A DNA stretch of 64,000 nt. It comes from a virus (Duplodnaviria; Heunggongvirae; Uroviricota; Caudoviricetes). Made by a program: the position numbers and the translations under genes. The DNA lies in the IMG/VR virus record IMGVR_UViG_2639762884_000001. One strand, 5' to 3'. The notes beneath the pieces were generated by a model that was not told where the DNA came from, searched no databases, and saw only the letters and a list, made by a program, of their open reading frames with translations. This document shows, one piece after another, positions 1 to 64,000 of the stretch (its first letter is position 1; the number at the start of each line of letters is the position of its first letter).

Positions 1-136
1 AAAAACTAGTATTAAGACTATCACTTATTTAAGTGATATTGGTTGTCTGGAGATTCAGGGGGCCAGTCTAGTTGATGCCATCCAAAATATTTGATGTCGT
101 CAAATTTACGCCATCGCAACATACTGAGAGAGATAA

Positions 137-769
137 ATGAGCACGGTAGCGAAAGATCTCACAGAAGATATTCTCAATGAAATTATTGCTGGTGCAAATA
201 CCTCGCTTGAGCAACTTCTTGCGTTAGCACTGAGAGCCGAACGTCGAGACAGAAATCGTTTTTATGAACGATTACCAGGGAAACGACCAGATAGATCAGA
301 TGAAGAAGGTTGCGATATAGACTACATGGAGCCTTCAGAGATTTATCAACTTGGTAAAGATGACGGCTGGAACGCTTATCACGATGCTGTGATGAAGTTG
401 GATGAAAAAGTTAAACCTCTTTCTCGACCGGTAGATCACGGTTTCCGCGATAACTGCGAATGCTCTAGTTGCCAGACCACGGCCCGTATTTGTTCCGAAT
501 TGACAGATAAGTCCAGCCTAATCTACGAAGTTAATGTAGGCGGTAATACATGGGTCGAATGCACAAGAGCTGCATACGTAAGAGCAAAAGACAAGGGTGA
601 ATTAACCAGAGTTGTTGCCCATCACCCAAATAATGAGCTTAAAGATCACCAGATTAGAGAACTGGTGAATGAGTTGCGGGATATTGCGGTTCAGTACCAC
701 GGAACGCAGCAATTGCGGGAGAAAATTGCCAGAGCAGTGAACAACTCAATTAGATCAGAAAGTATGTAG
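137..769 (+). CDS. hypothetical protein (210 aa), Cys-containing, no recognisable domain
   Basis: Intact ORF with GAGAGAG purine tract upstream; stem-loop at 785-804 downstream. No motif recognised by eye. Confidence 0.45.
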
Positions 770-1206
770 TCAATACAATAAAATGGCCCCATTTGGATGG
801 GGCCGGTAACAACTAGCATTATGGGCGCTGGTTGACGTACTCAATGATCGCTTCGATGATTGCGAACATAGGCGGCACGATTTTGAAAAGTAAGTTAAGC
901 ACTATAGGCCTCACTTAGTTTTATCGCACCTAGCTGCAAATACCTTTGAGCTTGCCTTTGCAGTTGCAATATCTGTAGTCGCCAGATACTTACGGCACGA
1001 TTTCGAGTTAAGGTAAGGTTTTAGAGTCACCAAAAACCTGGACTTAAATCTTCTTTGAGAACAACGATGTTTGGTAAATGGTCATTATTACCTAGCATGA
1101 CGGCTCAACGTTTCTTGATGAATCCAGTACATTCGGTTAATCTTAGCTCAGTCGCCAGATACTTATGGCTCAGGAACAGAGGCGCAAACTCTGTTTCCTT
1201 TTAAAA

Positions 1207-1235
1207 AGCCCAGCCTAGTCAACTGGGCTTTTTTA
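1207..1235. terminator. bidirectional Rho-independent terminator-like hairpin
   Basis: AGCCCAG...CTGGGCT stem flanked by an A-run upstream and TTTTTT downstream. Confidence 0.7.
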
Positions 1236-1529
1236 ATGTCCGTTTTTAACCAAATGTACCCACAATACCGCAACATCAGTGTCTTGCGAATTAAGATAGG
1301 ATTTATAGAGACTATGTGCAAGTGCATAACTTTGTGGATAACTCGTAAAGGAAAAAGTGGTTTCCGCGGACATTAGTTCAGACAAGGAGTCTGGGAAAGT
1401 CAATGGGAAGTAAAAATTTGTTAAAAATAACGTTTGTTGGAATTGTATATATTTATGCCTTTCAATAGTTAGCATCTTATTAACATCTTTTTTAAGAGAT
1501 AGAGTTCAAAAATATATAGCTTCAACATA

Positions 1530-1549
1530 TACTGTATGCATATACAGTA
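1530..1549 (+). promoter_or_regulatory. LexA (SOS) box
   Basis: TACTGTATGCATATACAGTA: perfect CTGT-N8-ACAG palindrome with AT-rich spacer, 17 nt upstream of the ATG at 1566. Confidence 0.8.
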
Positions 1550-1565
1550 TTAAGAGGCGAGTATT

Positions 1566-1955
1566 ATGGGCTTCCCTTCTCCTGCGGCGGATTATGCTGA
1601 GAGCCGTATTTCTCTTGATCAGCAGATAATTAGACATCCTTCAGCGACCTACTTCATGAGGGCGGCTGATAGTCATCATCGTGAGGGAATATTGCAGGGT
1701 GCATTGCTGGTGGTCGATTCCTCACTGACTCCTGTTGATGGATCTCTTCTTGTATGTGCTCTGGATGGGGAATATCGCGTAAAAAGATACCGGAAGTATC
1801 CACGTCAGCATCTGGAGGATTTAAGAACTGGTAAGAAGGAAGCATTGCCAAAGGATGATGATGGATGCACGGGCAGCAATGCCGTGTTTGGTGTGATCAC
1901 TCACATTATCAACGACGCAAGAAGTGGCGAGTTTGATGATTGTCCTGTGATGTAG
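1566..1955 (+). CDS. UmuD'-like S24 (LexA/UmuD family) peptidase domain protein lacking the N-terminal arm
   Basis: GFPSPAADY...HPSATYF and retained Ser (AADSH) and Lys (RVKR) align with UmuD from its Cys24-Gly25 cleavage site onward; AAGAGG RBS at 1552-1557; in-frame stop at 1551-1553 prevents a longer N-terminus. Confidence 0.75.
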   Translation: MGFPSPAADYAESRISLDQQIIRHPSATYFMRAADSHHREGILQGALLVVDSSLTPVDGSLLVCALDGEYRVKRYRKYPRQHLEDLRTGKKEALPKDDDGCTGSNAVFGVITHIINDARSGEFDDCPVM

Positions 1956-1967
1956 GAGAACTGTTTA

Positions 1968-1992
1968 GGTGGTGCATTGCACCACCTTTTTA
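1968..1992 (+). terminator. Rho-independent terminator
   Basis: GGTGGTGC-ATT-GCACCACC hairpin followed by TTTTTA, between convergent umuD-like and apbC. Confidence 0.7.
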
Positions 1993-3093
1993 TCACACTG
2001 CGCGGAATGCGATTTCGCCAGGTATTACTTCACCTTGCCAATACATTTGGGCAGCAACGCGATCTGCGAGGTCACGATAAATAGCCGTAAATTCGCTATC
2101 TGGACGACTAATAACGGTTGGTGTTCCGTTATCCAGATCTTCACGAAGAGAGATATGAAGTGGCATTTGGCCTAACAACTGCGTGTTGTATTTCTCGGCC
2201 AGTTTCTGTGCGCCACCGGTGCCAAAAATTGGCTCGTGATGACCGCAGTTACTGCAAATATGCACACTCATGTTTTCGACGATACCTAGTACCGGCACTT
2301 CGACTTTTTCGAACATCACAATGCCTTTCTTCGCATCGATCAGCGCGATGTCTTGCGGCGTAGTTACCACAACCGCACCAGTTACAGGAATGTTCTGCGC
2401 CAGCGTCAATTGAATATCACCAGTGCCCGGCGGCATATCGAGAACGAGATAGTCCAGATCAGGCCACAGTGTTTCCTGCAACATCTGCATCAGCGCCTTG
2501 CTGGCCATCGGTCCACGCCACACCATTGCATTGTCGTCGGTGACCAGATAACCAATAGAGTTGGTTGCCAGGCCATGAGACATGATAGGTGCCATGTGAG
2601 TACCGTCCGGTGAGGTTGGACGTTGGTTTTCCGCGCCCAGCATGGTTGGAATTGATGGACCATAGATATCGGCATCCAAAATACCAACTTTCGCACCTTC
2701 AGCAGCCAAAGCCAGTGCCAAGTTTACTGCTGTGGACGATTTGCCTACACCGCCCTTGCCTGAGCTTACGGCGATAATATTCTTAACACCATTAATGCCT
2801 GGTTGGTTTTTGACGCGCTTAAGCGTGGCAATGTTGTACGACAGCTTCCAGTCAATAGCCTTTGCGCCAGTGATACGGAGCAGATCACCACTACATTGCT
2901 CTTTCAGGTCTTCAAAAGACTTATTCCACACGAAAGGCATGATTAGTTCGACATGCAGTGTGTCATCCATCAACGCAACATGGTGTAACGCTTTAAGCGT
3001 AGTCAGGTTGTGTTTCAGGGTTGGGTGCTGAAAATTAGCCAGCGTACCGGCTACCATTGCTCTCAGGGCATCCGGCGATTTGGACTCGCTCAT
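1993..3093 (-). CDS. apbC: Fe-S cluster carrier ATPase ApbC/Mrp
   Basis: 366-aa product nearly collinear with E. coli ApbC (Walker A SSGKGGVGKSS, CSNCGHH motif); divergent from metG as in enterobacterial chromosomes. Confidence 0.95.
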   Translation of the reverse strand: MSESKSPDALRAMVAGTLANFQHPTLKHNLTTLKALHHVALMDDTLHVELIMPFVWNKSFEDLKEQCSGDLLRITGAKAIDWKLSYNIATLKRVKNQPGINGVKNIIAVSSGKGGVGKSSTAVNLALALAAEGAKVGILDADIYGPSIPTMLGAENQRPTSPDGTHMAPIMSHGLATNSIGYLVTDDNAMVWRGPMASKALMQMLQETLWPDLDYLVLDMPPGTGDIQLTLAQNIPVTGAVVVTTPQDIALIDAKKGIVMFEKVEVPVLGIVENMSVHICSNCGHHEPIFGTGGAQKLAEKYNTQLLGQMPLHISLREDLDNGTPTVISRPDSEFTAIYRDLADRVAAQMYWQGEVIPGEIAFRAV

Positions 3094-3250
3094 CCCGTCT
3101 CCTTTATTTTAATTTGCGCAATTGTCGCCTTGTAGTGTACTCCAGCTACGACATTTAATCATTTATGAGAAATGCTGTTATCACATGGCAGACATAAGGC
3201 CATTTTGTTACTATCAAGCCCCTTTTCACTACAAAGAAGTAATGCCTACT

Positions 3251-5284
3251 ATGACCCAAGTCGCGAAGAAAATTCTGGTGACGTGCGCGCTGCCGTACGC
3301 TAACGGCTCAATCCACCTCGGCCATATGCTGGAGCACATCCAGGCTGATGTCTGGGTTCGTTACCAGCGAATGCGCGGCCACGAGGTTAATTTCATCTGT
3401 GCCGACGATGCCCACGGCACACCGATCATGCTGAAAGCACAGCAGCTTGGTATCACACCGGAACAGATGATTGGCGAAATGAGTCAGGAACACCAGACTG
3501 ATTTTGCAGGCTTTAACATCAGCTATGACAACTATCACTCGACGCACAGCGAAGAGAACCGTCAGTTGTCCGAGCTTATCTATACTCGCCTGAAAGAGAA
3601 CGGTTTTATTAAAAACCGCACCATCTCTCAGCTGTACGATCCGGAAAAAGGCATGTTCCTGCCGGACCGTTTTGTGAAAGGCACCTGCCCGAAATGTAAA
3701 GCACCGGATCAATACGGCGATAACTGTGAAGTCTGCGGCGCTACTTACAGCCCGACTGAACTGATCGAGCCGAAATCGGTAGTTTCTGGTGCTACGCCGG
3801 TAATGCGTGATTCCGAACACTTCTTCTTTGATCTGCCTTCTTTCAGCGAAATGTTGCAGGCATGGACCCGCAGCGGTGCGTTGCAGGAGCAGGTGGCAAA
3901 CAAAATGCAGGAGTGGTTTGAATCTGGCCTGCAACAGTGGGATATCTCCCGCGATGCGCCGTACTTCGGTTTTGAAATTCCGAACGCACCGGGCAAATAT
4001 TTCTACGTCTGGCTGGACGCGCCGATTGGCTACATGGGTTCCTTCAAGAATCTGTGCGACAAACGCGGCGACACTACCAGCTTCGACGAATACTGGAAGA
4101 AAGACTCCACCGCCGAGCTGTACCACTTCATCGGTAAAGATATCGTTTACTTCCACAGCCTGTTCTGGCCTGCCATGCTGGAAGGCAGCAATTTCCGCAA
4201 GCCGACCAACCTGTTTGTTCATGGCTATGTGACGGTGAACGGTGCGAAGATGTCCAAGTCTCGCGGCACCTTTATTAAAGCCAGCACCTGGCTGAATCAT
4301 TTTGACGCTGACAGCCTGCGTTACTACTACACTGCGAAACTCTCTTCGCGCATTGATGATATCGATCTCAACCTGGAGGATTTCGTTCAGCGCGTGAATG
4401 CCGATATCGTGAACAAAGTGGTTAACCTGGCCTCCCGTAATGCAGGCTTTATCAACAAGCGTTTTGACGGCGTGCTGGCAAGCGAACTGGCTGACCCGCA
4501 ACTGTACAAAACCTTTACTGATGCTGCTGAAGTGATTGGTGAAGCATGGGAAAGCCGCGAATTTGGTAAAGCGATTCGTGAAATCATGGCGCTGGCTGAT
4601 CTGGCTAACCGCTATGTCGATGAACAGGCTCCGTGGGTGGTGGCGAAGCAGGAAGGGCGCGATGCCGATCTGCAGGCGATTTGCTCTATGGGCATTAACC
4701 TGTTCCGCGTGCTGATGACGTACCTGAAACCGGTACTGCCGAAACTGACTGAACGTGCAGAAGCATTCCTGAATACAGAACTGACCTGGGATGGTATCCA
4801 GCAACCGCTGCTGGGCCATAAAGTGAATCCGTTCAAGGCACTGTATAACCGCATCGACATGAAGCAGGTTGAAGCACTGGTGGAAGCATCCAAAGAGGAA
4901 GTAAAAGCCGCTGCCGCGCCAGTAACTGGCCCACTGGCAGATGATCCGATTCAGGAAACCATCACCTTTGACGACTTCGCCAAAGTTGACCTGCGCGTGG
5001 CTCTGATTGAAAACGCGGAGTTTGTCGAAGGTTCTGACAAACTGCTTCGCCTGACGCTGGATCTCGGTGGCGAAAAACGTAATGTCTTCTCCGGCATTCG
5101 TTCCGCTTATCCAGATCCACAGGCACTGATTGGTCGTCACACCATTATGGTGGCCAACCTGGCTCCGCGTAAAATGCGCTTCGGTATCTCCGAAGGCATG
5201 GTGATGGCTGCTGGCCCCGGCGGGAAAGATATCTTCCTGTTAAGCCCGGATGCTGGTGCTAAACCAGGCCACCAGGTTAAGTAA
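3251..5284 (+). CDS. metG: methionine--tRNA ligase
   Basis: 677-aa product starting [26 protein letters not shown] (HIGH motif), KMSKS present, C-terminal tRNA-binding domain; near-identical to E. coli MetG as recalled. The track ORF start at 3122 is an upstream in-frame extension. Confidence 0.97.
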
Positions 5285-5303
5285 TTAAGCAACCATTCTT
5301 CAC

Positions 5304-5333
5304 AATGCCCGGCAATACGCTGGGCATTTTCAT
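5304..5333 (+). terminator. metG terminator hairpin
   Basis: AATGCCC...GGGCATT stem followed by a T-rich tract. Confidence 0.6.
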
Positions 5334-5445
5334 TTAGACACAATCCCTTCTGATTTACACATACCCTAAAACAATTTGTTTTCTGCCTTTTGTTGATTGA
5401 GATAATAAACCACATAAGAAAACAACTTGTTTTGGAGTGGTTTAA

Positions 5446-5745
5446 ATGTTGAACATTACCCAAGCCTACCAGGTGGCATTGATCAGCTCATCTCATACAT
5501 CAGAGGAAGATGCTCGCCGATTCATGATCGCAAGCAATGAGCTGGATTGGGTTTCACAAATTGAGTACGGTTGCATTGTCCACGCCGGGTTACAGGACGA
5601 TGACTGGAAAGATGAGTTGCGTCGATATGGTATATCCGAGGGCGCGATTGCGAACATTCAGAAAGTACTTGATGTAGGCTTTGACTCTGTACATTTTGAT
5701 TGTGGCGCACCGGTCGTTGAAGGGCTTGAGTGCTGGCAATGGTAA
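5446..5745 (+). CDS. hypothetical protein (99 aa)
   Basis: ORF with GGAG RBS; class A palindrome at 5418-5433 immediately upstream. Confidence 0.5.
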   Translation: MLNITQAYQVALISSSHTSEEDARRFMIASNELDWVSQIEYGCIVHAGLQDDDWKDELRRYGISEGAIANIQKVLDVGFDSVHFDCGAPVVEGLECWQW

Positions 5746-5781
5746 TCCGGCAATCGCTTCATACTAGATAACGGAGAATTT

Positions 5782-5967
5782 ATGCTTAAAGAAGACTCAT
5801 ATCTACTAAAGGCGCTTGAAATGCGTGGCGTTGAACCTACAGTGAAAAACGCCCACGATATCTACCTTCAGTTTTCACCGGAGCTGAAACGGCTCATAAA
5901 TCAATACGGGGTTAATGACTCAAGTGTTAAAGCGATGATAGATGATGAATTAGACCATCTTATCTAA
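5782..5967 (+). CDS. hypothetical protein (61 aa)
   Basis: ORF with ACGGAG RBS spaced 7 nt from ATG. Confidence 0.45.
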   Translation: MLKEDSYLLKALEMRGVEPTVKNAHDIYLQFSPELKRLINQYGVNDSSVKAMIDDELDHLI

Positions 5968-6119
5968 TCGTTATCCTATGATAATGGTTTCACTTTGAGA
6001 TTGTTATTTTTCATAGCCAAAGCTGATGTTTGTGGAAGGTGGATTGATAAACGGATGCGTATTTAGGTTATACAAGTGAGAAAATTGATAATATATAAAC
6101 GCGATTTTTATGTGATGGA

Positions 6120-6689
6120 ATGGATGTGATGGAAACCCAGAACCAACAAACAAAACCTCTGAATAACATTTATGCGTGGATTCTAGCGTTCATGCCTTTC
6201 TTCTTTGGAGTATTGCCGGAAGAGTATACCAATTACGCTATTATAATTGGGGGTGTAACTACCATCGGTTTGTTAGTAGCTGACAGAATGGCTCTATCGG
6301 AGTCTGGCTGTGAACCACCTTCAATTCTATGGGGGGTATTCCTCCTGCCTGTCTATCTCTGGAAGCGCGCGACTATTACAAAAGGCAGCAGAGTGCCATT
6401 TATCATAATCGTTGCGTCGCTGGCTTGGATTATCTTCATCGGCATCCCACACAAGGACGAGGTTGCTCTTGAAGAAGCAGCCTGCCCTCTCGTGACAACT
6501 ATTCTGAAAGAGAATAACGGTTCGACTGCACCAAAATGTATGAAGGTGACAATAGAGGACAAGGTGACGGATAAGTTCTATAGAGCAACGGCTACACTAG
6601 ACAATGGTAATGACATTAACATTACTCTGGAACTTACCGGTGACAGGAACTTCTACGTCCGTGTTCCAAATGTTTATCTGAACAACTAA
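6120..6689 (+). CDS. hypothetical membrane protein (189 aa)
   Basis: Several hydrophobic helices (AWILAFMPFFFGVL, IIIGGVTTIGLLV, WGVFLLPVYLW, FIIIVASLAWIIFIGI). Confidence 0.5.
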   Translation: MDVMETQNQQTKPLNNIYAWILAFMPFFFGVLPEEYTNYAIIIGGVTTIGLLVADRMALSESGCEPPSILWGVFLLPVYLWKRATITKGSRVPFIIIVASLAWIIFIGIPHKDEVALEEAACPLVTTILKENNGSTAPKCMKVTIEDKVTDKFYRATATLDNGNDINITLELTGDRNFYVRVPNVYLNN

Positions 6690-7079
6690 CGGTTGCAACT
6701 TATTGATAATGGCGGTCACAATTTGATTCTTTTCTATAAGAATCCGTTGATCGCCACTACTCCCCTTCCATACCTGCAATCATACCCTTAAATATCAATA
6801 GGTTATGGTTGTTTATACAAATAAGAAAACAACTAAATAACAGATCAACGAAACGTCAACGCTTTCACCCGATTTGGTCTAAAAAATTGATGTTTTCACA
6901 CATCACTTCTTATACCCGTAACTCTACGCAGCAGACAGCGCCACAGCGTCCAATTTTCACCACAGACGACTCAACACACCACCAACAAAAACACACGCTC
7001 AAAATCGCTCCCGTTGCGTTACATAACCATATAAACAACTTATTTTCAGGCATAACAAAACAACTAAATAACACACATG

Positions 7080-7200
7080 CCATTCCCCAAAACAACCAAC
7101 CTCTTTATGGCAGGCTACCGAAAAGACCCACCTCTTCTTCCCAGGCTACCGGACAACCAACCTAACTTTCACAGGCAATCCGAAAACATTCATACGCGCG
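7080..7200. repeat. C/A-rich direct repeats (CAGGCTACCG... units), first copy
   Basis: Units starting 7111, 7143, 7175 (caggctaccgaaaagacccacct / caggctaccggacaaccaacct / caggcaatccgaaaacattc) within a roughly 650-nt tract (about 6900-7560) almost devoid of G and T on the plus strand. Confidence 0.7.
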
Positions 7201-7757
7201 ATACCCACGATACGCCATTCCCCAAATAGCGAAGCACACCAGAATCACTGAAACCCCCAACGAAGCCTGTAACCGCAAGGTTTCTCTCAATCCCAAAAGA
7301 CACGAAACATAACAATCACGGGAAATGCCATTACCCAATACACGAATAACTACAAAAGCCTTTCACACACTCCAGACAAACAACTCAAACACAACAACGA
7401 AAGGAATCGCCCACCTGCCATTACTCCATACACAGAGAAGAACAATCACCAAAACGACGAGAACACCCCATAGAAGAACCACCGCAAAACTAACGAAACC
7501 ACATACACCGACAGAGAAAACAACACACCCAATTCACCAACAGAAATAGTCGCCGTATAGAACGTTCTGGAAGGAGTGAGCATTAACGCCTATAGAGAGG
7601 TTGAAACAGATAAAACACGAAGAAAACACAACATGTATAGCGAAGAAGCCAGGTATGTATAAGTGGGGGGGGAAGGAGGGGTGTCGCCTCCTTTTTCGTA
7701 TTTATTCAACTCCTGATTTTATCCCCCGTAACACCCCTACGGTCAGCCTCCGGTCCA

Positions 7758-7897
7758 TAAGGGAAAAGGCTGCATCCCGCTACAGAAACGGCTGGATTGC
7801 CTTCGGGGAACGGCTGGAGGTTTTCAGAGAAACGGTCGAGTTGCCTGTGTGAATTTCGGGAAAAGGTTCGATGCCGGTTCAGGAACGGCGGCGTACC
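7758..7897. repeat. iteron-like direct repeats (RGRAAMGGCTG), cluster 1
   Basis: Six copies: gggaaaaggctg 7761, agaaacggctg 7785, gggaacggctg 7806, agaaacggtcg 7827, gggaaaaggttcg 7858, aggaacggcgg 7881; spacing about 21-31 bp. Confidence 0.7.
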
Positions 7898-8231
7898 GGT
7901 ATAGCGTGAGGGAGAGTTGCGGCTGCCCACCTGTAATGTGCGGGAAGAAGAGAGGCGCTCACGTGCAGGCGGACTAACTTACCGCTGGATTCCCTCTGAA
8001 TGCCCAGCTACAGCGTAATTGTGCCAGACAGCCAACGGGTCACAATCGATTTCAGTAGGTTTTCGGGGAGATGATTATTCTGCCCACCAGCCACCTTAGG
8101 CCACTAAATCAGAATAATGTAAAAAGTGTACTCGGTACTGAACCTGAAAACTCACTGCCAAAACCACATTCACCGGAATAAAATCCTTTTTCGCCTGTGC
8201 GTTATTGCGATAATAACACCATCAAGAAAAC

Positions 8232-8582
8232 ATGTTGTTTAAGGATTGCTTTATGTTTGCAAATATCGACATCAACCAAATCAAGAAATTAACTCAAAAA
8301 GAGTTTGATCAGTTTTATGAGTTAGAAGGTTGGTCTTCCACTCTGATCAATTCGCGGTGGGTGCTTGAGCTGATGACTCGTGATGACGCACCTGCTTTGA
8401 TGATTTGCGACATGGGTGAAGATGCTGACTTTATGGATATGAGCGAATTTTGTGTGGACACATACAACCGCAGCCAGAAGTACTACTTCACATGCGATAG
8501 CGAAAATGACGTGATTTCTAAGGTCTATCTTCACCTTGTCCAGCATTGGGACGTTCAGGAGTTTCTTGAGGTATTCGCGTAA
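8232..8582 (+). CDS. hypothetical protein (116 aa; alternative start 8253 with AAGGA RBS)
   Basis: ORF; acidic Cys-containing product; hairpin 8593-8611 downstream. Confidence 0.5.
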   Translation: MLFKDCFMFANIDINQIKKLTQKEFDQFYELEGWSSTLINSRWVLELMTRDDAPALMICDMGEDADFMDMSEFCVDTYNRSQKYYFTCDSENDVISKVYLHLVQHWDVQEFLEVFA

Positions 8583-8735
8583 TCCCAACCAAAGCCAGCA
8601 TTGCTGGCTTAATTTCTCTATAGCCGCAGGGAGGAACCTGCATATCGATCATGCACCTGATCATTATGCTTTGTAGCCGTTTTCTTACTGGTATTATTTA
8701 CGCCATTGAGAAAACAAGTTGTTTACGGAGTTGTG

Positions 8736-9047
8736 ATGAAAAAATCATTGGTTCTTGGTCTGGACAAAGACCAGAAGAGAAAAGAGAAGCCTGCACTGGT
8801 TGCTCAATTAACTTTGCTAGACATCGTTGCCAATGGAACTTCTATTCGTCTGTTCCGTGAAACAGCGGTGTCTTTCGATAAAAACACCTTTACTCGTTAT
8901 GTAATGAATGTTCGTCGCCAGCGTGGAAAAGGATGGGTGGCATTTCAAAGAATGTGGCCGGAACATCAGCTCGAACTGGCCTTGATGGAAGTTAACCGCG
9001 TGGCCCAGCAAGAAATTCAGAGAGCATCAGTGATGGCAATAGCCTGA
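8736..9047 (+). CDS. hypothetical protein (103 aa)
   Basis: ATG at 8736 preceded by GGAG; class A palindrome 8711-8724 directly upstream. The track ORF starts at an upstream TTG. Confidence 0.5.
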   Translation: MKKSLVLGLDKDQKRKEKPALVAQLTLLDIVANGTSIRLFRETAVSFDKNTFTRYVMNVRRQRGKGWVAFQRMWPEHQLELALMEVNRVAQQEIQRASVMAIA

Positions 9048-9082
9048 TAATGTGCAAGTGGTAATTAGTCGACAGTACGACA

Positions 9083-9110
9083 GCCCCGCCATCCTTACGG
9101 GGCTTTTTTG
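9083..9110 (+). terminator. Rho-independent terminator
   Basis: GCCCCG...CGGGGC stem followed by TTTTTT. Confidence 0.8.
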
Positions 9111-9173
9111 TATTGTAAGTACATACTTATGATCATAGAATATAAAAATAACCAATACACTACGGAGAGTGAA

Positions 9174-9569
9174 ATGACCGTTAAACGCGAAAAACTGACA
9201 GTTGATGTTTACTATGCCTCTGAAACCGCCGAAGGTAAGAATGTGGCAAAAATCACCGTTGTTACGTACAACACCGAAACTGGTGCCGAAGTCCAGGCCA
9301 GTACGATCGTGCGTAAAGGTGATGCCTCCGGCGGCGAGTACGCGACTCAATACCAGTCCATTCTCGATGCAACTGACCCGCTGCTGCTGAAAATCGAGAA
9401 CTACTTCCGCCAGGTTGATGAAGAGGTGTTTGAAACCATGATGAATATGGTTAACACCGTATTCGCCTCCAGCCTGAACACCAGCACCACCTGGATTGGC
9501 CAGTACGGTCTGCGCATTACCTCTGGCATTCCTGCCGACACCTTAATCCCTGAAAGCGTATTCGCTTAA
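9174..9569 (+). CDS. hypothetical protein (131 aa)
   Basis: ATG at 9174 with GGAGAG RBS; terminator downstream. Confidence 0.5.
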   Translation: MTVKREKLTVDVYYASETAEGKNVAKITVVTYNTETGAEVQASTIVRKGDASGGEYATQYQSILDATDPLLLKIENYFRQVDEEVFETMMNMVNTVFASSLNTSTTWIGQYGLRITSGIPADTLIPESVFA

Positions 9570-9579
9570 TCCTCTTTAA

Positions 9580-9606
9580 ATGGCGCGCAAACCGCGCCAT
9601 TTTATT
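9580..9606 (+). terminator. Rho-independent terminator
   Basis: ATGGCGCG-CAAAC-CGCGCCAT hairpin followed by TTTATT. Confidence 0.8.
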
Positions 9607-9686
9607 ATGCCCGATAACAATTTGTTTTCTGCCTTATCTGATTTGTGAAAATGATTTCACTGAAGCAACTTAATAAGGAAACCATC

Positions 9687-10061
9687 ATGGGACTTGATAT
9701 CTATATCGAGACACAGCCTAAAAACGATCTGAATAACGAGGCATCCAGAAAGCAGGTTGCTTACTTCCGTAAGTTCAATGCGCTCGTGGGGTGGATGGAG
9801 CGCAACGTAGGTGAAGTCGAAAATTGTGAGCTTTTAGAATTAACGATGAATGACATTTGTCTTCTGAAAGCTCATTTGATGCACATAAACGAAAGCAATT
9901 GCGAAGAGTACTTGCCTACTCGGGAAGGTTTTTTCTTCGGCAGTCAGGAGTACGACGAAGGTTACTGGCATGACGTGGATAAGCTGAAAAAACTTGTGGA
10001 AGACCTGATCAGGAACCACGACTTTAACAATAACAGACTGACCTTCTGCGCCTGGTGGTAA
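9687..10061 (+). CDS. hypothetical protein (124 aa)
   Basis: ATG at 9687 with AAGGA RBS; class A palindrome at 9616-9628. Confidence 0.5.
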   Translation: MGLDIYIETQPKNDLNNEASRKQVAYFRKFNALVGWMERNVGEVENCELLELTMNDICLLKAHLMHINESNCEEYLPTREGFFFGSQEYDEGYWHDVDKLKKLVEDLIRNHDFNNNRLTFCAWW

Positions 10062-10063
10062 AT

Positions 10064-10207
10064 ATGGGCGATTTCAAGAAACGCCTGAAGGAAAGAGCCG
10101 AGATGGTCAGAAAGCAAAACGCCTCTTCTGTCATCAGATACGCAAGGCAGTTTAGTCGCAACAACAAATCAGTTGAGGAAAAGATCCTTAGCGTAATCGG
10201 TCGATAA
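10064..10207 (+). CDS. small basic hypothetical protein (47 aa)
   Basis: ATG one codon after the preceding stop, GGTGGTAA upstream; below the track size cutoff; hairpin follows. Confidence 0.3.
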   Translation: MGDFKKRLKERAEMVRKQNASSVIRYARQFSRNNKSVEEKILSVIGR

Positions 10208-10254
10208 TTATTAAGGCCATCAGCATTGGTGGCCTTAAATGACCATCCTGTTTC

Positions 10255-10345
10255 CCGCAGGCTAAAAACACCAACCTCTTACCTCCAGGCAACCGACAAA
10301 CCCACCTGTTCCCGTCCGGCTACCGCAACTTTCCACTTTGACGCC
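10255..10345. repeat. C/A-rich direct repeats, second copy
   Basis: caggctaaaaacaccaacct / caggcaaccgacaaacccacct / cggctaccgcaactttcc, paralogous to 7111-7195. Confidence 0.65.
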
Positions 10346-10411
10346 TTATTCGTACAACGATAATTAACACCAACAAGAAAACAATTTGTTATTTACGATA
10401 AGGAATTAATC

Positions 10412-10894
10412 ATGAATTTTATCGCTACTGTAAACGCACCCGCACATGGCAATATCGCTGTAACGTTCTCTGACATTGAAAAACGAGTACTTGGTGCATG
10501 GCGCGACAATGAGACGGTAGAACTGTCAGCACAAGAAAAATGCATTATTGCACGCGACATCATTGGCAATCGTCGTTACTCGCGGGTATTTGAGAAAGCG
10601 TATGTGGTAAATTCTGGATTCGGAACGTTCGTCTTTCCGGTGCGCTCCGGGCGATTCTGCCAGTCCAAGCTGATTGAGTTCGCTACGCAGATTTCTGTCT
10701 GGATTAAAACTCAATCGTCGTTCAAATTTTCCGACGATGAAGCAGTATCGCAGGGGATGCGGATCGCCAACAATGCAATTAAATGCAAAAACATTACGTA
10801 TACCGCTGGCGTTGATACATGGAAACTGTTTTGCGCTAACTTTATGTTGAATGTATACGCAAGCAACCGCATCCACATCCTTGATGGCGTGTAA
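10412..10894 (+). CDS. hypothetical protein (160 aa)
   Basis: ORF with AAGGAATTAATC ATG; class A site 10377-10390 upstream. Confidence 0.5.
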   Translation: MNFIATVNAPAHGNIAVTFSDIEKRVLGAWRDNETVELSAQEKCIIARDIIGNRRYSRVFEKAYVVNSGFGTFVFPVRSGRFCQSKLIEFATQISVWIKTQSSFKFSDDEAVSQGMRIANNAIKCKNITYTAGVDTWKLFCANFMLNVYASNRIHILDGV

Positions 10895-10940
10895 CTGAGA
10901 AGAGGGCCAGAAACGGCCCTTTCTCTATAGCCACCAGCTG

Positions 10941-11060
10941 CCGCAGGGAAATTTTCAGAGACGGCGAGGAACGTATTCATGAGCCGACGGGAAACGGCCA
11001 GGATTTTTTCGGGAAACGGCTGCATTCGCCTTTGTGTAGAAAAAACATCGGGAAGCTGGT
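10941..11060. repeat. iteron-like direct repeats (GGGAAACGGC), cluster 2
   Basis: agagacggcg 10957, gggaaacggcc 10989, gggaaacggctg 11011, gggaagctgg 11049; the ttttcagag and ggctgcat contexts match cluster 1. Confidence 0.65.
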
Positions 11061-11481
11061 GGAATCCAACCAGCGGTTGTCGGACAGGTGAGCGGGGAAA
11101 ATCATGATGACTTTCGTCGCCTGAGACATCCAGATTTCTTTCGTAGCGTAATCACATATGTGATTAAGTGGTGTGATTATGTGAAAAATCACGCGCACAT
11201 AATACGCGAGCGGATACGGAACAAAACAAAATGCCGATCCGCGCCGACAAATAAACGCGGATCATAAAGCAAGACTAAAAGCCAATGATTAACCATACTC
11301 TATAGCGCAATATAACGCGTTTTAAGCGCGTTAATGTGTTAAGTAATGGGTATGTACTGGTAAGGATATAAAATCGCGTCTATGGCGTTATTTTGGCGCT
11401 TATTTTTATGTTGTTGGAGTGAGTTAAAGACAATAAAAAACGTGCTAATGATGGCGCGTTATGGTGGGAGTATTGGAAACG

Positions 11482-11510
11482 AAAAAAGCGCCCATAGTGG
11501 GCGCTCGATT
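11482..11510. terminator. bidirectional terminator hairpin (GCGCCCA-TAG-TGGGCGC)
   Basis: Stem 11488-11494 / 11498-11504 flanked by an A-run and T-rich tract; ends the leftward operon. An identical hairpin recurs at 11983-11999. Confidence 0.75.
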
Positions 11511-11741
11511 TTATTTGTGTAAACTGATTTTAAATCCCATTTCTACAAACGCTTTTAACATTAAAAATATATCAGCGTCGTTCACGTCTGCTTTTTTTCG
11601 CTCCTGGTCGCTCAATAAGTCAATTTTGCGCGTCGTTTCATCTATAAGCTCGACTGCGCGCCCAGCGTAACCAGCGATCCCAGCGATGCGATTAACATAA
11701 TATTCGTTATGGACGTTAACGCCAGCGATAAGAACAAACAT
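11511..11741 (-). CDS. hypothetical protein (76 aa)
   Basis: ORF at the distal end of the leftward operon. Confidence 0.4.
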   Translation of the reverse strand: MFVLIAGVNVHNEYYVNRIAGIAGYAGRAVELIDETTRKIDLLSDQERKKADVNDADIFLMLKAFVEMGFKISLHK

Positions 11742-11761
11742 GATTAAGCTCCTTAAAAAAA

Positions 11762-11965
11762 TTAAATAGAATTTTGAAGTTTTCCGATTAATGCGCTTAA
11801 ACGTAAGTATTCACGTTTGCGCTTGCAATCTCGCTTGCTGTTAAGCAAATCAGAAAACGTAAAATTTAATTGGTCGCGTTGCGCGATCAAATCATCGATT
11901 AATTCCAGTTTATAAGCGCGATACTTTGCGCGATATTCCGCGCGGATCTTGTCATAGCTGACCAT
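11762..11965 (-). CDS. hypothetical basic protein (67 aa)
   Basis: Start moved to the ATG at 11965 (GGAG RBS) because the track N-terminus would be encoded by the hairpin at 11983-11999. Confidence 0.4.
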   Translation of the reverse strand: MVSYDKIRAEYRAKYRAYKLELIDDLIAQRDQLNFTFSDLLNSKRDCKRKREYLRLSALIGKLQNSI

Positions 11966-12013
11966 TTTTAAAGCTCCTTTAAAGCGCCCATAGTGGGCGC
12001 TTGATTCCATTAA

Positions 12014-12664
12014 TTACGCTTTGAAAGCATCAGCTAAATAATTGTAGAAATCATTTTTAATGAAGCGATATTGCTGAGTACCAGCTTTCGCGCTCCCAGC
12101 TCCTTTGACTTTTTCAACAAGTCCAAGACGTTCGCAAAGATTGATCAACTGGTTGGCTTGAGTATAGCCAGCGTCCAATTTAATTTCACACGCTTTTTTA
12201 GCTTCATTCATTAAATCGAAAACAGCGCCATTGGTGAACGTGTCGATCTCGTCGTTAATCATATCGATTAAAGCGAATACACGAGATCCTGACATATCAG
12301 CGATGGAATAAACGCATTTACCAGATTTAATTGATTTAACCAGATAAACCAGTTTTTCCAGAGAATAACTATTAGTCATTGCATCACGGAAAAATACTTC
12401 TGGCGCTTGTTTGCTTGCTTTAATCGCATAGTAAAAAACAGAGCATAATTTTTCGTCTTCTACAGCGTTTACAACGTTGTTGATGAAGTAAGCAAGTTTA
12501 GTGGTCGCAGCTTGCATATTTGCTTTGTCTGCTTTAGTGTGCGTACCATTTTTATAATGTTCGTTATATGTTTGAGTTGCCAGATCTGCTTTTTCGCGCA
12601 GCTCGTCGGATACAATAGATGCAGCTTCAATGATGGACTTTTTAGAAATGATAATGTTAGCCAT
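12014..12664 (-). CDS. hypothetical protein (216 aa)
   Basis: Long ORF; AT-rich promoter-like region 12665-12950 upstream. Confidence 0.55.
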   Translation of the reverse strand: MANIIISKKSIIEAASIVSDELREKADLATQTYNEHYKNGTHTKADKANMQAATTKLAYFINNVVNAVEDEKLCSVFYYAIKASKQAPEVFFRDAMTNSYSLEKLVYLVKSIKSGKCVYSIADMSGSRVFALIDMINDEIDTFTNGAVFDLMNEAKKACEIKLDAGYTQANQLINLCERLGLVEKVKGAGSAKAGTQQYRFIKNDFYNYLADAFKA

Positions 12665-12948
12665 GATAATTTTTCCTTATGTAAATTTAAAATTTATTGT
12701 CGTTAGCGTCTTCGCTTTCGACGAGTTCAATTATCGATACGCGAAAAAAGATTGCAAGTGTTTTTTTTAAAATTTTTTGCAGGGATGAAAGTCCTAGAAA
12801 TAAAAGCGAGATCGTCGAAGGTGTTCCCTAAATAAATAATCGATTCCGGCTTTAGACCTTATATATATTTAGGCTATTTGATTTGTAGATATAAAGAAGT
12901 GATGTGAAAAATAATAACCGGACTTAGCCGGTTATTAACCTTATAGAT

Positions 12949-13257
12949 TTATTGAACAGACTCTACAGCCTTACGATTGGTGTCAAATAGCGCATCAACG
13001 AACTGTGCCGATGACTCGCTAGATTCGCAATCCAACATTGCCCGTTCTTCATTTGCCACTTTCTTACACAGTTCCATATTCTCACCTATCGCTTTTCCTG
13101 CTTTTACGGCTGCCGAAAATTGATACATGCAAACTGATACATTCTGAGACGTTGAGCACACGTCATTCATCAGCGACTGAATGACAGGCTTATAGTCCAT
13201 TGCATTTGCCGCAACTGAGCAAAGTAAAAATAATGGTGGTAACAATATCGATTTCAT
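12949..13257 (-). CDS. secreted/periplasmic small protein with signal peptide
   Basis: N-terminus MKSILLPPLFLLCSVAANA is a typical Sec signal peptide; several Cys. Confidence 0.5.
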   Translation of the reverse strand: MKSILLPPLFLLCSVAANAMDYKPVIQSLMNDVCSTSQNVSVCMYQFSAAVKAGKAIGENMELCKKVANEERAMLDCESSESSAQFVDALFDTNRKAVESVQ

Positions 13258-13260
13258 AAC

Positions 13261-13863
13261 TCAAAAAGGCAAAATTCGTTCAACCCAATCGAACAAAACA
13301 ACTATTTTTCTACCGTTCTCGACACGTAGTGTAACCTGACAAGCATCTGCGCCTGCTGACACCCCCTCAATTTCACGGCCATCCGCCATGTACACCCTTA
13401 TAGATTTGTTTGCTTTATAGGCTTGGTTGCAAATTGCAAAAAAATCGCGGCGTGATGGCCGATTATCGACATAATCAGGGTGAACTGTTAATCGACCTTT
13501 GAAATCGTGAGCGATACTGTCAACCACACCTGATTCAATTGTACTAATGCGTTCAAGTGGGAGCCTTATACGATTTTCTTTGTCAAAAGGGGCTGGGCAA
13601 AGGTCAACTTTGTTGCGAGATGGCATGAGGCCATAAACGTACATGCAAAACGCCTGACCATCTTCGAGAGTGACCCTTACAGGAATTTGTTCTCTGCGCC
13701 AGAACATCAGTAGTTTTTCAACGTTAGTGTAATCTCGCGGCAAGAGTTCAGCTTGGATACCGTAGGTAATATCTTTGGTTGTCATGTCATCACAGAGTTG
13801 TTGGCAGAATGTCGATGTCACCAGAATTGCTGGTGAACACCCTGAACGCTTTTGTGTCTCCAT
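13261..13863 (-). CDS. hypothetical protein (200 aa)
   Basis: ORF; no motif recognised. Confidence 0.5.
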   Translation of the reverse strand: METQKRSGCSPAILVTSTFCQQLCDDMTTKDITYGIQAELLPRDYTNVEKLLMFWRREQIPVRVTLEDGQAFCMYVYGLMPSRNKVDLCPAPFDKENRIRLPLERISTIESGVVDSIAHDFKGRLTVHPDYVDNRPSRRDFFAICNQAYKANKSIRVYMADGREIEGVSAGADACQVTLRVENGRKIVVLFDWVERILPF

Positions 13864-14212
13864 TCTTCAGAGTCGTTTCTCGCTCTTGACGAGCGGGGTT
13901 TAGAGCACATAAACCTGCACCTTCAAGAGATGCACCCACAATTAATTCTCCGGCATTTAAATGGAAAGTCGCTTTTTCGCCTGTAGCCAGTTTTGCGACA
14001 GTTTCGCCATTGATGAAAATGGAAGCATCACATCCAGCTCCTACAAAACCTGTGTCTCTCATTACCACCAACGTAGCTGGCGCTGCGCTTTGATACTTGA
14101 ACACTTTGGCCTGCGGTGCTGGTTTGGCGTCATGGATTGATATTGGACGTGATTGGCACGCGGTAAGCATCAACACTGGTAACGTTAGTAGAGGGAGAAG
14201 CGAGTATTTCAT
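13790..14212 (-). CDS. putative lipoprotein
   Basis: MKYSLLPLLTLPVLMLTAC lipobox signal peptide from the ATG at 14212; alternative upstream start 14254 has an AGGGAG RBS. Confidence 0.55.
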   Translation of the reverse strand: MKYSLLPLLTLPVLMLTACQSRPISIHDAKPAPQAKVFKYQSAAPATLVVMRDTGFVGAGCDASIFINGETVAKLATGEKATFHLNAGELIVGASLEGAGLCALNPARQERETTLKNGDTKAFRVFTSNSGDIDILPTTL

Positions 14213-14280
14213 GTTAGTTTTAGAACAGAAAGTGAACAGTATGGGAGACTTCATCTTTGTCTCCCTAATTGATAGCGTGA

Positions 14281-14559
14281 TTATTTTAATCTGCTTAATA
14301 GCGTTTCGAGATCTTCCTTTGTCATATTAGAGTTCTCATAGATACGCATGATTTTCTCACGAGTCTTAGCGGAAGCCCCGACAGAAGATATAACCTTGTC
14401 AAAGTCGGCCATTGTCAATTGTTCCAGAATGGTATTAATGACTTCAGCCTTAGACATTTTGATATTTTTTTCTTTTAGTTTCACTTGAAACTTTCCAAGT
14501 TTGTCATTGGCCTTATCAGACAATGCTACCTGACAGTAAGTTGTTTTCTTTTCACTCAT
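14281..14559 (-). CDS. hypothetical protein (92 aa), Lys-rich
   Basis: ORF immediately downstream of the helicase gene on the minus strand. Confidence 0.45.
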   Translation of the reverse strand: MSEKKTTYCQVALSDKANDKLGKFQVKLKEKNIKMSKAEVINTILEQLTMADFDKVISSVGASAKTREKIMRIYENSNMTKEDLETLLSRLK

Positions 14560-14561
14560 AA

Positions 14562-16121
14562 CTAATCTCGTTTCAGAACTCCAAAATCGAATGCTCCATC
14601 AATAGGCAATACACCTTCTGCAAAGCCAGGTGTGGTGTCGATGATGTGTTTTCGCTCATAAGAGTGAGACAACAGGTATTTGTTGCTAATGTCAATGAAA
14701 TCAGTGATAAAACACACGTTTGCCTGATTTTTTTTGGCTCGTAAGCCACGACCGACACGCTGTCTCATTTCAACTTCTGCTTTCCCACCACCAGCAAGAA
14801 TGACCGCACCAACGCTTGGCACATCAACACCAACATCCAGAATAGTCGAGCCTATTAAAACATCTATTTCACCAGACGCTAAACTGTTCAGCTTTGCTTG
14901 CCTTGTCGTCTGGTTAGATTCCCCATAGATGAAATCAACTCTAAGACCTGACTCCTTCATCATCTCCATCAGGATTTGCCCGTGGCGTTTAAGACGAACC
15001 AGAGTCATGCAGTTGAGTGAATGTTGCTTATAAAGCAATGCCTCGCGCACTATGGCCTCGTTACGTCCCAAATTATACACGATCCCCAACTGATAAGCCT
15101 TTTGGTAGGCGGTGCTCATACCAACTCTAAAATTGAGATGTTTGTTGGCAAGTTCGGCCTTGATTCTGGCCTCGTCTGGCTTGTAGGCAACTTTATGATA
15201 AAGGAAGTACGGCTTTGCCAGAATGCCTCGATCAATCAGGTACTTTTCTGTGACTTTAATTTCAATTCGCCCGGCCACCGCCATCAGGCGCATGTTGGCT
15301 TCCGTCGAATCCTTCATGAACGGCGTGGCTGTAAGCGCCAGACGATAGTCTGCGTTCACACATAATCTGGCGATGTCATAGAAATTTGAGCCTGAAGACT
15401 CATGCGCCTCTTCCAGAATAAGAAGAGAGACACTTGAAAGGAAGCGTTTCACCAACTCCCGACGTTTGAGGTGGTAGCTTTTCTTATCTGGTGTTGCATC
15501 GCGTGGTGGTTCTTCGAGGAAACTTGCAAGAGTTTGAACTGTAGCGACGTTGATATGTCGTGATACCTGGAACTCACCCGAGCCAATGACTCCAACCTTT
15601 TGGTCTTTTAACCACGGTTCGCCATTTTTGGCGCGGTAGTCGATGGATCTCTGGAAGTTTTCGGCCATTTGAAACATCAGAACAGAGCGGGTTGTTAAAA
15701 ATAATGTCATTCGACCGATACGTGCAGCTGCTTTGCAGGCAACATTAGATTTCCCGCCACCAGTAGCGATCTGCGCAATCATCATTCCCTCTCGAACCAG
15801 TGTTTCCACAGTCTGATCCTGATACGCATAATCAGGATTGTATGGGAATGGGTTAACCGCCGGATTTGGTTTTCCAAGCGCCGGGGCTTTGTCTTTGCGG
15901 ATATGAACACATTTGATGCCCGCCTTGTTCAAGTTCGCCGCTACAGGCTTGGCAAAGCCTGCAGGGAACGAGTTTTTACTCCAGTTGAACATTGTGCTTG
16001 TGCCCTTCCAGTCGCCAGTCTCGACTTCGTAGCTCAACATCTGTTGCACCAGTTGCTTTACCTTGTCATCTGCGCCAGAAATAAGCGCATTAACTGCGTT
16101 AGATACAATCCGAACAGTCAT
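14562..16121 (-). CDS. superfamily 2 (DEAD/DEAH-type) helicase
   Basis: Walker A IATGGGKS, motif II LILEEAHE, motif III TATP, and a C-terminal helicase domain. Confidence 0.8.
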   Translation of the reverse strand: MTVRIVSNAVNALISGADDKVKQLVQQMLSYEVETGDWKGTSTMFNWSKNSFPAGFAKPVAANLNKAGIKCVHIRKDKAPALGKPNPAVNPFPYNPDYAYQDQTVETLVREGMMIAQIATGGGKSNVACKAAARIGRMTLFLTTRSVLMFQMAENFQRSIDYRAKNGEPWLKDQKVGVIGSGEFQVSRHINVATVQTLASFLEEPPRDATPDKKSYHLKRRELVKRFLSSVSLLILEEAHESSGSNFYDIARLCVNADYRLALTATPFMKDSTEANMRLMAVAGRIEIKVTEKYLIDRGILAKPYFLYHKVAYKPDEARIKAELANKHLNFRVGMSTAYQKAYQLGIVYNLGRNEAIVREALLYKQHSLNCMTLVRLKRHGQILMEMMKESGLRVDFIYGESNQTTRQAKLNSLASGEIDVLIGSTILDVGVDVPSVGAVILAGGGKAEVEMRQRVGRGLRAKKNQANVCFITDFIDISNKYLLSHSYERKHIIDTTPGFAEGVLPIDGAFDFGVLKRD

Positions 16122-16166
16122 AAACCTCTTTCCTTAGTGCCTTTTGTATGTTATTTGGCTATTATG

Positions 16167-16186
16167 ATAGGTAAGTGATTACTTAG
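16167..16186. promoter_or_regulatory. class B palindromic motif (ATAGGTAAGTgatTACTTAG)
   Basis: In the divergent intergenic region between the helicase operon and the ParB-like gene. Confidence 0.5.
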
Positions 16187-16884
16187 TGGATTGTAGCAAT
16201 AAAATGGATGTAAAAATCACGATTTTGCAGGTTGATGTTGCCAACCTTCGCCCGAATACCTGGAACACCAATTCGGTTGGTGCGCAGAATTTTGAAAAAC
16301 TGAAAGGTTCTATCGAAAAATTGGGCTTTTTTAAGCCAATTTTGGCTCGTGAACTTGAAGATGGATTTTTTGAAATCCTCGGCGGCGAACATCGCTGGCG
16401 TGCCGCTATTGAGCAAGGAATTTCAACGGTTCCAGTGCTTTCTGTGGGCAAAATTAGCGATGTCGTAGCTAAACAGATGTCACTGGTGGACAACGAGCGA
16501 TACGGTGAAGACGACCAAATCGCATTGCAACGCTTCATTGAAGAAATTCAGTCAGAACTTGACTATCAACTGTCTGAAATCGCCCCGTATGACGACGAAA
16601 TCTCGATGGTTTTAGCAAAAGAGGCGGCAATCGACCTTGAAGCACTGGAGGCGTTGTCTCGTGGTAGTGATGAGCCTGTCGATACCGACAAACGAGAGAA
16701 AACCGAACGTGTGGGGGCGGAACATCAGACCATGCGCTTCAAAGTAACTTTCGATGCGTCAGATCGTGTTGCAGAAACCATAAAAAACATCATCAAAGAG
16801 CAGGCTATTAACACCGGTAATGAAATGGAGAACGCTGGTGAGGCTCTGGTGTGGCTGGTCGACTACTACAAGGAGCGTATGTAA
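16186..16884 (+). CDS. ParB/Srx-like N-terminal domain protein 1
   Basis: ILGGEHRWRAA matches the ParB/sulfiredoxin GxxRxxA box; acidic C-terminal half. Track start is GTG; ATG at 16204 is an alternative. Confidence 0.7.
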   Translation: MDCSNKMDVKITILQVDVANLRPNTWNTNSVGAQNFEKLKGSIEKLGFFKPILARELEDGFFEILGGEHRWRAAIEQGISTVPVLSVGKISDVVAKQMSLVDNERYGEDDQIALQRFIEEIQSELDYQLSEIAPYDDEISMVLAKEAAIDLEALEALSRGSDEPVDTDKREKTERVGAEHQTMRFKVTFDASDRVAETIKNIIKEQAINTGNEMENAGEALVWLVDYYKERM

Positions 16885-17552
16885 TGACCAAAAAGTTTGA
16901 AATCGTATATCGCGACCCGGCAGATCTTATTCCCTATGAGATGAATGCCAAAAAGCATGATGAACAGCAGATCCGAGATCTAGCCGCAGCCATTAAAAAG
17001 CGCGGATTTGACCAGCCAATTACGGTCGATAAGAACGACGTAATTATTACTGGCCACGGCCGCCGTGAGGCTGCAATTTTTGCTGGACTTGAGCGCGTAC
17101 CGGTTATTGTTCGCGATGATCTCAGTGATGACGAGGTTCGTGCGAAGCGCCTTGAAGATAACCGACTTGCCAGCATTGATTACGATGCAATTAAGCTACA
17201 GAAAGAGCTTGAGTCGCTTGTTCTGGACGATATCGAGGTTTTCGGCTTTGAAGAGCGTGAGTTGAATGTTCTCGTTGGCAGCATGACAGAAGAAATGGAC
17301 ACCGACTCGCTAGTTATCGATCTTGGCGAAGAAACTAAACGACAGAAGGATGAACACACCGAGATCAGTCGTGAAGTTGCAGCGGAAGAAGTACGTGTTG
17401 TCGACGTATTGGGCTTTAAAACGCTTCCTGCTGGCTCTGCCATTGTTGTTGGTGATTTGCTTGCCCACATGGAAGAAATGACGGGAGAAAGCGGGGTAGA
17501 CGCATTTGTGGCATATGCGGAGAAGATCTCTTCCGGGGAGATGGCTGCATGA
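16884..17552 (+). CDS. ParB/Srx-like N-terminal domain protein 2
   Basis: IITGHGRREAA ParB box; AAGGAG RBS; start overlaps the preceding stop (TAATG). Confidence 0.7.
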   Translation: MTKKFEIVYRDPADLIPYEMNAKKHDEQQIRDLAAAIKKRGFDQPITVDKNDVIITGHGRREAAIFAGLERVPVIVRDDLSDDEVRAKRLEDNRLASIDYDAIKLQKELESLVLDDIEVFGFEERELNVLVGSMTEEMDTDSLVIDLGEETKRQKDEHTEISREVAAEEVRVVDVLGFKTLPAGSAIVVGDLLAHMEEMTGESGVDAFVAYAEKISSGEMAA

Positions 17553-18214
17553 GCAAATACATCATCAACGTATCGTTTCAGACACGCGTAAATAAAACCA
17601 CGCGCACGTTGGAAATCGCTGAGTCGTTCGGGCTTGGCCTGGACGAAAAAGAGTGGACGCTTTACGACAATCTGGAGCTGGAAGTGAAGCAGGGCGATGT
17701 GGTGTACATCACCGGCCAATCCGGTTCCGGCAAATCCGTTGTGCTGCGCGAGTTGCAACGACAGATGAAGGATGAAGGGCTGTCTGTAGCCTCCATCGAT
17801 GATTTTACCTTCGATAATGAGGTTAACGTCATCGATCAGTTGGGCAAAACGACCAGCGATGCGCTTGGGTTGTTATCTATGGCTGGTCTGAACGATGCAT
17901 ATCTGTTTGTTCGCAAGCCTTCTGAAATGTCAGACGGTCAGAAATATCGTCTCAAGATTGCCAAACTGATTGAGTCAGGCGCTAAAGTGTGGGCTGCTGA
18001 CGAGTTCGGTGCTGTTCTAGACCGTGTAACCGCTCAGGTTGTGGCATCTAACCTCCAGCGTGCCGCTCGAAAGGTTGGTGCGACGGTAATGGTGGCGACG
18101 ACTCACGAAGACCTGAAGAACGCGCTGCGCCCGGATATGCAGATCACCAAGCACTACAAAGAACGCGTGAAGGTGGAATATCACAATGGTAGTCATGATG
18201 AGGTTCATTTATGA
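17549..18214 (+). CDS. soluble ABC-type ATPase
   Basis: Walker A GQSGSGKS, signature-like MSDGQKYRL, Walker B VWAADEF, H-loop ATTHE; 221 aa with no transmembrane domain. Confidence 0.8.
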   Translation: MSKYIINVSFQTRVNKTTRTLEIAESFGLGLDEKEWTLYDNLELEVKQGDVVYITGQSGSGKSVVLRELQRQMKDEGLSVASIDDFTFDNEVNVIDQLGKTTSDALGLLSMAGLNDAYLFVRKPSEMSDGQKYRLKIAKLIESGAKVWAADEFGAVLDRVTAQVVASNLQRAARKVGATVMVATTHEDLKNALRPDMQITKHYKERVKVEYHNGSHDEVHL

Positions 18215-19101
18215 CGGACATCATCATTAAACGCTACCGCCCTGAAGAGTTTCCGCGTCATCTGGACTTTCTGGAGCGAATGACTGTCACAAAGGGAACT
18301 GTAGAGGACTGGCACGCTCTTAAGTCGCTTCACTACAAAACAGACGGCAAACCTTTCGCGCCAACTTACTATCGCTGCGAACTTGATGACCGTCTGGTGG
18401 GCGTCGTGGTTATGGCTTACCCGAAACTACTGCTGGCACCTCGCCACCGCATGTTTCCTAAGTTGAAACCAACCACTAATACCACCGTGGCTAACCAGTA
18501 CTGGGGTCGGTACGTGAATAACAACTTTGCGGTGATCAGTCGCTCAGTTGTGGATACTCAGTATCGTGGCGTAGGCGTCTCTTATCGAATGATTAACCTG
18601 GTTAGCAGGATGCATGACCGGCCAATCATTGAGATCCAGTCCTCGATGAGCAAATACAATCCCTTCGCCATGAAAGCAGGGTTTAAGTTCATCCGCCCTG
18701 AGCGACCGAAGAGCTATGAAAGTGCACTGCGTGTATTCCAGCGCCATTTCCGTTCCGACCCGGGTGATAACGAGGCGATCGTCAAAGAGTTGTTCGCAAT
18801 GAGCGAGTCTCGTCGTCGCCGTGCACTGCGTGATCTGGTGGCGGACTACCACAAGAACAGTTCCCTGGCAAAAGCTGGGCGGAATCGTGGCACGACGATT
18901 CAGGACATTGCCGACAGTCTGGTGGACGAGGCCAGCATTGTGAAGCTGCTCAAGGACATTCACAACCTGAGCTTTACGTCTCCGTTGTATGGTGTGTACC
19001 GAAACCCTGACTTTGGCCGTCGACTGCCTGACACGCTGCCACTGCTGGCATTCGACAAACAACCTTTGGATAAACCGTTAGAAATTGCTTTACCGGCATA
19101 A
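18211..19101 (+). CDS. GNAT-fold acetyltransferase-like protein
   Basis: Motif A QYRGVGVS (Q/R-x-x-G-x-G) and downstream NPFAMKAGFKF; roughly 120-aa C-terminal extension. Confidence 0.55.
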   Translation: MTDIIIKRYRPEEFPRHLDFLERMTVTKGTVEDWHALKSLHYKTDGKPFAPTYYRCELDDRLVGVVVMAYPKLLLAPRHRMFPKLKPTTNTTVANQYWGRYVNNNFAVISRSVVDTQYRGVGVSYRMINLVSRMHDRPIIEIQSSMSKYNPFAMKAGFKFIRPERPKSYESALRVFQRHFRSDPGDNEAIVKELFAMSESRRRRALRDLVADYHKNSSLAKAGRNRGTTIQDIADSLVDEASIVKLLKDIHNLSFTSPLYGVYRNPDFGRRLPDTLPLLAFDKQPLDKPLEIALPA

Positions 19102-19110
19102 GGATTTGCC

Positions 19111-19377
19111 ATGACGTTAACCGATAAACAAAAGGACATCATCAAAACGCTCAATCTCGGTTATGAGCGAGGTCATCTACTTGACCTGGACGAATTGCTT
19201 GAAGTTTTGCCGTACAAGACAACCAAGCAAAGTATCCAGTTCTCAATTCGCGCTCTGATAAAAAAGGGGCTGGTGGAGAAAGGGCATACGCGCCAACGCA
19301 GTGACAATCGCTATCACCGCCGAACTCTTGGGTTAACCACTTTAGGTCGAGCCAAAGCGAAGTTACTGGTGATGTAA
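19111..19377 (+). CDS. small winged-helix-like DNA-binding protein (putative regulator)
   Basis: 88 aa; helix-turn-helix-like segment TKQSIQFSIRALIKKGLVEK followed by a basic tail. Confidence 0.45.
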   Translation: MTLTDKQKDIIKTLNLGYERGHLLDLDELLEVLPYKTTKQSIQFSIRALIKKGLVEKGHTRQRSDNRYHRRTLGLTTLGRAKAKLLVM

Positions 19378-19400
19378 TCGGTCTGGGAGCTTATTTAAAG

Positions 19401-19457
19401 ACCTGCATCTGTATATATAAATAATAAGTAACTTATTAAATATATACGGAAGCAGGC
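19401..19457. repeat. 57-bp imperfect palindromic element, copy 1
   Basis: acctgcatctgtatatataaataataagtaacttattaaatatatacggaagcaggc; core ATAAGT-A-ACTTAT; near-identical copy at 51400-51455. Confidence 0.8.
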
Positions 19458-19492
19458 TTCGTAAGACATGCCAGACCTAATTAAACACCCCA

Positions 19493-19533
19493 GAAAACAA
19501 GTTGGTTAGCAGATGCAGTAAACAAGTTGTTTT
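19493..19533. promoter_or_regulatory. two class A half/full sites upstream of the small terminase gene
   Basis: gaaaacaagttgg (19493-19505) and gtaaacaagttgtttt (19518-19533). Confidence 0.5.
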
Positions 19534-19572
19534 AGAGCGCATGGACGCGCTCTGTGTGTTTTAGAGGGATCT

Positions 19573-20205
19573 ATGACGGTCGAAAAAGACGAGGTAAAAA
19601 CTCGCCTGACACCAGCGGAGTGGGCCGAAGCTGAAGCCAAATGGACGTCAGGCGAATATACACTCTCAAAGCTGGAGGAAGAGTACGGCATTCGTCGTGA
19701 AACACTCTCCAGACATTTCAAAAAGCGAGGATTAGAGAAAGGCGCGGACTCTGTTGGGAAGATGGTTCGTGAGTCTCTTAAATCTGACGCAGAGCTTCGC
19801 GCTAAAGCCCGTGCGGAAAAGATAGAAGAACGTCGTACACGTTATGACGGCTGGGCGTATGCGTTGGGGCAGATGGTGATGGTCGAAGTCACTACGGCCA
19901 AACGTGAGGGGAAGCCTTTAGGGGCGATTGAGGATTCTCTCAAGAGCTTACAGAGAGCCAGTAATACCCTTGCAAAATGCTTTGAAGTTTCGTCCAAAGC
20001 ATTGGGCATGGATCATGCGGAAAATGACGAGGAAGAAATTCCGAACCTGGTATTTGGTGAGCTTACGCCTTCCCAGGTGGCGAAATTACGTCAGGAAGAC
20101 GACGAGCCTGAAATCATCGATGACGAATTGCTTGAGACGTTGGAAGAAGAAGCTCTAAGCGAATTTGATGCGACAGATGATGGAAGTGAAGGGGAGGACG
20201 AATAA
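19573..20205 (+). CDS. terminase small subunit (putative)
   Basis: HTH-like N-terminus, basic middle, acidic C-terminus; directly precedes and overlaps the large terminase start. Confidence 0.65.
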   Translation: MTVEKDEVKTRLTPAEWAEAEAKWTSGEYTLSKLEEEYGIRRETLSRHFKKRGLEKGADSVGKMVRESLKSDAELRAKARAEKIEERRTRYDGWAYALGQMVMVEVTTAKREGKPLGAIEDSLKSLQRASNTLAKCFEVSSKALGMDHAENDEEEIPNLVFGELTPSQVAKLRQEDDEPEIIDDELLETLEEEALSEFDATDDGSEGEDE

Positions 20206-21461
20206 TGGCAATCCCGTCCTCGCTCAGTCTTGTGCAACTGCATTCTGGACAGATGAAAGTCTTCCAGTCTCCGCATCGATTTAAAGTTGTTTGTGCTGGT
20301 CGACGCTGGGGAAAATCCCGGTTGTCGATCTCCACTATTATTCGTGCGGCGGCAAAGGAAAAAAAGCAAAGGGTCTGGTATGTCGCTCCTACTTACCAGA
20401 TGGCTCGCCAGATTTTGTGGGACGATCTACAGGAAGTTCTGCCTCGTAAGTGGGTTAGGAAAAAGAACGACACCACGATGACAATCGTGTTGAAGAACGG
20501 TTCGGAGATCGCCCTCAAAGGTGCTGATAAGCCTGACACTCTACGCGGCGTAGCGTTGCATTTTGTAGTGCTTGATGAATTTCAGGATATGAAGGCTGAC
20601 ACCTGGTACAAGGTGTTACGACCTACTCTTTCATCGACACGCGGCGGTGCACTGATCATTGGTACGCCAAAAGGCTTCTCGGAATTTCACAAACTGTGGA
20701 CTATAGGCCAGAACGTAGAGCTGCAAAGAAAGGGACAGTGGAAGAGCTGGCAGTTTGTAACTGCCGATTCTCCGTTTGTGCCTACGGCGGAAATTGAAGC
20801 TGCTAAGAACGATATGGACCCGAAATCGTTCGCTCAGGAGTACCTGGCGAGCTTTGAGAACATGTCCGGGCGCGTTTACTACCCGTTCGATCGTAACGTG
20901 CATGTAAAACCGCTTCAGTTCAACCCTCGGTTGCCTATATGGGTAGGGCAGGACTTCAACATTGACCCGATGTCTTCCGTAATTTTGCAACCTCAGCCAA
21001 ATGGTGAGCTATGGGCAATTGATGAATTGGTGCTCTTTTCCTCTAACACGGCAGAGGTTTGTGATGAGCTTGAGAGACGCTTCTGGCGCTGGAAATCACA
21101 GATAACGGTATTTCCAGATCCGGCAGGTGCTTATCGCCAACATGCTCGCGGGGAGTCTGACGTCGACATATTCAAAGAGAAGGGATTCTTACGTGTCGAT
21201 TATTCGAAAAAGCACCCGCCAATTGCGGATCGTGTTAATGCTGTTAACCGAATGCTGATGACCGCATCTGGAGATATCCGGCTGTATATCGATCCGAAGT
21301 GCAAGCATTTGATTGATTCACTGGAAAAAGTCATCTACAAGCCTGGAACACGAGATATGGATAAGACAGGTGGCATTGAGCATAGTGCAGACGCATTGGG
21401 CTATCCAGTACATCGTAGGTATCCAGTCAAAAACCGTGTTATTCTTGGTGGTTCTCGATAG
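20205..21461 (+). CDS. terminase large subunit
   Basis: Walker A CAGRRWGKS, Walker B VLDEFQD, C-terminal nuclease-type acidic motifs (FPDPAG). Confidence 0.85.
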   Translation: MAIPSSLSLVQLHSGQMKVFQSPHRFKVVCAGRRWGKSRLSISTIIRAAAKEKKQRVWYVAPTYQMARQILWDDLQEVLPRKWVRKKNDTTMTIVLKNGSEIALKGADKPDTLRGVALHFVVLDEFQDMKADTWYKVLRPTLSSTRGGALIIGTPKGFSEFHKLWTIGQNVELQRKGQWKSWQFVTADSPFVPTAEIEAAKNDMDPKSFAQEYLASFENMSGRVYYPFDRNVHVKPLQFNPRLPIWVGQDFNIDPMSSVILQPQPNGELWAIDELVLFSSNTAEVCDELERRFWRWKSQITVFPDPAGAYRQHARGESDVDIFKEKGFLRVDYSKKHPPIADRVNAVNRMLMTASGDIRLYIDPKCKHLIDSLEKVIYKPGTRDMDKTGGIEHSADALGYPVHRRYPVKNRVILGGSR

Positions 21462-21478
21462 GTAAGTAATTATCTAAG
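21458..21478. promoter_or_regulatory. class B motif (ATAGGTAAGTAATTATCTAAG)
   Basis: Intergenic, 10 nt upstream of the portal ATG. Confidence 0.5.
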
Positions 21479-21487
21479 GTTATTCAA

Positions 21488-23062
21488 ATGGAATTGAACG
21501 ACAAACAAATTAAGGATCTGGTGGCGCGACGCCACCCGGAATACGAAAAGAAAAAAGAACATTGGGACTTCCTCGCCAGCACTTACGCTGGCGGGCGTGG
21601 TTGGTTTACAGACAATATCTTTCGTTACTTTAAAGAGGGAGATCAGGAGTTTAAGGAGCGAGTTGAACGTGCTTATCGCTTCAACCACACTCGTGAGGTG
21701 GTAAACCTCATCAACAAATATCTCTTTAAAGAAGACATTCATAGAAATATCGAAGAGGCACCAGAGCAGATCCGCAATTTCTGGAAACGTGCGACTCGCC
21801 AGAATGCCTCTATTGACTCATTTATGGCCGCTATTGATTTGCAGTCGTCTATTTACGGTCGCATATGGGTTGTTGTCGATAGCACGATGAGTGGTGATGT
21901 TGAGTCAGTAGCTGACGAGAAAAAGAAAGATGCTCGCGCCTACGCCTACTGGATTTCACCTCAGCAAATGCTGGATGTGGCATGGGACGACGACGGGAAT
22001 ATGTTATGGGCGTTAATTGTGGAAGTCGCTCGCGATGACGCAGATCCTTTTACTTCTACAGGTCAGGAATACCAACGTTATCGTCTGTGGACACAAAACG
22101 AGTGGTATCTGTTCCGTGAGGAAGTGAAGAAGGGCGCTGGTGGAGCAGGTCGCCGTCAGGCAAAAGTTATTTTAGAGGATAGCGGTGAGCATAATCTCGG
22201 CGTAGTTCCTGTGTTTCCTGTTGATTGTATTGGAGAAAGTGAATCACCGTATTTCAGCCCATCGTTGATCGATGATATCGCTTATCTTGATCGTGCGGTT
22301 GCAAACTATCTGTCAAACCTTGATGCCATTATTCAGGATCAGACATTTAGCCAGTTGGCTATACCAGTACAGTCGCTTTTACCTGGTGATGAAAACCACA
22401 CTAAAGTGCTTGAAATGGGCACAAAGCGAGTATTCACCTACGATTCTGAAGGTGGAAACCAGCCGTTTTATCTGTCACCAGACCCGAAACAAGCTCAGAT
22501 GATCATCACTACGATTAAGACGGTGATTAACGAAATCTACCATTCAGTTGGTGTAGCTGGTGAGCGAACGAAGCAGGACAACGCACAGGGAATCGATAAC
22601 TCATCTGGTGCCGCAAAAATGTATGACTTCCAGCGTGTAAATAGCTTGCTTGTCACAAAAGCAGAGCGTCTGGAAAGGGCTGAACGCCAAATCATGCTAC
22701 TGGTTGCGAAATGGATGGGGGTAGATCTGGACGAAGACCACTCTTTAATTGCGTATCCAGAAAGTTTCGATATTCGTGGCCTTACTGATGAATTTTCTGT
22801 TGCCGAGAAACTGTCATTACTTCAGGCACCGGACTCTGTACGTCGTCACCAGATGGAAATGCTTATTGAGAAGATTTTCCCGAACATTACTGAGGCGATG
22901 AAAAAGGAATTTGATAAAGATCTCTTGAATTTTCCTCCAAAAAATGATCTAAATACCCTTGAAAATAAGTCAGTACTTACTTATGATCGTGGTGCAGCCC
23001 AAGAAAGCGGGCAAGATCAACCCCGAGGGAATGGGGACTCATCTACTCAAGAGAACGAGTGA
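21488..23062 (+). CDS. portal protein
   Basis: 524-aa protein directly after the large terminase; size, position and acidic C-terminus typical of portals. Confidence 0.75.
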   Translation: MELNDKQIKDLVARRHPEYEKKKEHWDFLASTYAGGRGWFTDNIFRYFKEGDQEFKERVERAYRFNHTREVVNLINKYLFKEDIHRNIEEAPEQIRNFWKRATRQNASIDSFMAAIDLQSSIYGRIWVVVDSTMSGDVESVADEKKKDARAYAYWISPQQMLDVAWDDDGNMLWALIVEVARDDADPFTSTGQEYQRYRLWTQNEWYLFREEVKKGAGGAGRRQAKVILEDSGEHNLGVVPVFPVDCIGESESPYFSPSLIDDIAYLDRAVANYLSNLDAIIQDQTFSQLAIPVQSLLPGDENHTKVLEMGTKRVFTYDSEGGNQPFYLSPDPKQAQMIITTIKTVINEIYHSVGVAGERTKQDNAQGIDNSSGAAKMYDFQRVNSLLVTKAERLERAERQIMLLVAKWMGVDLDEDHSLIAYPESFDIRGLTDEFSVAEKLSLLQAPDSVRRHQMEMLIEKIFPNITEAMKKEFDKDLLNFPPKNDLNTLENKSVLTYDRGAAQESGQDQPRGNGDSSTQENE

Positions 23063-23083
23063 TAAGTAACAAAAGGAATTTTT

Positions 23084-23971
23084 ATGAATCTGTGGCAAAT
23101 GCTTTTGGCCCGTCGTGGTCTGATGGATGTCGCTGAAGCGCATGAGCGTGGAGGCGCTGGCGGTGTAGCTGCTGATAATGAGCAGAGTACACAAGATCCT
23201 GACAAACAGGGTGAACAAAAAGAGCAGCCGAAGGGCGATGACGAATACGCTGGCATGACTCAGGAAGAGTTACTGGCCGAACTTCGTAAAACCAAGAAAG
23301 CTGGTGCTGAACTGCTGAAGGAGAACATGAAGCGCAAAGAGAAAGAGCGCACATTGGCCGATCAGCTTGCTCAGTACGGTGATATCGATCCGGCTCGTGC
23401 TCGCCAGCTTTTAGAAGCTGAACAGGCCGCAGAAAACGCACGTCGTGAGGCGGAGCAAGCTGAACTGGAGCGTCGTGGTGAGTTCGATGCTGTTAAAAAA
23501 CAGATGATCGAAGCACACCAGGCAGAGCTGGCACAGCGTGACGAACGTTATGCAGCACTGGAAAGTGAAAACGCATCACTGAAATCTCAATTAGTCGAGA
23601 TGACCGTGGGCGCTTCCTTCAGTAACTCTCTCTTCCTACGTGACAAAGTTCTGATGACCCCGGCAAAAGCCCGCGTGATCTACGGTTCTCATTTTGAAGT
23701 GGGTGAAGACGGTAGCGTAGTGGGTTATGACAAACCGGCAGGTCACAAAGAACGAGCTGTTCTGGTTGACGGTGAAGGTAAGCCGTTGCCGTTTGAATCC
23801 GCGATTGAACGCATTGTGCGGGCAGATCCGGAAGCTGACGCATTGATGCGTAGCGAAGCCAAGCAGGGTGTAGGCTCACATTCCAAATCGACCTACACAA
23901 TATCCCAACCGAAGAACAAGTCGACTATGGATAAGTTGGCCTCCGGTCTGGGGAAAATTGGACTTAAGTAA
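23084..23971 (+). CDS. head scaffolding protein (putative)
   Basis: Charged, Ala/Glu/Gln-rich predicted coiled coil between portal and capsid genes. Confidence 0.6.
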   Translation: MNLWQMLLARRGLMDVAEAHERGGAGGVAADNEQSTQDPDKQGEQKEQPKGDDEYAGMTQEELLAELRKTKKAGAELLKENMKRKEKERTLADQLAQYGDIDPARARQLLEAEQAAENARREAEQAELERRGEFDAVKKQMIEAHQAELAQRDERYAALESENASLKSQLVEMTVGASFSNSLFLRDKVLMTPAKARVIYGSHFEVGEDGSVVGYDKPAGHKERAVLVDGEGKPLPFESAIERIVRADPEADALMRSEAKQGVGSHSKSTYTISQPKNKSTMDKLASGLGKIGLK

Positions 23972-23996
23972 CATCTAAATCAAAGGGAATTGATAG

Positions 23997-24872
23997 ATGC
24001 CATTACTGCGTGAAGAAGCTGAAAAGCTGTCTAACAACGAACTTGAACAGGGTGTGATCGAAACTATCATCGATCGCGATGACCTGTTTGCCATCCTGCC
24101 TTTTATGAAAATTAATTCAAAGGCATATCTGTACAACCGTGAAAAAACGCTGAGTGAAGCTACCTTCATCGACGTTAACGACACCATCCCTGAAGGTGCA
24201 GCAACCTTCGAAGAATGCGTTGCGAAACTGCGTATTCTGGCTGGTGACGTAGACGTTGATAAATTCCTGGCGACCACTATGGCCGACACCAACAACCAGT
24301 TGGCTATTCAGGTTCGTCAGAAAGTTAAAGGTCTGGCTCGTGCGTTCCGTCGCAACCTGATTTTGGGTGACTCCAGCTCCAACAACAAGGCGTTTGACGG
24401 CATTCCACGCCTGATGCACGCAGATCAGAAGATCGATATCGCCGGTGCATCTATGACTTTCTCTATGTTCGACGAACTGGTCGATGCGGTGAAAGATCTT
24501 GGTGCTGACTGCATCATGATGCGTTCAGAGCACCTGCGTGCTTATCGTGCGCTGCTGCGTACAGTAAACGTAGGTCCGTCTGAAATCATGATGGAGAACT
24601 TTGGTCGTCCGATGCTGTGTCATAACGGCGTTCCGTTCATCATCAACGACTTCATCCCGACCGATGCTGGCAAAGCAAGCATCTACTGCCTGCATCTGTC
24701 AGAAGAGAACGGCGTTACTGGTCTGTATGGCGGCGATAACGCAGGTATCGTTGTTGAAAACATTGGTACTGTACAGAACAAAGACGCAGTACGTACCCGT
24801 GTGAAGTGGTACTGCTCTCTGGCGAATAAGCATGATAAGGCTATCGCTGCACTGACCAATGTAAAAATTTAA
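23997..24872 (+). CDS. major capsid protein (putative)
   Basis: 291-aa ORF after the scaffold, followed by a strong terminator; call is by position and size. Confidence 0.65.
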   Translation: MPLLREEAEKLSNNELEQGVIETIIDRDDLFAILPFMKINSKAYLYNREKTLSEATFIDVNDTIPEGAATFEECVAKLRILAGDVDVDKFLATTMADTNNQLAIQVRQKVKGLARAFRRNLILGDSSSNNKAFDGIPRLMHADQKIDIAGASMTFSMFDELVDAVKDLGADCIMMRSEHLRAYRALLRTVNVGPSEIMMENFGRPMLCHNGVPFIINDFIPTDAGKASIYCLHLSEENGVTGLYGGDNAGIVVENIGTVQNKDAVRTRVKWYCSLANKHDKAIAALTNVKI

Positions 24873-24883
24873 TCAGTGTAGTA

Positions 24884-24899
24884 GATAAGTAGTTATCTA
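24884..24899. promoter_or_regulatory. class B-related palindrome (AGATAAGTAGTTATCT)
   Basis: Between the capsid stop and its terminator. Confidence 0.4.
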
Positions 24900-24906
24900 T
24901 GTTAAA

Positions 24907-24932
24907 GGGTGGGCTATACGCCCACCCTTTTT
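24907..24932 (+). terminator. Rho-independent terminator
   Basis: GGGTGGGC-TATAC-GCCCACCC followed by TTTTT. Confidence 0.85.
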
Positions 24933-24945
24933 GTAGGAGCGAGAA

Positions 24946-25866
24946 ATGCCAGAACAAAAGATGAAGATTACGGAAGAGGCATTTTCGGATTTTACGGGGC
25001 ATATGTGCCGTGCCGGATTTACCAATTCTATCTCCGATGAACCTTTAACCGAGCGGCAACAAAGTCAGCTATCTGCTTGTTTGCAGGCGGTTCCCCTCTC
25101 CCAATCCGTAAACATAACCCCGGCTTCACCGTCAGTTTTGGTTGGGAAAACTGTTCAACTTAGTGCAGGTATTAGTATGGGTAAGAGTGCCAGTTCATTC
25201 ACCTGGAAGTCAGCAAATGACCAAATTGCAACCGTTAACGGCACTGGATTAGTAACTGGCGTAGCACCAGGCAAAGTAAAAATTACTGCAACTGATCAGG
25301 AAACCCAGCTTTCCGCTTCAGTGGAAGTCACCGTAAATCCGGTAGCCGTTCAATCCGTAACGGTAACGCCAGAATCAACGTCTGTTGAGAAAGGGAAATC
25401 AGTCAGTCTGAAAGCGAATGTTCAGCCGTCAAATGCGACGAATAAGGCTGTTACCTGGTCTTCCAAAAATGAAGATAAGGCAACGGTAGACCAGAGCGGG
25501 AACGTTACTGGTGTAGAAGTTGGCACTGCGACGATTGAGATCGTTTCCCAAGATGGCAGCAAAAAGGCAACTGCAACGGTGGAAGTAACTGCGCCTGTTG
25601 TGGCTGTTACCGGCGTCGAAATCGACCCAAATAGCACAACCGTTGAGGCAAACAAAACTGTTCAGCTGACCGCAAATGTCGAGCCGGCAGGAGCAACAAA
25701 TAAAACCGTTACTTGGGAATCCAAAAATACCGAGTTTGCAACGGTGGATAGCGAAACCGGTGTTGTAACTGGCGTTGCGGCTGGTACTGCCACAATCGAG
25801 GTTACTACCCAAGATGGTAGCCACAAAGCGACAGCGACCGTAGAAGTCACTGCTGCACAGGAATAA
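24946..25866 (+). CDS. Ig-like (BIG2-type) repeat protein, probable capsid decoration
   Basis: Three tandem roughly 90-aa segments (...ATVD..G.VTGV..G.A.I...) typical of bacterial Ig-like group 2 domains. Confidence 0.6.
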   Translation: MPEQKMKITEEAFSDFTGHMCRAGFTNSISDEPLTERQQSQLSACLQAVPLSQSVNITPASPSVLVGKTVQLSAGISMGKSASSFTWKSANDQIATVNGTGLVTGVAPGKVKITATDQETQLSASVEVTVNPVAVQSVTVTPESTSVEKGKSVSLKANVQPSNATNKAVTWSSKNEDKATVDQSGNVTGVEVGTATIEIVSQDGSKKATATVEVTAPVVAVTGVEIDPNSTTVEANKTVQLTANVEPAGATNKTVTWESKNTEFATVDSETGVVTGVAAGTATIEVTTQDGSHKATATVEVTAAQE

Positions 25867-25910
25867 TCAATATTGGGCGGCGAAAGCCGCCCATGTAGAG
25901 AGAAAGCGTT

Positions 25911-26345
25911 ATGAAACCAGCAAAAATTGTTTTATTAGAACCGCAATTTTCCGGTTATTCGGGAATGCTGTGTGGCGTTCAGTTCGAGAACGGGGTATCC
26001 GTAGCGGAGTTGCCTTTTATCGATCAGCAGAGGATTTGTGCTTCAATGCGAGCGTCAACAGTAGAGGGCAAAAATGTTTCTCCGTCTGCCGCATACAGTG
26101 ATCGTGGTGAATTGACAGCAGACCTGATTACCGAGCCAGCAGCGCCTGACATTGTGCCAATGAAACGTGGGACACCAGATGAACCGGCCAAACAGATCCA
26201 GACTTTCACACGAGAAGAGCTGGAGTCAATTGCAGACAACGAAGGTATTGCCGGTCTACGTGTGATTGGTAATCAGGTTGGTGTCAAAGCGAAAGGAATT
26301 GTCGAAATGATTGACGGCATCCTGAAAGCACAAGGCGGTGAGTAA
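25911..26345 (+). CDS. hypothetical virion morphogenesis protein
   Basis: ORF within the head/neck gene block; function by position only. Confidence 0.4.
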   Translation: MKPAKIVLLEPQFSGYSGMLCGVQFENGVSVAELPFIDQQRICASMRASTVEGKNVSPSAAYSDRGELTADLITEPAAPDIVPMKRGTPDEPAKQIQTFTREELESIADNEGIAGLRVIGNQVGVKAKGIVEMIDGILKAQGGE

Positions 26346-27178
26346 TGGCGCAGATCGACTCGTATCGTAGCGGTGAAGCTGTTTCTCTTTCATTTGCCTT
26401 CAACGTGCTGGATATCGAATCTGCCACCTACACAGTAAAGGACAGCACCGGGGCTATTCTCGTTGATGGCGAGCCGCTAGAAATTACCAGCGGTCAAATG
26501 TCGATTCCGGTTGTCGTGTCGGCTGAATATAACCAGCTCTCTGAGAAAGAGCGAGATCTGCGGTACGTCATTGTGAAGGCTGTTGCATCGGGTCTGACGC
26601 ATGAAGAGCGGCAAATGTATGTTCTGCTGAATAGTTTTGAACTGTCGATACCAGAACAGTCGTTTGCAACTGTCGCTGATGCTCAAATGCAGGCGATCGA
26701 TATGCTGAATGGGGACACTTTGCTGTCGGATGGTGAAGGCTTAATGCGCAAGCGTCTCATTGAGGCTACCAGACGAATTAAAACTTTACCGTTCTCAATC
26801 CGCAAAATTCTACGTATCGACTTTGACCGATACGATCGCCCTCAAAATATGCTGAATGTGTATGACATTCCGTGGGGAGCAGATGGAGCGTACCGGCATG
26901 ATTTAGTCGATTGGGAAAAGATGACGCAGGAGAAGTTTGAAGAGTTCCCTGACTACTTCAAAGAAGCGTTGATGCTTGCCGTTGTCAACGAAGCGTGTGA
27001 GATCGCAAATGGCAATGATGTAGCCGCAGCACGAGAGGATGGCATTTTGTCAGAGTCCATCGGTGAAACAACCAACATGTACCGTACCGGTAAAGCTGCA
27101 AACGTGCATGTGGCTCGTAGTACCTGGCGCTTGCTGGTCAGTTACATCAACAACCGTATGATTGTTCGCCGTGCGTAA
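26345..27178 (+). CDS. hypothetical virion morphogenesis protein
   Basis: ORF overlapping the upstream stop (ATGG), typical translational coupling. Confidence 0.4.
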   Translation: MAQIDSYRSGEAVSLSFAFNVLDIESATYTVKDSTGAILVDGEPLEITSGQMSIPVVVSAEYNQLSEKERDLRYVIVKAVASGLTHEERQMYVLLNSFELSIPEQSFATVADAQMQAIDMLNGDTLLSDGEGLMRKRLIEATRRIKTLPFSIRKILRIDFDRYDRPQNMLNVYDIPWGADGAYRHDLVDWEKMTQEKFEEFPDYFKEALMLAVVNEACEIANGNDVAAAREDGILSESIGETTNMYRTGKAANVHVARSTWRLLVSYINNRMIVRRA

Positions 27179-27257
27179 CGCCAGTCGCATTATTTACTTT
27201 TGGTCTAAAGGGTTTTTGGTCAGTAATGAGAGCGACCGACAACAACAGGGAGAGAGC

Positions 27258-27602
27258 ATGAATATTTCATGGCAAACAGAAATTGCGATCTACCGCTTTG
27301 GCGCAAAGAACGTTTACGGGGAGGCGCAATTACAATTCGTCAGGAAGACGAATGTCGGCGTGGTTAAGTTCGAACAGAGTAATGAGAAATCGTCAGTTCG
27401 TGCTGATAGCTCTGGTAGTCGTGGTAAGGCGAGTCTGGAGCTGTTTGATGCTGTGTTAGTTGTCCCTTTAGAAGCGGCTGTACAACTTGATGATGTACTG
27501 ATCCTTGAAGGTCAAAAATTAAAGGTGTCCAGTGTTCATCGCCGCTGGGGGCTACGAGGAAGACCTGGGCATCTTGAAGTAGGGGCGAATATATGGGTCT
27601 GA
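27258..27602 (+). CDS. hypothetical head-tail connector-region protein
   Basis: ATG at 27258 with GGGAGAGAGC RBS; the track ORF extends upstream from 27162. Confidence 0.4.
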   Translation: MNISWQTEIAIYRFGAKNVYGEAQLQFVRKTNVGVVKFEQSNEKSSVRADSSGSRGKASLELFDAVLVVPLEAAVQLDDVLILEGQKLKVSSVHRRWGLRGRPGHLEVGANIWV

Positions 27603-28066
27603 AATACGATGCGCATCAGTTCAAACGTGCGGGGAATCGACTCAACAACAGCCAGAAAGCATTTAAGCGATATCTTATTCGGGACATGGAAAAGCTGGCG
27701 CGTTTGGTTGAGCGTCTCAGCCGTGCAATGGCCCCGCTGGAAACCGGATCTCTGGAGACAGCCATCTTTGCCAGGGTGATTAAAGAAGGTTATTCAGGGC
27801 TGCGCATTGAGCTTTCTGTGTCTGGAGCAAAACCACGTCAGGGGCATCCGGGCGTAGAAGTAGGTGACTATGCTAAGTACATGGAGCTGGGTAAATACCG
27901 ACTCGGTTATCTTTCTCGAATGAAGAACGTGACAAACCCACCAATTGCCGGTGTTAAACCTCGTGTTGGGCCGCACTTTCTGGAAAGAGCGGTGGAAATT
28001 AGCGAGAAGCAGTTCTCAGAAGCGATTCTTGAGGCTGCCAGAAAAGCCGGTTTTACGAGAGGTTAA
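27593..28066 (+). CDS. hypothetical head-tail joining-region protein
   Basis: ORF overlapping neighbours in the neck module. Confidence 0.4.
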   Translation: MGLKYDAHQFKRAGNRLNNSQKAFKRYLIRDMEKLARLVERLSRAMAPLETGSLETAIFARVIKEGYSGLRIELSVSGAKPRQGHPGVEVGDYAKYMELGKYRLGYLSRMKNVTNPPIAGVKPRVGPHFLERAVEISEKQFSEAILEAARKAGFTRG

Positions 28067-28067
28067 T

Positions 28068-28451
28068 GTGTTTATTGAAGCGTTTGCAAGTTTGATGCAG
28101 AAGGCAAAGATTGGCACGGTCGGGACTGACATTTTCTGTCACTACTTGCCTGCCAATGTGAAATCTGGCGTCCTGCTTATTAACCCAAATACCGGTATCA
28201 GCATCGATCATGAGCTACAGGGCTTTTATCACGAATCATTCACAATCATTGTGCGTGGTTCGTCAATTACTACGACGGTTGAGAAAGCCAATAAAATCAT
28301 TGAGATGTTTCCAGTAGAGGAAACGGAATCTGGTGGTGTTTATTTTCGACTTGTACGACCGATGGCGATGCCAATCATTTATCCCAAAAATGATGGGGCA
28401 TTAATAGAAGCAGGCATTCCTGTTGAATTTGCTGGCTATTTATTGAATTAA
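28068..28451 (+). CDS. hypothetical tail completion-region protein
   Basis: GTG at 28068 preceded by GAGAGG; the track ORF from 27945 overlaps the previous gene. Confidence 0.4.
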   Translation: MFIEAFASLMQKAKIGTVGTDIFCHYLPANVKSGVLLINPNTGISIDHELQGFYHESFTIIVRGSSITTTVEKANKIIEMFPVEETESGGVYFRLVRPMAMPIIYPKNDGALIEAGIPVEFAGYLLN

Positions 28452-28455
28452 GTTA

Positions 28456-28476
28456 ATCGGTAAGTATATACTTACT
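28456..28476. promoter_or_regulatory. class B motif (ATCGGTAAGTATATACTTAC)
   Basis: Upstream of the tail tube gene; perfect TAAGTA-TA-TACTTA. Confidence 0.5.
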
Positions 28477-28525
28477 ATTAGCGCAATGAATGCGTAGAAT
28501 TAACGGAAAAAGGAGTTTTCCATCA

Positions 28526-29272
28526 ATGTCTAATACCCATGTAAAAAACATCAAACTTGGTGCCTGTAAGGTGTCGTTTGGTGGTGTGGATTTGGGTTAC
28601 ACCAAAGGTGGTGTTCAGGTTGAAGTAGCCACTGAAACGCTGAAAGTCACCGTCGATCAGTTGGGGCAGACCGTAATTTCCGAATTAGTTCAGGGGCGCA
28701 ACATTACCATCACCGCGCCTCTGGCTGAGTCTGTACTCCAAAACATGGTTGACCTGATGCCTGGTTCTACTCTGAGCGAAGATGACAACTCTGTCACGAT
28801 CACATCTGCACAGGGCGTTAACCTGATTGATGTGGCGAAGGAGCTGGTTCTGACTCCGCAGGACACCACCGACTATGTGTTGACCATCCCGAAAGCGGCA
28901 ACCGCGGGCAACTTCACTATGACCTACCAGTCTGATGATGTTCGTGTGTTCTCTGTTCAGTTCAGCGCATACCCGGATGATGAAGGCGTTCTGGGCAAAA
29001 TGAGCGGTCCTAAACCGGTAAAAACTGTGTCGATCTCACCGGAATCTCCAACCGTAAAAGCTGGAGAAACTGTGCAACTGACAGCCGAAATCACTCCAGC
29101 TGATGCCGCAGACAAAACCGGTGTTTGGGAATCCGAAGACCAGGAAAAGGCCACGGTAGATCAAACGGGTCTGGTACGTGGTGTGGCGCAGGGTTCTACA
29201 AATATCTCCTTCACCAGCAATAGCGGTGGTAAGAAGGCAACTAAGTCAGTAACGATTAACCCCGCAGATTAA
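28526..29272 (+). CDS. major tail (tube) protein with C-terminal Ig-like domain
   Basis: ATG at 28526 with AGGAG RBS; C-terminal 80 aa resemble the BIG2-type repeats of 24946..25866, analogous to the Ig-like C-terminus of lambda gpV. Confidence 0.7.
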   Translation: MSNTHVKNIKLGACKVSFGGVDLGYTKGGVQVEVATETLKVTVDQLGQTVISELVQGRNITITAPLAESVLQNMVDLMPGSTLSEDDNSVTITSAQGVNLIDVAKELVLTPQDTTDYVLTIPKAATAGNFTMTYQSDDVRVFSVQFSAYPDDEGVLGKMSGPKPVKTVSISPESPTVKAGETVQLTAEITPADAADKTGVWESEDQEKATVDQTGLVRGVAQGSTNISFTSNSGGKKATKSVTINPAD

Positions 29273-29327
29273 TCAGTAATTAAGCAGAGGCTCAGGATGG
29301 GCCTCTCTTTTAAAAGGATTTTAACCA

Positions 29328-29645
29328 ATGACCAAATTACTCGATCTCGATTCCATTCTGCCTCCGAAGAAAAGCATCAAATTTGGCGGTCAGGAATATC
29401 CCATCGTTGAAATGACGGTAGGTCTGTTCGTTTCCATCAAGCAGATGGAAGGTAAAGATCTCATGAACATGTCTCCTGTTGAGCAAGTGACAGCTTATGC
29501 AGATCTGGTTCGTAAGGTTATCCCTTCAGTACCTGACGAAGTTCTTGAAAAACTGACTGTTCCGCAACTCCAGCAGATCTTCACCTTCGCTATGGAAGTG
29601 ATTGATGAAGAAAACGAAAAAGCGGCTGGCGAAGGGGCAAAGTAA
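29328..29645 (+). CDS. tail assembly chaperone (gpG-like, putative)
   Basis: Small acidic protein between tube and tape-measure genes. Confidence 0.5.
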   Translation: MTKLLDLDSILPPKKSIKFGGQEYPIVEMTVGLFVSIKQMEGKDLMNMSPVEQVTAYADLVRKVIPSVPDEVLEKLTVPQLQQIFTFAMEVIDEENEKAAGEGAK

Positions 29646-29725
29646 TTTCCCGCGATGAATCCGGGACAAGGACCGTCTCAATAGATCTCGGATTCTATTT
29701 CAGTCGTGTAGTTGCTCACTACGCC

Positions 29726-29995
29726 GTGTCGCCATTAGAGCTACTGAACGTTCCTCTCACGATGTTCTGGATGCTCAGTCGCAATATAGACCGTCTGCGT
29801 GCGGAAGAGGATGTCCGCAACTTACAAGTCGCTCGTGCGTCCCAGGCGGATGGCGAGGCTGTGAAGGCGTTCATGGAGGGTTTGCAACTCAGGATTGGAA
29901 GACCAGTCGTAACAGATAAAGTCTACGATCCAAGCCAGGATAAGGCAGACCCTGACGCCAAAGAGCAACTGATGCAAATATTTGGCAGAGGATGA
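29726..29995 (+). CDS. hypothetical protein in the chaperone position (gpT-like?)
   Basis: ORF in the -1 frame relative to 29328..29645 but separated from it by stops; ends at the tape-measure start. Confidence 0.35.
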   Translation: MSPLELLNVPLTMFWMLSRNIDRLRAEEDVRNLQVARASQADGEAVKAFMEGLQLRIGRPVVTDKVYDPSQDKADPDAKEQLMQIFGRG

Positions 29996-30002
29996 CAAGG
30001 GA

Positions 30003-33000
30003 ATGTCACAAAACGTAGAGTTTATCCTGTCGCTGGAAGACAAACAGTTTACAGCGTCAATCGATCGTGCGGGGAAACTGCTTACTCGATTTGGTGAGCA
30101 GGTAACAAAGCCTGCTCAAAAAATCCAAACCTTTGAACGCTCTTTGGGTTCGGTCGCCCGTATCATTGGCGTTCTGGAAAGCAAGCTCGATTCTACGGCA
30201 GATAAACTACAGGATGTAGCTGCCGGTTTTGAGCTTGCTTCAGATGCTACGCGTAAAATGCGTGGCAACATCACCAGCCTCAATTCTGGCCTTAAAGCCC
30301 TGATTGAGCGCGTCGATACGACAACTTCTTCAGTAGATAAACTCACCGCGTCATTACGTAAAGTGCAATCAGAGCTAAATGATTTCTCTGATTGGGCGAC
30401 CTATGCAAGCAAAAGCGCAAGCCGCTTTGGTACGGAGGTCAAAGAAGCCTCTGTGTCCGTGAGTGGCATGAATACGCGCCTTAATACCACGACGAAGCGA
30501 CTCAGTAATTGGGGTGTCACAACGAGTCAGGCTGCCGAGGGACTGAAAAAGGTTCGTGAGCAGATGGACGAAGTTATCGGACGTCAGCAACTGATTAGCA
30601 AGCCGGTACGCGTTCGTACATCTGGAAGTGGCGATGGTGGTAGCGGGCGGCGTAGCGGCGCTTCTGGCCATAGCGGTAAAAGTAACGAAGGAGGTATGTT
30701 CTCTGGCCTTCGTGGCAACATTTTCCTGCTTGGCGAGATCGGAGATGCAGCAAGAACGGTTACTGACATCATGTTTGGGTGGCAGAAGCCTATTGTTGAA
30801 GCTGCGGCCGAAATGGAACGTATGCGGGTGATGCTTCGAGGGTTGAATAAGGAGAAGTCCAACCCGGGCCAGGCTGCCGCTGATGATATGAAGTACATCG
30901 TAGACATGGCTCAAAATGCGCCGTTCGCGATGCAGGCGTTAACAGACTCCTTCGTGAAGTTTCGTTCTGCTGGCTTAGATCCAACCGATGGTTCTCTGAA
31001 GGCGCTGGTGGACTCCGTTGCTCGTTTTGGTGGTGATAGTGAGCTGTTGAAACGTGCGGCTGTGGCCGTTCAGCAGATGTCCGGTAAGGGCGTTGTGTCA
31101 ATGGAAGAGCTACGTCAGCAATTAGGTGAAGCCGTTCCTAACGCGATGCAGGCAATGGCAGACGCCGCAGGCATCACTATGGGGGAACTGACTAAAGCCG
31201 TTGCCAGCGGTACGGTTGAGGCAAAACAGGCGTTGTCTCTGATGTTTGTTGGTCTGCGTGCGGAGAATGAGAACGCAGCGAAAGACATGATGCAAACCTA
31301 CACAGGTGCGCTGGCGCAACTTCAGACGTCATTCACGTTATTTGCTGATCGGGTTGGTCAGGCCGGATATCTGGATTCTCTATCGAAGGGGATGAAAGAA
31401 CTGGCTTCAATCATGAATAGCGCCGAAGGGATTTCGTTTGCCAATTCTTTAGGTTCGGGGTTAACAACGGCAATCGATGGGTTGCGTCAGCTTGCTCAAT
31501 GGTTAGCAAAGAACCAAGAGCTGGTAATTAATCTCGGTAAGGTCGTGGCCGCGATGGTTGCGTTCAAACTGATGCGAGCAGGGATCATGGGGGTAGTTGG
31601 CGCTGGGAGCCAGATGGTTAGCACCTTTGCCACGATGGCGACCGCCATACAGACTCCATTTAACCTCGGCGCTACAGCAGTAACCCGATTCAATCGTGCG
31701 GCACGTATGGGGCTGGCTCCGATCCCCTCTCTTATTTTCGCCATCCGTGGGGCGATTACGGGGCTTAAAGGCGCTTTTGCTGGATTAACGGCGTTCATTG
31801 CAGCAAACCCTATAGGGGCAGCATTTACAGTTGCCACTGTAGCTGTTGCTGGCCTAATCACGTACATGACCATGCTCCGCAGCGAAACTTCAAAGGTCGT
31901 TGACGAGATTAGGAAAATACCAGAGGCGATGACGGCGGCCAAACGTGCACAAATGGCCGACCGCGCAGAAAAGCTCGAAAAGCAGATTCTTGCTGATCAA
32001 CGAGCATTAAAAACTGGTGAGGGTGTTAATTACGTATCTAACTCTGCCGGTGTTATTACTCACAAAGAGTCGAAGGCTGACATCGAAGCACGCCTGAAAA
32101 AAAATCAGGAAGAGTATCAAAAGATAACCGGCACGATAGCTCTTGGTGACGGCGCTGTAGCAAAGCGTTTGGCTAAAGAGGCTGCCGAATCTCAGATTGA
32201 GAAAATTCGAGCGGAAAACCAGATTTTTGCGGCAACATTCGTGAAAGCCCGGCAGGAGGCTCTGGACAAGATCCAGAAAATCAATGATGACGGTTCACTT
32301 TCAGATGACGAAAAGAACAAGCTATTGGCACCGTTACGTGAAACGGTAAACAAAAGCTATCTGGAGCCTGCGCAAAAACTGGTTGATTCACTTTCTTCTC
32401 GTAAGAATGCCACCGAGAAGCAAATAGCGACTCTTAATGATCAGCTTGAAAAAGCCAAAAAGGATGGAAATACCGAGCAAATCCAGAAACTGCAAGGCAG
32501 TATCCGTGGTTATCAGGAGCATTTGGAAGCCGTTGCTCAGGAGCTGACTCAGGCAGAGTTCGAGAGAGATAACGCTGCCAAAACTGGTAAGGGCGTAATG
32601 TCAAACCAGGGGACTGTTCTTGGGTTAGGTACAACTGATAAAGCTGCTCAGAAGGCGTTGGCGCAATATATGCGAAACCAGATGGATTCTGCGACTTATC
32701 AGCGTACTTTGCCTGACGGCACTCCGATGATGGACTTCGAAGGTAAGCCGATTATTGGGCCTAAACAACTCAAGACGCAGCTTAATTTGCAGAAAGCATC
32801 CAGCGCCAGCTCTCTGGAGAAAATGAGCGATGAAGAGCGTGCCGCAGCCATTGCTGCACTAACTAAAGCTCGTGAACAGGATGCAGCAGCTGCCGAGAAA
32901 GCAGCCCAACGATCAGCTAACGCCTCGCAGCGTGCGGCCAAGAAGGAACAGGCAGCGCAACAGAAACTGGCAGCCGGATACCAGAAGGCTCTGGACAAAG

Positions 33001-34574
33001 CCGATCAGCTTATGGGGCAAATGGGTGAAAGCTCTAAGGCTACGGTATCGTTTGATCAGTCTCTTCGCGATACAACGAAATCGCTGACAGATTTGGCTAA
33101 TGCGGTTCCTAACGAGTTCATCACTCAAGAGATGATCGACAAGGCGAAAAAACGTCTTGAGGACCTCAAAAATGCGACACCTGAATATCGCGAGATGTTT
33201 AATCGCCGCAATGTTGAGCAGATGATCTCCACTTGGGCACCGGAGGCGGATTCCATTATTAGTGCTGGCTATACGCCGTCTCGCGAAGAGAAAGTTGCTG
33301 ATTTCGAAGACACCTACAACCGCAATCTCAAAGCGTTGATAGAACTTCGTGATAAGGCGTCTGATCCTAAAGTCGTGGCGCTTTATACAAAGAAAATCAA
33401 TCAACTGATTGCTGCTGGCAATACCGCGCTTATTAAAGAGACGGGGACTGCGACGCAGAAGTTGGCACTGGAATACGAAAACTTGGCAGAGCAGATCGAA
33501 AGCACCTGGACTGATTTGTTTAGTGGCTTAACTGATGTCCTGACTGATTTCGTTATTAACGGGAAGATGAGCTTCTCCAGCCTATCTCAGTCCATTTTGA
33601 AAGATATCACCAATATGGTCGTGAAGTCGCAAATCACGCTGCCTCTAATGAACATGTTGGGGATGGGAACCACCGCAGCTGGTAGTTCACAGAGTGGCAA
33701 TTTGCTCACTGGAGTTGCTTCTGCCGTTGCCAATCAAGGTGTACGAATGGGCAACACTGTTAATGGCGACAAGTCGGTAGGAGAAGCCACGAAGGAGACG
33801 TCCAGTTCGGTAACTGGATTGGGGCAAACAACACAGCAGACCACCAGCGCAATTGGCACAGCAACAAATGCGATTGGTAGCTGGGTATCGGGGCTATTTG
33901 ATAGCACCGAAGCCAAAGATGCTGAGACAAAAGCAGTGAAGGACTCCATCTTCTCGATGCAGAACCTCAGCTCTGTTACCGGCGCTCTGTCTGCCGCGTT
34001 TGCAATGCTTGGAGCTAATGCTTCCGGCTCTGGTAATAAGTGGTTGAATTTCGGCGCGACAGTTGCATCTGGTTTGGTTTCAGTATGGGCTGGTGGTGGA
34101 TTCGATGGATTGATGTCCGGTTCTTCTGGCTCAACTTCCGGGTTCAACAATCTGACCAGTTCTGCTGCCGATGGCACGAATGGTATTCCTGCAATTCCGA
34201 AGTTTGCAAATGGTGGCATATTCGGAAAAGACGGCGTGATCCCGCTCCGGGCATACCAGAAAGGCGGTATCGCCAACTCACCTCAATTGGCGTTGTTTGG
34301 GGAAGGCGATATGAATGAGGCGTATGTTCCATTGCCTGATGGTCGAACAATCCCTGTAACGCTCAGTACCGATGGTATGAGTGGAGGAGGAAATGTTCTT
34401 TCTCCGGTATCAATTGAGATCAACGTCCATAGTGACGGTAGCACAACTGAATCCGGCGATACAGAAAGCATATGGAACAATGCCGCTCAACGGATGAAAG
34501 CAATCGCGCTTGAGACTATCGCTCAAGAGAAACGCCCTGGCGGATCACTCAACCCAAACACTCAACGTAACTAA
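30003..34574 (+). CDS. tail tape measure protein
   Basis: About 1520 aa, helical Ala/Gln/Lys-rich with hydrophobic central segments; position before the M/L/K/I/J homologues. The ATG at 30003 is preferred over the track TTG at 29982. Confidence 0.9.
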   Translation: MSQNVEFILSLEDKQFTASIDRAGKLLTRFGEQVTKPAQKIQTFERSLGSVARIIGVLESKLDSTADKLQDVAAGFELASDATRKMRGNITSLNSGLKALIERVDTTTSSVDKLTASLRKVQSELNDFSDWATYASKSASRFGTEVKEASVSVSGMNTRLNTTTKRLSNWGVTTSQAAEGLKKVREQMDEVIGRQQLISKPVRVRTSGSGDGGSGRRSGASGHSGKSNEGGMFSGLRGNIFLLGEIGDAARTVTDIMFGWQKPIVEAAAEMERMRVMLRGLNKEKSNPGQAAADDMKYIVDMAQNAPFAMQALTDSFVKFRSAGLDPTDGSLKALVDSVARFGGDSELLKRAAVAVQQMSGKGVVSMEELRQQLGEAVPNAMQAMADAAGITMGELTKAVASGTVEAKQALSLMFVGLRAENENAAKDMMQTYTGALAQLQTSFTLFADRVGQAGYLDSLSKGMKELASIMNSAEGISFANSLGSGLTTAIDGLRQLAQWLAKNQELVINLGKVVAAMVAFKLMRAGIMGVVGAGSQMVSTFATMATAIQTPFNLGATAVTRFNRAARMGLAPIPSLIFAIRGAITGLKGAFAGLTAFIAANPIGAAFTVATVAVAGLITYMTMLRSETSKVVDEIRKIPEAMTAAKRAQMADRAEKLEKQILADQRALKTGEGVNYVSNSAGVITHKESKADIEARLKKNQEEYQKITGTIALGDGAVAKRLAKEAAESQIEKIRAENQIFAATFVKARQEALDKIQKINDDGSLSDDEKNKLLAPLRETVNKSYLEPAQKLVDSLSSRKNATEKQIATLNDQLEKAKKDGNTEQIQKLQGSIRGYQEHLEAVAQELTQAEFERDNAAKTGKGVMSNQGTVLGLGTTDKAAQKALAQYMRNQMDSATYQRTLPDGTPMMDFEGKPIIGPKQLKTQLNLQKASSASSLEKMSDEERAAAIAALTKAREQDAAAAEKAAQRSANASQRAAKKEQAAQQKLAAGYQKALDKADQLMGQMGESSKATVSFDQSLRDTTKSLTDLANAVPNEFITQEMIDKAKKRLEDLKNATPEYREMFNRRNVEQMISTWAPEADSIISAGYTPSREEKVADFEDTYNRNLKALIELRDKASDPKVVALYTKKINQLIAAGNTALIKETGTATQKLALEYENLAEQIESTWTDLFSGLTDVLTDFVINGKMSFSSLSQSILKDITNMVVKSQITLPLMNMLGMGTTAAGSSQSGNLLTGVASAVANQGVRMGNTVNGDKSVGEATKETSSSVTGLGQTTQQTTSAIGTATNAIGSWVSGLFDSTEAKDAETKAVKDSIFSMQNLSSVTGALSAAFAMLGANASGSGNKWLNFGATVASGLVSVWAGGGFDGLMSGSSGSTSGFNNLTSSAADGTNGIPAIPKFANGGIFGKDGVIPLRAYQKGGIANSPQLALFGEGDMNEAYVPLPDGRTIPVTLSTDGMSGGGNVLSPVSIEINVHSDGSTTESGDTESIWNNAAQRMKAIALETIAQEKRPGGSLNPNTQRN

Positions 34575-34616
34575 CTATCGACTGCCCCGACCGGGGCAGT
34601 CTCACAAGGATGTGAG

Positions 34617-34952
34617 ATGGAAAGACAAACGTTTAATTGGTATCCAGATTACGAATCTGAAAAAAGCGTAAAACCGAATGTAACGGTACTTAATTTTGGT
34701 GATGACTACGAGCAGCGACAGGCTCAAGGTCTTAATCGTATTAAAGAAGAATGGTCGTTAACCTTTACCAGATCATACAACGAAATTAATGCAATCGATG
34801 ACTTCCTGACTGAGCGAGCAGGCGTTGAGTCGTTCTATTGGGTTAATCCAAGAGGAAAACGGATTGTAGTTGTATGTGACAGTCATACGGTCAAGCGATA
34901 TCAGGGGTACTGTGTCTTAACAGCTACATTCAGACAAGTATTTGAGGCTTAA
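34617..34952 (+). CDS. minor tail protein, lambda gpM-like
   Basis: 111 aa; pattern FGDDY...R...GLN... similar to lambda M (FGDGYSQRAPAGLN) by recall. Confidence 0.8.
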   Translation: MERQTFNWYPDYESEKSVKPNVTVLNFGDDYEQRQAQGLNRIKEEWSLTFTRSYNEINAIDDFLTERAGVESFYWVNPRGKRIVVVCDSHTVKRYQGYCVLTATFRQVFEA

Positions 34953-34980
34953 GTATCTAGATAAGTAAGTACTAATTTAC
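34948..34980. promoter_or_regulatory. tandem class B motifs (CTTAAGTATCTAGATAAGTAAGTACTAATTTAC)
   Basis: Intergenic spacer between the M-like and L-like genes. Confidence 0.45.
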
Positions 34981-35034
34981 TATCATTGTGGCGCTGACAG
35001 GATGTTAGCGCCTACTTATTTCAAGGATGAAACA

Positions 35035-35733
35035 ATGGGAATTAAAGCTGATATTCAGAGCTTATCTCCCTCTGCACTCATTGAGTTGTTCGTACTGGAT
35101 ATGTCGAACACAACTTCAGGGGGGAAGCTATTCTTCCACGCCGGAACAAACGAACTGATGCAACCGGTCGTCTGGCAAGGAGTGACATACGAGCCGTGGC
35201 CAATCAAAGCATCAGGCTTTGACAAAACTGGCCAGGGAACGTTGCCACGTCCAAAAATTCAGGTATCGAACTTTGCCGGAACTGTCTCTGCGGAAGTTCA
35301 GGCAAACGACGATCTTGTTGGCTGCCGCATTATTCGCAAGATGACGCTGGCTCGCTTCCTCGATGCCGTTAATTTTAAAGACGGCAACCCAACAGCAGAT
35401 CCAAACCAACATTTCCCGGATGAAATGTGGTTTATCGAACAGAAAACTCTCGAAACTCATCAGGTTGTCGAGTTTGAATTGTCCAGTGTGTTCGATTTGA
35501 TGGGGGTGCAACTGCCGTATCGTCAGATCATTAAAAACACCTGCCCGTGGAAATACCGAGGGCCAGAATGCGGCTATACCGGTCCATATTTCGACAAAAA
35601 TAACCAGCAGACGTCTATGTCTGGTGCGGATTACTGCACAAAACGTTATGACGCCTGTAATGCGCGTCGGAATTATTTTGCCGACGGTGTGATCCATTTT
35701 GGCGGATTTATTGGAGCTACGCGGTATGGGTAA
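35035..35733 (+). CDS. minor tail protein, lambda gpL-like
   Basis: RFLDAVNF and C-terminal Cys cluster CPWKYRGPECGY...C..RYDAC match lambda L motifs by recall; ATG at 35035 with AAGGA RBS. Confidence 0.9.
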   Translation: MGIKADIQSLSPSALIELFVLDMSNTTSGGKLFFHAGTNELMQPVVWQGVTYEPWPIKASGFDKTGQGTLPRPKIQVSNFAGTVSAEVQANDDLVGCRIIRKMTLARFLDAVNFKDGNPTADPNQHFPDEMWFIEQKTLETHQVVEFELSSVFDLMGVQLPYRQIIKNTCPWKYRGPECGYTGPYFDKNNQQTSMSGADYCTKRYDACNARRNYFADGVIHFGGFIGATRYG

Positions 35734-36523
35734 TAAAGCAATCCCTGAGCTTGGCTCTGACGTTATGCAGCAAATCTATCTCTGCGCCATAAATCGCTAC
35801 CCTAATGAAGCGTGTGGCTTTCTGGTTAGAACTAATGGCGACAAATATCGCTTTATGGAAGCGCGGAATGTTTCGGAGAACCCGCAGAACACTTTTGTAA
35901 TGCACGTTGACGACATTATGGCGGCAGAGGATGCGGGTGATGTTATCGCAATCTGGCATTCACATACTGATGAATCAGCAGAAGCATCTGATGCCGATCG
36001 TGCAGGCTGCGAAGCGACGGAAGTTCCGTGGATGATTCTGGCTATTCGCAAGAATGTTGAGGGAGATGCCCCTTTCCATTTTAGCGAGATGAATGTGATC
36101 ACACCTGATGGTTTCGAAATGCCATACCTGGGCAGACCGTATGTATTTGGCGTATTCGATTGCTGGATGTTGTGTCGGGACTATTTGAAGCGTGAGTTTA
36201 ACGTCGAACTAAACCCGAACGCACACCTGCATATTCCATCGTGGTACACCGGCGATAACGACATTCTCGACCAGAACTACCGAAACGAAGGATTGGTACG
36301 GCTTGCGCCCGGAACAGAACCTCAACGTGGGGACATCTTCTTTATCCAATACGGGAAAATGCCCGACCACTGCGCGGTTTATATCGGCGATGGAATGATT
36401 CTTCATCACCAGATCGACCGCCTTAGTTGTCGTGCTTATTACGGCGGAATGTATCAGAAACATACGACGCATCACTTGCGTCACAGAGACTTGCTCAAGG
36501 GAGATGAGACGTGTCTGAGTTAG
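35726..36523 (+). CDS. tail assembly protein, lambda gpK-like (MPN/JAMM plus NlpC/P60)
   Basis: NEACGF...WHSHT JAMM-like motif and a C-terminal Cys/His papain-like region; ATG at 35726. Confidence 0.85.
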   Translation: MGNKAIPELGSDVMQQIYLCAINRYPNEACGFLVRTNGDKYRFMEARNVSENPQNTFVMHVDDIMAAEDAGDVIAIWHSHTDESAEASDADRAGCEATEVPWMILAIRKNVEGDAPFHFSEMNVITPDGFEMPYLGRPYVFGVFDCWMLCRDYLKREFNVELNPNAHLHIPSWYTGDNDILDQNYRNEGLVRLAPGTEPQRGDIFFIQYGKMPDHCAVYIGDGMILHHQIDRLSCRAYYGGMYQKHTTHHLRHRDLLKGDETCLS

Positions 36524-37104
36524 TTCATGTGCAGCTTGGCGGCCCTATGGCCAAACATTTTGGCCGCCACTGGCATCTAAAGGTGCGCAATACAAAACAG
36601 GCTCTGGATTTAATTGAGGCCAACAAGCCTGGGTTTAAAGCATGGATGAAGCGCAATATCAAAACCTATGACCGTTACCACATCCAGATCACCAATAAAC
36701 AGGGCCACAAGTGGTCTGTTGACGAAAGTGAATATCAGATGATGGGGCAGTCTGACAACATTGCCAAAATCCGCATTACACCTGTTCCGCGAGGAAGCGG
36801 TGGATCTGCTTTTGGGTGGTTTCAGACGGTAGTAGGGGCCGCTTTGTTGGTTGTATCGGCGGTAGTGATGCCTGCTTTAGCACCTCTCGGTTTGTCACTG
36901 ATGATGGGCGGCATATCACAAATCATATCGCCGCAAGCCACTAACGAAAGTGTGAGACAGGCAGATAACTCGAACTCTTATTATTTCGACGGCCCTCAAA
37001 ATACAGAAAACCAGGGCAACCCAGTACAACTTATCTATGGCGAGGAAATTCTGGTTGGCTCACAGGTTGTGAGTTCTTCAATCACGATTGACCAGCTAAT
37101 GTAA
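36511..37104 (+). CDS. tail assembly protein, lambda gpI-like
   Basis: Central hydrophobic Gly/Ala-rich stretch and C-terminal LIYGEEILVGSQVVS resembling lambda I VLYGEMRVGSRVVS; GTG start with AAGGGA RBS. Confidence 0.8.
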   Translation: MSELVHVQLGGPMAKHFGRHWHLKVRNTKQALDLIEANKPGFKAWMKRNIKTYDRYHIQITNKQGHKWSVDESEYQMMGQSDNIAKIRITPVPRGSGGSAFGWFQTVVGAALLVVSAVVMPALAPLGLSLMMGGISQIISPQATNESVRQADNSNSYYFDGPQNTENQGNPVQLIYGEEILVGSQVVSSSITIDQLM

Positions 37105-37121
37105 ACAAGGATTTTTTGAAC

Positions 37122-40100
37122 ATGGAACAGTTCAAGAAGAAAAAGCTACCGCTGTTTATTGCCGGTGCGGGTGGTAAAAAAAGCAGCAAAAGCTCCAGCC
37201 GTACACCGGTTGAAGCCGACGATACCGTAAATTCTCGTGCAATGGCCGCTATCCTCGATCTTCTTGGGGAAGGGGTAATTGGCGGCTTAGTAAATGGCGC
37301 AAGATCTATTTTTATCGACGATCTGCCGATTGTAAATGAAGACGGTTCCTCCAACTTCAGCGGAATCACATGGGATTTTCGCGACGGTTCGCAAGACCAA
37401 ACTCCAATGTCTGGCTTTGATTTCGTTGAAACGCCTAAATCCGTCAATATCCAGTTAAAAAAAACACATTATGTAACGGTTTCAATCGATAACGATGAAG
37501 CTGATCGGGTTCGTGTCATCATGAAGTTTCCTTCTTTGCGAAGCATAGATAAAAAAACTGGTGACACGAACGGTACGACTGTTGAGTACAAGTTCCAGAT
37601 AGCAAATGGCGACTCAACATTTGTAGATGTGGTCGCGGAAGGTGAAAAAAGCGTTGGCATTAAGCTAACAGCAAAGAAGACCGGCGTTTATTACCGTAGC
37701 TACGAGCTGAAGCTGCCTAAGCCTGGACGCGCATACAAGGTTCGTGTAGTCCGTATTACCGATGATAACAGTAGCCAGTATCTCTATAACGATACATGGG
37801 TGGATTCAATCGGGGAAATTGTCGATACACCGATGAACTATCCAAACTCTGTTTTGGTTGGATTGAAGGTAAACTCTGAGCAATTCGGCAGCACCATGCC
37901 ATCTCGCTCTTATCTGGTGCGTGGCCTAAAAATTCGAGTACCTTCAAACTATAACGAGTCCAGTAACACTTACGCTGGGGTATGGGATGGCACTTTTAAG
38001 CTGTTGTCTTCTTCGAACCCCGCGTGGATTCTCTTTGATTTGCTGACCAATGCTCGATATGGCCTTGGTCAGTATGTGTCGGAATCTATGATTGACCTTG
38101 GCCAGTTGTACCAGATTGGTCGATATTGTGACGAAGAGGTCGATGATGGCTTTGGTGGCAAAGAGAAACGCTTTGCAATCAATACGCAGATCACCAGTCG
38201 ACAGGACGCATACCGACTAATTCAGGATATTGCTGGAGCATTCCGCGGCATGGTGTTTTGGGCTGGTGGGATGGTTAACATCATGCAGGATAGCCCATCA
38301 GATCCGGTAATGATGTTTACCAACTCTAACGTCAAAGATGGATTGTTTACCTATAAAGGTTCTGCGCGTAAAGATCGCCCATCCGTTGCGCTCGTAACCT
38401 ACAACAACAAGGAGGACGGTTATAAGCAAAACATCGAGTACGTTGAAGATCAGGACGCAATGCGCCGTTATGGTGAGCGTAAGACAGAAGTCGTAGCATT
38501 TGGCTGTACAAGCCGAGGGCAGGCTCACCGAGTTGGTTTGTGGCTTTTATATACCGCCAGAATGGAGTCGGATGTAATTACATTTACTGCCGGCTTAGAC
38601 GCGTCATTTCTGATGCCTGGTGAAACCGTTCTGATTCAGAACAAATATCGCGCAGGCAAACGTAACTCAGGTCGAATTGTGGCGTTTACCAAAAACAGCG
38701 TCACACTCGATGCGCCTGTTTCGTTAGCCAAAGGCGGCTGCTTTATTCGAATACTGAATCAGGAAGGCAAAATCGTTGAACGCGATGTTCTTGAAACTGG
38801 CGAAAATATAACAAAAGTTACGTTTTCAAAATCCCTGTCTTCGGCTGAAACGCCTGTTTTGAACGGCGTCTGGACTATTACAGAACCAGACCTCGAACCT
38901 ATGCGCGTTCGCATCGTTAACATCGCGCAGGGGGAAACGCCGGGTAGCTTTGACATCACCGCTGTTGAGAACAATCCGTCTAAATATGAGGCGATCGACA
39001 ATGGTGCAACGCTTATCCCGCAAAATACGACGGTATTGGACCCGACTTACTCCAAGCCGTCTAATTTGCAAATCACCGAAGGGACTTATCTCTCAAGCCC
39101 TGGCAACCTGTCAGTAAAACTGACTGCAACATGGGAAGGGAAATCTCCAGAGTATTGGATCAGTTGGCGACGTTCTGATGAAAACAATGTATCGAACTGG
39201 CAATCGGCGCGTGTAACCGAAGAGCAATACGAAATCGTTAATGTTGCGGAGAATGGACGCTACGACTTCCAGCTGTATGCGGTTTCATTCAACGGTAAAA
39301 AAACAGAGATTATCAGTACCGTTTATCAGGTGCTGGGCACAATGACACCGCCAGATGCCCCAACGTCATTAACGGCCGTTGGAGACTATCGTAATGTGAT
39401 ACTGAATTGGGTTAATCCAGATTCGGTAGACCTTGATCACATTAATGTTTACGCATCCCAGACCAACAATCTGGATACGGCGAAACTGATCGCAGAGTCT
39501 GCAAGCACCACCTTTACACATGCTGGTCTTGGGGATAGCGAAACGTGGTATTACTGGGTTCGAGCATCGAACAAGCGAGGTATGTTAAGTCCTCCGAACT
39601 CAAACTTGGGTACAGAGGCGACAACTCGCGATGTACTGTCGTTCCTGACTGGCAAAATTACATCTTCCGAGCTTGGTCAGGCTCTGCTTGAGGACATCAA
39701 CAGCAAAGCCTCTCAAGAAGCAGTTGACGAGTTAAATGAGCATATCAACCAGAGCGTCGAATCTTTGGAGGGGTCGGTAAACGACGTTAAGGAAGATATA
39801 GCTGAATTAGATAAGCAGTTCAGCGATAACCTCGCGGATTTTGAAATAAAATTCAACGAGCGTAGCGATGCTTTGGAGAACGCACAAACCGAGCTTAAAG
39901 GTGAGGTTTCGGCAACGATCGACAAGGTCAATGAAGCGTTTGAAAAAATTGATGCTACTGATGCTGCAATTGTTGAAATCGAAAACACCGTATCTGAACA
40001 CGATAAAGCTCTCGCTAATACAGTCGAGGCAATAAAGGCTGCAAGAGATGAAGCGGCGGCTCTTATTGCTAAGGAAAGCGAGGCTCGTGTTGAAGGCGAT

Positions 40101-41849
40101 GCTGCAAACGCTAAACAACTGGAAGTGTTGCAGTCAACGGTAGAGGAAAGCTCCGCTGCCGTTGAAGAAATGAAAAAGACGGTTGCAGAGGTCGATCGTG
40201 CAAGTGCAGAACTGACTACGAACATTGAGGCGTTAGCCAAAACAAATATTGACCTGGCTCTTCGTCAAGATGAAGACCAGCACAAGCAGATGGTCAATAA
40301 CGCGAAGATCGCAACAACACAGAAAACCTTTGCTGATGATATGTCTGCAATGGCCACGAAGGTTGAGGAAATTCGCGTAGAAATTGGCGAAGACATTAAG
40401 GCCAGTATTCTGGAAGAGTCCACCGCTCGTGCCGATGGCGATGAAGCGTTGGCAAAGCGTGTCACTCAGCTGCAATCTAAGTTTGAAGGAGATATCAGCG
40501 CGGCGATTAGTACAGAGCAGGAGGCTCGTACATCTGCCGATGAAGCTCTGACGACACAGATCACTCAGCTTGAGTCGAAAGTAAGCAACGATATCGTCGC
40601 AGCTATTAAGGAAGAGCAAGAAGCCCGAGCAACGGAAGATTCGGCTCTGGCAAGCCAGATCACCCAACTTCAGGCAAAGGTTGATGATGATATTTCTGCT
40701 GCAATACGTAGTGAGCAGGAGGCCCGAGCAAGCGGGGACTCTGCGTTAGCCAAACAAATAAACCAGCTTCAGTCAAAGGTTGACGGTGATATATCCGCGG
40801 CCATCACTCAGGAGCAGGAGGCCAGAGCAAGTGCTGACCAGGCGCTCTCACGAGAAATTAACAGCCTGCGAGCACAAACCGGAACTGATATTGCCGCAGC
40901 GGTTGCTGTAGAGACAAAAGCAAGGACTGATGCCGATAGTGCATTGTCTACCCAGATTACGTCTCTTACAGCAAAAGCTAATGATCTCGAGGCGTCTCTT
41001 GCCAGAGAAACAACGGCTCGTGCAGATGGTGATACCGCTTTAACAAAAGAGGTTTCAAGTTTAAAAGCACAGACAGCGAAAGATATTAGTGCGGCCGTTG
41101 CAGTTGAAACGCAGGCTCGAACTGATGCTGACTCGGCGTTGTCGTCTCAGATCACCAAGCTGACCTCTCAATACAAAGAGGATATTAAAGCGGCTGTAGC
41201 AACCGAAACGAAAACGCGTACAGAGCAAGATGCTGCATTGGCGACTCAAATCACAAACTTAGAGTCTCAAACGGCAGCCAACATTTCCGCGGCGGTCACA
41301 ACTGAAACGACAGCGAGAACGCAGGCAGATAATGCTCTGAGTGGGCGAATCGATACTCTGAAAGCAGAGGTGGATGGAAATACCGCGACAATTCAACAGC
41401 AGGCAACAGCTATTGCTGATACCAACAAAAAAGTGTCAACCGCGTGGACGTTGAAAATGGAGACTTCAACGAGCGGAGGGCAGAAGTATGTTGCCGGTAT
41501 TGCGCTTGGTATTGACACCACTGGGCTATCTCAGTTTTTGGTTCAGGCGGACAGGTTTGGTTTGGTCAACTCTGTTAACGGGAAGATCACAACGCCATTT
41601 GTTATCGAAAACAGTATCGCCTATATGAATGGAGCGTATATCAAGGATGGCACAATCACCAATGCAAAAGTAGGCGATCTGCAATCTACCAATTTTGTTA
41701 GCGGTAGATCTGGATGGCGGTTCGGCAAAAATGGAACGCTTGAGATCAACGGTAATAGCGGCGGCAATGGGCGATTGGTTATAAATGGTCAGCGGATTGA
41801 CGTTTATGACGATAACAACGTCCTACGAGTAAGAATTGGCCGTCTGTGA
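37122..41849 (+). CDS. tail tip / host-specificity protein, lambda gpJ-like, with a long inserted coiled-coil repeat array
   Basis: Several blocks match lambda J by recall (GQYCDEEVDDGFGG, FGCTSRGQAHRVGLWLL, FLTGKITSSELG, GGQKYVAGIALGI...SQFLVQADRFG); residues about 1090-1420 are roughly 28-aa repeats. Confidence 0.9.
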   Translation: MEQFKKKKLPLFIAGAGGKKSSKSSSRTPVEADDTVNSRAMAAILDLLGEGVIGGLVNGARSIFIDDLPIVNEDGSSNFSGITWDFRDGSQDQTPMSGFDFVETPKSVNIQLKKTHYVTVSIDNDEADRVRVIMKFPSLRSIDKKTGDTNGTTVEYKFQIANGDSTFVDVVAEGEKSVGIKLTAKKTGVYYRSYELKLPKPGRAYKVRVVRITDDNSSQYLYNDTWVDSIGEIVDTPMNYPNSVLVGLKVNSEQFGSTMPSRSYLVRGLKIRVPSNYNESSNTYAGVWDGTFKLLSSSNPAWILFDLLTNARYGLGQYVSESMIDLGQLYQIGRYCDEEVDDGFGGKEKRFAINTQITSRQDAYRLIQDIAGAFRGMVFWAGGMVNIMQDSPSDPVMMFTNSNVKDGLFTYKGSARKDRPSVALVTYNNKEDGYKQNIEYVEDQDAMRRYGERKTEVVAFGCTSRGQAHRVGLWLLYTARMESDVITFTAGLDASFLMPGETVLIQNKYRAGKRNSGRIVAFTKNSVTLDAPVSLAKGGCFIRILNQEGKIVERDVLETGENITKVTFSKSLSSAETPVLNGVWTITEPDLEPMRVRIVNIAQGETPGSFDITAVENNPSKYEAIDNGATLIPQNTTVLDPTYSKPSNLQITEGTYLSSPGNLSVKLTATWEGKSPEYWISWRRSDENNVSNWQSARVTEEQYEIVNVAENGRYDFQLYAVSFNGKKTEIISTVYQVLGTMTPPDAPTSLTAVGDYRNVILNWVNPDSVDLDHINVYASQTNNLDTAKLIAESASTTFTHAGLGDSETWYYWVRASNKRGMLSPPNSNLGTEATTRDVLSFLTGKITSSELGQALLEDINSKASQEAVDELNEHINQSVESLEGSVNDVKEDIAELDKQFSDNLADFEIKFNERSDALENAQTELKGEVSATIDKVNEAFEKIDATDAAIVEIENTVSEHDKALANTVEAIKAARDEAAALIAKESEARVEGDAANAKQLEVLQSTVEESSAAVEEMKKTVAEVDRASAELTTNIEALAKTNIDLALRQDEDQHKQMVNNAKIATTQKTFADDMSAMATKVEEIRVEIGEDIKASILEESTARADGDEALAKRVTQLQSKFEGDISAAISTEQEARTSADEALTTQITQLESKVSNDIVAAIKEEQEARATEDSALASQITQLQAKVDDDISAAIRSEQEARASGDSALAKQINQLQSKVDGDISAAITQEQEARASADQALSREINSLRAQTGTDIAAAVAVETKARTDADSALSTQITSLTAKANDLEASLARETTARADGDTALTKEVSSLKAQTAKDISAAVAVETQARTDADSALSSQITKLTSQYKEDIKAAVATETKTRTEQDAALATQITNLESQTAANISAAVTTETTARTQADNALSGRIDTLKAEVDGNTATIQQQATAIADTNKKVSTAWTLKMETSTSGGQKYVAGIALGIDTTGLSQFLVQADRFGLVNSVNGKITTPFVIENSIAYMNGAYIKDGTITNAKVGDLQSTNFVSGRSGWRFGKNGTLEINGNSGGNGRLVINGQRIDVYDDNNVLRVRIGRL
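40380..41380 (+). repeat. tandem roughly 84-bp coding repeats inside the J-like gene
   Basis: About 11 units encoding DISAAI..EQEARASADEAL..QITQLQSKV.. variants. Confidence 0.8.
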
Positions 41850-41880
41850 TGGTGGAAAAAAAATTTTATATCGGTAAAAA

Positions 41881-41899
41881 TAGGTAAGTATTTACTTAG
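41881..41899. promoter_or_regulatory. class B motif (TAGGTAAGTATTTACTTAG)
   Basis: Perfect TAAGTA-TT-TACTTA palindrome upstream of the tail fibre gene. Confidence 0.55.
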
Positions 41900-41942
41900 T
41901 TGCGGACAAGGATAACCCGCCAAATCAAGGAGCATATTCAAC

Positions 41943-44900
41943 ATGTGGTACAGGGAAGGTACTATCACATTTACACAGGGTAGCAATACTCTGGTTGGGG
42001 CAGGGACAGCCTGGAACGTAACAGCTAATGGTGTGTTGCCGGGGATGATCGTCATTGGCCCCGACAATAAGCTGTATGAGATCAAGCGCGTAATAAGCGA
42101 TACGAATATTGTTCTCTCAGAACCTTATACCGGCGAAACTCAGTCTGAGGTTCCGTGCCGAATCATTACGACCTATGAAGGCGACTTAACACAGTTTAGC
42201 GCGCGCTTTACTGCGCTAATGTCGCGTATGTCGGCTGATTCCAAGTCCATGCGCAGTTGGTTGACTGCGCTGGATGAGGTGACAATCGAGCGTGAAGACG
42301 GTACAGAAGTGACCGTTAAGCCGCTGATACAGATTGTCAACGAGCACAACGAAAACGTTGAGTGGTATAAAAATAACACCGACGCGATTGACGCTGCTGG
42401 CGACAAAGCTCGTGAGGCGGCGGCCAGTGCTGCCGCAGCAGCAGAAAGCGCCAATACCGCTGGAGAAAAAGCCTCTCAAGCGTCTCAAAGTGCATCCGCT
42501 GCAGAGTCCTCAAAAAGCGCGGCGGCCACCAGTGCCGGTGCCGCGAAAACGTCTGAAACGAATGCTGCAGCGTCACAAAAATCTGCAGCCACTTCTGCAT
42601 CCACCGCGACCACGAAGGCGTCAGAAGCTGCCACCTCAGCCCGGGATGCGGCGGCCTCAAAAGAGGCAGCGAAATCATCAGAAACGAGCGCAGCCTCGAG
42701 CGCCAGTAATGCCGCTTCCTCGGCAACGGCGGCAGGAAATTCCGCGAAGGCGGCAAAAACGTCCGAGACGAACGCCAGGTCTTCTGAAACGGCAGCGGGA
42801 CAGAGCGCCTCAGCTGCGGCAGGCTCAAAAACAGCGGCTGCATCATCTGCCAGTGCCGCGTCAACAAGTGCCGGGCAGGCCTCAGCCAGTGCCACCGCCG
42901 CCGGAAAATCGGCAGAAAGCGCCGCATCATCCGCTTCAACAGCCACAACGAAGGCTGGCGAAGCCACTGAACAGGCCAGCGCAGCAGCGAGGTCAGCTTC
43001 CGCAGCGAAGACATCCGAAACGAACGCGAAAGCGTCGGAAACCCGTGCAGAATCCTCAAAAACGGCAGCCGCATCGTCCGCCAGTTCGGCAGCGTCATCG
43101 GCATCATCTGCGTCTGCTTCAAAAGATGAGGCGACCAGACAGGCGTCAGCAGCGAAGGGCAGCGCCACGACGGCATCCACGAAAGCAACAGAGGCGGCAG
43201 GCAGTGCGACGGCAGCATCTCAGAGCAAAACTGCTGCTGAATCCGCTGCGACCCGTGCGGAAGCTGCTGCTGATCGTGCTGAAGAGATTGCCGGTGCAGT
43301 TGCGATGGAAGACGCAAGCCTTACAACTAAAGGTGTTGTGAAACTTAGCAGTGCTGTCGATAGCACCAGTGAATCGCTGGCCGCAACGCCAAAAGCAGTT
43401 AAGGCCGCATATGATAATGCTGAAAAAAGACTACAGAAGGATCAGAATGGTGCTGATATCCCAGACAAGGGCCGCTTCCTGAGTAACATTAATGTTTACA
43501 GCAAAGGTGAAGTGGATAAGAAAAAGGGGATGCGAAAATACACTTTCTCTGCTCCTGCAAATGCAGTAAGCGGTAAGTGGTATCCTGTAGTCTTTCGCCG
43601 AACTGGTGGTGGCACAGATGAATTAGCCTCACGAGTGGTTATCACCACTTATTCCTCAGCTGGCGGATACGCTATGAATAATTGTGAGTTTAATGGTTTT
43701 GTTATGCCGGGCGGTTGGTCTGATCGCGGTTCATATGCTGTTGGTTTTTTCTCAATATATTCAACCGTTGAACGATCTATACACTCGATTATCGCAAGCG
43801 TGAAAGATGATGATTTGTGTAGTGTATTTTACGTTGAGACAAGAGCATTCCCTATCCAGATTTTTGCTGAGGAAGGATTAAATGTGATTGTTCCAACGGC
43901 TGATTATGCAGTTGGTCAAACCACTTATAAGTGGGGGGCCACTGATCCTTTATCAGAAAGTACGAATGCACAGATAATTTTGGACTTTAAAAATGGACGA
44001 GGTTATTACTGTTCACATCCATTTATTTCAAGTCTTTCAGGAAATGCTGCTACAGCAACGAAATTACAGACGGCAAGATCTATCGGTGGAGTTGGTTTCG
44101 ACGGTTCTGCCAATATTAATCTTCCAGGTGTAAACACTACGGGTAATCAGAACACCACTGGTAATGCCGCAACTGCTACAAAACTACAGACGGCAAGAAC
44201 TATCGGCGGCGTGAGCTTTGATGGTACTGCAAATATTAATTTGCCAGGTGTTAATACGACTGGTAATCAGAATACAACAGGTAATGCGGCTACTGCTACG
44301 AAGTTGCAGACTGCGCGTACTATTAATGGGGTGTCGTTTGACGGTTCGGCAAATATTTCCTTGTCACCAGCAAATATAGGTTGCCCAGCATCTCCTACTG
44401 GTTGGTTAACTACAGGAAGTAATGGCGGAGCAATAACAACAGCCCAGTTAGTGACGTTATTGCAAAATAATGGAGCCTTTAACACAAAGGCATGGATTGC
44501 TCGATGTGCGTGGGCCTATGCCAATAGCGCAACCATACCAAATAGTGAAACTGGTTGTGGCGTTATTCCATTGGCAGGAGCTGTTATAGAAGTATTTAAT
44601 AACGGTAGTAGTTCAAATAATTATACGATCCGCATAACAACGGCCACAACGACAAGTGTTTCCGGTGCTCTCACTAATGCGGAGTTTATCTATGTATTTA
44701 ATGGCACAGATTATTCTCCAGGATGGCGAAGAGTATATAACACGAAAAACAAACCAACAGCCTCTGATGTCGGTGCATTACCTCTTACCGGTGGTACATT
44801 ATCTGGAGGTTTGACATCTTCTGGCGAGATCATTTCAAAATATGCAAATGGTTTCCGCATTGCTTACGGTAGCTTTGGGTTCTTTATCCGTAATGATGGA

Positions 44901-45980
44901 TCGAACACATATTTCATGCTAACAGCATCAGGAGACACATTAGGTTCATGGAACGGTTTGCGACCTATTACAATTAATAATACCAGCGGTGCTGTATCAA
45001 TTGGTAATGGACTAAATGTGACTGGTGGCGTAAATGGTAGTTTGAACGGTAATGCTTCAACAGCTACGAAGTTGCAAACAGCGAGAAACATCAATGGTGT
45101 TAAGTTTGATGGCTCAGGCGATATCAACATTAATACATTGGTATCTCGTGGCCGAGTTACGGCGTTAAGCGGTTCTACTCAAGGTACTGCTGGCATTCAA
45201 ATGTACGAGGCGTACAACAATAGCTACCCGACCACGTATGGCAACGTATTGCACATGAAAGGTGCGAGTGCTGCTGGTGAGGGCGAGTTGCTTATTGGCT
45301 GGAGTGGTACGAGCGGTGCACATGCGCCGGTTTTCATTCGCTCCAGAAGAGATACCACTGATGCGGCATGGTCAGCGTGGGCGCAGGTATATACCGCTAA
45401 GGATTCAATCCCTGGTGTGAATACAACCGGTAATCAGAATACTACTGGTAATGCCGCAACAGCCACAAAATTGCAGACAGCAAGGAAAATTGCTGGTGTG
45501 GCGTTTGATGGCTCTGCCGATATAACTTTGACTGCGGCTAACCTTAATGCTTACACGAAAACAGAGGTAACAAACCTTCTAAGTTCCTATGTGAAGAGCA
45601 GTGCTCTTCCAAGCATGACTGTGCGAACTTCCTCTGTTTCAGGTGGGGATATGGGCATGAGCTTGTCCGCATTCATTAGCCACCTAAAATCAAATGGGGC
45701 GTTTAGCAAAAGTTATTGGATTGGCTTTGGCGATGCTATGGGATTCAATGCTGGCAGTATCAACAATATAACGGGATTTGGTGCTGTAGAATTAGCAGAA
45801 TCTATAATCGAAGTTTTTAATCTACCTAACGGTGATTATACAATTCGTTTAACAACGTCACATAAAGCTGACTACGGTGGAGTTACAAACGCAATCCTCG
45901 TTTATCACTACCGTAGTAATAGAAGTCCGTCAGGTCAATGGCTGAAATTTGCAGGTACTGTTGGGGCAACAAGTAACTGA
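41943..45980 (+). CDS. side tail fibre protein
   Basis: 1345 aa; long Ala/Ser/Thr-rich low-complexity stalk (about 42400-43300) and repeated GNQNTTGNAATATKLQTAR-I-GV-FDGSANINL units typical of phage tail-fibre repeats. Confidence 0.8.
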   Translation: MWYREGTITFTQGSNTLVGAGTAWNVTANGVLPGMIVIGPDNKLYEIKRVISDTNIVLSEPYTGETQSEVPCRIITTYEGDLTQFSARFTALMSRMSADSKSMRSWLTALDEVTIEREDGTEVTVKPLIQIVNEHNENVEWYKNNTDAIDAAGDKAREAAASAAAAAESANTAGEKASQASQSASAAESSKSAAATSAGAAKTSETNAAASQKSAATSASTATTKASEAATSARDAAASKEAAKSSETSAASSASNAASSATAAGNSAKAAKTSETNARSSETAAGQSASAAAGSKTAAASSASAASTSAGQASASATAAGKSAESAASSASTATTKAGEATEQASAAARSASAAKTSETNAKASETRAESSKTAAASSASSAASSASSASASKDEATRQASAAKGSATTASTKATEAAGSATAASQSKTAAESAATRAEAAADRAEEIAGAVAMEDASLTTKGVVKLSSAVDSTSESLAATPKAVKAAYDNAEKRLQKDQNGADIPDKGRFLSNINVYSKGEVDKKKGMRKYTFSAPANAVSGKWYPVVFRRTGGGTDELASRVVITTYSSAGGYAMNNCEFNGFVMPGGWSDRGSYAVGFFSIYSTVERSIHSIIASVKDDDLCSVFYVETRAFPIQIFAEEGLNVIVPTADYAVGQTTYKWGATDPLSESTNAQIILDFKNGRGYYCSHPFISSLSGNAATATKLQTARSIGGVGFDGSANINLPGVNTTGNQNTTGNAATATKLQTARTIGGVSFDGTANINLPGVNTTGNQNTTGNAATATKLQTARTINGVSFDGSANISLSPANIGCPASPTGWLTTGSNGGAITTAQLVTLLQNNGAFNTKAWIARCAWAYANSATIPNSETGCGVIPLAGAVIEVFNNGSSSNNYTIRITTATTTSVSGALTNAEFIYVFNGTDYSPGWRRVYNTKNKPTASDVGALPLTGGTLSGGLTSSGEIISKYANGFRIAYGSFGFFIRNDGSNTYFMLTASGDTLGSWNGLRPITINNTSGAVSIGNGLNVTGGVNGSLNGNASTATKLQTARNINGVKFDGSGDININTLVSRGRVTALSGSTQGTAGIQMYEAYNNSYPTTYGNVLHMKGASAAGEGELLIGWSGTSGAHAPVFIRSRRDTTDAAWSAWAQVYTAKDSIPGVNTTGNQNTTGNAATATKLQTARKIAGVAFDGSADITLTAANLNAYTKTEVTNLLSSYVKSSALPSMTVRTSSVSGGDMGMSLSAFISHLKSNGAFSKSYWIGFGDAMGFNAGSINNITGFGAVELAESIIEVFNLPNGDYTIRLTTSHKADYGGVTNAILVYHYRSNRSPSGQWLKFAGTVGATSN

Positions 45981-46100
45981 TTTAGACATTATTTATATGG
46001 CTGTGAGGTTTAAAATGCGATCTCACAGCCGCAATCATAGGGATATATTAGTGAGTTACTAGATACGAATTTGAACAGCCGTTAAACGGCATATGCATAG

Positions 46101-46120
46101 ATAGGTAAGTATGTACCTAT
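46101..46120. promoter_or_regulatory. class B motif (ATAGGTAAGTATGTACCTAT) with adjacent TATAAT
   Basis: Intergenic, upstream of the putative lysis cassette. Confidence 0.5.
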
Positions 46121-46182
46121 AATTGAAAGGAGAAGTGTGATATAAATCCGCCATCCCGATTTGACTTTTCATGGAGGAAAAT

Positions 46183-46506
46183 ATGTCGAACGAGATGGCG
46201 GGCGTTACAACAGAGCAAGTTGAGCGTATTGCCGCGATCGTTGCTCGGGAGGTTGTTGGTAAATTAGGTAAAGAGCTACGTGAAGAAATTGGCCAGGAGG
46301 TCAATGATCAGCTGAAAACCTACTTTGGTGATATGACCCCGGCGCAACATAGTATTCAACACTCCAATCTGGACAAACTCCTTAACCGGTTAGATTCCAT
46401 CTCCAGTGGGTTCTTTGGCGGCATTGTTTCTAAAATAACGTCGTTCATTATTACTGCACTGCTTTTGGGGTTAGCCGCGTATGGCGTAAAAAATGGACTG
46501 CAATAA
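46183..46506 (+). CDS. small membrane protein with C-terminal transmembrane helix (holin candidate)
   Basis: ATG at 46183 with GGAGGA RBS; C-terminal ITSFIITALLLGLAAYGV; position ahead of the spanin genes. Confidence 0.4.
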   Translation: MSNEMAGVTTEQVERIAAIVAREVVGKLGKELREEIGQEVNDQLKTYFGDMTPAQHSIQHSNLDKLLNRLDSISSGFFGGIVSKITSFIITALLLGLAAYGVKNGLQ

Positions 46507-46519
46507 CAGGAGATCAAGG

Positions 46520-47212
46520 ATGAAGACTCCGAGAGGCATTCGTAATAATAACCCCGGTAATCTTGATAAAGGATCACCGTGGCAAGGTCTGGTTGCGAAT
46601 CCAGACGAACCGCGCTTTTGCACGTTTAAAGACCCTGTTTGGGGGATTCGTGCGCTGGCGGTGACTCTAATTACCTACCACGACAAACGTCGCGCAAAAG
46701 ACGGCTCAAGTATCGATACCATTCGTGAAGTTATTGAACGTTGGGCACCGCCGAATGAAAACAATACTGACGCCTACATTAATGAGGTGTCTAAAGCCGT
46801 TGGTGTAACCGCAGACATGATCATCGATCTGCATGATTACGACATCCTTCGACCTTTGGTTGAGGCAATCATTCGCCATGAGAATGGGCGAGGTCCGCTA
46901 AAAACGCTGAACACCTGGTATGCGGCAGAAGTTATTGAGGAAGGTCTGCGTCGAGCTGGCGTCGTTAAGCCGGTGAAAACCGTGAAGGCTGTTCCTGTAA
47001 CTAAAGAAACCGCAGGCGCAACTGTCACAGCAGGTATTGGTCTGGCGCAGCTGGCCGATGTTATGCAGCAGGTTTCCGCTGCTATGGATAAAGCACAAGG
47101 TCATATCTCTAGCGGGGATACAGTACGCATCATCTTCGGTATTGCCACTATTGTTGTGGCAGGATTCATTGCCTGGTCGCAGGTAAGAAAACACCAGAAA
47201 GGGATGGTCTAA
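46520..47212 (+). CDS. putative cell-wall-acting (endolysin-like) protein with C-terminal membrane segment
   Basis: N-terminal GIRNNNPGNL...W motif (domain family not firmly recalled), C-terminal hydrophobic helix; call is mostly positional. Confidence 0.35.
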   Translation: MKTPRGIRNNNPGNLDKGSPWQGLVANPDEPRFCTFKDPVWGIRALAVTLITYHDKRRAKDGSSIDTIREVIERWAPPNENNTDAYINEVSKAVGVTADMIIDLHDYDILRPLVEAIIRHENGRGPLKTLNTWYAAEVIEEGLRRAGVVKPVKTVKAVPVTKETAGATVTAGIGLAQLADVMQQVSAAMDKAQGHISSGDTVRIIFGIATIVVAGFIAWSQVRKHQKGMV

Positions 47213-47213
47213 T

Positions 47214-47465
47214 ATGCTAGGCAGCCTGATGACAAAGCTAAAAGTTGCTTTGATTACGCTGGCTGCCGTTCTTTTCGTTCTTGTCGGCGCTTACACGATG
47301 GGCGGAAATGCGGCGCGACGAGCAATGGAAGAGAAGGCAAAACAGGAAGACAGAAAACGACTTCAAAGCACAGTGGATGTCAAAAATGAAACGGTTAATG
47401 AAGTGCGGCAAAAAGATGCCTCTGGTGTTCATCGCGAGCTGTTTGATAAATGGGTGCGTGATTAA
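47214..47465 (+). CDS. i-spanin (Rz-like) candidate
   Basis: N-terminal transmembrane helix followed by a charged helical periplasmic region; an o-spanin-like ORF is nested in another frame. Confidence 0.55.
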   Translation: MLGSLMTKLKVALITLAAVLFVLVGAYTMGGNAARRAMEEKAKQEDRKRLQSTVDVKNETVNEVRQKDASGVHRELFDKWVRD

Positions 47466-47613
47466 GACGCAGGCTCCAGGCGTGCTATTCTGCGATGCTG
47501 CAAATCCTATCTATGTGAGTAGAGAGGATTTTATGACTGAGGAAACGGAGCGACAGTTGCTTATCCACAATACGATAGGTGAAAGGCTGTGTGAGTGGGG
47601 GCACCTGAACTGA
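47386..47613 (+). CDS. o-spanin (Rz1-like) lipoprotein candidate, overlapping and extending beyond the i-spanin gene
   Basis: MKRLMKCGKKMPLVFIASC signal peptide with IASC lipobox; starts inside 47214..47465 in a different frame. Confidence 0.5.
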   Translation: MKRLMKCGKKMPLVFIASCLINGCVIKTQAPGVLFCDAANPIYVSREDFMTEETERQLLIHNTIGERLCEWGHLN

Positions 47614-47837
47614 GTCGATGATTGATGAGTGGTCTCAGTTTACCTTTTATCCTAAAGATGGCATCTTCACTCATATACACGCCTGTTCACTCAAGCTCAT
47701 GTTGAATCATTTAGTAATTTGATGTAGATTTATTAGGCATCCACGTAAGTGGACACATACAGGCTACGCATCCTCGTAGCCTTCAACCCCGAGAGGGGTG
47801 CCGCAATGACACTTGTGTTAACGGCTAAGGTGGACAC

Positions 47838-48221
47838 ATGCTGAACGAGAAACGTTCTATACAAACTATTCGCGATTGCACGAGTATTATCGAGACTCAT
47901 GTGCTGAATCAGCACAAGCTTGAAGTACGTAAGCTCAATAATGACGCTATTGAACCGGAAGACTCACGCTTCATCGTTACCTTCAAAGACGATGTTGAGC
48001 GCGCTGGTGCAAGCGTGAAGCCATTAGCTGAAGCAATTTACCTGAATGGTCGTGTTCGTTTTGTAGTCAAGCCAGCTAAACAGTACCCTGAGCTGTCTCG
48101 TTTTATCGAGGCTTTTTCGGAGGTTATTGAACATTCTATTCGCCGCTTCTTACGCAATCATGGTAGCATTGTCAGCACGGTTAAGGCTGATGATTCTGCT
48201 ACAAAATGGCTCCTACACTAG
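47838..48221 (+). CDS. hypothetical protein (127 aa)
   Basis: ORF; upstream region carries direct repeats GTGGACACAT at about 47748 and 47826. Confidence 0.45.
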   Translation: MLNEKRSIQTIRDCTSIIETHVLNQHKLEVRKLNNDAIEPEDSRFIVTFKDDVERAGASVKPLAEAIYLNGRVRFVVKPAKQYPELSRFIEAFSEVIEHSIRRFLRNHGSIVSTVKADDSATKWLLH

Positions 48222-48958
48222 ATAGCGCATATTCAAAAGATCTAAGCGAGTTTCCTCATAAAGGGGAGACTCGTGTTGTTCGTTTTGGCTTTCTTATCAA
48301 TGAAGCCTCCCTCTATAAAATCTCAGAAATTGAAATCATTGAACCAGAAGATGACATTTGCCTGTATGTCTCTATGGAACGTGTAGGTGCGCGCGACCAA
48401 GGCGACCTGAGCGAATTCATCTTAGATCGAGCGGATGAAGATGCCCCTGAAGAAGAGATTATCAAAGAGGTGCTCCAGTCCGGGCTTCTGGACGAAAACA
48501 AAAATACGATCGCTGGTAGGATAGCTCTGCGTGAATATAGTTTTGTTGAAGACGGTAATGAGATCGAATGTTACCAGGTAGCCGGTGTCGAAACTGTCAG
48601 AGAGCGTCGTCAGCGAGGATTGTGTCACCGTACCTATCTCTTTCTTCTTCATTGGTATGAGCATTTAGTCTGCGACGATACACAAACCATTCCTGGTGCT
48701 AAGATCTGGGCAGGGCCTCTCATGCGAACCGGCGATGTGCGTATATACAATGCCAAAACAGAAACGTTCGAGGATGTGTTAGGTGAGTACGGGATGGGGA
48801 AAGAAACCGGATTTTTGCCGTGGAACAGAGGATTGTTGCTTGATGCAGAGTTAAGCTCTTGGCTCCCAAACAAAGTGCAAGTTAACGTTCAGAAATTTAT
48901 CGTACTTATCATCTCCCGCAAAACAAGAACTCCAGTAGGTTTATACCTAAAAGATTAA
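48206..48958 (+). CDS. hypothetical protein (250 aa)
   Basis: ORF overlapping the upstream gene end; strong terminator downstream. Confidence 0.5.
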   Translation: MAPTLDSAYSKDLSEFPHKGETRVVRFGFLINEASLYKISEIEIIEPEDDICLYVSMERVGARDQGDLSEFILDRADEDAPEEEIIKEVLQSGLLDENKNTIAGRIALREYSFVEDGNEIECYQVAGVETVRERRQRGLCHRTYLFLLHWYEHLVCDDTQTIPGAKIWAGPLMRTGDVRIYNAKTETFEDVLGEYGMGKETGFLPWNRGLLLDAELSSWLPNKVQVNVQKFIVLIISRKTRTPVGLYLKD

Positions 48959-48976
48959 AAATCAGGCGACTTTGGT
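48954..48976. terminator. bidirectional Rho-independent terminator
   Basis: AGGCGAC-TTTG-GTCGCCT flanked by AAAAA and TTTTT. Confidence 0.85.
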
Positions 48977-49083
48977 CGCCTTTTTGTTAACAGCCATTGA
49001 TTCTCGCCTAAAAATTCTAAGGCAGCACCTACCATTTAACCTTTACACCACAGCCGTAGGCATTTAGGCTATATCACATATAA

Positions 49084-49099
49084 GAAAACAAGTTGTTTC
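49084..49099. promoter_or_regulatory. class A palindrome (GAAAACAAGTTGTTTC)
   Basis: 35 nt upstream of the ParA-like gene. Confidence 0.55.
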
Positions 49100-49133
49100 A
49101 GACGATAATTATATACGCAAAGGGAACTCTCCA

Positions 49134-49802
49134 ATGACCAAGATCTTTGTGGTTGGCGGCACAAAGGGCGGGCCTGGCAAATCCACCGTTGCCCAGCAAA
49201 TTGCCGTTTGCCTGAAAGTCAAAAAGAAGAAGAAGGTTTATATCACCGATATAGATATTCAGCGCACGACAACGAGCTGGTGTGAAGACCGTCGACAGAA
49301 CGAAGATCTTGAGCTGATTCCTTTTGCATACGTTCAAGATGACATCATTAAGCACCTAAAATCGCTTCAGGGTAGAGCTGAGTATGTAGTGGTAGATGCT
49401 GGTGGCTTTGACTCCGAAATTCAGCGACAAGCGATGCTGATGGCCGACGTTATCATTATCCCGCTGCGTCCTAAGCGTCGTGATTTGAAATCTTTACGTG
49501 ACATCGATCCTATTATCGACAATGTTCGCAATGTAAACGACAAAGTGAAAGTCCGCGCGGTCATGAACCAATGCCCGGCTTTGCCATCACAAGTGTCTCG
49601 CATTCTAGCGGCTAAAGAGATTGTCGAGACGTTTGGCATCGAGTCTGCGCCAGTCAATCTATATAACCGCAACGTCTATGATGATGCGGAAGAGTCTGGT
49701 CGTTCTATCTTTGAAATGACCGGTAGCGAGCGCGACAAAAAGGCGGAAGCCGAGTTTGAAGAATTTGTAGATTATCTGTTGAGTCTGGAGGAAGAAGAAT
49801 AA
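49134..49802 (+). CDS. ParA/MinD-family partition ATPase (small type)
   Basis: Deviant Walker A GGTKGGPGKST, VVVDAGG Walker B-like region; 222 aa. Confidence 0.8.
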   Translation: MTKIFVVGGTKGGPGKSTVAQQIAVCLKVKKKKKVYITDIDIQRTTTSWCEDRRQNEDLELIPFAYVQDDIIKHLKSLQGRAEYVVVDAGGFDSEIQRQAMLMADVIIIPLRPKRRDLKSLRDIDPIIDNVRNVNDKVKVRAVMNQCPALPSQVSRILAAKEIVETFGIESAPVNLYNRNVYDDAEESGRSIFEMTGSERDKKAEAEFEEFVDYLLSLEEEE

Positions 49803-50161
49803 TGTCCATGAAAATGGGTGACCTAGCAAAGCGCAAAGAGCCTGATGCACCGGCTAAGAACACAACTCCTTTGCGCCAACCAATCAGACCACAGGGACGC
49901 CCGACTCGTGGCAAAGAGAAAATTAAAAGCCGCACGATGTCACTGGAAGACGAATACTTCGAACTGCTGGAGATGATGAAGTTCATCCCTCGCTTCGAGA
50001 AGTTCACCCGTTCTGACGTGATTCGCGCAGCCATTTTCCATCTGGCAGAGAAGTCACCGCAGGAAATCGAGGACATCGTGAAACTTAACGAGGCGATCAC
50101 TGCTGCCGATGTCACGATGCGTACCGATGAAATTAAACGCGAGTTAATGAAGAAAGGTTGA
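49802..50161 (+). CDS. small partition-associated DNA-binding protein (ParG/ParB-like, putative)
   Basis: 119 aa, basic disordered N-terminus and helical C-terminus; translationally coupled to the ParA-like gene (TAATG). Confidence 0.5.
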   Translation: MSMKMGDLAKRKEPDAPAKNTTPLRQPIRPQGRPTRGKEKIKSRTMSLEDEYFELLEMMKFIPRFEKFTRSDVIRAAIFHLAEKSPQEIEDIVKLNEAITAADVTMRTDEIKRELMKKG

Positions 50162-50221
50162 TATAAATCTCTAAGGCTGGTCTGCATTGGACAGCCTTAG
50201 AAATATTTCGTTCTATGAAAG

Positions 50222-51295
50222 CTATTCGTAGTTAAGCTCACCGAACAGACTGAACATCAAGTCACCATCCAAAATTTCAAAGGGCAACTCGACATACTCA
50301 TCCTTATGTCTCGGAATTGCGTTGCCGTCGTTAGGGGCATTCTTGGTATAACCTTTTACATGTTTACCGTTTTCTTTTGTATACGGCAGCACGACAATTC
50401 GACCGTGATTTTTTGAAATGATAGTTCCTTCTTTCCAGAGCGTATTGCCTCTTGAGGTGGTTTCGCTTTCGCTAGCAACTTTAACACTCCAACCTACCTG
50501 ATTTTTGTCCTCAAACCAGAAAACAAAGTTGCCAACAACCAGTACCTTTTGCCCATTCCTGAGAGCTTCATCCAGCATTCTTTTTACGCTGGCGAGTTGC
50601 AGTAACCGGTTAGCACGCGGCAGAAGCATTGAGCGAATAGTCGCTTTTGTTTTTCCCCAATGTGCAGCGCCTGATAAACCAAAACCTCTGGCTATGCGTT
50701 CTTGGTAGCAGATCTTCGCTGTCTTAGCTTTGTTGTTATATGAACATTCCCAAGTGTTAGGAGCAACGAGTTGAAGTGAAACTTGGAATTTGGGAAGAAA
50801 AACAAAATGTAAGTAAGGCATCTCGCTTAGCACGTCAAAAAGGGGTTGACGCAAAGTTTCGTAATCTGGGTTAATTATTAACTCATTTAATGTCACTCGC
50901 GGATCGTTGGCGTGTGCCTTAATTGCTTCGTTGAGCATTATATGCTCTTCATCCATGAGACGTGATTTGGCTTTGAGTGCTTTGTCAACTTTCAAACGCA
51001 ATGACTTCTTTTGAAACATAGATAGAGGAAGTTTTTCAATGTCAAAGCTCACGTTTTTATTCAGCTCTAATGCCGCTTTTCTTGCTTCAGGATAGTTATC
51101 GTAGTCGTCATCAAAAGCGTGGTTTGGCATACCACGATCAACATATCGCCGATACCAAGCAAGGGTTCCATCATTACGGAGTTTCAGACAGAACATCGAC
51201 CATTTATTCCGTTCATATTTAGGCTGAGGCCAAAAAGCCAGTTCGGGAAGGCCATATCCTGGAAGTCTATTCATGCGCATGGTGACAATATCCAC
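50222..51295 (-). CDS. hypothetical protein (357 aa)
   Basis: Long ORF convergent with the partition genes; no motif recognised. Confidence 0.5.
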   Translation of the reverse strand: MDIVTMRMNRLPGYGLPELAFWPQPKYERNKWSMFCLKLRNDGTLAWYRRYVDRGMPNHAFDDDYDNYPEARKAALELNKNVSFDIEKLPLSMFQKKSLRLKVDKALKAKSRLMDEEHIMLNEAIKAHANDPRVTLNELIINPDYETLRQPLFDVLSEMPYLHFVFLPKFQVSLQLVAPNTWECSYNNKAKTAKICYQERIARGFGLSGAAHWGKTKATIRSMLLPRANRLLQLASVKRMLDEALRNGQKVLVVGNFVFWFEDKNQVGWSVKVASESETTSRGNTLWKEGTIISKNHGRIVVLPYTKENGKHVKGYTKNAPNDGNAIPRHKDEYVELPFEILDGDLMFSLFGELNYE

Positions 51296-51399
51296 GAGGC
51301 TAAAACACTGATTCTAACATGATCTCCCTTGATAAATCTGTCAATGACATAGCATCTGGGGTTGGAGTCAAATTATGTTGTTCTTGGTATCCATTAGGA

Positions 51400-51455
51400 G
51401 CCTGTTTCTGTATATAAATAATAAGTAACTTATTAAATATATACGGAAGCAGGTC
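51400..51455. repeat. 57-bp imperfect palindromic element, copy 2
   Basis: gcctgtttctgtatataaataataagtaacttattaaatatatacggaagcaggtc; copy of 19401-19457. Confidence 0.8.
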
Positions 51456-51536
51456 TTTTAAAAGACACCACCAGACCAACTCCCTTCCGTTTTCACTTCC
51501 AAAAACTGACACCAGTCGCTATCATCCGCTCATTGT

Positions 51537-51557
51537 GATAAGTAAGTAACTACCTAC
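51537..51557. promoter_or_regulatory. class B motif (GATAAGTAAGTAACTACCTAC)
   Basis: Immediately upstream of 51561. Confidence 0.45.
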
Positions 51558-51560
51558 CAG

Positions 51561-52310
51561 GTGAGCCACATGAGCCAAATCTTTTTCGATACCATCGACA
51601 ACGACCAGTACGACTTCATGACAGAGTGGAATACCGCTGTTATGGACAAGTGGGTCGCTGAAAACATTGGTTTGTCGCGCTGTAAAGACGAGGCTGAACT
51701 CTTCGAGACGAAGTGGTTTGATTACCGCGACATGCATCCTCTGATGGCCACCTGTCTATTTACGGAGGCATACAAACGTCAGTACTCAAATATCATGCTG
51801 ACGCACGGTCGCGAACACTTTGAAACAGCTCCGTTCACCACCGGGTTAAAACGCCTGCCTTATCAGGAGTTGTCGACTGCCAATAAAACGTCGCTATGGA
51901 AAGCACGCCAGTTTGCTGACCGCTATTGCTGCTCATACGACTACTTTATCTCCACCGTTCTTTCCGCAGCTGCACGACGACTGTGGGACAAGCTGCCGCG
52001 TCCGCAGCATTTGTGGCAGCCAGAACTGATTGAGATATTTGAAGATAAATTAGCCAGACGCGCAACAACCCGTCTGGATGACTCTCTGGTTAGCTTTAAG
52101 CATATGGGAGACATGCAGTTCAACCCGATTCAGGAAAGCTATTTTGAGTGGATTCTGGAGCGTTTACGCGCCATCCCCCGCAGCAAGCGCATACGCGCAA
52201 TTTTCTCCGCTATCTGGCTAATGGAAATCGTTCCAGAGCGCCTTATTTCCGCCCACTTTCCAGAAGAACTGGAAGAAGCACGGCGGTTTATTGATCCCCT
52301 ATCTAATTAA
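51561..52310 (+). CDS. hypothetical protein (about 246 aa) at the head of the replication gene block
   Basis: Track start is GTG 51561; ATG at 51570 is an alternative. Confidence 0.5.
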   Translation: MSHMSQIFFDTIDNDQYDFMTEWNTAVMDKWVAENIGLSRCKDEAELFETKWFDYRDMHPLMATCLFTEAYKRQYSNIMLTHGREHFETAPFTTGLKRLPYQELSTANKTSLWKARQFADRYCCSYDYFISTVLSAAARRLWDKLPRPQHLWQPELIEIFEDKLARRATTRLDDSLVSFKHMGDMQFNPIQESYFEWILERLRAIPRSKRIRAIFSAIWLMEIVPERLISAHFPEELEEARRFIDPLSN

Positions 52311-52320
52311 CTAATACTAG

Positions 52321-52334
52321 AAAACAATTTGTTT
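52321..52334. promoter_or_regulatory. class A palindrome (AAAACAATTTGTTT)
   Basis: 20 nt upstream of the DnaB-like helicase ATG. Confidence 0.55.
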
Positions 52335-52353
52335 AAAAAACAAAGGAAAGCAC

Positions 52354-53694
52354 ATGACCGAACTTTGCCATACAGGACGCGGGCTGTCCGAAGAGTTTGA
52401 TGAAGATTTCCAGAACAGACTGACGGCATATTTTTGTCGTGATCACGAGTTTCTTACTCGTGCGGGAGATCTGGTTGTGCCTAGCCAATTTGCCAATGCG
52501 GCCAATGCCATATTGGTTAATATGGTTTCGGGCTATTACCGTATGTACAAGAGCGCGCCCTCTTCATCTGCAATTCTGGATATGCTTAAGCGTGCGAAAC
52601 GCGATAAGACTATCCGTGAGGAACTATTCGCCGATGTTGTTGCTGCGTTTAAGCGCATCCTTGCAGAAAAATTGTCCGATACCTCGTACATGGTTGACCA
52701 GGTATCAACCTTCGCAAAAAGCGTAGCGTTTGATGATGCTCTGATTAAGGCTGCTGAACTGAAAGAGAAAGGCGACTTTCAGGGGGCGATGGCAATCATG
52801 GCCAAGGTTCAGCAGATTGGATCGAACGAAGCGACCGGAATCTATGACTACTACACCTCCGCAAGTGAGCGATTGAAAGCGCGTGAATATGAGGCTTCAG
52901 AGGAGTATGTGCCAAACAGCATTACAACTGGACTCCCTCTGCTCGATAGGTTGTTGTACCAAAAAGGCTGGGCGAAGCGTGAAATGGTGCTCTTCATGGG
53001 GTTCGCTAAATCCGGTAAATCGACCGCAATGGGTGAGTTTTCCATAAACGCAACGCTTGCTGGCTACAATGTTCTGTATCTCTCGCTGGAGGTTCACACC
53101 ACCATTTTATCCGACCGTTTTGATGCAAGATTGTCGGAGACAGAAATGTCCAAGCTAGTGGAACGGCGCGATGAGGTTCATCGTAAGTTGGCAGAGTTGG
53201 GAGCCACGAAGGGGATTGGTAGTTTGTGGGTGGTTGAGCGTCCGTCAGGAAGTATGTCACCGGCAGATCTGGACCGTATGCTTAACAGCATGAAAGCCAA
53301 CGGCATGGTGCCTGACATGGTTGTTGTCGACTACGCAGATTTGATGCGTGCCAGTTATGACCTTCGTGATGATCGCGCCAACATTCGTAGTATCTACACC
53401 GATTTACGTGCTCTTTATGACAAACATAACGTTGCTGGAATCACGGCATCGCAGACAAACCGTGAAGGTGGCGCGTCAGAAGTTGCCACAATGATGCACG
53501 CCGCCGACAACATCGAAAAAGTACGTATTGCTGACCTGGTAATAACGATCAACAAAACCGAAGAAGAAGAAGCGAAAGGAGAGGCTCGTCTCTACTTTGC
53601 TGGTTCACGTAACCAGCAGGGAGGGATCAGCATTCGCGTTAAACAAAACCTCGAACAAATGCGCTTCATTGAGCGAATCTTAGACGTTACCTAA
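52354..53694 (+). CDS. DnaB-family replicative helicase
   Basis: RecA-like C-terminal domain with Walker A GFAKSGKST, VVDYADLM, SQTNREG; N-terminal helical domain. Confidence 0.85.
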   Translation: MTELCHTGRGLSEEFDEDFQNRLTAYFCRDHEFLTRAGDLVVPSQFANAANAILVNMVSGYYRMYKSAPSSSAILDMLKRAKRDKTIREELFADVVAAFKRILAEKLSDTSYMVDQVSTFAKSVAFDDALIKAAELKEKGDFQGAMAIMAKVQQIGSNEATGIYDYYTSASERLKAREYEASEEYVPNSITTGLPLLDRLLYQKGWAKREMVLFMGFAKSGKSTAMGEFSINATLAGYNVLYLSLEVHTTILSDRFDARLSETEMSKLVERRDEVHRKLAELGATKGIGSLWVVERPSGSMSPADLDRMLNSMKANGMVPDMVVVDYADLMRASYDLRDDRANIRSIYTDLRALYDKHNVAGITASQTNREGGASEVATMMHAADNIEKVRIADLVITINKTEEEEAKGEARLYFAGSRNQQGGISIRVKQNLEQMRFIERILDVT

Positions 53695-53775
53695 AAAATA
53701 AGCGTGGAGAACACCTCCACGCTTGATTCATTGGTGAAACAACTTTTCTTTTGCCAAACCACAAAAGAAAAACAC

Positions 53776-54957
53776 ATGAGCCTTTATGTTATATCAACAT
53801 TTAGGTTGGTCACAATATTGCCTGTTAAAAGTGGAATTATCGTGAGCGAGCTGAAAGAGCTAATTACCGAATTAGATTTTGAACAATGGTTGGACACTGA
53901 AGGTATCGTTTATCGACGTGGAGGCGTGAGTGCTCGCGGTCGTGAAGTGAATATCAAGGAGTGTCCGGTATGCGGCAGCTCCAACTGGAAGGTATATTTC
54001 AATCTGACCAGTGGCGTCGGCAAATGCTTCGCTGGTGATCATCCCGAAGAGATTCAGTTCAATAAGCTGGTCTTCCTCAAGCACTACAGCGGTAAATCAC
54101 GACGACAGTTCGAGGAATATGTGCAGAACGCTCTTCTTTCCCAGGGGTGGGCACCAAAGAAAGAAGAGATAGTGCTTACAAGCACAGTCGAGTTAGAGGG
54201 ACCACTTGCACTCCCTCGTCATTACGAACTTCCTATAGATGGCCGTCTTCCAGACTATCTGGTTGAACGAAACATATCGCCTGAAATGGCAAAGTATTTT
54301 GACCTACGATACTGCGTCGAAGGCAAGCACGCTTATGTAGATCCGTATACAGATCAGGTAAAAGGACAGATATTCGATATGCGAGTACTGATACCGGTTT
54401 ACGATCTGGATGGGGTAATGAAGACATTTCAGGGACGAGACATTACCGGTACAGCAGACCGCCGCTACCTCTTTCCTATGCAGCTTCCAGCTTCAGGTAA
54501 GTTTCTCTACAACGGCCATAATGCAGTTGGCAAACAGACTGTAGTTGTCTGTGAGGGGGCGTTCGATGTTATGGGAGTTAAACGAGCTATTTTTGACGAA
54601 GAAACATTACGTGATTACGTGGAACCAATAGGAACGTTCGGGATGCATCTATCTGGCAACACCACTCAGGATGCAGAAGATCAGCTGGGCGCGTTCCTGA
54701 CGCTCAAGGCGCGTGGATTACGTAATGTGATCATGATGTGGGATAGTGAAAAGCAAGCTATACGCAACACTATGGCCGCAGCCAGGCGACTCACAAGTAT
54801 TGGTCTTAATGTCAAAGTTGCGTGTTTGGGCGAGGAAGGACTCGACCCCGGCGATGCGACACCGGGGCAGATTATCAAAGCCTACTATTGCGCAAAACCT
54901 TATTCACGACAGCTTGAACTCTTAAGCAAGGTGAAAGGCATTGCAGCACTAGTTTGA
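53776..54957 (+). CDS. DNA primase (zinc-finger plus TOPRIM)
   Basis: CPVCGSSNW...GKCFAGDH zinc ribbon and VVVCEGAFD TOPRIM-like motif; the start is uncertain (track 53704). Confidence 0.75.
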   Translation: MSLYVISTFRLVTILPVKSGIIVSELKELITELDFEQWLDTEGIVYRRGGVSARGREVNIKECPVCGSSNWKVYFNLTSGVGKCFAGDHPEEIQFNKLVFLKHYSGKSRRQFEEYVQNALLSQGWAPKKEEIVLTSTVELEGPLALPRHYELPIDGRLPDYLVERNISPEMAKYFDLRYCVEGKHAYVDPYTDQVKGQIFDMRVLIPVYDLDGVMKTFQGRDITGTADRRYLFPMQLPASGKFLYNGHNAVGKQTVVVCEGAFDVMGVKRAIFDEETLRDYVEPIGTFGMHLSGNTTQDAEDQLGAFLTLKARGLRNVIMMWDSEKQAIRNTMAAARRLTSIGLNVKVACLGEEGLDPGDATPGQIIKAYYCAKPYSRQLELLSKVKGIAALV

Positions 54958-56094
54958 ACCAGTATTAGTCACATACACATTGACCGAAAATGATTTAACT
55001 TCTGTATTGAAGTTGTCAGTCATTACCGCGAGGTAGGCATTCTTGGTATCTCTGAATTGCTTCAGGATGATTTGAACGTTATCGGTGCAAACAAACGAGG
55101 TAGCCAGATTGCCTCCTTTCTCTGAAAAATCCTTCAGGAAGGTGCAGTCAACTTTGCCATCATTAGCGGTGAAGGTAGCATCATCACCCTGCCAGGTAAA
55201 TGTAGCGTTAACGCCCTTATCAATGGATTTAGCAATAAGTCGCTGGGTGGCGGATTTTGTTTTGGCTTTGGAAGCCGGCGCTCGATATTTGCCGCTTTCT
55301 TTCAGTTCTGCAATGTAATCGCAGCCTCTTTTTTCTCCTTTATCGCAAGCAGTCTGATAAAGGTCGGCTGCTTTTTTATAGTCCTTTTTTACACCTTCCC
55401 CATTCTCATACATAATGCCAAGATTGGTTATGGCGTCGGCGTTTCCAAGTTCCGCTGCCTTTTTATACCACTTAACTGCTTCTGCATCATTGCGTTTAAC
55501 GCCTAACCCATCATCGTATAGTATTCCTAATCCTATCATAGCTTCTGAACTGCCTTGGTCTGCCGCCTTTTTGTAATAAGTAAAAGCCTTTTTATAATTC
55601 TTTTTAACGCCTTTACCATATTGGTAATACGCCCCAAGAACTGAAGTTGCTTTAACATACCCGGCATCAGAGGCTAGTTTGAAGTATTTAATGGCGAGTG
55701 CATGATCTACTTTACCAAGCATCCCCTTTTGATAAATAGCACCAAGATTGTTGTAGGCTCTACCTTCACGAGCATCCCCCGCAAGTTTGTAGTACTCAAC
55801 AGCTTTATTTAGGTCTTTATCTACACCCTCGCCAAATGTGTACATAACTCCAAGTGCATAATATGCTACTTTATCTCCCTTTTCTGCAGCTAGATCAATC
55901 CACTTCTTGGCCTCAACTACATCCTTATCAAAACCATTGACACCATCAAAATAATTTGTACCTAACTCACTTTGTGCTGCGGTATCCCCTGCGGTAGCGG
56001 CTTCTATCAGCGTTTGTTTATTGTCTGCGTTAACGAATCCAGAGTTAAAAAGCAAAGTTAATGCCAGCAACGATGAAGATTTTATGTATTTCAT
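54949..56094 (-). CDS. secreted Sel1-like repeat (SLR/TPR-like) protein
   Basis: Signal peptide MKYIKSSSLLALTLLFNSGFVNA; at least eight roughly 36-aa repeats of type A..Y.KAA.QG...A...LG..Y..G.GV.KD. Confidence 0.75.
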   Translation of the reverse strand: MKYIKSSSLLALTLLFNSGFVNADNKQTLIEAATAGDTAAQSELGTNYFDGVNGFDKDVVEAKKWIDLAAEKGDKVAYYALGVMYTFGEGVDKDLNKAVEYYKLAGDAREGRAYNNLGAIYQKGMLGKVDHALAIKYFKLASDAGYVKATSVLGAYYQYGKGVKKNYKKAFTYYKKAADQGSSEAMIGLGILYDDGLGVKRNDAEAVKWYKKAAELGNADAITNLGIMYENGEGVKKDYKKAADLYQTACDKGEKRGCDYIAELKESGKYRAPASKAKTKSATQRLIAKSIDKGVNATFTWQGDDATFTANDGKVDCTFLKDFSEKGGNLATSFVCTDNVQIILKQFRDTKNAYLAVMTDNFNTEVKSFSVNVYVTNTGSN

Positions 56095-56327
56095 GTTTTT
56101 TTTTCTGTTGATATAGGATGAACAGTTTAGACGCGGCAAGCGTCAAGTGTGCGAAAAAGGGTACTTAAATTTAGTTAATATGTCAGCTTTGTTGATTTAG
56201 TTTAAGGTCGGTAAAGTTACTGGGAAACTAATAACCATAAGAAATAGTACGCCATTTAATTATTGTGGCACTGCTCGTGTTTTGATTAACTAATACCTGC
56301 GATAAATATAAATAAAGGGAAGCCAAC

Positions 56328-56741
56328 ATGAGCAAAAATAAGCTGATTTTAACAGGAGCTTTATTGTCTTTGTTTGCTTTAGTGGGGTGTAAGCCTACAG
56401 ACGAGAAGGCTATTGCTCTGGGCCAACAAGCAATTGCGGATGATATGAAAGATCCCACGTCGGTGATGTTTAGGAAAGATAAGTTTGTCAGGACTGATCA
56501 TGACGATGGGAGTGTGACAGGCTTTGTGTGCGGAGAATTGAACGCCAAAAATGGCTTTGGTGCATACGTGGGCTATCACTCATATGTTGTTGAACTCGAA
56601 ATGAAACCAAAGGGCATGTTTTCGAAAGGGGTGGTATACAAAATCCTATCGAAGTCGTTGGCACCTAATGATCCTCATGACTTACAGCGTTATAAGCAGG
56701 TCTACAGAAAGATGTGCAACAGTGAGGCTGTAGCTCATTAA
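56328..56741 (+). CDS. putative lipoprotein
   Basis: MSKNKLILTGALLSLFALVGC lipobox signal peptide; AAAGGGAAG RBS. Confidence 0.6.
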   Translation: MSKNKLILTGALLSLFALVGCKPTDEKAIALGQQAIADDMKDPTSVMFRKDKFVRTDHDDGSVTGFVCGELNAKNGFGAYVGYHSYVVELEMKPKGMFSKGVVYKILSKSLAPNDPHDLQRYKQVYRKMCNSEAVAH

Positions 56742-56804
56742 TGGTGAATGCCGGGCAGACTATAAGCCCGGCATCTTCGTATAGGGAACTATTGCGCCTA
56801 AAAT

Positions 56805-56825
56805 GATAAGTAGATACATACTTAG
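56805..56825. promoter_or_regulatory. class B motif (GATAAGTAGATACATACTTAG)
   Basis: Intergenic, upstream of 56867. Confidence 0.45.
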
Positions 56826-56866
56826 TTTTTTGTAAGAATACTTTCATCTGTTAGCTAGGAGTTGGT

Positions 56867-57643
56867 ATGAAAGACGAAATTCAGAAATTGGCCTGTGACA
56901 TCATTGATAAAACAGGTTTAGAAATCAGCGAGGGCAGTCGACTAGACATCATTGGAAAGGCCGTCAATACAGCAATGAATCATATCGCTGCTCGTATGGA
57001 CGAGATCCCGCTACCAGGGTTGCCTTATCTGAAAGTTGAGTTACACGTATGGGGCGAACCTTCTTGTGCACGGCGTTCTGCATTAGTTGTTTTTATTAGC
57101 AAAGAAAACCCGCTCAGTCTTAAAGTGCAGGTTGGAGCATGGCTTGATGGCAGAGTGATCTACACAAATACCGTTTTTTGTCTTTCAAACGACGAAACTA
57201 TTGAAGCGGCCATTCAAGAAGCAGTTCTAGCAATGCGCAGCAGCGGTTTGATGAAGAATAACTACGAAGAGTACTTGCGTTCGATAAGTGGTGAAAAGAC
57301 ATTATCTCTGAAAGCAGATTTCGTTACCCCGAAAAATCTGTTGGAAGTTTTGATTAATAAAGGGGCTAATAGTGCCGTAAATGTAATCAGAGAGAGTGAA
57401 TACGCGTCTCTTTGGGATATGTGCAAAAGCCAGTTGGATCTTGTGCATATCGTTGTTGATGCGGGGAAGGCTTGTGATGGCGTAATGGCGGAATTTGCTG
57501 GGAAGATGGTCAGGATTGCTAACGAATTACCGATGATTAAGCAAGAGGCTAAATCATACGCCACCAATCATATCACAGAGCTTCTTGCCCCTTATCGCTT
57601 AGAAAGCGATCAGCGCAAGATGATTAGCTGGGGAAGTTGGTAA
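56867..57643 (+). CDS. hypothetical protein (258 aa)
   Basis: ORF with GGAG RBS. Confidence 0.5.
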   Translation: MKDEIQKLACDIIDKTGLEISEGSRLDIIGKAVNTAMNHIAARMDEIPLPGLPYLKVELHVWGEPSCARRSALVVFISKENPLSLKVQVGAWLDGRVIYTNTVFCLSNDETIEAAIQEAVLAMRSSGLMKNNYEEYLRSISGEKTLSLKADFVTPKNLLEVLINKGANSAVNVIRESEYASLWDMCKSQLDLVHIVVDAGKACDGVMAEFAGKMVRIANELPMIKQEAKSYATNHITELLAPYRLESDQRKMISWGSW

Positions 57644-57675
57644 GCTCTCTGTGTGTCGTTTTTTACGCAAATAAT

Positions 57676-57688
57676 GATAGGTAAGCAC
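57676..57688. promoter_or_regulatory. class B half motif (GATAGGTAAGCAC)
   Basis: Intergenic, upstream of 57711. Confidence 0.35.
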
Positions 57689-57710
57689 AAGATTATTTCT
57701 GGCGGTAATT

Positions 57711-58181
57711 GTGAAAGCTGATTTGTCAAAAATCCCTTCTATTTCAGGAAATAACGGTTATTCACTTCGTTGTGAGGAAGTAAAGATAAACGGTGAGTCG
57801 GCATATTGCAGCTATTCCGTTTGCCAGCACACCATTCTTGCCTTCAAAGAAAACCGTCTTCCTCGAACTTCTTTCCAGTCGTGCGCAACCGCTATTAAAG
57901 CAGGCAAATGCAAGGCGTTAAAAATGATGGTTGAAGAGATTCGTAAAGGAGAATCTCTGTATTTCGAAGATATGACCGCACTCATTAAGGAGGTTGAAGA
58001 ACGGAATAAACAAGCCAGAACTATAAAACGAAAACGTGACAGTGTAACGATTAGTAGCATGGTTAAGAAGAGCGCCACATCACAAACAGCGATCACTGAC
58101 GTGTATGCGGCGTTGCTTGAAGAAACAACAAAAGAAACACATGAGCAAATCGATCAACATATGGAGGCAAAACAACAATGA
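57711..58181 (+). CDS. hypothetical protein (156 aa)
   Basis: GTG-start ORF; Cys-containing N-terminus and Lys-rich C-terminus. Confidence 0.45.
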   Translation: MKADLSKIPSISGNNGYSLRCEEVKINGESAYCSYSVCQHTILAFKENRLPRTSFQSCATAIKAGKCKALKMMVEEIRKGESLYFEDMTALIKEVEERNKQARTIKRKRDSVTISSMVKKSATSQTAITDVYAALLEETTKETHEQIDQHMEAKQQ

Positions 58182-59500
58182 AAAAGTTGATCGCACTTAA
58201 GCATAAGCTGGACGAAATGAAAGCTATGGGAACCAATGCAAAAAAAGAGGCATTGGCCAACATGGATGACTTTGAACAAAGCATGGTTTCATTGATGCTC
58301 AACCCTTTCATCCGTTTTGGGGTAAAGAAATACAAAGTGGCAGAGCCGCTTAGTGAGTCCGTCCCAAGTGACGAAAAAGCCATTGATGTACTGAATAAGC
58401 TGGCCTCTCGCGAGCTGACGGGGAACGCAGCAATAGCAGCTGTTGAGTCTATCGTGGCGTCAATGTGCGCCGATGGGCAGGACGTGTTCCGTCGTTTCCT
58501 CTTAAAAGACCCGAAAGCAGGTGTTGGGATTAGCCTATGCAACAAGGTTTTTGAAAATCCCATTCCGAAATTCGAGGTGCAGCTGGCGTCACCGTATAAA
58601 GAAAAAGGCGACAAATACCCCTTCAAGCCAAATCCTAAAGCAAAATGGCCGATGATTGGCAGTCTTAAGCTCGATGGTTTGCGAGTAATTTGCGAGGTTA
58701 TTGTTGACGAGGAAGAGGTTAACTTCCTTTCTCGTACTGGTAATCCAATCACGTCTCTCGATCACCTAAAGCCAGCAATGCTCGAATTAGGCAAACTTTC
58801 AGGCCACAAACACATCTTCTTCGATGGTGAAGGAACAGCCGGTTCATTTAACCAGTCTGTATCTGCATTGCGCAAAAAGAACGTGCAGGCAATTGGCGCT
58901 ATTTATCATGTTTTCGACTTCTTCCTACCGGAATGGCGGGCACAGGCTAAATCCAAAGAGTATGCAAAGACAGGTATGAAGCTGAAAGAGCGCCTGGCTA
59001 TGCTGGTGGCGTTGTTTAAAAACGATCGCAGTGAAGGCTACGCACAAGACATTCACCTGCATCCGTTCTATATCATCCATAGCCACGAAGATTTCATCGA
59101 ACGCTTCATGAAACGCCTAGACGATAACGAAGAAGGGGAGATGGGCAAAGATCCGAACTCTGTTTACGAGTTTAAACGTACCCGCAGCTGGTGGAAGTTA
59201 AAAGACGAAGATTCAGAAGATGGTGAAATTATCGACTTTGAGCCGGGCGACCCGGACTCTGGTTTTGCCAACACGCTTGGAAAAATTGTTATTCGCCTTG
59301 AAAACGGTGTGATTGTTCGTGCGAGCGGCATTAAGCATAAATATCTGGACGAGATCTGGAACAACAAAGAGAAGTACCGTGGTCGTATTGTCGAGGTTCA
59401 TTGTCACGAGAAAACGCCGGATGGCAGCTTACGCCACCCACGACTGAAATGGCCGCGTTGCTTACGCGATACAGAAGATCGAATCGGAGATAAAGAATGA
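58178..59500 (+). CDS. ATP-dependent DNA ligase
   Basis: Adenylation motif I SLKLDGLRV (KxDG), FFDGE, and WWKLK motif V. Confidence 0.8.
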   Translation: MKKLIALKHKLDEMKAMGTNAKKEALANMDDFEQSMVSLMLNPFIRFGVKKYKVAEPLSESVPSDEKAIDVLNKLASRELTGNAAIAAVESIVASMCADGQDVFRRFLLKDPKAGVGISLCNKVFENPIPKFEVQLASPYKEKGDKYPFKPNPKAKWPMIGSLKLDGLRVICEVIVDEEEVNFLSRTGNPITSLDHLKPAMLELGKLSGHKHIFFDGEGTAGSFNQSVSALRKKNVQAIGAIYHVFDFFLPEWRAQAKSKEYAKTGMKLKERLAMLVALFKNDRSEGYAQDIHLHPFYIIHSHEDFIERFMKRLDDNEEGEMGKDPNSVYEFKRTRSWWKLKDEDSEDGEIIDFEPGDPDSGFANTLGKIVIRLENGVIVRASGIKHKYLDEIWNNKEKYRGRIVEVHCHEKTPDGSLRHPRLKWPRCLRDTEDRIGDKE

Positions 59501-59676
59501 TGCTCGGCTGGATGATTGCATTTTTAGCAGTTGGTTTTTTCATAGGTATTGTGGTGATGTCCAGTTGCATCAATGACTACATTAAAAGCGGTGTTATAGA
59601 AAGACGCGGTCGTATTTATCGCATTGTAGAAATAACCAACACCCAGAAGGAGATTAAGGATGATCGTATTAAGTAA
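59497..59676 (+). CDS. small single-pass membrane protein (59 aa)
   Basis: ATG overlapping the ligase stop; hydrophobic N-terminus; paralogous to 59872..60024. Confidence 0.35.
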   Translation: MMLGWMIAFLAVGFFIGIVVMSSCINDYIKSGVIERRGRIYRIVEITNTQKEIKDDRIK

Positions 59677-59875
59677 ACGGGAGAAGGAAACGCTTCATGA
59701 AATCAGTAAGTGGCCGGAGTTCCCTGAGTACTGGAAGCCTAAAACGCGAGCTAAGTTAGAGCGTTTAGGGTTGGTTGCAAACGTTTCTGAAACGTGGTGT
59801 TCGGCCAACTACCAGTTAACTGATAAAGGGAAAGTATTGCTACAGCAATTAGTAGAATCAGGAGTGTTAAAATGA
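59660..59875 (+). CDS. hypothetical protein (71 aa)
   Basis: AAGGAG RBS; overlaps both neighbours by a few codons. Confidence 0.4.
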   Translation: MIVLSKREKETLHEISKWPEFPEYWKPKTRAKLERLGLVANVSETWCSANYQLTDKGKVLLQQLVESGVLK

Positions 59876-60024
59876 TTCCATACATCTCATTAGCTTTTAT
59901 GGGTGGCTTCCTTATCGGCTTCGGCATCTGTCGTGATTTAATTAAGCAGGAACTTAAAACCAAAACACTGTGCATCGGAAAGCGTGTGTATCGGGTAGTT
60001 CATGAAACAAAGGTGAAAAAATGA
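59872..60024 (+). CDS. small single-pass membrane protein (50 aa)
   Basis: AGGAG RBS; shares the transmembrane helix and GKRVYRVVHET tail (compare RRGRIYRIVEIT) with 59497..59676. Confidence 0.35.
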   Translation: MIPYISLAFMGGFLIGFGICRDLIKQELKTKTLCIGKRVYRVVHETKVKK

Positions 60025-60311
60025 GCAATTTAACTTCTTGGGAATGGTGGTTGGCCACCTATTTCTTAGCGGCCGGAGTCGCATTCGCCTTTTACGTAGG
60101 TCAGTTAGTCGTAAAACTGTTGCTGATTAAATTTGCTAGTCATAAACGTATCGATGATGGTCTGTGGCGTCTTGGCACCCTGGTGGAAACTCGCTACGGG
60201 CAACTTAAGGAGAACGAAACCATTACTATCCAGGCGAAACGATTCACTGCCACCATCACAAGAACACCTAGTCGTAGAGTGGCCTTGATCAAAAAAGTCA
60301 CAACCGAATAA
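60021..60311 (+). CDS. small membrane protein (96 aa)
   Basis: ATGA overlap with the upstream gene; hydrophobic N-terminal helix. Confidence 0.45.
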   Translation: MSNLTSWEWWLATYFLAAGVAFAFYVGQLVVKLLLIKFASHKRIDDGLWRLGTLVETRYGQLKENETITIQAKRFTATITRTPSRRVALIKKVTTE

Positions 60312-60320
60312 AAACATCAT

Positions 60321-60342
60321 GATAAGTATTTACTTACTTATC
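60321..60342. promoter_or_regulatory. class B motif (GATAAGTATTTACTTACTTATC)
   Basis: Directly after the 60311 stop, at the start of the structured noncoding region. Confidence 0.45.
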
Positions 60343-61086
60343 TTTTATGTATAAGATGACTTTGTTTTCGTTGAGACGCGACTGTTTGAACTTAAATACA
60401 AGTGCAAACGAAGAAGTCTATCTGGCAGTAGCCTAATAAGCCAAACACCAGCGAGGTCAGTTTCCAGCCTCGTTACCGAAATGGGACACACTGAGCGAGT
60501 GTGATTGCAGAACGCAGGAGGGAACATTCATGTTCCCTCCGATGAAGTAACAGAATGGGCGGTTGGTATATTTTCAACTCCATATGACTCCCGGATTCTT
60601 AGCCACTGACCGCCCATCCTGTTACGTCATTTTGTTCAATTATGTCGTTTATACTGGGTTAAAAAGCGGCGACGTAGCCCGGCTGGTATGGTTAGCCAGC
60701 ACACAACGTTGAGGCCATTACATTTTTATCAATTCTAAGGTTCTATTCACAGAGATACCGGCGAGCGTTGATATGTAACATGTTGGGCAAACATTCAATC
60801 GGAGTAGTGGCCTCAACGTTGTGAAGACAGGATTGTTGTGTAGGTTTAACCACTGTTGCCATTGGTGCCTGTTTTCACAACAAATGATTCCATACATCAC
60901 ATTGTATAAATTACAAAGTAGGTGCTGTCCTCAAAAACATCATCTACTTAAAGATTTTGCCTACTATTGAGCGAAGTCGAAAGCGTCTGGCACTAACGAA
61001 AAGTGCAAGTAGCGGTGCGTTTCCTGGCAGAAACTAAACCGTCGCGATTGGCACTGTTGAGTAATAAATACTGGCAGTGTCGAATT

Positions 61087-61161
61087 GATGGTGTAGCTCA
61101 GCGGTAGAGCAGTTGGCTGTTAACCAACTGGTCGGTGGTTCGAATCCACCCACCATCGCCA
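61087..61161 (+). tRNA. tRNA-Asn (anticodon GUU)
   Basis: Acceptor GATGGTG/CACCATC, D-arm TAGCTCAGCGGTAGAGCA, anticodon arm GTTGG-CTGTTAA-CCAAC, T-arm GGTGGTTCGAATCCACC; genomically encoded CCA. Confidence 0.85.
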
Positions 61162-61166
61162 ATTTA

Positions 61167-61253
61167 GGAGAGTTAGTCCGTAGAGGTAGCGGGGTAGACT
61201 GTAAATCTACTGTCATTGCGACTCGGGTGGTTCGACTCCATCACTCCCCACCA
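61167..61253 (+). tRNA. tRNA-Tyr-like (anticodon GUA), class II
   Basis: Anticodon arm GTAGA-CTGTAAA-TCTAC, T-loop TTCGACT, variable arm; acceptor stem has one mismatch; ends in CCA. Confidence 0.55.
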
Positions 61254-61257
61254 AATT

Positions 61258-61333
61258 GCCGGTTTAGCTCAGTTGGTAGAGCGCCTGCCTTGTAAGCAGG
61301 ATGTCAGCGGTTCGAGTCCGTTAACCGGCACCA
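61258..61333 (+). tRNA. tRNA-Thr (anticodon UGU)
   Basis: Acceptor GCCGGTT/AACCGGC, D-arm GCTCAGTTGGTAGAGC, anticodon arm CCTGC-CTTGTAA-GCAGG, T-loop TTCGAGT; CCA. Confidence 0.8.
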
Positions 61334-61557
61334 ATACAACGATAAGATCATTACGGTTAATCGTCGTTCATGTGCACAATGACTGGTCGAAAGGTAGTGA
61401 TCTTACCGTTGTGGTGGATTCGCAGACTGATGCGATAGCTTTCTTGGATGTTAGGGAAATGCGGCCGCAAATCTTCCCTTTCGCGAGCGGTGATCGTCCG
61501 TAGTCCTAATTGGCTGCACCGTATGCCGGAGATTCAGTACCGGCTATCACAACGGCC

Positions 61558-61644
61558 GGAGAGTAGGGAGCATGGTGCTCAAGCGGTCTTGAAAACCGTC
61601 CCATTGCGCAAGCGATGATGGTTCGATTCCATTACTCTCCGCCA
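61558..61644 (+). tRNA. tRNA-Ser-like (anticodon UGA), class II
   Basis: Acceptor GGAGAGT/ACTCTCC, anticodon arm GCGGT-CTTGAAA-ACCGT, long variable arm, T-loop TTCGATT; CCA; D-arm atypical. Confidence 0.55.
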
Positions 61645-61800
61645 GACACAGCGTTGAGCGGTTTGGCCTTTTAATCAACTCGATTAAGACTCCGCTAACA
61701 TAAACCAGACCGCTCAACGCTGTGATAGACAATTACGGCAGACGTTCTTAACCATAGCTTGCTAACATCCTAGCAACACTTTTTTTTCAGCGCAAAATTC

Positions 61801-61822
61801 AAAGGGGCTTCGGCCCCTTTTT
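61801..61822. terminator. bidirectional Rho-independent terminator (UUCG tetraloop)
   Basis: AAAGGGGC-TTCG-GCCCCTTTTT. Confidence 0.85.
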
Positions 61823-61829
61823 GGCTGGG

Positions 61830-63050
61830 TTAATTAAAACCGAATGAATTAAGTTCTGCTTTGAATTTATCGACCATTTTTTCAACTTCGTTTACAATTG
61901 CGTGAATCTCTTCGTCTTTTCTCGGATTAGAATTGAGGTCAAAATATGCCTTATATAAGGCATATTTTGACAAGCTTCCTTCAATATTTTCAGAGAAAAT
62001 ATTGGTACGACCATCAGTTAATAAGATATCAGCAGATCGGGAATTTAAATTATATTTATAGTAAATCTTTATTAGTCTGCTTATCTCTTTTTCATTCTTG
62101 ATTACCCTCTGTCTTTTACCAGCAATATTAAGACTCCAGCCTACATAACTAGTCAGATCGGAATTAAACTTACACACTTCCGCATCAGCTTTTTCCATAT
62201 TTAGATTAATATTATTTCTCATGTGTAGCGGTAATTCGTTGAATTTTTGCTGTAAATGCTGTTTGCAGGGATTGTTGTAAGACCACAGAATTGCGAACGT
62301 AGCTCTTTGCATCCGGGTATTCAGATCGATGTTAAAGTTCTCACGATCACGAATCATTTCATCTACATAAAACTCTACAGCTTTTCGGTATTCTTTGTTA
62401 AAGATCTCGGTAACATACATTTCTAAATAATGGACTTTCGAGATTGCCTCATCAAAAAAAAGCTCACTCTCAAAGAAGTTGTATTTATTTAAGAGATTAG
62501 AAAGTCTACTTAAGTCATAGGTTTTATTATTTTCAATATTAAGACCAAAAATGGCAATTAACAGACTTACTTTATGATTAATACTGCTACGTAATTGAGC
62601 TATATAAATTCTCTTTTCATCTTCTGCTGATGACAGTAGATAAAACTCTTTATCTAAATAATTTAAAATTAGAATTATGTGATTTACATATTTAATGTAA
62701 ATAGGTTGTTTTGTTACATAATAATAAATGCTTTTGATGGAATTAATGCTCAATTTCGTATTAAACTCTTTGTCATTCAACAAAGTGTTATTTACGTCCT
62801 CAAGTAATTTATCATGTTGCTCTAGTAATATTCCGTACCATTCTTTAAAAGAGGCTTTTTTCATTTCAAGAAGTGAATCTGCCGTTAATTGTGTTGCCTT
62901 CATTGCAGCTTTTGCACTATTTCTTGCCTCATAAGCAGCCCAAGCAGTAACAAAAGTAGCAAGTGAACCTATAGCCTCTTTGTATTCTTTAGCCACATCC
63001 CAAAAAATAATAGTTATTACACACAATATGAGAATTAATATTAAAGGCAT
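61830..63050 (-). CDS. AT-rich orphan protein with N-terminal transmembrane helix (406 aa)
   Basis: Low-G+C Lys/Asn/Ile/Tyr-rich ORF; N-terminus MPLILILILCVITIIFW; opposite in orientation to its neighbours and bracketed by terminators. Confidence 0.6.
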   Translation of the reverse strand: MPLILILILCVITIIFWDVAKEYKEAIGSLATFVTAWAAYEARNSAKAAMKATQLTADSLLEMKKASFKEWYGILLEQHDKLLEDVNNTLLNDKEFNTKLSINSIKSIYYYVTKQPIYIKYVNHIILILNYLDKEFYLLSSAEDEKRIYIAQLRSSINHKVSLLIAIFGLNIENNKTYDLSRLSNLLNKYNFFESELFFDEAISKVHYLEMYVTEIFNKEYRKAVEFYVDEMIRDRENFNIDLNTRMQRATFAILWSYNNPCKQHLQQKFNELPLHMRNNINLNMEKADAEVCKFNSDLTSYVGWSLNIAGKRQRVIKNEKEISRLIKIYYKYNLNSRSADILLTDGRTNIFSENIEGSLSKYALYKAYFDLNSNPRKDEEIHAIVNEVEKMVDKFKAELNSFGFN

Positions 63051-63256
63051 GTTATCTATATCGTTAGTTAATTTTGAACATAAATGATACTTAGTCCACC
63101 GCTAAATTTCATCAAATTTGATAATTTTCTTGACGATCATGTCTCAAAATTATTTATACTTGGCATATTTGAGATATATAATAATAGGTAATAACACACC
63201 TATCACATTTAAGCATCAACAAGATAAATTACGGACCCAGACCAGAAAGGAAACTA

Positions 63257-63505
63257 ATGAGAAATATACTTATCTACGGACGAGATAACTGCTCATACTG
63301 CAAACGTGCGGTCGAGCTGGCGAAGAAACTAAAGGGACATGGCTACGGTGATTATGAGTACATCGACATCACCACTGCCGGTATCGATAAGGAAAAACTT
63401 AGCGAAATTGTTGGTAAACCGGTAGAGACTATCCCCCAGGTGCTGATCGATGGCCAGCCGATTGGCGGATACACAGAACTGGCTGCATACGTCAGCACCC
63501 TCTGA
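63257..63505 (+). CDS. glutaredoxin (GrxA/NrdC-like)
   Basis: CSYC active site in GRDNCSYCKRAVELAKKL and GKPVETIPQVLIDGQPIGGYTELAAYV align with E. coli Grx1 as recalled; GGAAAC RBS. Confidence 0.85.
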   Translation: MRNILIYGRDNCSYCKRAVELAKKLKGHGYGDYEYIDITTAGIDKEKLSEIVGKPVETIPQVLIDGQPIGGYTELAAYVSTL

Positions 63506-63509
63506 TTTT

Positions 63510-63535
63510 AACGGCTCACAGGAGCCGTTTTTTAT
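63510..63535 (+). terminator. Rho-independent terminator
   Basis: AACGGCTC-ACAGG-GAGCCGTT followed by TTTTTT. Confidence 0.85.
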
Positions 63536-63717
63536 TCCCACCAAACTCACACCTGTTTCCATTAAAATTCAAAAAACAACGCCTGAATGATTCCATACCT
63601 ACTATGTATGGAATCATTGCTGAAAATGAGTTACTTTTACTCTTGATCCTATAAGAATCTATGCCTAATATACTGTTTACTTATACAGTGCATCGGCGTA
63701 ACTCGGTGATTGTCATA

Positions 63718-64000
63718 TGAAAAATAGCTTTGACAGAGCACGCGCTGCGGAGAACACCTCAAAAGAGGCGATAGAGTATCTCGAAAGAGCATCTCAAATG
63801 CAGGCCGTTATGATCTCCCAGGTCAGCAATGACATGAGATTCTCGGACGCATTCATGTTATTCACTCGCTTATCTCTGCTGATAACCAGACGTCGGCCAG
63901 AGATCGCTGTTCATTGTATTTTGATACATGTTTTGCCGCACATTGCCGATGTAAAAGTAAGTGACATTAATAGGTTCATGGTGAACCAACTGGTCAACCC
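63718..64000 (+). CDS. hypothetical protein, 5' part only (runs off window end)
   Basis: ATG at 63718 opens a frame with no stop through 64000; not in the track because it is incomplete. Confidence 0.35.

Follow-up and report, generated by a model that had tools for sequence, protein, structure and literature searches.

What is encoded by the AT-rich gene that runs against its neighbors near one end of the window, the 64,000-nucleotide stretch of viral DNA analyzed here, and what does it do for the element that carries it? The open reading frame at 61830–63050 on the minus strand starts with ATG and specifies a 406-aa protein identical to NCBI WP_049592666.1, which is named only as a hypothetical protein. 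The initial annotation had described an antisense gene for a 406-aa protein of visibly low G+C, and the frame does lie opposite to the four tRNA genes, the ligase gene, and grxA, all on the plus strand. Its G+C content is 0.311, whereas the window has 0.462 and the left and right flanks have 0.455 and 0.438, respectively; no 1221-bp stretch of the window goes lower (segments of this length have a mean of 0.462 and an SD of 0.037, with 0.3% equally low). Its GC3 is 0.285, and it uses the Asn codons AAT/AAC 30/8 times, versus 5/14 in the neighboring ligase gene. The computed values of 31.1% against 46.2%, together with a codon choice also unlike that of the ligase, bear out the low G+C and show a composition that departs from the rest of the element. 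The protein is rich in Leu (11.3%), Ile (9.4%), Asn (9.4%), Lys (8.9%), and Tyr (6.2%). The Shine-Dalgarno sequence is weak, and inspection upstream of an internal start at the invariant Met50 found no Shine-Dalgarno sequence at a suitable distance. We also considered a tie between codon use and the adjacent Asn, Tyr, Thr, and Ser tRNA genes; AAT and TAT are favored, but we dropped the link because ACA and TCA are not enriched.

The gene fills a sharply bounded cassette. On the left, a G+C-rich hairpin at 61801–61822 (GGGGC-TTCG-GCCCC, flanked by A and T runs) was missed by a simple pattern scanner and detected by folding; it folds on either strand with −20.7 and −19.2 kcal/mol (61781–61835) and is likely a bidirectional terminator serving the tRNA cluster on the plus strand and our gene on the minus strand. 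Where strong terminators had been proposed, the hairpin is real and folds on both strands, but it is a single structure rather than several. E. coli relatives carrying other cargo lose homology at 61822–61831 and regain it only at 63270. From these blastn breakpoints (against relatives L014, L003, and L001), we delimited a replaceable slot of 1.45 kb at 61823–63270, reaching from the tRNA-cluster terminator to the first codons of grxA. Within it, a divergent intergenic region at 63051–63256 has 28.6% G+C and carries promoter-like hexamers for the minus-strand gene (63206→63178 and 63112→63084) and for grxA on the plus strand (63153–63182). The suggested AT-rich, promoter-like character of this region thus holds for its composition and for hexamers on both strands, but its 11 promoter-like matches are not clearly above the shuffle expectation of 7.5 (SD 2.6).

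The window belongs to an SSU5-type E. coli phage-plasmid whose ligase is 91% identical to that of SSU5. Phage SSU5 itself and most E. coli relatives are missing the gene, and in near-identical backbones, the same slot is filled either by a nuclease-like module or by an allele, with identities as low as 32%. For instance, a plasmid with a 99.5%-identical ligase bears a 34%-identical allele between the tRNA genes and grxA. This tRNA-grxA slot also holds the gene in Enterobacter, Salmonella, and Klebsiella elements; its alternative cargo includes a protein with N-terminal matches to PADLOC PDC-M68A, CBASS endonuclease effectors, and SduA. The orf30 (V-S) moron slot of P2-like prophages and a lambdoid prophage contain further homologues, each of them solitary and oriented against its neighbors; all alleles are AT-rich (31 to 37% G+C). 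No partner gene is conserved: in SSU5-type, P2-like, lambdoid, and chromosomal contexts, the gene stands alone with its own intergenic regions. A distant homologue adjoins genes for Septu-like AAA_15/21+HNH, DndB, and DUF4145 proteins. The arrangement resembles the orf30, Z/fun, and tin/old hotspots of P2, where opposite-strand, AT-rich, replaceable cargo also lies between conserved genes; the tRNA-grxA slot differs in belonging to SSU5-type phage-plasmids, and one homologue lies exactly at P2 V-S (orf30). We found no description of the tRNA-grxA slot as a hotspot in the literature searched. The sharp homology breaks around the cassette, its absence from SSU5 and most E. coli relatives, and the AT-rich, opposite-strand relatives occupying classical moron sites in P2-like and lambdoid prophages all agree with the initial proposal of a laterally acquired moron.

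The same proposal called the gene an orphan, and this we could not uphold. The protein belongs to a small family of 75 protein clusters in Enterobacterales and matches PHROG 18168 (function unknown) with an E value of 1.3e-130; members of the family occur on 141 PLSDB plasmids. A tblastn search of 50,697 phage records gave no match; this collection has only seven SSU5-type records, none of which matched.

Searched directly, the window protein gave little. Against Pfam (hmmscan, E up to 10), it matched only DUF4381 (0.11) and Vpu and did not reach the threshold of PF16872 (putAbiC), and against PADLOC, it had no match. Its relatives behaved otherwise. Among distant family members, 42 of 49 matched PF16872, and 7 of 10 relatives scanned individually exceeded the 22-bit gathering score, at 31.9 to 45.1 bits. 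When an alignment of the window clade (A1) was compared by hhalign with one of the putAbiC-positive Enterobacterales clade (A3), which NCBI labels "putative phage abortive infection protein," the two aligned over 405 columns with a probability of 100% and an E value of 8e-42. Likewise, an HMM built from A3 alone scored the window protein at 125.3 bits over residues 4 to 394. The PADLOC AbiC model matched 8 of 49 relatives (best 1.3e-6) and the AbiP model 5 of 49, both in the putAbiC region, and no other PADLOC model recurred among the relatives; an NCBIfam scan likewise gave nothing recurrent. A possible link to PD-T4-4_B was set aside, being a single weak match in 1 of 49 relatives (E 3.6e-4). 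Toward the experimentally linked lactococcal lineage, hhalign of our A2 profile against the lactococcal AbiC-like protein p275A gave a probability of 92.9% and an E value of 3.8e-7 over 59 columns (window residues 117–174). The A1 profile alone found the same register at a nonsignificant E value of 0.1, and the likeness to this lineage is restricted to approximately 60 to 80 residues. By these profile comparisons, the window protein is probably a previously unrecognized distant relative of lactococcal AbiC/AbiP. Where no motif could previously be placed, profile methods thus detect a putAbiC core.

How is the protein built? Residues 1 to 19 have a mean Kyte-Doolittle hydropathy of 2.69 over 19 residues, a clear transmembrane helix, which confirms the N-terminal membrane helix read from the sequence earlier. 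This helix (codons 2–19, PLILILILCVITIIFWDV; 62994–63047, minus strand) is conserved in members whose frame starts here. A second hydrophobic/amphipathic helix (codons 26–40, AIGSLATFVTAWAAY; 62931–62975, minus strand) is the counterpart of the family's second transmembrane helix and is four residues shorter. In the alignment, this appears as the deletion of SLAF, four residues kept by most relatives, and because of it, helix 2 falls below threshold in the window copy (hydropathy <1.5, versus 1.5 to 2.0 in relatives). A 144-member Salmonella cluster has the same deletion. Since positive charges come after the hydrophobic helices, we infer from charge distribution that the N-terminus sits in the inner membrane and that the bulk of the protein is cytoplasmic.

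Behind the anchor lies a conserved, putatively cytoplasmic core (codons 45–203; 62442–62918, minus strand), delimited by conservation profiles and modeled by AlphaFold2 with pLDDT mostly >90. Its invariant or near-invariant residues are F68, L75, L76, Q78, H79, Y121, L129, Y149, R154, F192, and F193. Pfam matches in relatives, at approximately residues 130 to 220, align to codons 117–200 of the window gene (62451–62702, minus strand), the stretch equivalent to PF16872 and to the PADLOC AbiC/AbiP region. The remainder (codons 204–406; 61833–62441, minus strand) is mostly helical and variable, with a column entropy of ∼2.0 versus ∼1.0 in the core and an identity of ∼10% to distant relatives; we propose it as the specificity or sensor part. 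The AlphaFold2 model of the whole protein is confident (pLDDT 82.7) and predicts an all-alpha domain behind the transmembrane anchor. No solved structure was similar to this predicted fold, and searching PDB sequences with profiles A1 and A3 returned chance matches only. Residues 45 to 406 have a pI of 7.6 and a net charge near 0, hence they neither support nucleic-acid binding nor exclude it. No catalytic motif is conserved in the family. The R154-SSIN-H159 stretch of the window copy resembles the motif of HEPN-type Abi RNases (AbiD/F, AbiJ/Abi_C, AbiV). Across the family, R154 is near-invariant (≥90%), a few A1 members having Ser, His, Gln, Ile, or Asn instead, but position 159 is occupied by Tyr in the 96% allele and by residues such as Ser, Pro, Thr, Gln, or Asp in the other members. 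We rejected the HEPN reading because this R-x4-H motif varies; the window protein also has no Pfam match to HEPN.

A 2026 review groups AbiC, with two transmembrane helices, with AbiP, with one, and found a fold-based function for neither (PMC13064643). Like AbiC (Prf, Lactococcus lactis pTN20) and the lactococcal AbiC-like proteins (PF16872; PADLOC PDLC02343), the window protein is the product of a single gene and has N-terminal transmembrane helices (residues 4–22 and 49–67 in the lactococcal AbiC-like protein) followed by a helical, putatively cytoplasmic domain. The two also appear to share the ∼60- to 80-residue core motif Y..(I/L)...L.. / Y...LR..(I/L) / hydrophobic helix; both genes are AT-rich and on mobile elements, and neither protein has a solved fold relative. 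However, only the core is alignable (24% identity over 59 columns), and it lies ∼75 residues behind the membrane helices in the window protein as opposed to ∼120 in the AbiC-like protein. The window protein is also longer (406 versus 338–344 aa), ends in a variable domain of ∼200 residues for which the lactococcal AbiC-like proteins have no counterpart, and comes from a Gram-negative phage-plasmid.

AbiP (L. lactis, PADLOC PDLC02351) is likewise a membrane-anchored, single-protein Abi system with one clear transmembrane helix, as in the window copy, and its PADLOC model matches the core region in the relatives of the window protein; the window protein itself has no direct significant match to AbiP. 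AbiP is ∼220 to 250 aa long and reportedly binds both RNA and ssDNA (PMC13064643), whereas the window protein has 406 aa and a soluble part near neutrality. PdpSau, a prophage-encoded, membrane-anchored, AbiP-like protein, causes abortive infection in Staphylococcus aureus (PMC10127798). Compared by description, it is a single N-terminally anchored protein with an AbiP-like predicted structure and the lifestyle proposed here, but it comes from another host phylum, and its C-terminal domain is reported to be positively charged and to include an OB-like region. The A3 clade itself (for example, Pectobacterium, Yersinia, Serratia, Pantoea, and Klebsiella; 427–499 aa) is homologous over the full length, has the same architecture, and shares the LLEQH, Y121, Y149, R154, and FF motifs, at 17 to 22% identity to the window protein. 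A3 passes the putAbiC threshold that the window clade stays below, keeps the extra invariant residues N181 and H209 (P0096 numbering) that the window clade is without, and is mostly chromosomal or on other plasmids.

Given this probable distant kinship to AbiC/AbiP, the gene is most likely an anti-phage defense gene, as judged from sequence. Our preferred reading, to which we assign a probability of roughly 0.6, is that it encodes a single-protein, membrane-anchored abortive-infection defense of the AbiC/AbiP type and that an SSU5-type phage-plasmid of E. coli carries it as moron cargo in an exchangeable slot. The earlier suggestion of a candidate defense or Abi gene is strengthened by the full-length remote homology to putAbiC-positive, AbiC/AbiP-matching proteins, by the defense-type nuclease module that occupies the slot elsewhere, and by the Septu-like and DndB genes near a distant homologue. 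An anti-phage phenotype of the window protein itself is what we infer from this kinship. Family membership is no guarantee of activity: against the phages tested, one lactococcal AbiC-like protein with 38% identity to AbiC was not protective (PMC11381338). Our literature searches found no paper on putAbiC/PF16872 and no report of a phage-resistance test on an enterobacterial family member.

If this reading holds, the resident phage-plasmid would transcribe the gene from its own AT-rich promoter, presumably in the lysogen, and the N-terminal helix or helix pair would anchor the protein in the inner membrane with an all-helical domain of ∼360 residues in the cytoplasm. The conserved core (residues 45–203), including the putAbiC motif, would bear an effector or signaling activity, while the variable C-terminal half (residues 204–406) would recognize a product of an unrelated infecting phage. 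Since a major tail protein of the phage triggers AbiP (PMC12184496), we guess by analogy that the trigger is a phage product. Recognition may then halt the phage at gene expression or late in its development, a guess drawn from the RNA binding and early-to-late block of AbiP and the lowering of capsid protein synthesis by AbiC. The infected cell would pay the cost, and the lysogen population would be protected.

Three other explanations share parts of this evidence. The membrane anchor, the carriage by temperate elements in moron slots, and the highly polymorphic alleles at one slot of near-identical backbones, as expected where related elements compete, would also suit a superinfection-exclusion protein that blocks DNA injection or establishment of competitors while the cell survives; the competitors could be phages or rival SSU5-type phage-plasmids, with the variable C-terminal half setting which. 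We consider this distinctly improbable, given that most of the protein is predicted to lie in the cytoplasm, that its only detectable relatives are of the AbiC/AbiP type and act after DNA entry, and that only the AbiC and AbiP models of PADLOC recur among relatives. Injection-blocking exclusion proteins are, in addition, usually much smaller. A role outside phage defense is unlikely in our judgment; it could lie in modulating lysis or induction of the element itself, in host fitness or stress, or in selfish, toxin-like maintenance. Such a role would fit the names in PHROG 18168 and all databases ("unknown" or "hypothetical") and the accessory island, which also bears the non-defense cargo grxA, phoH, a YafO toxin gene, and a colicin-immunity-like gene. 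However, absence from SSU5 and many relatives makes the gene dispensable for the life cycle, it lies outside the lysis cassette in all three phage types, no partner or antitoxin gene is conserved alongside, and the homology points to Abi proteins.

The third alternative, that the gene came in by horizontal transfer and is now a functionless remnant, decaying or silent, is very improbable. Extreme AT-richness is typical of silenced foreign DNA, the ribosome-binding site is weak, the second hydrophobic helix is shortened, and dN/dS to the closest allele is 0.81, versus 0.06 for the ligase of that pair. Yet the frame is intact in 75 clusters and several genera, the four-residue deletion recurs in the 144-member Salmonella cluster, and the AlphaFold2 model is confident. 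Over longer distances, dN/dS for diverged pairs is 0.15 to 0.28, indicating purifying selection and therefore a functional protein.

Clinical E. coli, Shigella, Salmonella, and Klebsiella commonly carry phage-plasmids of the SSU5/pHCM2 type, and we saw no mention of AbiC in the passages that we consulted of a recent DefenseFinder-based survey of these elements. If the gene is an active Abi system, the hosts of such elements would owe protection from other phages to a gene now invisible to annotation, with a bearing on phage therapy and on the persistence of the elements. AbiC/AbiP, the mechanism of which has been unsolved since 1992, would also gain a Gram-negative model amenable to genetics, and natural alleles with a constant core and a variable C-terminal half are suited to specificity mapping.

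A more far-reaching version, which we regard as possible but doubtful, is that the family forms a polymorphic, single-protein immune receptor in which a constant AbiC/AbiP-type core is joined to a fast-diversifying C-terminal sensor and alleles are swapped at the slot. Whole alleles (30 to 100% identical) would recombine at one fixed position of near-identical SSU5-type backbones, each recognizing a different phage structural protein, in a cassette-exchange "pan-immune" locus unseen by current defense finders. The variable half contains a perfect 34-bp palindrome in the coding sequence for residues 360 to 372 (LSKYALYKAYFDL; 61938–61971), which under such a scheme might be a recombination or regulatory element of the exchange. 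Its arm of 17 compares with a longest arm of 12 among 2000 codon shuffles.

By profile methods, the 406-aa product of the abiC-like gene (61830..63050, minus strand, ATG start) is a full-length member of an enterobacterial superfamily positive for putAbiC (Pfam PF16872, "putative phage abortive infection protein"), a well-supported finding. Direct scans of the protein against Pfam and PADLOC gave no match, and a PHROGs scan returned phrog_18168, of unknown function (E 1.3e-130); the gene is currently invisible to defence annotation. It is not the orphan proposed in the initial annotation, as a search of 5.8 billion clustered proteins recovered 75 clusters, all from Enterobacterales, all named "hypothetical" and most on 105-115 kb contigs. 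Searched exhaustively by HMMER with the window-clade profile (A1), a set of 1.84 billion representatives contained only 86 proteins at E <= 0.001, the distant ones 427-499 aa long. PF16872 matched 42 of 49 sampled distant members; seven of ten scanned individually scored 31.9-45.1 bits against a gathering threshold of 22 bits, over approximately residues 130-220. NCBI names this putAbiC-positive clade "putative phage abortive infection protein". The PADLOC AbiC and AbiP models matched eight (best E 1.3e-6) and five of the 49, respectively, over the same stretch as putAbiC. Comparison of A1 with the profile of the putAbiC-positive clade (A3) by hhalign yielded a probability of 100% (E 8e-42, 405 aligned columns), and with an HMM built from A3 only, the window clade excluded, the window protein reached 125.3 bits across residues 4-394. 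At the level of sequence profiles, this full-length link is unambiguous.

The link to Lactococcus is weaker. For this comparison we used the AbiC-like protein of plasmid p275A (338 aa, two N-terminal transmembrane helices), which the pan-plasmidome paper lists as AbiC-similar. A profile of the window protein and its distant relatives (A2) aligned with it at a probability of 92.9% and E 3.8e-7, over only 59 columns (window residues 117-174); A1 reproduced that register, though with an E-value of 0.1. What the window protein appears to have in common with lactococcal AbiC-type proteins is a core of ~60-80 residues and the anchor architecture, nothing more, and those proteins lack its large variable C-terminal domain.

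The predicted N-terminal transmembrane helix was confirmed at residues 1-19 (Kyte-Doolittle 2.69). A second hydrophobic helix at residues 26-40 reaches 1.5-2.0 in most relatives and falls below threshold in the window copy, which is four residues shorter there; since a 144-member Salmonella cluster has the same deletion, it is a tolerated variant. Positive charges after the hydrophobic helices suggest that the large domain is cytoplasmic, and the soluble portion carries little net charge (pI 7.6). Within the clade, low column entropy (~0.5-1.1) marks residues 30-87 and 117-203 as conserved, whereas residues 204-406 are variable (entropy ~2.0) and only ~10% identical to distant relatives. Across the superfamily Y121 and F192 are invariant and F68, L75, L76, Q78, H79, L129, Y149, R154, I157, L187 and F193 nearly so, with no catalytic signature evident among the conserved residues. 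R154-x4-H159 resembles a HEPN motif, but H159 varies and we rejected that reading.

Diverged pairs of the gene gave dN/dS values (Nei-Gojobori) of 0.15-0.28, indicating a functional coding sequence; these are 5-20 times higher than those of the ligase (0.01-0.06). In the closest pair (95.6% amino acid identity), dN/dS rose to 0.81, with 18 amino acid changes from 26 nucleotide differences, against 0.06 for the ligase of the same pair. Though the counts are small, this is compatible with selection that is relaxed or diversifying, a frequent pattern among immunity genes.

We consider the window protein to be probably (about 0.6) a single-protein, membrane-anchored defence of the AbiC/AbiP abortive-infection type, expressed by the resident phage-plasmid. 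In this model the conserved core would be the effector and the variable C-terminal half the sensor. The protein may work like AbiC, AbiP and PdpSau, relatives from which we infer the functional steps. AbiC reduces production of the major capsid protein, and AbiP, which needs its membrane anchor, is an RNA binder that prevents the switch from early to late (PMC13064643). AbiP toxicity is triggered by a phage major tail protein, to which escape mutants map (PMC12184496). In S. aureus, Kayvirus infection is aborted by PdpSau, an AbiP-like prophage protein anchored in the membrane (PMC10127798). Against an abortive-infection role, one lactococcal AbiC-like protein was inactive versus the phages tested (PMC11381338), the window protein itself falls below the curated Pfam and PADLOC thresholds, and similarity to the lactococcal lineage is confined to the core. 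An accessory function unrelated to defence we regard as unlikely, and superinfection exclusion at the membrane as more unlikely still. That the gene is a silent remnant is highly improbable given purifying selection and reading frames intact across genera. Prophage morons often carry divergent Abi proteins, so a specialist would not be much surprised by the finding. The carrier elements are clinically common, and the allele series opens the long-unsolved AbiC/AbiP mechanism to experiments in E. coli.

The gene also stands apart in composition, as the initial annotation had proposed. Its G+C content is 0.311, compared with 0.462 for the window as a whole and 0.455 and 0.438 in the flanks. No other 1221-bp stretch is lower (mean over the window 0.462, sd 0.037), and only 0.3% reach so low a value. 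Codon choice differs as well, with a GC3 of 0.285 and Asn codons AAT/AAC at 30/8, versus 5/14 in the adjoining ligase gene. The expected opposite orientation was also found: four tRNA genes (Asn, Tyr, Thr, Ser; 61087-61644), the ATP-dependent DNA ligase gene and grxA are all on the plus strand. Where several terminators had been described, there is one hairpin (61801-61822), which folds on either strand (~ -20 kcal/mol each) and is a single bidirectional terminator-like element. The AT-rich upstream region (206 bp, 28.6% G+C) does carry promoter-like hexamers on both strands, but their number (11, shuffle expectation 7.5, sd 2.6) is no clear excess. The best sites for grxA (plus strand, TTTATA-18-TATAAT, 10/12) and for the abiC-like gene (minus strand, GTGATA-17-TATTAT) overlap back to back within 63153-63206.

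The window belongs to the SSU5 supergroup of phage-plasmids. The ligase that it encodes shares 99.8% identity with the Escherichia phage Cyrano enzyme and 91.4% with the one from Salmonella phage SSU5. The region also occurs, at 99.9% identity, on chicken-derived circular E. coli plasmids of 108 kb, and WP_049592666.1 ("hypothetical protein") is identical to the gene product. SSU5 lacks the entire island between tRNA-Asn and cobT, so window ~61160-64000 and beyond is an accessory island of the supergroup. SSU5 runs from tRNA-Asn into a cobT-like gene, without tRNA-Tyr/Thr/Ser, the abiC-like slot, grxA, integrase or HTH repressor; Cyrano and pLAU-OXA1 also lack tRNA-Tyr.

Homology to E. coli relatives with other cargo stops at 61822-61831 and restarts at 63270, 14 nt into grxA, defining a 1.45-kb cassette (61823-63270). 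Both overlapping promoter-like sites lie inside it, so cargo exchange would also swap the grxA promoter. In most E. coli relatives the slot holds two plus-strand genes encoding 184 and 262 aa, the commonest alternative E. coli cargo (3750-5124 in the pECAZ162_2 locus, where a phoH fragment follows). Over its N-terminal 130 residues the larger product (262 aa), annotated hypothetical and without a Pfam hit, matches PADLOC PDC-M68A (E 5.7e-25) as well as CBASS endonuclease effectors and Shedu SduA, making the module a candidate for another defence system. Cyrano carries a Gp49-family gene in the slot. Enterobacter, Salmonella and Klebsiella elements hold family alleles of 65-69% or 37% identity there, in unchanged orientation, and E. 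coli pLAU-OXA1 has a 34% identical allele beside a ligase and GrxA 99.5% and 96% identical to those of the window. Family members occur on 141 PLSDB plasmids (one at 95-99% identity, 55 at 60-80%, 85 below 60%).

Outside phage-plasmids, one homologue lies between gpV and gpS of a P2-like prophage, the orf30 position and one of three classical P2-like moron regions (PMC6823313, PMC3091744). Another lies in a lambdoid prophage between the replication genes and a nin-like region, and further ones in small chromosomal islets. All alleles examined are low in G+C (31-37%, against 43-54% in their surroundings), and orientation is opposite to the neighbours in phage-plasmid and prophage contexts. No conserved partner gene was found in any genomic context examined. 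A distant putAbiC-positive homologue adjoins a Septu-like AAA_15/21 and HNH pair, DndB and DUF4145. Large AAA_15/AAA_21 ATPases (OLD/Gabija/Septu-type) lie near homologues in the P2-like prophage (L008:20612-21245), adjoining the portal gene at the tin/old hotspot position, and in Pectobacterium (L011:1671-3521); both neighbourhoods are rich in defence genes.

Within the coding sequence, at residues 360-372, we found a perfect 34-bp palindrome (61938-61971; arms GTCAAAATATGCCTTAT and ATAAGGCATATTTTGAC) that occurs once in the window. Its 17-nt arm compares with a longest of 12 in 2000 codon shuffles of the gene, and the minus-strand transcript around it (61900-62010) has a folding energy of -32.2 kcal/mol (z -5.5). 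In the 96% allele the exact centre of the palindrome is mismatched (Y366N); other alleles lack it, except that of Pectobacterium, which has a 14-bp palindrome in the corresponding position. In the left flank of the cassette, which is conserved, an inverted repeat directly follows tRNA-Ser (61647-61666/61705-61724; 20-nt arms, 95% complementary, 38 nt apart); it might serve in transcript processing or termination, or in recombination. The grxA-integrase interval of the Enterobacter and Klebsiella islands (L006:7283-7699, L015:1569-2403) holds a YafO-family toxin module and a colicin E1-type immunity-like gene. In the window, the stretch from the grxA terminator (63510-63529) to the integrase gene contains a near-perfect palindrome (63586-63618) whose 16-nt arms are separated by 1 nt. 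This palindrome is ~91% conserved in all relatives examined, Enterobacter, Salmonella and Klebsiella elements included, and the adjoining tyrosine recombinase may bind or recombine there.
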